This document shows positions 1 to 32,000 of a stretch of 32,000 nucleotides of DNA, piece after piece. The position numbers were made by a program, and so were the translations under genes. Every line of letters begins with the position of its first letter. Within the stretch, counting starts at the first letter, position 1. The notes below the pieces were generated by a model. The model did not search any database and was not told where the DNA came from. It saw only the letters and a list, made by a program, of their open reading frames with translations. This DNA comes from Acinetobacter wanghuae. GTDB taxonomy: Bacteria > Pseudomonadota > Gammaproteobacteria > Pseudomonadales > Moraxellaceae. Where the stretch lies: contig NZ_CP045650.1 of the NCBI RefSeq assembly GCF_009557235.1, forward strand, positions 1,260,001 through 1,292,000, read 5' to 3'.

Positions 1-114
1 TTAGTGATGCAAAAGCGTGGCATTTACAAATATAATTGTATTGCCACAGTAGATGGCATAGTCGCAACAACCGCGGAAATTATGGTTTCGCATCAAAAAA
101 TCGAGCAGGCATGA
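1..114 (+). CDS. fabZ: 3-hydroxyacyl-ACP dehydratase FabZ, C-terminal end (partial, begins upstream of window)
   Basis: Frame 1 is open from base 1 to TGA at 112-114 (..GIYKYNCIATVDGIVATTAEIMVSHQKIEQA*). ATGA overlap with the lpxA start. Conserved fabZ-lpxA order. Confidence 0.7.
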   Translation, partial: LVMQKRGIYKYNCIATVDGIVATTAEIMVSHQKIEQA

Positions 115-899
115 TCACAGACACCCTAATCCATTCCACTGCCATCATTGATGCATCGGCAGATATTGCTTCTGATGTACAAATTGGACCTTATTGTATT
201 ATTGGCCCAAATGTCACAATTGGTGCGGGTACAAAACTCCACTCACATGTTGTCGTAGGTGGTTATACGCGTATTGGAAAGAATAACGAAATTTTTCAAT
301 TCGCAAGTATTGGTGAAGTGTGCCAAGATTTAAAATATGCAGGTGAGGAAACATGGCTCGAAATTGGTGATCATAACCAAATTCGTGAACATTGTAGCTT
401 GCATCGCGGTACAGTGCAGGATCAAGGTCTAACCAAAATTGGTAGTCATAATTTATTGATGGTCAATACCCATATTGCGCACGACTGTGTGGTGGGAGAT
501 CACAATATCTTTGCCAATAATGTCGGTGTAGCAGGTCATGTACATGTCGGTGATTATGTGGTTGTGGGTGGTAATTCAGGCATTCACCAATTCTGTAAGA
601 TCGATTCTTATAGCATGATTGGTGGTGCATCACTGATTCTTAAAGATGTCCCTGCTTATGTGATGGTATCGGGTAATCCTGCCCACGCGTTTGCAATGAA
701 TGTGGAAGGTATGCGTCGTAAAGGTTGGTCTAAGAATGTGATCCAAGGCTTACGTGATGCGTTTAAATTGATTTATAAGTCAGGTTTAACCACACAACAA
801 GCGATTGAACAGATTCGTGCTGACATTTTGCCTGAAGTGGCAGAAGTAAAGCTTTTAATTGACTCTTTAGAGCAATCGAAACGCGGCATTGTGCGTTAA
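111..899 (+). CDS. lpxA: acyl-ACP--UDP-N-acetylglucosamine O-acyltransferase LpxA
   Basis: Hexapeptide-repeat (left-handed beta-helix) protein starting MITDTLIHSTAIIDASADI at the internal ATG 111 of ORF 36..899. The C-terminal helical domain is typical of LpxA. Follows fabZ. Confidence 0.9.
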   Translation: MITDTLIHSTAIIDASADIASDVQIGPYCIIGPNVTIGAGTKLHSHVVVGGYTRIGKNNEIFQFASIGEVCQDLKYAGEETWLEIGDHNQIREHCSLHRGTVQDQGLTKIGSHNLLMVNTHIAHDCVVGDHNIFANNVGVAGHVHVGDYVVVGGNSGIHQFCKIDSYSMIGGASLILKDVPAYVMVSGNPAHAFAMNVEGMRRKGWSKNVIQGLRDAFKLIYKSGLTTQQAIEQIRADILPEVAEVKLLIDSLEQSKRGIVR

Positions 900-910
900 G
901 CTTGTGATAT

Positions 911-939
911 AAAAAAAGACACCAAAGGTGTCTTTTTTT
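911..939. terminator. bidirectional rho-independent terminator between lpxA and cpoB
   Basis: A-run, stem agacacc / ggtgtct with loop aaa, then T-run. Lies between convergent genes. Confidence 0.7.
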
Positions 940-960
940 ATGCCTAATTTTTATGCCTAA
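935..960. repeat. perfect 13-bp tandem duplication tttttatgcctaa x2
   Basis: 935-947 and 948-960 are identical. Located between the terminator and the cpoB stop codon. Confidence 0.9.
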
Positions 961-964
961 AATC

Positions 965-1838
965 TTATTGGAAGTATTTTGCTTCTTCAGATTGAGGATA
1001 TTTTGCCAAGAGTTTGGTTTTGTACTGCGCGGCAATCGTCGCTTTATTTTCTACATCTTTAGCAATGTTATATAACTGATAAACGGAACGTGCGGCACGC
1101 GCAGAATCTGGATAACGGTCCGCCACAATTGCATAGTTTTTCTTGGCTTCTGTGAAGTTTGGCGGTTCAATCCCAAGATTAAACTCTGCTAACCAAAAAT
1201 AGGCATTGCTGATATAAATGCTATTTGGGTTGTTTTTGATAAAGGTCTGCATTGGTGCAATGGCTTTTGCTGCACCACCTTTTTTATAAGCGTCCAATGC
1301 CACCGTATACGCCGCTTTTTCTTTCTCAGCGGCAGATAATGTAGGTGCAGCATCAGTTGAGCTATTTGGTGCTTTAGTCGTTTCTACATGCGATTTTTCT
1401 GTAATTGTCTTATCAGAAACCGTGGGCACTGCTTTAGGCGCTGGGTGCAGTATCCTGTTGGTTATCCTCCTCAGGTGTTGATTCTTCAGGCTCGATTTTT
1501 TGTTGTAATAACTCTAAACGCTGATCCAAATCGGCATAACGATTGGTGAGTTCATTCTTAAGAGATTGAATTTCGTTGTCTTGTTCTTCCATTTTTCCGC
1601 GCAGCACACGAATATCATTTTCAAGTTGTTGGTTTTTTTGTAGCAACTGCCAATTCAGATTGGTTTGAACTGGGGTGTCGTTGCCAGTCGAGATCGCCGG
1701 TAATGTACTGACAGGTGCTGGCGTTGATGCTTGGCTTAAACCGCGTGATTCAATCGGAACATTGGCGAATAAAGAGGGTGTAGTTAAGGCGAGGGCGATA
1801 CACAAAACATGCTTTTTCAACATTGTCATGGATTCCAT
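965..1838 (-). pseudogene. cpoB: cell division coordinator CpoB (YbgF), split by a frameshift into ORFs 1434..1838 and 965..1429
   Basis: The N-terminal ORF has a signal peptide plus coiled coil (NLNWQLLQKNQQLENDIRVLRGKMEEQDNEIQSL). The C-terminal ORF has TPR repeats (AYFWLAEFNL, YPDSARAARSVYQL). The two ORFs are adjacent but in different frames. The downstream frame is already open upstream of the TAA at 1434-1436. Confidence 0.75.
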
Positions 1839-2057
1839 ATGGTGTCTTGTTAACGTGCATACATGCCGTCAAACGCAAGATTTATTTATAAATGTATTGG
1901 ACACATTAAAAACGTCATGCTGTGGAATTGCAACATCCTTTTACAAAGATAAGCTGAATTTTTAGGGGCTAAAATTAGAATTTTCTAGCTAAATGTGATG
2001 GATTGATTTTAAATTAATCAAACGGATAGCGAATTTGATAAATCTAAGCAACAGTTC

Positions 2058-2085
2058 TTGCAACTTCATTAAAAATCTCTATACT
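2058..2085 (+). promoter_or_regulatory. putative sigma70 promoter of ffs
   Basis: TTGCAA (2058-2063), 16-nt spacer, TATACT (2080-2085), about 12 nt upstream of the SRP RNA 5' helix. Confidence 0.5.
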
Positions 2086-2096
2086 CTGTTCTTGCA

Positions 2097-2211
<115 letters not shown>

Positions 2212-2481
2212 ATATTTATAACAAAAATCGTGTAACCTTCTCTGACTAGTCAATCATTGTATTTCTCAAATTCAAATCTTCTGTTTCAAGTCTATATTTT
2301 TTGCTTTAAAAGCTCTGCTCTGATTTAAATTTTATCCCACAAGACTTTAATCCCTTTTGAAATAATGGTTTTCTGTATAATTCAACTTGCTTGATCTTAC
2401 AACAAAAACAGATTTATACTGCATTCAGTGCTCAATATTTGGGTGCTCTAAACTTATATTTAAATTATAAAATTGATAACA

Positions 2482-2897
2482 ATGAATCAAGTATCTTTAA
2501 TTTATGCAGGGCAAGTTTTAAAATATTCCGTGCTTCGGAAGTTATTTTATTCCATTATTTTGGTTTTTTGTATCATTGGGAACTTATTGGTTTTATTGCC
2601 ATATGGAATGGTCAAATTAACGCAATATGGTTTTTCTGAATTCTCTTGGGTTCTGTTGATCTGTATTTTAGGATTAATTGAAATACACCTTATACCGTAT
2701 TTGAGAAATCCCATACAGAATCTCATCATAGAGCAAGTGGGGCGAAGTATTATTTATATTTGAATGGTATTCAGAATGGTGATTATCAGGTAAAACGAGT
2801 GCGTTGGTAGACTTATGAAAATAGCAAGATTGGCGATACTCATCTTGTGAAAGTAAGAGCTGGAAACTTAGGCATTCGATGGACTAAAGATGATTAA
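2482..2897 (+). pseudogene. decayed paralog of the 3284..4498 membrane-protein gene (N-terminal about 93 codons, internal deletion, in-frame stops, C-terminal remnant)
   Basis: N-terminus MNQVSLIYAGQVLKYS plus two TM helices parallels MHLKYKVYAGRILTYT plus two TM helices of the intact copy. The remnant ..YENSKIGDTHLVKVRAGNLGIRWTKDD* parallels ..YDSKQIGDEYQIKTYKGNLGIAWTQTN... It has the same TTAA stop/stop overlap with a recX 3' end. Stops at 2761 and 2808. Confidence 0.6.
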
Positions 2898-3160
2898 TCT
2901 TCATTATTCGGTTTACGCGTAATGGCTTTAATCATTGTATCCATTTCAAAACCACGGTACATCAAGAAACGAATTTGCTTGGCTTTGATTTTGTGATCTT
3001 TGCTGACTTCAACTGCATATTTTTTAACTTTCAGTTCATAGGCTTGTTGTGCCCAATCAGTTTCTTTCAGTTCTTCCGCAATTAAAGCGCTATCAATTTT
3101 TTTGCTTTTGAGCTTTATTTTAATTTGATTCGGGCCTTTACGCTTTTGGCTTGAGAGCAT
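2894..3160 (-). pseudogene. truncated recX paralog: C-terminal 88 codons only, ORF intact
   Basis: MLSSQKRKGPNQIKIKLKSKKIDSALIAEELKETDWAQQAYELKVKKY.. aligns end to end with residues about 116-205 of RecX (4495..5112). There are 14 mostly conservative substitutions and 2 small indels. A 32-nt run is identical (3027-3058 = 4625-4656). Confidence 0.85.
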
Positions 3161-3283
3161 GTTCTCTTTATTTAAATCTCATTCTTCATTGAATCTCCAT
3201 TCATATCCTAACTTTACTTTATCAATGGCTTATTGTGATTAAGCTTGTTATTCTGTGTCTAAATAAAACTATTTCTAATAAAA

Positions 3284-4498
3284 ATGCATTTAAAATATAA
3301 AGTTTATGCTGGTCGTATATTGACCTATACACCTCAACTTAAAGAAACACGATTACTGCTTTTGTGCGGCTTTGCTGTGTTTGTTTTTCCATTGTTGATT
3401 TACTTTAATCTTTCGCTGTGGAATGCAGCACAGCCTCTTTGGATGATTATTATCTCGATTACGGGGTCTGGTTTAATTGCTTTATTGTGTTTTGCTTTCC
3501 TCATTGAAACATGTAACTCAAAAATCGTCATTCATACTGATTCTTTGACGCAGCATTGTTGGTTTAAAACAAAAACAATTTATTATCGTGATATTCAAGG
3601 TTATCGTCTTGATCAAACACTCTCCATATATGGACAAGGTGGTCAGGTGATTTCAATACCACCACTTTTCTCACATCATTCAGAGATGTGTCAGATGATG
3701 AAAGTAAACTTTAAAAATTTAGCTGAAAATAATAGATCTGCTTATGATGAAGCTTTTTTTGCTCAAGTGGGGGAATTGTCTGCATCTGAAAAGCAGCAGT
3801 ATATTGATAAAGCCAACAGACTTAATCAATGGATTGGCACTGTATGGTTTGTGCTTTTTATTTTAAGTTTTTTTCAGGTGTCTGAATATTTCGAACTTGC
3901 ATTTTATTTAGGGGTATTTTTTTATTTCTACTTAAGTTATTCCGAACGGAGTTTGCTACGTATTCACTTTGTACCGACGGCATTACCCAATGCGCTGCAT
4001 GCCATTTGGATACTCATGACGGTTTCGGGCTTACTTATGCTTTATGAAGTAATTGATCATCAAGACTTTGCGCGCTATCTCATATTCAGTATTGCATGTA
4101 GTGTTGTTTTATTTATTTTATTGTTCATCACTGCAAATTTATTTGATCAAAACGCAGGGATTGGTCATGTGTTTGGCATATTATTCGTCATATTTATCCT
4201 TATGTTTATTTATTCGATGAGTTTTGTGAGTTTCTTAAATCGTATGGGGAAACAAGAGGTTTTATATACTCAAACCTATACAGTCATTGATAAAGATTAT
4301 TCGTCTGGTATTCGTGGGGCACCATTACGTTATTCTTTTGTTTTAAAGTCTTCATCAGGTACAGTGCTTTACAATATCGGTGTACTGTCATCACATTATG
4401 ATTCAAAACAAATTGGTGATGAATACCAAATTAAGACCTATAAAGGCAATTTAGGCATTGCTTGGACGCAAACCAATGGCTATTCCGAGGGCGATTAA
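3284..4498 (+). CDS. uncharacterised polytopic membrane protein (2 TM + PH-like soluble segment + about 5 TM + beta-rich C-terminal domain)
   Basis: 404-aa ORF with about 7 clear hydrophobic helices, in an AT-rich region. The stop codon overlaps the recX stop on the opposite strand (TTAA at 4495-4498). I recognise no family. Confidence 0.65.
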   Translation: MHLKYKVYAGRILTYTPQLKETRLLLLCGFAVFVFPLLIYFNLSLWNAAQPLWMIIISITGSGLIALLCFAFLIETCNSKIVIHTDSLTQHCWFKTKTIYYRDIQGYRLDQTLSIYGQGGQVISIPPLFSHHSEMCQMMKVNFKNLAENNRSAYDEAFFAQVGELSASEKQQYIDKANRLNQWIGTVWFVLFILSFFQVSEYFELAFYLGVFFYFYLSYSERSLLRIHFVPTALPNALHAIWILMTVSGLLMLYEVIDHQDFARYLIFSIACSVVLFILLFITANLFDQNAGIGHVFGILFVIFILMFIYSMSFVSFLNRMGKQEVLYTQTYTVIDKDYSSGIRGAPLRYSFVLKSSSGTVLYNIGVLSSHYDSKQIGDEYQIKTYKGNLGIAWTQTNGYSEGD

Positions 4499-5112
4499 TC
4501 CTCATTCGGTTTGCGGTTAATTGCTTTGATAATCGCATCCATTTCAAAGCCACGGTACATCAAAAACCGAATTTGTTTGGCTTTGAGTTTGGGTTCTTTT
4601 GCTACATCTACGCCATATTTTTTGACTTTCAGTTCATAGGCTTGTTGTGCCCAATCGGTTTCTTTGAGTTCATCTGCAATTAATGCGGTATCGACTTTTT
4701 TATTTTTGAGTTTCATTTTGATTTGATTCGGACCTTTGCCCTTGCGTTTTTGGCTCGACAACATCATTTCAGCAACGCGTTGGTCACTTTGATAGTTCTC
4801 GCGTGATAACTCATCGACTAATGTGATGACTTCATCGCGGTCATCTGCATATAACGCAAGCTTCTCAATCAGTTCAGCTTTGGCATATTCTTTACGGGTA
4901 AGGACTGCAAAGGCATAGGAACGTAAACGCGTGCCTGTTAGCCCTGGTCGTTTCTTTTCTTCTTTGTTGTCGCTAAACAAGCGCTCTTCAGGATCAAATT
5001 CAGCTTTGACAGGTGTGCTAAAAGCAGAGGTCTTGGTTTGTGGGTCATCCTCTCCAAATTGCTGTTTTAAAGCCTCGTAATCGAGCAATTTAGGGAATTT
5101 TGCTTCGGACAT
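4495..5112 (-). CDS. recX: recombination regulator RecX
   Basis: 205 aa, directly downstream of recA. Helical-repeat sequence (RSYAFAVLTRKEYAKAELIEKL.., KQIRFLMYRGFEMD) is typical of RecX. Confidence 0.9.
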   Translation of the reverse strand: MSEAKFPKLLDYEALKQQFGEDDPQTKTSAFSTPVKAEFDPEERLFSDNKEEKKRPGLTGTRLRSYAFAVLTRKEYAKAELIEKLALYADDRDEVITLVDELSRENYQSDQRVAEMMLSSQKRKGKGPNQIKMKLKNKKVDTALIADELKETDWAQQAYELKVKKYGVDVAKEPKLKAKQIRFLMYRGFEMDAIIKAINRKPNED

Positions 5113-5144
5113 AATGATCTCTACAGAAATGACCTTGCCATCAT

Positions 5145-5166
5145 AACAAAACGCCCCGTAGGGCGC
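5145..5166 (-). terminator. recA-recX intergenic hairpin (attenuator/terminator)
   Basis: On the minus strand: CGCCC-TACG-GGGCG followed by TTTTGTT. A readthrough terminator between recA and recX is known in E. coli. Confidence 0.5.
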
Positions 5167-5186
5167 TCTGAAAGGACGTTTAAAGA

Positions 5187-6224
5187 TTATGCATCTAAAA
5201 GGTCGATGTCTTCATCTTTTTCTTCAACCACTTTGACAGGTGTCAGAAGCTGTTCGCGAATGAGTTTTTCAATGGTTTGCGCCATTTCTTTATGTTCTTC
5301 AAGATAACGAATCGTATTGTTCTTACCTTGACCAATTTTATCGCCTTGATAAGAATACCAAGCACCCGCTTTTTGAACAATTTCTTGGCTGACAGCGAGG
5401 TCAATCAATTCGCCTAAATGGTTCACGCCTTTACCGTAAAGGATTTGGAATAACGCTTCTTTAAATGGAGGCGCCATTTTGTTCTTCACCACTTTTACGC
5501 GGGTTTCTGAACCGACAATTTCATCGCCTTCTTTGACTTGACCAATACGACGAATGTCAAGACGAACAGAGGCATAGAATTTAAGCGCGTTACCGCCTGT
5601 TGTGGTTTCAGGGCTACCAAACATCACACCAATTTTCATACGAATTTGGTTAATGAAGATGACCATACAGTTTGAACGCTTGGCATTACCCGTAATTTTA
5701 CGGAGTGCTTGGCTCATCAAACGTGCTTGTAGCCCCATGTGCGAGTCACCCATTTCGCCTTCAATCTCAGCGCGAGGGGTCAAAGCTGCCACGGAATCGA
5801 CTACGATCATGTCAATGGCACCAGAGCGTACCAACATATCTGCGATTTCAAGCGCTTGCTCACCGTGATCGGGTTGCGATACAAGTAAGTTGTCGATATC
5901 TACACCAAGTTTACGCGCATATTGCGGATCAAGTGCGTGTTCGGCATCGATGAAGGCACATGTACCACCGGCTTTTTGACATTCGGCAATCGCTTGCAAT
6001 GTCATTGTGGTTTTACCTGAAGATTCAGGACCGTAGATTTCTACGATACGACCTTTGGGTAAACCACCAATACCGAGTGCGATATCTAGTGTGATTGAAC
6101 CAGTAGAAACAGCTTCAACTGCTTGAACGGTATTATCACCAAGACGCATTACTGAATTTTTACCAAACTGTTTTTCAATTTGGCTTAAGGCAGCGTTGAG
6201 CGCCTTGCTTTTATTATCATCCAT
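5187..6224 (-). CDS. recA: recombinase RecA
   Basis: 345 aa with Walker [10 protein letters not shown], plus [10 protein letters not shown] and the L1/L2 loop regions. Unmistakable RecA. Confidence 0.98.
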
Positions 6225-6368
6225 CTTACAACCTCAATACGATGTCACAAAATTAGTACTCAAGTGGATGTCTTAAATTAGAACGTGTTCCACCCGAGTA
6301 TAGTGACAGAATTATCCCTAGTGTTCTATACGCGTCAGGGCGTGTGCGACACATTCTGACGTGCAAAT

Positions 6369-6809
6369 TTACTCATCATTATACGACCATTGATGGTCAA
6401 ACATCTGACTATTTTCATCTTGAAATTTATGAATATCACGCCGATCTTTCTTGCTTGGGCGATGATCTGGTCGAGCTAAATTATGCATCTTTCTTTGTGA
6501 TGCAAGCAATTCTCTTTTCTCAATACTTTCAGGCGTTTCGTCGTAAAGTTGCTGTGCAACGGGTGCAGGACCACGTACATCTGACAAAGCTTTAATCTGT
6601 ACTGTTTTTTTCTCAAGGCCTTGCTGAATGGTGAGTTGCATCCCCACACGGACTTCGCGTGAGACTTTAACGCGTTCACCATCAATATGAACCTTACCGC
6701 CTTCAATGGCATTTTTAGCAATGGAGCGAGTTTTAAAGAAACGCGCTGCCCAAACCCATTTATCTACACGCATGCTGAGCGCATTTTCGGGTAAGTTTGA
6801 CTTACGCAT
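6369..6809 (-). CDS. hslR: ribosome-associated heat shock protein Hsp15 (S4 RNA-binding domain)
   Basis: MRVDKWVWAARFFKTRSIAKNAIEGGKVHIDGERVK is an S4-domain signature with a basic C-terminal tail. Overlaps the upstream HAD gene by 8 nt, matching the E. coli yrfG-hslR arrangement. Confidence 0.85.
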   Translation of the reverse strand: MRKSNLPENALSMRVDKWVWAARFFKTRSIAKNAIEGGKVHIDGERVKVSREVRVGMQLTIQQGLEKKTVQIKALSDVRGPAPVAQQLYDETPESIEKRELLASQRKMHNLARPDHRPSKKDRRDIHKFQDENSQMFDHQWSYNDE

Positions 6810-7488
6810 ATTTTTGTTCGACCTCGGCAGGATTTAAATGAGCGATGAGTTCTGTTAATTGGTCCAACATTGGATAATTACAAGTCACACGTGGTGCTTT
6901 TGCAGAAGAGGGCTGCTTGATTGAAAATAGATGTTCAATACCGTAGTTCTTCGCACCGTTTAATACTTTCTCGGTATCATCAATAAAATATACATGTTTG
7001 GCATTAAATGGATGTAATTTATTTAAGCCCTGCCAAAATTCGATAAATTCTTTGGCATGTCCAATCTGTTCTGAGCTCACAATCACATCAAAATAATCTG
7101 CAATGCCCATATGCTCAAGCTTGAATTTGAGTCCTGCACAATCGGCATTGGTGGCAAGCCACATTGGATAGCCATGATTCTTTAAATAATCGAGAAGTTC
7201 TAAGCAATTAGGGCGAAATGCGACTTTGTTTTTATGTTCGATTTGCATCGCTAAAACATCCACTTCGACTTTAGACGTCCAAAAGCGCGATGAGTACCAA
7301 TTTAAGGTATGATTATGTTCTTGATAAAATGCATATAGCGTTGCTTTGCTCTGCTCGATACTGCAGTTGTGCAGTTCGGCATAACGAATGGGAAGCAAAT
7401 CATTCCAGATGAAATCATCATAAGCAAGATCAAGTAAAGTGCCGTCCATATCAAAAATAATGGTCGGTTTTTCTGAGCAATTCGACAT
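6802..7488 (-). CDS. HAD-superfamily hydrolase (YrfG-like nucleotidase)
   Basis: Motif I FDMDGTLLD, motif IV FIDD. Start taken at MSNCSEKPTIIFDMDG (ATG 7488) rather than the ORF-track start at 7557. Confidence 0.8.
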   Translation of the reverse strand: MSNCSEKPTIIFDMDGTLLDLAYDDFIWNDLLPIRYAELHNCSIEQSKATLYAFYQEHNHTLNWYSSRFWTSKVEVDVLAMQIEHKNKVAFRPNCLELLDYLKNHGYPMWLATNADCAGLKFKLEHMGIADYFDVIVSSEQIGHAKEFIEFWQGLNKLHPFNAKHVYFIDDTEKVLNGAKNYGIEHLFSIKQPSSAKAPRVTCNYPMLDQLTELIAHLNPAEVEQKYA

Positions 7489-7534
7489 AATCAGGTTTTC
7501 TATGTTTAAAGCAACGACATCACCACAGGATCCC

Positions 7535-8350
7535 ATGATCTTGCAGTTTGTGCCCATTTTGACACAAGCCTGTGAAATTTTGCGAGAAGAATATCAGCGA
7601 TATTGTTCAGGTGAGGCTTTTAATATTGAAAAGAAAAATGATGATTCGCCCGTAACGCAAGCCGATTATCGGGTCAATCGCTATTTGACAGAGGCTTTAG
7701 CCCATATTTCTGATTTACCACTGTTATCAGAAGAAGGTAAAGAAGATGATCGTAAGCATTGGCAGGAATTTTGGTTATTAGATCCTTTGGATGGCACCAA
7801 AGAGTTTTTGCATAAACGCCCTGAGTTCACCATTAATTTAAGTTTAATCAAAGGCAGTTTGACGACATTTGCCATTTTGGCAATTCCTGCGCAGCGGATT
7901 ATTTATTTTTGTCCTGAACAAGGTCTACCACTTAAATATCATTATCAAATTCAACAGTGGTTTACTTATTTTGCTGTTGAAACCGCTGTTATTCATGTGG
8001 GCTTAAGTCAAAGTAGTCAAAAGAAACCGAAGTATCAGCAATATTTAGATCAGTTAGCAAAACTCACGGACTATGCTGAATTTAAAGCAGGTAGTGCATA
8101 TAAGTTTTGTATGATTCTTGAAGATCAAGTCGATATTTATCCGCGTTTTCACCCCACTTGTGAATGGGATACCAGTGCTGGTCAATGTATGATCGAACGC
8201 ATTGGTGGTGGCTTGGTCGATTTTAAAGGACGTCCTTTTATTTATAATCAACGGGATACCTTGTTAAATGGCGGATTTATTGCTTATAAGAATGCCCAAA
8301 TGAAAACAATTGCCTTGCAGGCGCTACATGAGATGCACGTTGAGCATTGA
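7535..8350 (+). CDS. cysQ: 3'(2'),5'-bisphosphate nucleotidase CysQ (inositol monophosphatase family)
   Basis: WLLDPLDGTKEF and SEE motifs of the IMPase/CysQ family. Start uncertain (ATG 7535 or 7502); the ORF-track start 7439 would overlap the divergent HAD gene. Confidence 0.8.
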   Translation: MILQFVPILTQACEILREEYQRYCSGEAFNIEKKNDDSPVTQADYRVNRYLTEALAHISDLPLLSEEGKEDDRKHWQEFWLLDPLDGTKEFLHKRPEFTINLSLIKGSLTTFAILAIPAQRIIYFCPEQGLPLKYHYQIQQWFTYFAVETAVIHVGLSQSSQKKPKYQQYLDQLAKLTDYAEFKAGSAYKFCMILEDQVDIYPRFHPTCEWDTSAGQCMIERIGGGLVDFKGRPFIYNQRDTLLNGGFIAYKNAQMKTIALQALHEMHVEH

Positions 8351-8410
8351 GCAAAAAATTGAGCATGCTATAGTAGCTTCAAGTCCTATCAAATCACAGT
8401 TGGCGCTGAC

Positions 8411-9148
8411 GTGGCATTAAAACTGCTTCCTGCAAGTATGCTTAAAGCAATTGATCTGTTACCAGATCCAGATATTCCCGTGACCTTATTTACCCGACAT
8501 TCCATTCGTGAAAATGTTGCGGGGCAGGGTTTGGCAGGCTATGACTTGCAGTTGACCGAGCAAGGCCGAGATTTAGCCCAAGAATGGGGCGCGTATTTGG
8601 TTGGTCAAACCGATCGTGTCATTCAACAATGCATTTCAAGTCCAATTCAGCGTTGTGTCGATACAGCCGCCCTGATGATTGAAGGTGCGGATCGGATCGC
8701 CTCACAGCGGCATACTCATCATATTGAAATTGTTGAACAAGGTTTATTGGTTGAGCCGGGAAGTTTTGTGCTTGATATTAAGCAGGCAGGTCCGTATTTT
8801 GCCAAACAAGGCGCGCTTGGTTTTATTAATAGCTTTGTGAACAATGCCTTGCCCGGCATGAAACACCCCATTAATGGTGTGGTCGATGTGCTTGAGCTCA
8901 TTTATAACAGCTATCCTAAAACCCATGCAGGGCTAAGCCTTGCGGTCAGTCACGATACCATTTTGGCAGCCATGATTGCCGTGATGTCAGGGCATCAAAC
9001 CGTGAGTCGTGAAGATTGGCCACAAATGATGGAAGGGCTGTTTGTGTGGTTTGAGGGTGATGAGTTCTTAGCATCTGAATTAAAATGGATTTGGCGTGGC
9101 GAAGTACACAGTCTAAATATTGCAAATTTTAAAAAGTCTTTCGCTTAA
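8411..9148 (+). CDS. histidine phosphatase family protein
   Basis: N-terminal catalytic RHS motif (LFTRHSIRE) and a later SHD motif (AVSHDTIL). GTG start at 8411; alternative ATG at 8438. Confidence 0.65.
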   Translation: MALKLLPASMLKAIDLLPDPDIPVTLFTRHSIRENVAGQGLAGYDLQLTEQGRDLAQEWGAYLVGQTDRVIQQCISSPIQRCVDTAALMIEGADRIASQRHTHHIEIVEQGLLVEPGSFVLDIKQAGPYFAKQGALGFINSFVNNALPGMKHPINGVVDVLELIYNSYPKTHAGLSLAVSHDTILAAMIAVMSGHQTVSREDWPQMMEGLFVWFEGDEFLASELKWIWRGEVHSLNIANFKKSFA

Positions 9149-9171
9149 AAAAACGCATTGCATCAATATTC

Positions 9172-9198
9172 GCCCGATTTAATAGATCGGGCTTTTTT
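9172..9198 (+). terminator. rho-independent terminator
   Basis: gcccgat / atcgggc stem followed by TTTTTT. Lies between convergent genes. Confidence 0.7.
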
Positions 9199-9203
9199 GT
9201 GGC

Positions 9204-9719
9204 TTAAATACGCGCTTTGAGACGATTTGGATAGTCGTTTAGATCCAATGTACGTCCTGAATCATTTAATGCCCAAATGGTGGTGTTCGGTGCCGTATTT
9301 TGTTGATGAATACGACTGTATTTATCTGCAGCAATTAAAGTTGCAATTGGGTGCTGAGGAATGGTGTAGGCGCTTACAATTTCTCTTGGATATTGCGTAC
9401 GTCCATAAAATGCGTCCTCAGATTCACCTTGATGCATGGCAATAATATATTCAATGCTAGGCAAGTAAACACCATAAGATAACCAACCATCTACACCTTG
9501 AGAGGCTTGTAATTCAATATTGCCGCGAATATTCGAAATCACCCGTCCTAAAATATCTTTTTCACCTTTGGCAGTGAAATATTCAATGTATTGTTGTTCA
9601 GTCTCTTGGAATTTTTCTAAAGAAGGTAAAAACTGAGTAATCATGCTGAACGTCCAATCGTGCTCTCTATTATTACCTTGAGAATACCATAATATTTTTA
9701 AGGGATTATTTTTATTCAA
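9204..9719 (-). CDS. hypothetical protein (171 aa, soluble, no recognised motif)
   Basis: Long ORF with ordinary codon usage. TTG start with no clear Shine-Dalgarno (SD); internal ATG alternative at 9644. Confidence 0.5.
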   Translation of the reverse strand: MNKNNPLKILWYSQGNNREHDWTFSMITQFLPSLEKFQETEQQYIEYFTAKGEKDILGRVISNIRGNIELQASQGVDGWLSYGVYLPSIEYIIAMHQGESEDAFYGRTQYPREIVSAYTIPQHPIATLIAADKYSRIHQQNTAPNTTIWALNDSGRTLDLNDYPNRLKARI

Positions 9720-9797
9720 CGAGACACATAATCTTTACAGATTTTAAAATCATAATCCTTTATCTATAAGAGGAAATGATCATTAGGGAATAAAGAA

Positions 9798-9935
9798 ATG
9801 AGTAATAAACAACAACCAGCAAGTCCGCAAAAAGAGTCGAATGATGATAAGGGCAAGCAAGATGCGTTAAAGAAAGCTGAACCAGTCAAAAAGCCAAACG
9901 AACAGCCAGAAAATCCAATGAAAGAGCAGAAGTAA
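9798..9935 (+). CDS. possible small hydrophilic K/E/Q/P-rich protein (45 aa)
   Basis: ATG 9798 to TAA 9933-9935: MSNKQQPASPQKESNDDKGKQDALKKAEPVKKPNEQPENPMKEQK. Purine-rich tract upstream. Below the ORF-track size cutoff. Confidence 0.35.
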   Translation: MSNKQQPASPQKESNDDKGKQDALKKAEPVKKPNEQPENPMKEQK

Positions 9936-10057
9936 GCTTTGTGAATTCTTGTCTATAGCGTAGGCGAGATGCTCCTGATAGTAGTTTTTTGGTGATATGT
10001 GTCAGAGAGAATGCACTGAATGACACTTTCGAGAAGTTAAAACTCAAATTTCAGACA

Positions 10058-10085
10058 TAAAAAAAGCCCTAAAAAGGGCTCTTTT
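10058..10085 (-). terminator. rpsT terminator
   Basis: agccct / agggct stem with a T-run on the minus strand. Confidence 0.7.
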
Positions 10086-10097
10086 CATTGCAACAAA

Positions 10098-10364
10098 TTA
10101 GTTAGCTAATGCTTTAACTTGTGCGTTCAAACGGCTCTTATGACGAGCAGCTTTGTTCTTATGGATGATGCCTTTGTCAGCCATACGGTCGATAACTGGA
10201 ACCGCAGTTTTGTAAGCTTCTGAAGCAACAGCATAATCGCCAGCAGCAATAGCAGCTACTGTACGTTTAAGATACGTACGAACCATAGAACGTAAGCTTG
10301 CGTTGTGTTTGCGTGCTTTAACGTTTTGACGAGCACGTTTTTTAGCTTGAGCAGAGTTTGCCAC
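10098..10364 (-). CDS. rpsT: 30S ribosomal protein S20
   Basis: [33 protein letters not shown].. is canonical bS20. Confidence 0.97.
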
Positions 10365-10578
10365 TCGTGCACTCCTTAAAATAGATTGGTCTGGGCGGGC
10401 TGAAACTCAACTGAAAACCAACATCAGAAGAACTATCACCAGCCCGTAAACAAGTGCCATATTTTGATTAAACTAAGCACCGAAGTCAAGTCTTGACTTG
10501 CTTTGACAACATTTTAGATGCAGAAAAACTCTAAAGAAAACGTTAGATTAGTATTCAAGCATCTATATTGTATAAAAA

Positions 10579-11244
10579 ATGACTAAATCTATCAAAAGTT
10601 CAATTGTAATCGGAGCGACGGGATTAGTGGGTTTAGCGCTCATTCGTGCTCTTGAAAATGAAACATCTTGTGAAAATATCACTGCTGTGGTCAGAACCTT
10701 CTCACCTGTATTGCAGGGATACAAAAAAGTGCAGCAATTGATTTTAGCCGATTTTCTGATGCTCAATGATCGGGATGTGGCAAATCATAGTCATGCATTT
10801 AGCTGTTTAGGCACGACCTTGAAAAAAGCCGGCTCTAAAGCCAATTTTTATGATGTTGATTATTTCATCAATGCGCACTTTGCAGAATTGGTACAGCAAA
10901 CAGATGCACATTATTTACTGCTTAGCGCCATGGGCGCGAATGATCACTCGGCATTTTTCTATAATCGGGTGAAAGGCGAGTTAGAAAGCTATGTGAAAAG
11001 TTTAGACTTCAATCAGCTTAGTTTAATTCAGCCTTCTTTGTTGCTCGGTGAACGAGCAGAGCAGCGTTTTCTAGAAGATCATGTGCAAAAGCTCTATCAG
11101 CGTCTTTCGCATTTTGTGCCGAATTCATTTAAGTATAAGCCAGTGACACCCGAGCAAGTGGCTCATACTATGGTCGCAGCAGCACTGAATCAAACAGCAA
11201 AATTTGAAACTTATGATAATTTAGCCATACAAAAAATCAAATGA
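10579..11244 (+). CDS. NAD(P)H-binding protein, atypical SDR (YraR/HTATIP2-like)
   Basis: N-terminal Rossmann motif VIGATGLVG. 221 aa. Confidence 0.7.
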   Translation: MTKSIKSSIVIGATGLVGLALIRALENETSCENITAVVRTFSPVLQGYKKVQQLILADFLMLNDRDVANHSHAFSCLGTTLKKAGSKANFYDVDYFINAHFAELVQQTDAHYLLLSAMGANDHSAFFYNRVKGELESYVKSLDFNQLSLIQPSLLLGERAEQRFLEDHVQKLYQRLSHFVPNSFKYKPVTPEQVAHTMVAAALNQTAKFETYDNLAIQKIK

Positions 11245-11254
11245 GGGAAGAGCA

Positions 11255-11764
11255 GTGACGACAGCAGCATTTGTGACATGTGATTTACTAGATGACAATT
11301 CAGATAAAGCCTTATACGTAGTCACACCATGTCTTGATGGCAAGTTTTTCAAGAGCTACGGCGCACGTAAAACCTTTGGTGGACAGATCGTGACCGTGAA
11401 ATGCTTTGAAGATAATTCGCGTGTAAAAGAATTGTTGGCAACGGATGGTACAGGCAAAGTATTGGTGGTTGATGGTGGCGCGTCTATGCGCTGTGCGTTA
11501 ATGGGAGACTTGATTGCCGAGTCTGCGGTAAAAAACCATTGGAACGGTGTGATTATCTATGGTTGCGTACGTGACGTGGATGCGATTGCTGAATTAGATT
11601 TAGGTGTACATGCCTTGGCTGCAATCCCACAAAAGAGCAATCGTAAAGGCGTAGGCGAAGTTGATATTCCGCTACATTTTGGTGGGGTAACTTTTAAGTC
11701 GGGTGAATATGTTTATGCAGATAACAATGGCATTATTCTATCTGCGGAAAAATTAGTAGATTAA
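11255..11764 (+). CDS. rraA: ribonuclease E activity regulator RraA
   Basis: TCDLLDDN.., GGQIVTVKCFEDNS, VLVVDGGAS.RCALMGDLIA and GVIIYGCVRD are typical of RraA. GTG start. Confidence 0.85.
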   Translation: MTTAAFVTCDLLDDNSDKALYVVTPCLDGKFFKSYGARKTFGGQIVTVKCFEDNSRVKELLATDGTGKVLVVDGGASMRCALMGDLIAESAVKNHWNGVIIYGCVRDVDAIAELDLGVHALAAIPQKSNRKGVGEVDIPLHFGGVTFKSGEYVYADNNGIILSAEKLVD

Positions 11765-11864
11765 TCGTGAATATTACAGCTGCTTAACATAAATCCAATC
11801 TGAATTGAAGGTAGATGTGTGATATGTGTGCCTTCAGTCATAAAATAACAATGAGGATGAACCG

Positions 11865-12644
11865 ATGTTGACCCATCAAATAAAAGTGGTACAAGCACTT
11901 GCCTCTGCACTCACGGAAGGTGGACGTGGTACCACAGGTACGCCATTCCCTAAACAGCCTAAACAAGCATTGAAGCTTTATGAGTACGAAGGCTCGCCAT
12001 TTTGTCGCCGTGTGCGTGAAGTGCTCACGTTGCTCAACTTAGATTATGAGGTTTATCCTTGTCCTCGTGGGGGAAAACGATTCCGACCGATCGTGAAAGA
12101 ACTGGGTGGGAAACTACAATTTCCGTTTTTAGTCGATGAAAATACAGGCGATCGACTTTATGAATCACAGGATATTATTCATCACTTGTTTAAGCATTAT
12201 GGTAAGACAGGTACGACACCAAAAAAATATGCACATTATCCTAAAATTCCAGTTCTAGCTGTTGCAGGTACAGTCATCAACGGTTTACGCGGTGGTATGG
12301 CAAACTCAGGCAATCAAGCGCGTACAGCACCGACGCAGCTACTTGAATTGTGGGGCTTTGAAGCAAGTCCTTATACGCGAATTGTGCGTGGTGTGTTAAC
12401 AGAGCTGGAATTGCCTTTTATTTTTCATAATGTCGCCAAAGAGCGCTGGCAAGATCAAGGTCTCGCAAAACTGCGATTAAAGCCCGGAAAATATGTACCA
12501 CTGCAAGGTGGAAAGCGTGAACAAGTACTCAAAGTCATGGGTGATAATATTCAAGTGCCTTATTTGGTTGATGCCAATACAGGGACTTCATTATTTGAAT
12601 CCGAGGATATTGTGAAATATCTCAAAAAACAGTATGGCGAATGA
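11865..12644 (+). CDS. tandem glutaredoxin/GST N-terminal (thioredoxin-fold) domain protein
   Basis: Two repeats of the pattern L(Y/W)..E.SP(F/Y).R.V...L.EL.., FP(Y)LVD.NTG..L.ES.DI..(H/Y)L. Confidence 0.65.
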   Translation: MLTHQIKVVQALASALTEGGRGTTGTPFPKQPKQALKLYEYEGSPFCRRVREVLTLLNLDYEVYPCPRGGKRFRPIVKELGGKLQFPFLVDENTGDRLYESQDIIHHLFKHYGKTGTTPKKYAHYPKIPVLAVAGTVINGLRGGMANSGNQARTAPTQLLELWGFEASPYTRIVRGVLTELELPFIFHNVAKERWQDQGLAKLRLKPGKYVPLQGGKREQVLKVMGDNIQVPYLVDANTGTSLFESEDIVKYLKKQYGE

Positions 12645-12828
12645 AAAACCGTATGTAAGAAAGATGAAATTTTGCAGCGCGTCTTTTAATATTGAAAGAC
12701 GTTCTGCGCGATATCAAGTTGAAAATTAAAAAAATCGATGAAAATAAGTAACATAAAGCATGATTTATCCTGATAATTTGATTATATTTTAGTCTTTGAG
12801 CATTTTATTTTTATTTTGGGGAGTGCAC

Positions 12829-13512
12829 ATGACGGCACATGATGCGGTATTGCCTGTACCTGTACTGATTATTGAAGATGATCATGTGATCCAAACACGG
12901 TTAAAACTCATTTTGACTCAGCTCGGTTATCACCCAGACACATTAGTGTTTGCAAGTCATGTCTTTGAGGCGAAGCAAATTCTAGCACAACAACAATTCT
13001 CTCTCGCGCTGATTGATCTGGGCTTACCTGATGGAAGTGGTATTTCAATTATTGAACATATCCGCGAGCAAGATCATCCGACTTTAATTTTGGTGATTTC
13101 CGCATGGAGTACGCAAGACAGCCTATTTACCGCTATTAAGGCAGGTGCGACGGGCTATGTGCTTAAAGAACGTGATGATACGGAAGTCACGCTCGCGATT
13201 CGCAGTATTCTACGTGGAGGCGCACCGATTGATCCTTTTATTGCACAAGCCATTTTAAAACAAATTGCGCAAGATCCAGAGCAAGTAGATGTTAAAGCAG
13301 AAAAAATCAATCCTGATCAGGAGGTCTTAACGGCACGAGAAAAAGAAATTTTGACCTTGGTCTCACAAGGTTTGAGTAATCGTGAGATTGCTGATCAACT
13401 GTTTCTGTCACGCTATACCGTTGAAAGTCATATTAAGCATCTTTATCGAAAACTTGCGGTTTCAAAACGGACCAAAGCAGTGAGCACAGCGCGCTCATTG
13501 GGTATTTTGTAG
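12829..13512 (+). CDS. response regulator, NarL/FixJ (LuxR) family
   Basis: Receiver domain (VLIIEDD, LIDLGLPDGSG) plus LuxR HTH (LTAREKEILTLVSQGLSNREIADQLFLSRYTVESHIKHLYRKL). GGGGAG SD 5 nt before ATG 12829. Confidence 0.9.
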   Translation: MTAHDAVLPVPVLIIEDDHVIQTRLKLILTQLGYHPDTLVFASHVFEAKQILAQQQFSLALIDLGLPDGSGISIIEHIREQDHPTLILVISAWSTQDSLFTAIKAGATGYVLKERDDTEVTLAIRSILRGGAPIDPFIAQAILKQIAQDPEQVDVKAEKINPDQEVLTAREKEILTLVSQGLSNREIADQLFLSRYTVESHIKHLYRKLAVSKRTKAVSTARSLGIL

Positions 13513-15398
13513 TGCAATGCTTGGCTCGGTGCTTGAAGTGGGTAAGCTTCGTTGTATTTGGCTGCATATGTGCTCAGGTTATTGCCGTACAAAGCTACGA
13601 TATTAATGCGCAATGTCGGGTAGATGTCACAGAAGTGGCAAAGGTGAAAACTGAAGATAATAGCAAGATCCCGACAACAGGTTGGGAGCCGACACAGCTG
13701 CCAGATAATTGGTCGAAGTCTTGGTCAGGCTATAATGGCGCAGCATGGTATAAAATTCATTGGCACTTGGCTTGCCAAAATCAACATTCGATTACAGAAC
13801 CGATCGCTTTTTCGATAGATTATATCAATAGTGCTGGGGCAACATTTCTGAATGGCGATCTGCTTTGGTCAGATCGTCATTTACAAGAACCGCTGTCTAA
13901 AAGTTGGAATGTGCCGCGTTATTGGATTTTCCCCATCAGTAGCCTAAAGCCGGGGAATAATGAAATTTTGATCTATGTCACGGGTTATCATTATCAAAAA
14001 GCAGGTTTAGGTAAAATTGAATTTAATAACTTGCTGAATAATAACGAAAAGCACTTAAAGAAAGTGTGGGATCGACGTACCTTATTTCAAATTAATTTAA
14101 TATTATCGGGTACGATTGGCGTTATTTGTTTGGTGATTTGGCTGTTCCGCCGTAGTGAAACCACATTTGGTTGGTTCTCTTTAAGCTGTTTATTATGGAT
14201 TTTATTTGTCTCTAATTTACTGAGTACTGAAAACTTCCCATTTTCGTCATCTCTTTGGGCAAGTAAGGTCAATGGTATTTTTTTCGCAGCTTATATTCAT
14301 TGTTTTATCATTTATCTGTTTCGTTTTATTCATCAACAAAATAAAAAGCTTGAACACACGTTTTGGGGCATTCTACTGTTATTGAGTGTGGCTTTGCTGC
14401 TCAGTTCAATTGATGTTTTAGCCATTTTACTGAGTTTTGTTTTTGCGCTGTATATTTTACTTTTTGTATTGATGGTGGCTTATGTCAGCTATAGCGCAGT
14501 AAAAACGAAAAATGGTGAATTCTTATTTTTAGCCATTTGTCTTTTAAGTATTTTATTTTTTATCTCCATCGATATTTATACTTATAACCAAGATGGTGCG
14601 AGTGAATCTTCGCTGTTGTCTCCTTATACATCGCCTGTCATTACAGCTTTTGTCGTCCTAATTTTAGGTTTTAGATTGAATAAAAATTTGCTGAAAATTG
14701 AGAGATTTAATCAACATCTGACTGAAAAAATACAAATGGTCAGCCAAGATTTAAAGCAAAGTTTAGACGAAAAACATCAGCTTGAAATTGATAATGTGCG
14801 CTTGCAAGAGCGTATTCATTTATCCCATGAACTCCATGATGGTTTAGGCGCATCTTTGGTTCGTTCGATGGTTTTAGTCGATCAAAGTGCGGATCAGATT
14901 CCCAATAAACATGTGCTTTCTATGTTGAAAGTACTGCGAGATGATTTACGTCAAATTATTGACAGTGGTTCATCGCTGAATACCAAGGTGCCAGAAACGC
15001 CAATTTTTTGGATTGCACCGGTCCGTTATCGCTTTATGCAGTTAATGGAAGATTTAGACATAGACGTGAAATGGGATTTTCCACAACATTGGGCGAAAGT
15101 ACCGACAGCCATTCAATGTTTGAGCCTGATTCGCATTGTAGAAGAAGGCTTAACCAATGTGATTAAACATAGCCAAGCGACTCAAGTAAAAGTGAGCTTA
15201 GCTTATGTATCAGAACATGCATTAGCACTAATTGTTGAAGATAATGGTGTGGGCTTTGATATTGAAAGTGTGCAGCAACATGGTTTGAGCATTGGTATGC
15301 GCAGTATGCATTTACGAATGGAGAAAATGGGCGGCAGCTTGAACATTGAATCACGTAAAGGCTGTACGCGCATTCAAGCGATTATTGAGTTGACTTGA
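13512..15398 (+). CDS. sensor histidine kinase with 7TMR-DISM-type periplasmic and 7-TM input module, HisKA_3 + HATPase_c
   Basis: Signal/TM segment, a periplasmic domain of about 170 aa, about 7 TM helices, a coiled coil, H-box LSHELHDGLGASL, and the ATPase N and G boxes (EEGLTNVIKHS, DNGVGF). GTG start overlaps the response-regulator stop (TAGTG). Confidence 0.85.
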   Translation: MQCLARCLKWVSFVVFGCICAQVIAVQSYDINAQCRVDVTEVAKVKTEDNSKIPTTGWEPTQLPDNWSKSWSGYNGAAWYKIHWHLACQNQHSITEPIAFSIDYINSAGATFLNGDLLWSDRHLQEPLSKSWNVPRYWIFPISSLKPGNNEILIYVTGYHYQKAGLGKIEFNNLLNNNEKHLKKVWDRRTLFQINLILSGTIGVICLVIWLFRRSETTFGWFSLSCLLWILFVSNLLSTENFPFSSSLWASKVNGIFFAAYIHCFIIYLFRFIHQQNKKLEHTFWGILLLLSVALLLSSIDVLAILLSFVFALYILLFVLMVAYVSYSAVKTKNGEFLFLAICLLSILFFISIDIYTYNQDGASESSLLSPYTSPVITAFVVLILGFRLNKNLLKIERFNQHLTEKIQMVSQDLKQSLDEKHQLEIDNVRLQERIHLSHELHDGLGASLVRSMVLVDQSADQIPNKHVLSMLKVLRDDLRQIIDSGSSLNTKVPETPIFWIAPVRYRFMQLMEDLDIDVKWDFPQHWAKVPTAIQCLSLIRIVEEGLTNVIKHSQATQVKVSLAYVSEHALALIVEDNGVGFDIESVQQHGLSIGMRSMHLRMEKMGGSLNIESRKGCTRIQAIIELT

Positions 15399-15414
15399 GC
15401 GGGTTTTATTGAGT

Positions 15415-15446
15415 GAAAAAAGAGGATCATCGGATCCTCTTTTTTA
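15415..15446. terminator. bidirectional terminator
   Basis: A-run, agaggatc / gatcctct stem, T-run. Lies between convergent genes. Confidence 0.75.
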
Positions 15447-15455
15447 ATACGTTGA

Positions 15456-16625
15456 TTATTCTTCTTCAGCAGGTGGCACCAGCATAATTACCGAATCATT
15501 TAATAAGGCTGCCATATCTTCAAGAATATCTTCATCTGCAAAGTTTTCATCAAACAGAATATCTTGACCATCGGCAATTTGTTTAAGCGATTGAGTAAAT
15601 TGTTCTGAAATACAAATTCCTTCACCATTTGCCCAGAACATGATTTCATCATCTTCTTCGGTATAAAGTAGGCGAGAGGCAGGCTCAAGCATGATGCGAT
15701 AACCTTGATCAATCGCCTCCATCAAGTCGCCTGTACCAATTTCTTCAGCTTCAGGAATATTTTCAGGGTACTTCGGCTCAGACATCAAACTCATGATGGC
15801 ATCTTCAAGCACATTTGAATTGTGCAGTTGTTCCATGATTTTGGTTTTGAGATATTCAAGCTCATTGCCTGTCACTTCACCGACTTTTGAAACCTGATCA
15901 CGGATGATATCTGTGAGCGGATTACGCAAGGCTTCATTGTCAGAGAATTTATCACCCACACGATCCATCATGTCGCTGACATTCGGCATGCGGAAACCAA
16001 ATGAGTAGGTCAAGCAATCATCCTCTGCCACGCCGTAGTGTGAAAGACCGGGTGGTACATAGAGTAAATCACCGGGTGCAAGCACTTCATCAAAATTCAC
16101 ATCCATCTCTGGAAGTAATTTTAAGGGCTGACCCGCAACAAAGTCTGTTTCAGCATCGCACATTTGACCGAGTTGCCAACGGCGGTGACCATAGCCTTGT
16201 ACAAGGAAGACGTCATAAAAGTCGAAGTGTTTGCCGACAGAGCCACCTTGTGGGGCATAAGACACCATAATATCATCACGACGCCACTGTGGAATAAATG
16301 GGAATTTCTTCCACATTGCTGCCAAGTCAAATGAATAATGATCAATCGCTTGTACTAAAAGCGTCCATAGCTTTGGCATTTTTTGGAAATCAGCCTTAAG
16401 TAAAGGTGATGATTTCACTGACCATTGATTTGGATCACGATCTTTTTGCTTGATTAAACGTGCAGTCACGTTTTCATCTAAGGCAAGTTCAAGAACGTCA
16501 TTCGGTTCGAGAATGTTAGCAATCTCAGGAATTGCATTACGGACAAGGAGGGGTTTTTTCTGCCAATATTCAGCAAGGAATTGTTCAGCGGTGATACCGC
16601 CTAATACATCTAAAGGCTGGGACAT
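15456..16625 (-). CDS. roxA: JmjC/cupin ribosomal protein uL16 arginine hydroxylase (RoxA/YcfD-like)
   Basis: By recall it aligns along its length with E. coli YcfD (YWQKKPLLVRNA, WTLLVQAIDH, GGSVGKHFDFYDVFLVQGYGHRRW, PGDLLYVPPG.SH). Start taken at MSQPLDVLGG (ATG 16625). Confidence 0.8.
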   Translation of the reverse strand: MSQPLDVLGGITAEQFLAEYWQKKPLLVRNAIPEIANILEPNDVLELALDENVTARLIKQKDRDPNQWSVKSSPLLKADFQKMPKLWTLLVQAIDHYSFDLAAMWKKFPFIPQWRRDDIMVSYAPQGGSVGKHFDFYDVFLVQGYGHRRWQLGQMCDAETDFVAGQPLKLLPEMDVNFDEVLAPGDLLYVPPGLSHYGVAEDDCLTYSFGFRMPNVSDMMDRVGDKFSDNEALRNPLTDIIRDQVSKVGEVTGNELEYLKTKIMEQLHNSNVLEDAIMSLMSEPKYPENIPEAEEIGTGDLMEAIDQGYRIMLEPASRLLYTEEDDEIMFWANGEGICISEQFTQSLKQIADGQDILFDENFADEDILEDMAALLNDSVIMLVPPAEEE

Positions 16626-16801
16626 GATAAGGACTACAATTAAATTTGGCTTATTGTCCCTTGAACAGTAGAAGCTCTGCAAGTGACAGAGCTTGAAAAG
16701 CGTGTATTTTCTTGTTGATACGGCTTACAAAAGGGTATCTTTAATAATTGAACATAACTGGTTTTAAAAAATCAGAATTTCTATTTTGGGGTTATAATTT
16801 C

Positions 16802-16829
16802 ATTTCGTATAACAGCCATTATGTTAAAT
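16802..16829 (+). other. pdif (XerC/XerD recombination) site, C/D orientation
   Basis: ATTTCGTATAA-CAGCCA-TTATGTTAAAT. The XerD arm is 11/11 identical to the E. coli dif XerD arm. The XerC arm equals the Acinetobacter plasmid pdif/Re27 XerC arm. Confidence 0.8.
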
Positions 16830-16835
16830 GGATGT

Positions 16836-16860
16836 AAAAAGGCCTCAAATTTGAGGCCTA
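16836..16860 (-). terminator. terminator of the cassette gene (inside the dif module)
   Basis: aggcctcaa / ttgaggcct stem with a T-run on the minus strand. Confidence 0.75.
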
Positions 16861-16886
16861 TAAATTCTTCGGTATTACACCATATA

Positions 16887-17639
16887 TTATTCAAGAGGCA
16901 ACTTGAGAATTGTGCCCTTTGCTACTGAATAAGCTTCTACATGACCAGAAATTTTTGCCTGATCATCAACATAGTGAGCATGAAAATACTCATTTGGGTG
17001 GGTTACTACACTTTCTAATTGAGGACCACTATAGATTCCAATCAATTGTCCTTGAGCATTAAGATTATTAAAAATATGCTTTTCTACATGATGTTTTTTT
17101 GTATGAGGGGCATGGCTGAATGTGTGCTCATTCATTGTCTGAGTTTTTTTACCTGTTACAACATGCCAACGTAATTCAGGATATTTCCCTTGCAGACGAA
17201 ATACAAACGGTTGTTCAGTTGATAATCCTAATCGTTTTGCCTCTTTGAGAATGAATTCTTCTAATTGGGATTGATTCATATCCACGGGTAAGGAAATATC
17301 ATGCCATTTCGATACTTGGCCACTTGCGAAAAGAAAGGCCTGTTCATTAGGATCATGAGGCAAGATTTTTCCTTCTAAATCACTACCTGGACTGACTAGA
17401 ATTTTGCCATCAATTTGAATAATTTCACCTGTACGTCCCGCAAGTGCCCCTAGCCCCCAGGTATTTTCCTGTTGTGGTACTTCTGATAGTTTAATAGTGC
17501 CTCGATCATCACCGGTATAGATCATATGTTTAAAGTTACCGGAATGAGTAAATTTGAAAGGCATATCTGCAGCAATAGAACTAGTAGTGATTGTACTAGC
17601 AATAGCTAAGATGCTGAAAAGACGATTTAAATGATTCAT
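16887..17639 (-). CDS. secreted protein with alpha-acetolactate decarboxylase-like (ALDC) fold
   Basis: Sec signal peptide (..TSSIA/ADM). The pattern HMIYTGDDRGTIKLSEV...GLGALAGRTGEIIQIDGKI and the C-terminal FHAHYVDDQAKISGHV resemble ALDC motifs (S.L..G.YDG, GIGTF..LDGELI, GYHLHF.....GGHV). Similarity judged by eye only. Confidence 0.5.
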   Translation of the reverse strand: MNHLNRLFSILAIASTITTSSIAADMPFKFTHSGNFKHMIYTGDDRGTIKLSEVPQQENTWGLGALAGRTGEIIQIDGKILVSPGSDLEGKILPHDPNEQAFLFASGQVSKWHDISLPVDMNQSQLEEFILKEAKRLGLSTEQPFVFRLQGKYPELRWHVVTGKKTQTMNEHTFSHAPHTKKHHVEKHIFNNLNAQGQLIGIYSGPQLESVVTHPNEYFHAHYVDDQAKISGHVEAYSVAKGTILKLPLE

Positions 17640-17759
17640 TTTGATTTCAATATTTAGAGAGTATAGCTATTAGAAGAGAAACCAATAACTTAGTCAATCT
17701 GAACAAATGATTACTCAAAGTTATTATAATTTCGATATTCTGAAGTTAAGAATCTCTAA

Positions 17760-17787
17760 AATTAACATAATACACCTTATACGAAAT
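17760..17787 (-). other. pdif (XerC/XerD recombination) site, D/C orientation on the + strand
   Basis: The minus strand reads ATTTCGTATAA-GGTGTA-TTATGTTAATT, which as far as I recall matches the Re27/pdif sequence flanking blaOXA-24 modules on Acinetobacter plasmids. Confidence 0.8.
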
Positions 17788-17829
17788 GCTATTTTTTATT
17801 TCATATAAATTATGGTCTTATCATATAGT

Positions 17830-17862
17830 AAAAAGCCAAATCATCACCGGTTGGGCTTTTTT
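17830..17862. terminator. orphan terminator-like hairpin flanked by A- and T-runs
   Basis: aaaaagccaa..ttgggctttttt. No ORF of 60 aa or more ends here on either strand. Confidence 0.4.
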
Positions 17863-17993
17863 AATATTTTTTTCATGGTTCACGCTTACTTATTAAGCAA
17901 TGTTCCACGACCTTGTTTAGAAAAAATAATTTCGATCAGTTGTATTCATCTGAGCTAAGAGAGGACTGTTTGTTGAACGATCAGATTACAATC

Positions 17994-18028
17994 AAAAAAA
18001 ACCGAGTCATTTAACTCGGTTTTTTTTA
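17994..18028. terminator. bidirectional terminator downstream of maf
   Basis: aaaaaaa-accgagt / actcggt-tttttttt. Confidence 0.75.
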
Positions 18029-18043
18029 ATAAACATTAGAAAA

Positions 18044-18637
18044 TTAAGGCACTAAAATTTTTAATTCACGCAAAATTCTACAGAGTTGAATCATCGGCAT
18101 ACCCATCAACGTGGTCTGGTCTTGACCGATCATTTCTTCAAATAGGCTAATGCCTAAGCTTTCACATTTAAAACTGCCGGCACAATGAAAAGGCTGTTCA
18201 ATTTCAATATAACGCTCAATTTCAGGCAAGCTCAGTTTGCGGAACTTGACTTTATAATGTTCAACAAGCGTTTGTTCGAAACCCGTAGATTGGTGTTGAA
18301 CACTGAGCGCGGTACTGAAATAAACAATCTTATCTGAATTGGCTTGTAACTGACGAATGGCTTTGTCTGCAGTAAGTGGCTTACCAATAAAAATATCAGG
18401 TGCACCTTCACGCCAAGCGACTTGATCAGATCCAATGACAATCGCATCGGGGTGTAAATTGGCAACATGTTGGGCTTTCTCAAAAGCCAAACGTTTTGCT
18501 AAAACATCAGCATGGTTTTCACCACGCGGAGATTCATCAATATCAGGGACGATGGTGCTATATTGCAAACGCAAACGATCCATCAGTTCTTTGCGAGTTT
18601 GGCTGCTTGAAGCCAAAATGATTTTAGGCGCGTTCAT
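18044..18637 (-). CDS. maf: Maf-like nucleoside triphosphate pyrophosphatase
   Basis: IILASSSQTRKELMDRL, IVIGSDQV, KP and AGSFK(C)E motifs of the Maf family. The ATG at 18637 overlaps the upstream stop (TAATG). Confidence 0.85.
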   Translation of the reverse strand: MNAPKIILASSSQTRKELMDRLRLQYSTIVPDIDESPRGENHADVLAKRLAFEKAQHVANLHPDAIVIGSDQVAWREGAPDIFIGKPLTADKAIRQLQANSDKIVYFSTALSVQHQSTGFEQTLVEHYKVKFRKLSLPEIERYIEIEQPFHCAGSFKCESLGISLFEEMIGQDQTTLMGMPMIQLCRILRELKILVP

Positions 18638-19020
18638 TAGACCGCATATTCCTCTAATACATGCATTGGGACATAAGCTAAAACAGCTTTGTGACAAGCT
18701 TGAAGTTTAATGGGTGGAGCAAAACCAGCCTCATAGGCATCAACCCAACGCGTCACGCAAATACACCAAAAATCACCCGGTTGCAGACCAACAAAACCCA
18801 CTTCAGGAACAGGGGTAATCAAATCATTGCCTACTTTTTGAGAATAATTTAAAAATTCAGAGGTCATTTGTGCGCAAACAGTGTGCTGACCAATATCAGA
18901 GGGGGCGGTATGACAGAAACCATTACGGAAATATCCAGTGATTGGGTCAAAACAACAGCTGGCTAAAGGCTCGTCTAAAACATTTAAACGATTAAGATTT
19001 GGGTCTGGATGTATCGACAT
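18637..19020 (-). CDS. DUF2237-family protein
   Basis: 127 aa with the Cys-rich pattern PLASCCFDPITGYFRNGFC...GQHTVCA...GDFWCICVTRW, typical of DUF2237. Translationally coupled to maf. Confidence 0.7.
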   Translation of the reverse strand: MSIHPDPNLNRLNVLDEPLASCCFDPITGYFRNGFCHTAPSDIGQHTVCAQMTSEFLNYSQKVGNDLITPVPEVGFVGLQPGDFWCICVTRWVDAYEAGFAPPIKLQACHKAVLAYVPMHVLEEYAV

Positions 19021-19159
19021 AAGTGCTGAATCTTAATGAGGCTTTTAACTATCATAACAAAACTTTAGCAATCGTCAGCTTTTCTGCAAAAGAAGCTAAC
19101 CTTTTTTTGCATAATCATTTAAAATCGCCTCGTTTTGATATCTATAAAGTGAGCTCTAC

Positions 19160-20347
19160 ATGAACTTTCAGCGTATGACTGACCTAGATTTGGCAGGTAA
19201 GCGTGTTCTTATTCGTGAAGATTTAAACGTTCCTGTGAAAAATGGTGTGATTACAAGCGATGCACGTCTGCGTGCGGCTTTGCCAACAATTAAAGCTGCG
19301 GTTGCAAAAGGCGCTGCGGTGATGGTTTATTCTCACCTTGGTCGTCCAGTTGAAGGTGAGCCTAAAGCTGAACAATCGCTTGCACCTGTTGCGGCTTACT
19401 TAACTGAAGCACTCGGTCAAGAAGTTAAGTTGTTTACGGATTACTTAGATGGTGTTGAAGTAGAAGCAGGTCAAGTGGTTTTACTTGAAAACTGCCGTTT
19501 CAATGTCGGTGAAAAGAAAAATAATCCTGAACTTGCAGCAAAATATGCAGCACTTTGCGATGTGTTTGTGATGGATGCGTTTGGTACTGCGCACCGTGCA
19601 GAAGCATCTACTGAAGGCGTTGCACGCCTTGCTAAAGTGGCAGCAGCAGGTCCATTGCTTGCAGCAGAACTTGATGCGCTTGGTCGTGCACTTAAAACCC
19701 CTGAAAGCCCAATGGTGGCGATTGTTGCGGGTTCTAAAGTTTCAACGAAACTAGATGTTTTAACATCACTTTCTGATATCTGCGATCAATTGATCGTCGG
19801 TGGTGGTATTGCCAATACATTCTTGGCAGCAGCAGGTTACAACGTTGGTAAATCACTTTGCGAAAATGATTTGATCGACACAGCTAAAGCGATTGCTGCA
19901 AAAGTATCTGTTCCATTACCAACGGATGTCGTGGTTGCTGACGCGTCAGAAATTAACTTCGATGACTTCTTAGGTTCATTGGCTGCTGCAAAAGCAACTG
20001 TGAAAAAAGTTGAAGATGTTGCTGATAACGATATGATTTTGGACGTTGGGCCAGAAACAGCAAAAATGTTTGCAGAAATCTTAAAAACATCGAAAACGAT
20101 TCTTTGGAATGGTCCAGTCGGTGTGTTTGAAGTAGATCAATTCGGTGAAGGTACCAAGACTTTATCTTTAGCCATTGCTGAATCGGCAGGCTTCTCGATT
20201 GCAGGTGGTGGTGACACATTGGCTGCGATTGATAAATACGAAGTGGCTGACAAAATTGGCTATATCTCTACAGGCGGTGGCGCATTCCTTGAATTCGTTG
20301 AAGGTAAAACACTTCCTGCTGTAGCGGTACTTTTAGAACGTGCCTAA
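19160..20347 (+). CDS. pgk: phosphoglycerate kinase
   Basis: 395 aa with [18 protein letters not shown] and [10 protein letters not shown]. Canonical Pgk. Confidence 0.97.
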
Positions 20348-20365
20348 TGACATGATCTAAAACAA

Positions 20366-20392
20366 GAAGCTGGCTTTATGTCAGCTTTTTTT
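20366..20392 (+). terminator. pgk terminator
   Basis: agctg / cagct stem followed by a T-run. Confidence 0.65.
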
Positions 20393-20485
20393 ATGCTGAA
20401 AATAAAATTGAAATAATTTGGTCAAATGAACGTCATTAAAATGCAACACAATCGTCATAATATGATTGAGGTCAAAAGAAGAGAA

Positions 20486-20764
20486 ATGAGTAAGAAAATG
20501 ACAAAGCTAAATTCTGTGATAGCTATATTGATCAGCATAGTTGTGTTGGTTGCATGTGCTAAAAAAGACAATGCACAAAATGCTGAAGTTGAAGCATCAA
20601 CTGCTGTGGTTCAAGATGTAAGTGCAGAACAACAAGCAGCAATTGATTCAATCGATCAACCTATTTTAGATGACAAAAATACCGATATTCCGAGCGAAGT
20701 TTCTAATGCAGTCGCTGATGTTGCCACAGCAGAAGTAAATGGTTCAGAAGCAGTAGCGCATTAA
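20486..20764 (+). CDS. small lipoprotein, low-complexity A/E/V-rich
   Basis: Lipobox LVAC after a hydrophobic h-region (MSKKMTKLNSVIAILISIVVLVAC). Start at 20486 or 20498. Confidence 0.6.
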   Translation: MSKKMTKLNSVIAILISIVVLVACAKKDNAQNAEVEASTAVVQDVSAEQQAAIDSIDQPILDDKNTDIPSEVSNAVADVATAEVNGSEAVAH

Positions 20765-20885
20765 GTAGTGATAGAAATTTGAAAACCCACTGCAAAAGTC
20801 GTGATTTTTTACGAAATATTGTGTTTTATTGCTGAATTGCAAGGTTTGAACATGTAGAATATGGGGCATTACCTGGGAGGATATT

Positions 20886-21926
20886 ATGGCTCTTATTTCA
20901 ATGCGCCAGCTCTTGGATCACGCCGGCGAACATGCTTACGGCGTACCAGCGTTTAACGTAAACAATTTAGAACAAATGCGTGCAATTATGCTCGCAGCAG
21001 ATGCAACGAATTCACCTGTAATCGTGCAAGCATCTGCAGGTGCGCGTAAATACGCAGGTGCACCATTCTTACGTCATCTTATTTTAGCTGCAATTGAAGA
21101 ATGGCCGCATATTCCTGTGGTGATGCACCAAGATCATGGTACTAGCCCTGATATTTGCCAACGTTCAATTCAACTTGGCTTCTCATCAGTAATGATGGAT
21201 GGTTCATTGGCTGAAGATGGTAAAACACCAACTTCTTACGAGTACAACGTTGATGTAACACGTCGTACCGTTGCGATGGCACATGCGTGTGGCGTTTCAG
21301 TTGAAGGCGAAATTGGTTGTTTGGGTAGCCTTGAAACAGGTATGGCGGGTGAAGAAGATGGCGTAGGCGCTGAAGGCGTTCTTGACCATTCTCAACTGCT
21401 TACTTCTGTTGAAGAAGCGCGTAGCTTTGTTGCAGATACCAATGTCGATGCATTGGCGATTGCGGTGGGTACTTCACACGGTGCGTACAAATTCACGCGT
21501 CCACCTACAGGTGATATTCTTGCGATTGATCGTATTAAAGAGATCCACGCAGCACTTCCAAACACCCATCTTGTGATGCACGGTTCAAGTTCAGTGCCAC
21601 AAGAATGGTTGAAAGTGATCAACGAATATGGCGGTAACATCGGCGAAACTTACGGTGTTCCTGTTGAGCAATTGGTTGAAGCAATTAAACACGGTGTTCG
21701 TAAAATCAACATCGATACAGACTTGCGTTTAGCATCAACTGGCGCAATGCGTCGTTTGATGGCTGAAAAACCAAGCGAATTCGATCCACGTAAATTCTTC
21801 AGTGCAACAATTGATGCCATGAAGCAAATTTGTGTAGACCGTTATGAAGCCTTCGGTACAGCGGGTAATGCAGATAAAATTCGCCCGATTTCTTTAGAGA
21901 AAATGGTCGCGCATTACAATAAATAA
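20886..21926 (+). CDS. fba: class II fructose-bisphosphate aldolase
   Basis: 346 aa with [14 protein letters not shown], and the GxxHG-type motifs [10 protein letters not shown] and LVMHGSS. The pgk-fba neighbourhood is common. Confidence 0.95.
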
Positions 21927-21947
21927 TTCGTGATGAATTGTTTATAG

Positions 21948-21977
21948 AAAAAGCCCACAATTGTTGTGGGCTTTTTC
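21948..21977 (+). terminator. fba terminator
   Basis: agcccacaa / ttgtgggct stem followed by TTTTT. Confidence 0.75.
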
Positions 21978-22014
21978 GTCACTATACGTTAAATCGTTAC
22001 AATAAGAGCAAGAT

Positions 22015-22869
22015 ATGGAACTCATTTTTGCAGCCGCACTGTGTAGTGTTGCCGTTTCAATATTATTAAAATTAGCAAAACAACACGGGTTTAGCCCGAT
22101 TCATTTGATTGCTTGGAATTATGCCACAGCCAGTATTTTATGTTTTTTATGGTTTAAGCCTGATTTACAGCATGTTTCATTGTCAAATACGCCGTGGTTA
22201 CTGATTATTGCTTTAGGTGTTTTACTGCCGAGCGTCTTTTTACTGCTTGCTAAATCCTTACAAACCGCAGGGATCTTAAAAACAGAGATAGCACAGCGCC
22301 TATCTGTGGTGTTATCGCTTGCTGCTGCGTATTTTCTTTTTCAAGAACAGTTTAATACGTTAAAAATCTTCGGTGTAGTATTTGGTATTGCCGCAGTACT
22401 CTGTATCTTATGGTCAAATCGGGATGATGCCAGTTCATCCAATAAAGGCATGTTGTATCTTGCGGCGGTATGGCTAGGCTATGCTTGTGTTGATGTATTA
22501 CTCAAATACACCACCAGTTTGGGTGTGCAATTTTCAGTGGCGCTTAATCTGATGTTTGTCTGCGCTTTTATATGCTCTATGAGTTATTTGTTTATTCAAC
22601 ATCATCATTTCGGCGCTGTAAAAAATATCGGTGCAGGTTTGATTTTGGGACTCTTAAATTTTGCCAATATTGCCCTCTATGTCAAAGCGCATATGCTGTT
22701 AAAAGATACACCTGCCATTGTTTTCGCAGGGATGAATATACTTGTGGTGGTATTTGGTGTGCTTGCAGGTCTGATCTTCTTTAAAGAGAAGCTAAAAACT
22801 GCAAGCAGTATCGGTTTGCTTCTTGGCGTGATTAGTATGCTTTGCTTAGCATATGCCATGTCTGCTTAA
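22015..22869 (+). CDS. DMT-superfamily (EamA-like) transporter
   Basis: 284 aa with about 10 TM helices in two similar halves. Confidence 0.7.
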   Translation: MELIFAAALCSVAVSILLKLAKQHGFSPIHLIAWNYATASILCFLWFKPDLQHVSLSNTPWLLIIALGVLLPSVFLLLAKSLQTAGILKTEIAQRLSVVLSLAAAYFLFQEQFNTLKIFGVVFGIAAVLCILWSNRDDASSSNKGMLYLAAVWLGYACVDVLLKYTTSLGVQFSVALNLMFVCAFICSMSYLFIQHHHFGAVKNIGAGLILGLLNFANIALYVKAHMLLKDTPAIVFAGMNILVVVFGVLAGLIFFKEKLKTASSIGLLLGVISMLCLAYAMSA

Positions 22870-23059
22870 CATAGGAACTTGCAAACTCTACAGGATGGCG
22901 CACAAAATCTTCAGTTTCGGCCACACCTAAAAGTAGTCCTGCATGATGGCAGTGCGGGCAATGCGGATATTTAGGCTGCTCATGTTCAATATTGTGCAAA
23001 TAGGTTTTATCACAATGCGTACATTCAAATTTTAGCGGTTTAGTCAGTAGAATAGACAT
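22832..23059 (-). CDS. small zinc-ribbon protein (CxxC...CxxC)
   Basis: MSILLTKPLKFECTHCDKT...YPHCPHCHH. GAGG SD 6 nt upstream of ATG 23059. The 3' end overlaps the convergent transporter gene by 38 nt. Confidence 0.5.
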   Translation of the reverse strand: MSILLTKPLKFECTHCDKTYLHNIEHEQPKYPHCPHCHHAGLLLGVAETEDFVRHPVEFASSYVKQTWHMLSKAY

Positions 23060-23127
23060 AGCAGACCTCATTTTTATTGTATGACTTTATCGTCATCAGA
23101 GATCATGCAAAAATTAGACCTAAATAA

Positions 23128-23158
23128 AGATAAAAGGGCTTTTAAAACCCTTTTATCT
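23128..23158. terminator. hairpin downstream of the nitroreductase gene
   Basis: agataaaaggg / cccttttatct, an 11-bp stem. Confidence 0.6.
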
Positions 23159-23168
23159 TCTAGATTGA

Positions 23169-23822
23169 TTAAAGTCTTGTGATGATGTGTTGTTCGTTGA
23201 GGCGAGATTTAGGTAATTGGGCATTAAAATCATTATCGCTACGATAGCCTAAGGTGAGCAATACTGACGGGATTAAGCCTAAGTCATTCAGTCCAAACTC
23301 CTCGGTGATCAACGCTTCATCAAAACCACCAATAGGGGTAGCATCAATGTTTTCAAGACCCGCTGCCAATAATAGGTGTCCAAGTGCGATAAAAGTTTGG
23401 TTTTCAGCCCAACGTCCAATATCACCTTTTTCATTTTTATAATAATTGACATAACCGATACGGGTATTTTTTTGCGCTTCTTTGGCGGCAGCATCTTTAA
23501 AGCGACCTGCGATTTCATCTTGATTCAATAATTGTTCTAAATGCTCGTCTGTGATGTCGACTTTGGTGCAAAATAAAATCGTATGTGACGATTCGAGTAC
23601 TTTTGGCGCATTGTATGCATATTTGCCAATCAGGGCTTTGGCAATCCGCTGTTTAGAAGCATCATGCTCCGCAATGAAAAAATGCCAAGGTTGGATATTA
23701 ATAGAAGAGGGCGCGAGACGCAGTACGTCGACGAGTTTCTCAAATTGTTGTGGTGGAATTCGTTTACTCGGATCATAAGCTTTGGTCGCATAACGTGTTT
23801 GTGATGCCTTGAGTAAATCCAT
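23169..23822 (-). CDS. nfsB: oxygen-insensitive NAD(P)H nitroreductase (NfsB/NfnB-like)
   Basis: 217 aa, the same length as E. coli NfsB. Similar throughout (RYATKAYD, SSINIQPWHF, PIGGFD, NAQLPKSRL). Confidence 0.8.
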   Translation of the reverse strand: MDLLKASQTRYATKAYDPSKRIPPQQFEKLVDVLRLAPSSINIQPWHFFIAEHDASKQRIAKALIGKYAYNAPKVLESSHTILFCTKVDITDEHLEQLLNQDEIAGRFKDAAAKEAQKNTRIGYVNYYKNEKGDIGRWAENQTFIALGHLLLAAGLENIDATPIGGFDEALITEEFGLNDLGLIPSVLLTLGYRSDNDFNAQLPKSRLNEQHIITRL

Positions 23823-24001
23823 GACTGAACTCCAATCTTATTTTTTAAAGTTTAAAACGAATTGTGTAAATGTTGAATTGCTTCAACCTAAATGAATATT
23901 ACAATAATTTTGACATGAATAAAGCTATGCTTTTGGCGGAGCTTGAATGGCTTCGTTATCTGACACACGACAAGCACTTGTGAAGTGAGAGAGGAATATT
24001 G

Positions 24002-24082
24002 ATGGCGCAAAATTGTTTAATTCAGTTGAATATTCTGCCCTTGATTATGGGGTTACAATGCCTATTCTTTAGATCTGATTGA
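24002..24082 (+). CDS. candidate 26-aa hydrophobic peptide
   Basis: GAGG (23991-23994) 7 nt before the ATG. MAQNCLIQLNILPLIMGLQCLFFRSD. Preceded by a 22-codon ORF (23915-23983). Coding status unproven. Confidence 0.2.
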   Translation: MAQNCLIQLNILPLIMGLQCLFFRSD

Positions 24083-24224
24083 AAATTGTACACTCAATCA
24101 TTGTTAGGCGATAAAAGCGCGCTGGTTGTTTGCTTTCTCATTAAATAGCCTGTATGGTAAGTTTAACTAAAGGTGAGTAATGTTCTCGCCATTTTATTAT
24201 TTTAGCTAATTGTGATTCACTTTT

Positions 24225-24258
24225 ACTTAAGTCGCCTACTTAAGTACATCTAAGTAAC
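24225..24258. promoter_or_regulatory. tandem palindromes ACTTAAGT / TACTTAAGTA (+ partial TCTAAGTAAC): candidate operator
   Basis: ACTTAAGT at 24225-24232 and the perfect 10-bp palindrome TACTTAAGTA at 24237-24246 have centres 13 bp apart. They lie about 80-110 bp upstream of the 72-aa ORF. Confidence 0.3.
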
Positions 24259-24335
24259 TACAGAATTATTATTCAAATCTGGTTTTATAAATCTCTTTGT
24301 TCTGTCACAAAAAGCTCATGTTATGAGTAAATATT

Positions 24336-24554
24336 TTGAAAATTTTAAATGAATGGTATACCGCGACTGCTGTAAATGGTTGCGAAATTGATGTTAAATT
24401 AGTTCCACTAAAACGCAAACAAAATACAATTGAAGGTTTTATTTGGGTTGATGTTGGTCAAATGATTCAACTTGAAACAGGTGAAGAATTACCGTTTAAC
24501 TTAGATGGTAAAAGTTTTTACACCGGTGTGAACCAGTTGTATCGCTTAAACTAA
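24336..24554 (+). CDS. hypothetical 72-aa protein
   Basis: ORF with a TTG start only. Followed by a strong terminator. No recognised motif. Confidence 0.4.
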   Translation: MKILNEWYTATAVNGCEIDVKLVPLKRKQNTIEGFIWVDVGQMIQLETGEELPFNLDGKSFYTGVNQLYRLN

Positions 24555-24571
24555 AACAATCTGATTGATCG

Positions 24572-24599
24572 AAAAAGTGGCTAATATTGCCACTTTTTT
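24572..24599. terminator. bidirectional terminator overlapping the lpxH stop codon
   Basis: agtggc / gccact stem with flanking A-run and T-run. Confidence 0.7.
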
Positions 24600-25300
24600 A
24601 GTTTTAAATGATCGATTTTTTGATCAGGCATGATTTCTAAAATATCTGCTGAATCCTGTTTCCAGTCACCTAACACAATTCTCTTTTTATCTTTAATATC
24701 ATGAATATGGGCACGATGAGTATGTCCATGAATCAGCACATCGACATCTAATAATGCGACATCAACAGCATGCTGATTAACATCCATAATGTCATAAGAT
24801 TTAAACGTTTGAGATTGCATACTTTTTTTACGGAAGCCATTGGAAAGTTTTTGTCTAAACCAAAGTGGTGTGGTTTTTAGTATGCCAAGTAAAATTGGAT
24901 TGCGAATAACCGATTTAAAACGTTGATAGCTGATGTCATCCGTACAAAGCGCATCGCCATGTTCAATGCGATAGCGAATGCCGTCAATATTCAGATAATC
25001 TGTATCAGGAAGTCTTTTTCCTGAAAATTGATTTAAGAACGTTTGACCCAAAGCGAAATCACGATTACCGACTTGAAAATAGATCTTGTTACCTGCATCT
25101 GTGAATTTTTTAAGTTCAGACACGATGCTATTTAACCATGTAGATTGATCATCATCACCAATCCATGCGTTAAACCAATCGCCTAAAATATAGAGTTGGG
25201 TGTTTTTATTTTGATAAGTTGCCAATAAGTCTAAAAACCCCCGAACAAGTCGAGGGTGATCAGGTGACAAATGTAAATCAGCGATAAACAAATAGGTCAC
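24581..25300 (-). CDS. lpxH: UDP-2,3-diacylglucosamine diphosphatase LpxH
   Basis: Metallophosphoesterase motifs FIADLHL, GDWF, GNRD and HGHTH. GTG start. ppiB-lpxH order as in E. coli. Confidence 0.92.
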   Translation of the reverse strand: MTYLFIADLHLSPDHPRLVRGFLDLLATYQNKNTQLYILGDWFNAWIGDDDQSTWLNSIVSELKKFTDAGNKIYFQVGNRDFALGQTFLNQFSGKRLPDTDYLNIDGIRYRIEHGDALCTDDISYQRFKSVIRNPILLGILKTTPLWFRQKLSNGFRKKSMQSQTFKSYDIMDVNQHAVDVALLDVDVLIHGHTHRAHIHDIKDKKRIVLGDWKQDSADILEIMPDQKIDHLKLKKWQY

Positions 25301-25317
25301 TATCTTTTCCTTTTAAT

Positions 25318-25385
25318 CTCCCTAAATCCCTCTTTACGAAAGAGGGACTTCTCCTCCCTTAGTAAAGGGAGGTTGGGAGGGATTA
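25318..25385. repeat. REP-like compound palindromic element in the ppiB-lpxH spacer
   Basis: Hairpin 1 tccctcttt-acg-aaagaggga (25327-25347). Hairpin 2 cctccctt-agta-aagggagg (25353-25372). Outer inverted repeat aatccctc / gagggatt (25325-25332 and 25377-25384). Confidence 0.7.
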
Positions 25386-25895
25386 TTATTCAGAAATGAT
25401 TTTTGCAGATTCAATCACAACGTTCTCTAGTGGAACGTCAGCGTGGTAACCACGGTTGCCTGTACGAACGCTTTTGATTGCATCAACAACGTCTAGACCT
25501 TCAGTGACTTTACCAAATACTGCATAACCCCAACCTTGCGCTGTTTTACCAGTATGGTTTAGGAAAGAGTTGTTTTTCACGTTAATGAAGAACTGAGCAG
25601 AAGCAGAGTGAGGTGCTTGAGTACGTGCCATTGCAATCGTACCAACATCATTGCTTAAACCGTTGTCTGCTTCGTTTTCGATTGCATCACGCGTTGCTTT
25701 TTCTTTAAAGTTTTCATCCATGCCGCCGCCTTGGATCATGAAACCTTCAATAACGCGGTGGAAGATAACGCCATCATAAAAACCATCGCGAACGTATTCT
25801 AAGAAGTTAGCCACTGTTTTAGGTGCTTTTTCAGCGTTTAATTCAAGAACAATACGACCTTTATTGGTGTTTAATTCGACTTGAGGAAAACTCAT
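25386..25895 (-). CDS. ppiB: peptidyl-prolyl cis-trans isomerase B (cyclophilin)
   Basis: [14 protein letters not shown] and [17 protein letters not shown]; near colinear with E. coli PpiB. Confidence 0.95.
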
Positions 25896-26286
25896 TGTGT
25901 AATCTCCTAATCATGGACAACAGTGCCATGGATTTTTTTGAATGCGAGAAGCATAAGCAAACTGTAAACTACAAGGCAAGTAAAAACGTTACTTTCTTTG
26001 TAAAAACATCAAAATAGTATCTTATTTATGCGGCATATTTAAAAACATTTCTTGAATGCGCGCTAAAAATAGCGGCTTTAATCTGATTGTAAGGGGTATT
26101 TTCAGTATGCTTTTGACAATCCAAAACTTAGCTGTCTGAATAGAAAACAAATACAACAGTTAGCAGTTGAGAGATTGATCACCTATCGTTAAACTAATAC
26201 ACCTTTTATTGAAATTGATTCACCAAATGAACAGGTGATAGATTCATTAATTCTTATATTTTAACTTTAGAAGTGAATGATTGATC

Positions 26287-28014
26287 ATGAAGCCAAATGA
26301 TGTTGTGACATCTCTGCCCGAGAACCCGACCAAGAACAAAAATGCAGTCGATTCAGCGCAGCAGCAAGAACAACAGCCGGGCTTAGACTTTGTGCGCCAA
26401 GTCATTACTGAAGACTTAGAAGCGGGCCGTACGCAAAAAGTGGTGACACGTTTCCCGCCTGAGCCAAATGGTTATTTGCATATTGGTCACGTGAAAGCGA
26501 TTTGCTTGAACTTTGGTATCGCACAAGAATTCGATGGTTATTGTAATCTGCGCTTTGACGATACTAATCCAGATGCGGAAGAACAAGAATACGTTGATGG
26601 TATTGCCAATGACGTTAAATGGTTAGGTTTTGAGTGGAATGATCAACCTCGCTATGCATCAAGCTATTTTGATCAACTGTATACATGGGCAATTCAGTTA
26701 ATTAAACAGGGTGATGCTTATGTTGACTTACAGTCACCTGAAGAAATTCGCCTAAACCGTGGTAATTTCGTTGAGCCTGGTAAAAATTCACCTTACCGTG
26801 ATGCGTCTATTGAAGAAAACCTAGCGCGTTTTGAACAAATGCGAAATGGCGAGCTGGGTGAAGGTCAAGCGGTTCTCCGTGCCAAAATTGATATGACATC
26901 ACCAAATGTACATATGCGTGATCCAATTTTGTATCGTATTTTGCATTCTGAACATCATCAAACAGGCGATAAATGGAAAATTTATCCAATGTACGATTAT
27001 GCGCACCCATTGTCAGATGCTATTGAAGGCGTAACACATTCACTATGTACGTTAGAGTTTGTGGATCATCGTCCATTCTATGATTGGGTGATTGCGAAAG
27101 TTCAATCTAAAGATGTGCCACGTCAGTACGAATCAAGCCGTTTGAACGTTGATTACACCATTACCTCAAAGCGTAAATTACGTAAATTGGTTGAAGGTGG
27201 TTTCGTGAATGGTTGGGATGATCCACGTATGCCAACAGTGGTGGGTATGCGCCGTCGTGGTTTCACGCCTGAAGGCTTACGTGATTTCTGTAAGCGTGTT
27301 GGAGTGACTAAAGTAGATGGCAGTATTGTCGATGTTGCAATGCTTGAATACTGCATTCGTCAGTCTTTAGAAAATACCGCAGCACGTGGTATGGCAGTGC
27401 TTGATCCAATTAAAGTGACATTAACTAACTTACCTGAAGCGATGGATCTTGTACATTCACGTCATCCAAACGTGGATATGGGTGAACGCATCATTCCATT
27501 AACCTCAGATATCTTCATTGACCGTAAAGACTTTGAAGAAGTACCACCGAAAGGCTTCAAACGTTTGATTCCGGGCGGTGAAGTACGTTTACGTCATGCC
27601 TATGTCATTAAGTGTGATGACGTGATTAAAAACGAAAATGGTGATGTGATTGAGCTGAAATGTTCAATTGACCCTGAAACGTTGGGTAAAAACCCTGAAG
27701 GTCGTAAAGTCAAAGGTGTCGTGCATTGGGTATCTGCAAGCAAAGGTATCCCTGCTGAAGTACGTATCTATGATCGTTTGTTCACTGAATCGGATCCAGA
27801 AGTGGGTGATGACTTCCTTGCTAATTTAAACCCTGAATCATTAAAAGTGGTTCAAGCGGTGATTGAGCCAGCACTGGCTGAAGCAAAACCTGAAGATCGT
27901 TTCCAATTTGAACGTGAGGGTTATTTTGTTGCCGATCAATATGATCATACAACAGCAAAACCTGTGTTTAACCGTATTCTGGATTTGAAAGACAGCTTTA
28001 AACCAGCGAAATAA
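26287..28014 (+). CDS. glnS: glutamine--tRNA ligase
   Basis: HIGH motif ([11 protein letters not shown]) and a KMSKS-like motif (ITSKRKL). Start at ATG 26287. Confidence 0.95.
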
Positions 28015-28025
28015 TCATTGACACG

Positions 28026-28057
28026 AAAAAGCTCAACGTTCAGTTGGGCTTTTTTTA
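28026..28057 (+). terminator. glnS terminator
   Basis: agctcaac / gttgggct stem followed by TTTTTTT. Confidence 0.7.
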
Positions 28058-28982
28058 TGGAAAATAAAAAAATGATCGTACGTGATAAAAGTAATAGCTT
28101 CGGATTGTTATTTGCATGGCATGGCACGATTTTGCCAAAAGTGCTACCCGCTTTAGTGTTGGTATTTAGCCTGTCTGCGATTTTGGTTTATCTTCGGCAT
28201 GCACATTTAATGAGTTTTCCGGCAGTGCCAGCCATCGGGTTTACTATCTTTGGTGTCATTCTGTCGATATTTTTAAGTTTTCGAAATAATGCATGCTATG
28301 ACCGTTGGTGGGAAGGGCGCAAGCTCTGGGGTGCTTTAATCGCAACGACACGTCATTTAAGCCGTGATAGCTATGTGTTAGATGATCAAGCCCGTGAAGT
28401 GCTTTTGCAGCGTATGATGCTATTTACGCATTTATTACGTGATCGTTACGTCAAAGTTCAAACAGTATTCAACATTATCAAGACGTGACAGCATTCACTG
28501 AGCAAGATTTTCAAAGTATTCGCAATCGTGTGAATCCATCGCAATGGGTTTTAGAGCAGATCCAAAAAGATTTGGTGAGTCGTTATCGGCAGGGTGAAAT
28601 CAGCGATATTATTTACCATCAATTAAATCAGCATACCGTTGCCTTGGGTAATATTCAAGCGGGATGTGATCGTATTCTATCAACACCATTGCCTTTTGCT
28701 TATTCAGTACTTTTACATCGTGCGGTGTATTCGTTTTGCTTTATCTTACCCTTTAGCTTGGAAGCAAGCCTCGGGCTTTGGGCACCCATTCTCGTGGTGT
28801 TAATTGCCTATCTGTTTTTGGGCTTAGACGAACTGAGCAGTGAATTGGAAGAGCCCTTTGGCACACAAGATAACGACCTAGCGCTCGATTCAATCGTACG
28901 TTTAATTGAGCGTGAAACCTTAAGCTCAATGGATAAAGAGATTCCTGAGTCATTGGTAGCTCAAAAAGGCTTCATTACCTAA
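28057..28982 (+). pseudogene. bestrophin-family (YneE/UPF0187) anion channel, split by a 1-nt frameshift into ORFs 28018..28488 and 28485..28982
   Basis: The N-terminal ORF has TM helices and the RNNACYDRWWEGRKLW motif. The C-terminal ORF has the STPLPFAY motif and TM helices. Frame B is open from 28443 and reads LRQSSKQIQHYQDV. Adding one T to the TT at 28446-28447 joins ..HLLRDR to LRQSS.., giving a protein of about 300 aa. Confidence 0.75.
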
Positions 28983-29012
28983 ATTATATTTTGCCACGCT
29001 CAAGCTGATATT

Positions 29013-29591
29013 CTAGCGATGTTTGAGCTTACTTAATTCGGGTGCGTCTTGTTGCACCTGTTCTTGGAGCTGACGATATTGATCTAAGCGCAACTTGGCT
29101 TTATCACGGAGCTTTTTCTTAATATAAAACACCAAAGCAAAGCTTGTCGTGGTTAGGGTCAAGAACAAGCTATTCATAAAGCTCATCATTGAACTGATAT
29201 AACCAATAGTGGTAAGACGGTTGATCATACGGGTAACTTGAGGGCTACTTTCGACTCCAGTGATCGCCCATGTGCATAAATGTTCGCAGTTATTAATAAT
29301 AAGATGGTAGTTATTTTCATGCATTCGTGAACGCATACGACGCACGACTTTACGACCTTTAAACTTTGCAGAAGCATATTCCTGAATCAGAATAGGGCGA
29401 CCATTGCTAAAACGTTCAATGGACGTGATTTCAATCGGGTGCTTTTTAAAGAGATGGGCAAAGCCTGAATAATGAATGACACGTCCACGTCCGGCATAAA
29501 TCCCATGATGGGTATAACCGAAATGTTTCACCATGAGGTGCGAACCTAAAGCAAAGCGTTGAGTGTGTTGCATAGACCTGCGTAAAATCAT
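29013..29591 (-). CDS. LRAT/PLAAT-like (NlpC/P60 superfamily) putative phospholipid acyltransferase/phospholipase with C-terminal TM anchor
   Basis: His28 and His40 are 12 residues apart (YTHHGIYAGRGRVIH), and the motif NCEH holds Cys102, as in LRAT/HRASLS enzymes. A hydrophobic helix spans about aa 126-157, followed by a charged tail. Start at 29591 or 29573. Confidence 0.65.
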   Translation of the reverse strand: MILRRSMQHTQRFALGSHLMVKHFGYTHHGIYAGRGRVIHYSGFAHLFKKHPIEITSIERFSNGRPILIQEYASAKFKGRKVVRRMRSRMHENNYHLIINNCEHLCTWAITGVESSPQVTRMINRLTTIGYISSMMSFMNSLFLTLTTTSFALVFYIKKKLRDKAKLRLDQYRQLQEQVQQDAPELSKLKHR

Positions 29592-29774
29592 TGGCTAGCT
29601 GTGAAATGTGCGATAAGTGTAACGTTTTTTTTAGTTTTTAGCGATATCGCTGTTTAAATCATCAGGGTGGGAAAGGGGTGTATTAGATGAAAATGCGACT
29701 TAAATTAGCCTAAGTTTGAAATATACATCATTGGAAATACGATCAGAGACAAAGTGCTGTTTATGTGTGCTCAA

Positions 29775-29808
29775 TAAAAAAGCATTTGTAAAAACAAATG
29801 CTTTTTTT
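29775..29808. terminator. bidirectional terminator
   Basis: aagcatttgt / acaaatgctt, a 10-bp stem with flanking A-run and T-run. Confidence 0.75.
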
Positions 29809-29825
29809 GAAACTCAGATGCTGAC

Positions 29826-30050
29826 TTATTGAAGCGGTAAGTGTTGAAGTTCATTCAACTCTTTACGGCTATAGCCACGAGATGCCAAAACCTTTTTGAT
29901 GCCGACAATCATATCTTCATCAGTGGCTTTCGCCAACGCTTCTAAAAGCTGCTCATTCGACTTGCAGCAGCAGTCATTTTCGACACAAGCAATTTGATTC
30001 TTATGTCCGTTTTGTTGTTCGTTTGAGAACAATTTCTGCCAAAAACTCAT
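29826..30050 (-). CDS. hypothetical 74-aa protein with a CxxxxCCC cluster
   Basis: MSFWQKLFSNEQQNGHKNQIACVENDCCCKSNEQ... GAAGG SD 5 nt upstream of ATG 30050. Strong terminator downstream. Confidence 0.5.
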   Translation of the reverse strand: MSFWQKLFSNEQQNGHKNQIACVENDCCCKSNEQLLEALAKATDEDMIVGIKKVLASRGYSRKELNELQHLPLQ

Positions 30051-30233
30051 AGAGCCTTCATACACAACCTAATCTAGGTTGAAATATAGCCAATTCTATA
30101 AATAAAGCAATATAGCGAATGTGATAAAAGCAGCACTTGATGTTGAGATTTTCCGATTGAGCATACGAAGTCAAACGATATTATAGTCAGCTGAGTATCT
30201 TGTATTTTTATAAGTGTATTATTTTAAAGGGAA

Positions 30234-30258
30234 ATAAAAAGGAGCGAATGATCGCTCC
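30234..30258 (-). terminator. trmA terminator
   Basis: ggagcga / tcgctcc stem with a T-run on the minus strand. Confidence 0.7.
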
Positions 30259-30293
30259 TGAATGTTTCAATTTAATGTCTTGAAATAAATTGT

Positions 30294-31376
30294 TTAAATC
30301 TTTTCAAGTAAAACACCCGATTCCACATGATGGGTATAAGGGAATTGGTCAAACATCGCAAACTTGGTGATTTTATGGGTTTGACTTAATGTTTGTAGGT
30401 TGTCGTAAAGCGTATCGGGATTGCATGAAATATACAAAATACGCTCGAAACGTTGTAGTAGTTTCAATGTTGCGTCATCAATACCAGCGCGCGGCGGATC
30501 AACAAATACCGTATCAAACTCATAGCTGGTTAGATCAATATTGGCTTCTTGCAAACGACGGAATTCACGTTCGCCGTTGTATGCTTGCGTGAATTCTTCA
30601 GCAGACAAACGCGCCACTTGAATATTATCGATATTATTTTTTTCAATATTCCACTGTGCTGCATATACCGAAGATTTTGCGAGTTCGGTGGCTAACACAC
30701 GACGGAATTTAGTTGAAAGTGGTAGAGTAAAGTTACCATTACCACAATACAGCTCAAGTAAGTCTTTGTCAGATTGGGTTGCAGCTGTACATGCCCATTC
30801 CAACATTTTTTGGCAAACTTCAGCATTGGGTTGGGTAAAACTGCTTTCAATTTGTTGGTATTGATATTTTGTATCAAAAACTTGTAATTCTTCGACAACG
30901 TATTCGTCAGAAACCACAAATTTCTTACCACGGCTACGACCAATCAATTTGATATTCAATTGTTCAGCCAAAGCTTTTGCTGCAGGCTCCCAACTTTCAT
31001 CTAAGTGACGATGGTAAATCAGGGATACGAGCATTTCGCCTTTTAACGTCGCTAAGAAATGCACTTCAAATAAACGTGCACCAAGCAAAGAGTCGGCTTT
31101 AAATGCGCTTAATAGTTTTGGCATTAATGCATTAATACTTTTATCTGCAACGGGGAATTCATCAATGCGGATGACTTTTTTATTGTTATCAGCATCACGT
31201 TCAAACATGGCATAGAACAGATCATCTTCAGTATGCCAAATACGGAACTCTGCACGCATACGATAATAGTTTTCAGGAGACTCGAAAACTTCAAGGGCAG
31301 GAGGATTAAATTCGGCAAATTGGGCAGAAATGCGTTCAACTTTGGCATCAAGTTGTTGCTGATAAGATGAAGTCAT
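30294..31376 (-). CDS. trmA: tRNA (uracil54-C5)-methyltransferase TrmA
   Basis: [32 protein letters not shown] and ISCNP motifs. Start at MTSSYQQQL (ATG 31376). Confidence 0.92.
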
Positions 31377-31472
31377 ATGCAGTAAAAATCGCAAGTATTT
31401 TAAAGCTCAAATGGTAGCAAAAAATTGCTGTTCTGCCTAAGACTATTCAACATCTCAGCCCTGAAAACCCCA

Positions 31473-31511
31473 TAAAAAAGGTCAAATCTTCTGAGGAGCA
31501 AGATTTGACCT
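31473..31511 (-). terminator. putA terminator
   Basis: aggtcaaatct / agatttgacct, an 11-bp stem with a T-run on the minus strand. Confidence 0.7.
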
Positions 31512-31546
31512 ATAACAGTAAAAGTTAGAGCTTAAAAAAGTAAAGT

Positions 31547-32000
31547 TTATGAGCCTGACATTGTCATGAGGCTTGCATTACCACCAGCTGCAGCAGTATT
31601 AATGCTAATGGCGCGTTCAATGACAAAACGTTCGACCGGAATTTGATAATCCCCCGATGTCATATGTGTAATGCCAATAATTGCACCTTGGCGCGCAGCA
31701 ATGCGTTGCTGTAAATCAAGCAATTCAATCTCATTGCCATGATGCAGTACTGCATCAAACTCACCTTGCTCGATGCTTGTTACAACTTTGATCTGATTGA
31801 TCACAGTGGTAGGCATGCTGTCTAAATGCTTTAAGATAAAACTATTTTCCGCGAGGACTACAGGATGACTCCCGATCGATAAAATCGCGAACAGTTGCTG
31901 CGCTTGATCTGCATCATTTTTGGCAAGGGACAGGATATTTTCTCGCGGCAAGATGACGTATTGATTATCTTCACCCGTTGGACCTATTAAGCTGAAACGT
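31547..32000 (-). CDS. putA: bifunctional proline dehydrogenase / 1-pyrroline-5-carboxylate dehydrogenase PutA, C-terminal end (partial, continues beyond window)
   Basis: The frame stays open to base 32000 (..RFSLIGPTGEDNQYVILPRENIL..). The C-terminus ..ERAISINTAAAGGNASLMTMSGS* is typical of PutA. Confidence 0.8.
   Translation of the reverse strand, partial: RFSLIGPTGEDNQYVILPRENILSLAKNDADQAQQLFAILSIGSHPVVLAENSFILKHLDSMPTTVINQIKVVTSIEQGEFDAVLHHGNEIELLDLQQRIAARQGAIIGITHMTSGDYQIPVERFVIERAISINTAAAGGNASLMTMSGS

Follow-up and report, generated by a model that had tools for sequence, protein, structure and literature searches.

How does a single gene enclosed by Xer recombination sites come to lie between core genes of an Acinetobacter chromosome, and by which route could it have moved? 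The question is raised by a 986-bp cassette located between two inverted XerC/XerD sites in the chromosome of Acinetobacter wanghuae, within a 32-kb stretch of DNA that is referred to here as the window. The reading favoured here, with a probability of roughly 80%, is that the cassette is a D-type dif module moved by the host XerC/XerD recombinases through a cointegrate route at the maf-roxA locus.

Architecture of the cassette and its recombination sites

The cassette and the genes on either side of it comprise the following features.

15456-16625, minus strand: JmjC/RoxA-like gene, flanking
16802-16829, plus strand: left pdif site, ATTTCGTATAA-CAGCCA-TTATGTTAAAT (XerC arm-spacer-XerD arm), XerD arm towards the cargo
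16840-16859, minus strand: intrinsic terminator within the module, serving the cargo gene (T-run after an 8-bp stem that has 5 G-C pairs)
16887-17639, minus strand: cargo gene (250 aa, WP_153371340.1), acetolactate-decarboxylase (ALDC) fold with an N-terminal signal-peptide-like segment
17640-17759, minus strand: 120-bp upstream region inside the module, between the cargo gene and the right site
17697-17692 and 17674-17669, minus strand: candidate promoter (TTGACT, 17 nt, TCTAAT), read by eye
17760-17787, minus strand: right pdif site, ATTTCGTATAA-GGTGTA-TTATGTTAATT on the minus strand, XerD arm towards the cargo
18044-18637, minus strand: maf, flanking

A degenerate pdif pattern with three mismatches allowed was found exactly twice in the 32 kb, against 0.01 occurrences expected from shuffled sequences. 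Both 28-bp sites display the 11-6-11 geometry and the ATAA-N6-TTAT core, with no mismatch to the pdif consensus, and over 800 Acinetobacter plasmids contain matches to their sequences. Relative to each other the sites are inverted, with the XerD-binding arms inside, which is the arrangement that defines a D-type module (PMC13141974). Between them lie one open reading frame, its 120 bp of upstream DNA and its own terminator. Approximately 15 nt adjoining the XerD arm in the upstream region are common to other D modules. The candidate promoter was not among the results of the scan that found the terminator hairpin, and Rfam and tRNA scans revealed no RNA genes in or near the module. The unit in the window is thus a D-type dif module with one self-contained gene.

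The window is part of the core A. wanghuae chromosome, and neither a site-specific recombinase nor a transposase was found among its scanned open reading frames of at least 150 aa. A preliminary description of this DNA, made from the sequence alone, had proposed two inverted 11-6-11 sites around one gene, the same contents between them, a chromosomal location and the lack of a nearby recombinase; the count of sites against expectation, the composition of the cassette, the flanking core genes and the scan of reading frames bear out these four proposals.

The ALDC-fold cargo protein

The cargo protein matches the Pfam family AAL_decarboxy (PF03306) with an E-value of 4.8e-14 and a score of 52.6 bits (cut-off 25). 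In searches of the PDB no chain was matched by phmmer and a profile search returned weak ALDC matches only; the fold was therefore tested by structure prediction. The best Foldseek matches of the AlphaFold2 model (pLDDT 87) are the solved ALDCs 6j3d, 5xne and 4bt2, with E-values of about 1e-14 and TM scores of 0.65-0.69. Residues His220, His222 and His233 are invariant in 37 homologues and align with the HLH...GH motif of 5xne. The zinc ligands of ALDC (AlsD/BudA; PDB entries 4BT2, 5XNE and 6J3D) show the same 2/11 spacing as the His-x-His...His arrangement of the cargo, although the cargo is just 12-18% identical to the solved members. Profile, fold and the three histidines all place the cargo in the ALDC family, so that the ALDC-like fold suggested in the preliminary description now has the support of Pfam, AlphaFold2 and Foldseek.

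The signal peptide proposed at the same time is likewise compatible with the N-terminus: residues 1-22 are hydrophobic, end in SIA/AD, are modelled with low pLDDT and resemble a signal peptide, a segment by which the cargo differs from ALDC. A further difference is that no acetolactate synthase or butanediol gene adjoins the cargo gene. As read from the sequence, both the signal-peptide-like N-terminus and a neighbourhood free of als/bud genes speak against the classical cytoplasmic role in the acetoin pathway, the conversion of acetolactate to acetoin. Beyond Acinetobacter, the closest relatives share about 50% identity with the cargo protein; the few that have a source name come from Hydrogenophaga or Rubrivivax metagenome-assembled genomes (MAGs). 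The cargo is likely to be a secreted or periplasmic protein of the zinc-type ALDC fold, for which we infer an enzymatic activity.

Recurrence of the module and the maf-roxA locus

Copies of the 986 bp, 98-99.9% identical, are present in at least 13 further samples, and they have at least five flanking contexts besides that of the window. In copies L082-L088 and L099-L104 the similarity ends inside the sites. The interior of the window module is identical to that of MAG contig L102 at 928 of 930 positions (99.8%), while the DNA outside is 52-65% identical. An identical cargo protein is encoded on nine contigs, two of which, both from A. wanghuae, also encode RoxA and Maf proteins identical to those of the window; the module is present in both existing A. 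wanghuae assemblies. The borders of the unit thus coincide with the sites in independent copies, as expected of the discrete, Xer-site-bounded module that had been postulated. The XerD arms are invariant in 14 copies, and variation between copies is found only in the XerC arms and in the spacer bases on the XerC side (CAGCCA, CCGCCA, CGGCCA and TCGCCA among the left sites), which fits a crossover within the site. Many contigs of about 1 kb terminate in partial pdif sites, a reported signature of dif modules in short-read assemblies (PMC13141974). The contexts that could be told apart are as follows.

L082: chromosome-like, with PBP5, surE and nlpD
L102: downstream of nrdB; an IS of the IS1202 family, intact, lies 5 bp from the XerC arm
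L083: module followed by sequence also located behind sulP-dif on plasmid pMsp11 and chrAB-dif on plasmid p5AsACE
L084 and L099: a different short flank each

The flank of L082 has no match among plasmids, and its context is therefore probably chromosomal. Flanks of the plasmid type are found in chromosomes as well, so that L083 may lie on either kind of replicon. The exact unit, sought in plasmid pdif arrays as the preliminary description had envisaged, is absent from the 72,556 plasmids of PLSDB; 839 records match the pdif ends only, and plasmid NZ_CP024012 holds an 86%-identical gene that is differently bracketed.

The genes maf and roxA are co-linear in 55 other species, 53 of which have no pdif site at the locus, and the gap between the genes is 60 bp or less in 24 of the 55. 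The empty sites looked for at this junction are therefore common in related species. The remaining two species possess pdif sites at the same spot with other cargo: in L034 a different small open reading frame is enclosed by two sites whose positions and orientation are homologous to those of the window, and in L004 a single site accompanies yet another reading frame. One chromosomal slot is hence occupied by a different D module in each of three species. On PLSDB plasmids, matches to the L004 and L034 modules are confined to the site sequences, and neither cargo was found. The L011 locus looks like a deletion scar. More generally, the maf-roxA gap is an insertion hotspot with many unrelated inserts. 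Outside the two sites of the window, the gap contains the following features.

16777-16796, minus strand: IS1202-family terminal-repeat-like 20-nt sequence, TATAACCCCAAAATAGAAAT, exactly 5 nt from the left XerC arm
17788-17932, strand not assigned: backbone relic of about 140 bp, outside the module, corresponding to the orfX-distal end in Rep_3/OrfX plasmids
about 17830-17862: bidirectional terminator-like hairpin in the backbone relic
17878-17884 and 17902-17909: two GTTCCACG-type boxes in the backbone relic
17991-18030, minus strand: maf terminator hairpin (inverted repeat), the right-side limit of native chromosomal sequence

L004, L011 and L034 have retained the terminator hairpin of maf in this position. 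The backbone relic matches 337 plasmid records, 335 of them from Acinetobacter, at 75-81% identity, and in those plasmids the corresponding sequence lies between the stop codon of orfX, annotated as a 'plasmid replication DNA-binding protein', and a pdif site. A tblastn search for orfX coding remnants gave nothing significant in the window or in the related gaps. The two GTTCCACG boxes of the relic are partly decayed, and both pdif sites are intact. To judge from these similarities, the relic beside the right site points to a plasmid origin; the preliminary description, which had raised the idea of plasmid-to-chromosome traffic, overlooked the relic that now supports it.

The left flank (16626-16801) has no plasmid match and is therefore regarded as native chromosomal DNA, except for the IS-like 20-mer, which had also escaped the earlier reader. 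This IS-like end shares 21 of 25 nt with the intact IS end beside the module in L102, and its distance from the XerC arm agrees with the 5-bp spacing rule for IS1202-family elements next to dif sites (PMC10132070). The 'dif-site hunter' elements of this family, such as ISAjo2 and ISAba71, are about 1.5 kb long with a TnsB-like transposase and TGT...ACA repeats, whereas the window has neither a transposase gene nor a second end. An IS1202-family element probably once adjoined the left site and is now at most a remnant.

Proposed movement of the module and relation to known systems

In the absence of a recombinase gene of its own, the module would most likely be mobilized by the host XerC/XerD. 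Recombination between a chromosomal site and a plasmid pdif site with a matching spacer of the GGTGTA class would fuse the two replicons, and subsequent recombination at the other compatible pair, of the C(A/C)GCCA class, would separate them with their D modules swapped. The GGTGTA spacer of the right site also forms the central region of xrs06/xrs105, whose recombination in vivo depends on XerC, and XerC-dependent recombination between replicons has been reported for the GGTGTA and T/CCGCCA spacer classes (PMC11705084); the CAGCCA spacer is one base off the tested CCGCCA class. Inverted pairs with different spacers give no excision (PMC11705084). The two sites in the window are inverted and have unrelated spacers and therefore cannot recombine with each other, which keeps the module stably where it is. 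The landing pad in the chromosome seems to be derived from a Rep_3/OrfX plasmid, given the roughly 140 bp of backbone end that remain by the GGTGTA site. Both Xer catalysis and the cointegrate route are steps that we infer. The first arrival of a pdif site at a locus mostly devoid of them cannot be explained by Xer recombination alone.

A more speculative extension, to which we give about one chance in four and which is therefore put forward tentatively, is that the pdif pair at maf-roxA and the backbone relic constitute a working chromosomal docking platform for the exchange of D modules with plasmids. Such a platform would take the place of the C module of the plasmid backbone, with exchange by Xer cointegration and resolution, and the combination of an orfX-end element and a GGTGTA-class site may have been seeded at several loci (at maf-roxA in three to four species and, in L102, downstream of nrdB). 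The two conserved GTTCCACG boxes could then serve in cis as accessory sequences or bind OrfX; for A. baumannii plasmids, no such accessory sequences were reported near two of the tested sites.

It is also conceivable, if improbable, that module and flanks arrived together as one larger block, either by homologous recombination in natural transformation or because a plasmid fragment was integrated illegitimately or with the help of an IS, and that the pdif sites are inert relics. In L004, L011 and L034 the DNA beyond the sites (the relic and the region upstream of roxA) has counterparts of 72-85% identity, so that the whole platform is either older than the module or moved as a block; IS-placed chromosomal plasmid fragments with pdif sites have been published (PMC10132070), and the maf-roxA gap has taken up many unrelated inserts. 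However, on this shared platform the content between the sites is wholly different in the window, L034 and L004, and the 99.8% identity of the module in L102, on a platform of only 65% identity, fits an exchange at the sites rather than the transfer of a block. Moreover, both sites have stayed intact and at consensus while the adjoining GTTCCACG boxes have partly decayed.

Exchange at the sites by the host recombinases thus remains the preferred reading, and two further explanations fare much worse. That one site is the terminus dif, in an integration of the IMEX type, is very improbable. The XerD arm TTATGTTAAAT is indeed the same as in the chromosomal dif of Acinetobacter and E. coli (PMC10132070, Table 5), but the cumulative GC skew climbs steadily over the 32 kb with no switch, and the TGTATA spacer of the terminus dif, present in five of the six Acinetobacter sites listed in that table, is replaced here by CAGCCA and GGTGTA. 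Identity with dif1 was accordingly rejected for two inverted sites with the wrong spacers and no skew switch, in line with the earlier view that neither site is the terminus dif. Integration of the kind known from the CTX phage or the gonococcal genetic island needs direct dif-like repeats at the terminus; the window sites are inverted and off the terminus, and most related species have no site at the locus. More improbable still is the idea that the inverted 28-mers have nothing to do with mobility and are intergenic repeats of ancestral or chance origin, which can practically be dismissed: an AT-rich intergenic setting is all that speaks for it, against an expectation of 0.01 sites, matches in the hundreds of plasmids noted above, recurrence of the module elsewhere with its borders at the sites, and empty sites in relatives.

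Modules of this kind are a main route by which carbapenem, tetracycline and macrolide resistance genes are shuffled among Acinetobacter plasmids, and both the movement of single modules and the participation of chromosomes are still debated. A near-identical small module in three chromosome-like contexts and beside plasmid-type DNA, with a crossover footprint on the XerC side of its sites and a backbone relic at the chromosomal junction, is a clean natural example. The locus reveals no new kind of element; it offers a tractable chromosomal site for the cointegrate-resolution model.

The closest known systems are D modules, in the sense of Blackwell and Hall, on Rep_3/OrfX plasmids (for example sulP, chrAB, tet39 and OXA-24). 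They have the same inverted 28-bp sites with the XerD arms inside and the same GGTGTA and C(A/C)GCCA spacer classes, and likewise consist of a single small cargo, with a promoter and a terminator of its own, that lacks a recombinase. The L083 copy, which adjoins plasmid-type C-side sequence, takes exactly the place of sulP-dif in pMsp11 and of chrAB-dif in p5AsACE, and the right junction of the window mirrors the succession of orfX-end element, GGTGTA site and D module in pMsp11. In contrast to these plasmid modules, the window copy is chromosomal and lies between core genes; its C-side neighbour is chromosomal DNA with the 140-bp relic rather than a C module, and it is thus outside the typical, though not obligatory, location in Rep_3/OrfX accessory regions, where D modules alternate with C modules.

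The preliminary description had taken dif modules to be described chiefly on plasmids and thereby overstated the novelty: chromosomal dif modules and secondary chromosomal dif sites were already published in 2019, 2023 and 2026 (PMC6449649, PMC10132070, PMC12907356). They include terC-dif in A. indicus SGAir0564 and add-dif in SWBY1 (PMC6449649), as well as the dif-module islands in the chromosome of strain M10 (PMC12907356), where CAGCCA and GGTGTA spacers are also found. The window shares with these modules and with secondary dif sites the presence of pdif-like sites far from the terminus dif and closer to plasmid pdif than to dif1; the published modules are common to plasmids and chromosomes. 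It differs in its single isolated module, as opposed to the islands of M10, in one slot with different D modules in three species, in the Rep_3/OrfX backbone-end relic that marks its junction, and in its cargo. A secreted ALDC-fold protein is not among the reported dif-module cargoes, and of the novelty claimed at the outset only this cargo class appears to hold, in an element of a known kind.

Structure and chromosomal setting of the module

The two 28-bp pdif (XerC/XerD) sites that bound the 986-bp module between the roxA-like gene and maf were verified in sequence, position and orientation as set out in the preliminary description. A degenerate pdif pattern with at most three mismatches picks out these two and no others in the 32-kb window, where dinucleotide-preserving shuffles give a chance expectation of 0.01. 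The module comprises the following features.

16802-16829, plus strand: left pdif site, ATTTCGTATAA-CAGCCA-TTATGTTAAAT
16859-16840: intrinsic terminator, inside the module
16887-17639, minus strand: cargo ORF, 250 aa, the sole ORF between the sites
Within the module: 120 bp of upstream DNA
17760-17787, minus strand: right pdif site, ATTTCGTATAA-GGTGTA-TTATGTTAATT

The sites are mutually inverted with their XerD arms pointing inward, which makes the unit a D-type dif module by the definition in PMC13141974. Both keep the ATAA-N6-TTAT core, on which binding and cutting by XerC/XerD critically depend (PMC11705084). On the inner side of the XerD arm, some 15 nt (17745-17759, TTAGAGATTCTTAAC on the minus strand) recur in about 800 plasmids that carry unrelated D modules and at the maf-roxA locus of Acinetobacter sp. 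B51 (L034), so that conservation on the D side reaches past the 28-bp core.

The cargo (WP_153371340.1) and the RoxA-like protein (WP_153371339.1) are exact Acinetobacter wanghuae proteins, present on a 2.77-Mb contig and a draft contig, and the window contains the core genes lpxA, SRP RNA, recX, recA, pgk, fba, glnS and trmA. The reported absence of a nearby recombinase held for the scanned window ORFs of at least 150 aa, none of which is a tyrosine recombinase or transposase. Cumulative GC skew climbs steadily through the window without a switch, which rules out the module locus as the replication terminus. Both CAGCCA and GGTGTA differ from TGTATA, the spacer in all but one of the six terminus dif sites that Table 5 of PMC10132070 lists for Acinetobacter; as had been proposed, neither site is the terminus dif.

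Elsewhere in the window, two overlapping plus-strand ORFs (28018-28488 and 28485-28982) each match half of Pfam Bestrophin_2; the appearance is that of a gene that is split or frameshifted, or of an error in the sequence. The region 2000-5000 is low in GC (0.34-0.36, against about 0.40 in the rest). Its plus-strand ORF at 3284-4498 (404 aa), for which Pfam gave no match, is located between the SRP RNA gene (2107-2203) and recX.

The cargo protein

The acetolactate decarboxylase (ALDC)-like fold ascribed to the cargo is supported by a Pfam AAL_decarboxy score of 52.6 bits (cut-off 25) and by an AlphaFold2 model (pLDDT 87, pTM 0.81) that matches solved ALDCs (6j3d, 5xne, 4bt2 and others) with E-values of about 1e-14, TM scores of 0.65-0.69 and 12-18% identity. 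A sequence search of the PDB with the single protein gave no match, and a 37-sequence profile gave weak ALDC matches. No variation was seen at His220, His222 and His233, which are spaced like the zinc ligands of ALDCs. Residues 1-22, a hydrophobic segment of low model quality ending in SIA/AD, form a candidate signal peptide; a classical cytoplasmic role in acetoin formation is unlikely. Close relatives are rare: those with 76 and 67% identity lie in contexts without pdif sites, one of them adjoining a luciferase-like monooxygenase gene, and more distant proteins follow at about 50% identity, the few with a named source being from Hydrogenophaga or Rubrivivax MAGs.

Recurrence of the module and states of the maf-roxA locus

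An exact-protein lookup placed the cargo on nine contigs, while the exact RoxA and Maf proteins were confined to the two A. wanghuae contigs; near-identical cargo variants (97-99.6% amino-acid identity) occur on six further contigs. In every copy, nucleotide similarity to the window (98.2-99.9%) starts and stops within the pdif sites. Many of these contigs measure no more than about 1 kb, with partial pdif sites at their ends, a known signature of dif modules in short-read assemblies (PMC13141974). The flanks, where a contig includes them, are unlike those of the window. On L082 the module runs into genes for a hexapeptide transferase, PBP5, surE and nlpD, a flank with no plasmid match; on L083 it continues into sequence that plasmids pMsp11 and p5AsACE carry immediately after the pdif site at which the sulP and chrAB dif modules end; L084 and L099 have other short flanks again. 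On L102, a 161-kb MAG contig, it lies downstream of nrdAB; beyond it come an intact insertion sequence of the IS1202 family, 5 bp from the XerC arm, and after that an ars operon. The module interior is identical at 928 of 930 positions between the window and L102, against 65% identity over the 130 nt outside one site and about 52% in the remaining flanks.

The XerD arms of both sites are the same in all 14 copies compared, and differences are limited to the XerC arms and the adjoining spacer bases (GGTGTA or CGTGTA at one site; CAGCCA, CCGCCA, CGGCCA or TCGCCA at the other). Such one-sided variation is the footprint that would be expected from exchange within the site, whereby the outer (XerC) half would belong to the recipient.

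By the refutation criterion of the preliminary description, the proposal would fail if the pair of sites were fixed ancestral intergenic sequence. A scan with the RoxA-like protein, taking one genome per species, returned 79 roxA loci, none with a cargo homologue. Genes maf and roxA are co-linear in 55 species, with a gap of at most 60 bp in 24 of them and no intervening pdif site in 53. In L034 two good sites, homologous in position and oriented alike, enclose another ORF, of 76 aa; L004, a MAG locus, has one site and a 214-aa ORF; in A. faecalis (L011) both outer flanks are joined, with ATTTCG followed by IS-like sequence, in what looks like a deletion scar. Since these empty and alternative states differ between species, the ancestral reading fails and the pdif pair at maf-roxA is an acquired feature, patchily shared and with species-specific content. 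In L034 an SMI1/KNR4-like gene also adjoins the small D module and is followed by a degenerate pdif-like site (5324-5823, the site at 5796-5823), an arrangement that points to the decayed remains of a second module in this place on the chromosome.

The maf-roxA gap is otherwise a hotspot of unrelated insertions across Acinetobacter. Those at L008-L032 span 0.3-3.8 kb, carry no pdif sites and include IS elements, a TonB-dependent receptor, Bap-like repeat proteins and a PP2C-like gene paired with a gene of no assigned function, among others.

Outside the right site, 17788-17932 (about 140 bp) matches 337 plasmid records, 335 of them from Acinetobacter, at 75-81%. In the plasmids examined, its counterpart fills the interval from the stop codon of orfX ('plasmid replication DNA-binding protein', downstream of repA/repM) to a backbone pdif site with spacer GGTGTA, CGTGTA or GGCGTA; no orfX coding remnant lies beside the right site of the window. 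The same orfX-end relic precedes the module in L102 and occurs in L004, L034 and L011. Within it are a terminator hairpin and two boxes of the GTTCCACG type, separated by about 25 nt. The boxes, invariant in six aligned plasmids and partly decayed in the chromosomal copies, could be a protein-binding or accessory element. The left flank contains a 20-mer (16777-16796, TATAACCCCAAAATAGAAAT on the minus strand) that resembles a terminal inverted repeat of the IS1202 family and starts at a distance of exactly 5 nt from the XerC arm; the element concerned is intact at this position in L102, beside the same module, and is also intact in L001. Members of this family are known to integrate next to pdif and dif sites, 5 bp away on the XerC side (PMC10132070). 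Apart from the 20-mer, the left flank matched no plasmid. Given the relic, the chromosomal platform around the module looks plasmid-derived. Another plasmid-type fragment was seen at L001 5907-5968 and L004 3928-3975.

Proposed mechanism and comparison with known modules

XerC and XerD of A. baumannii bind and cleave pdif-type sites; inverted or different-spacer pairs give no excision, and a shared central region (GGTGTA, or T/CCGCCA) allows XerC-dependent recombination between replicons, forming cointegrates (PMC11705084). By analogy, catalysis may also take place at the two window sites. As these are inverted and represent one spacer class each, differing at five of six spacer positions, the module would be expected to be stable in place, and replacement would begin with cointegration through one class of site and end with resolution through the other. 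Recurrence with borders inside the sites and the alternative locus states fit this model. The overall interpretation as a Xer-site dif module is supported. That the locus serves as a working docking platform of the chromosome, with the conserved boxes acting in cis, seems rather unlikely.

While the biology of the preliminary description was borne out, its estimate of novelty was too high, since chromosomes had already been reported to carry secondary dif sites, dif modules and pdif-bearing plasmid fragments (PMC6449649, PMC10132070, PMC12907356). No paper in the literature searched combined 'acetolactate decarboxylase' with 'pdif'. What is new relative to these reports is an ALDC-fold cargo in a dif module, one chromosomal slot repeatedly holding different D modules in different species, and an orfX-end relic at a chromosomal junction.
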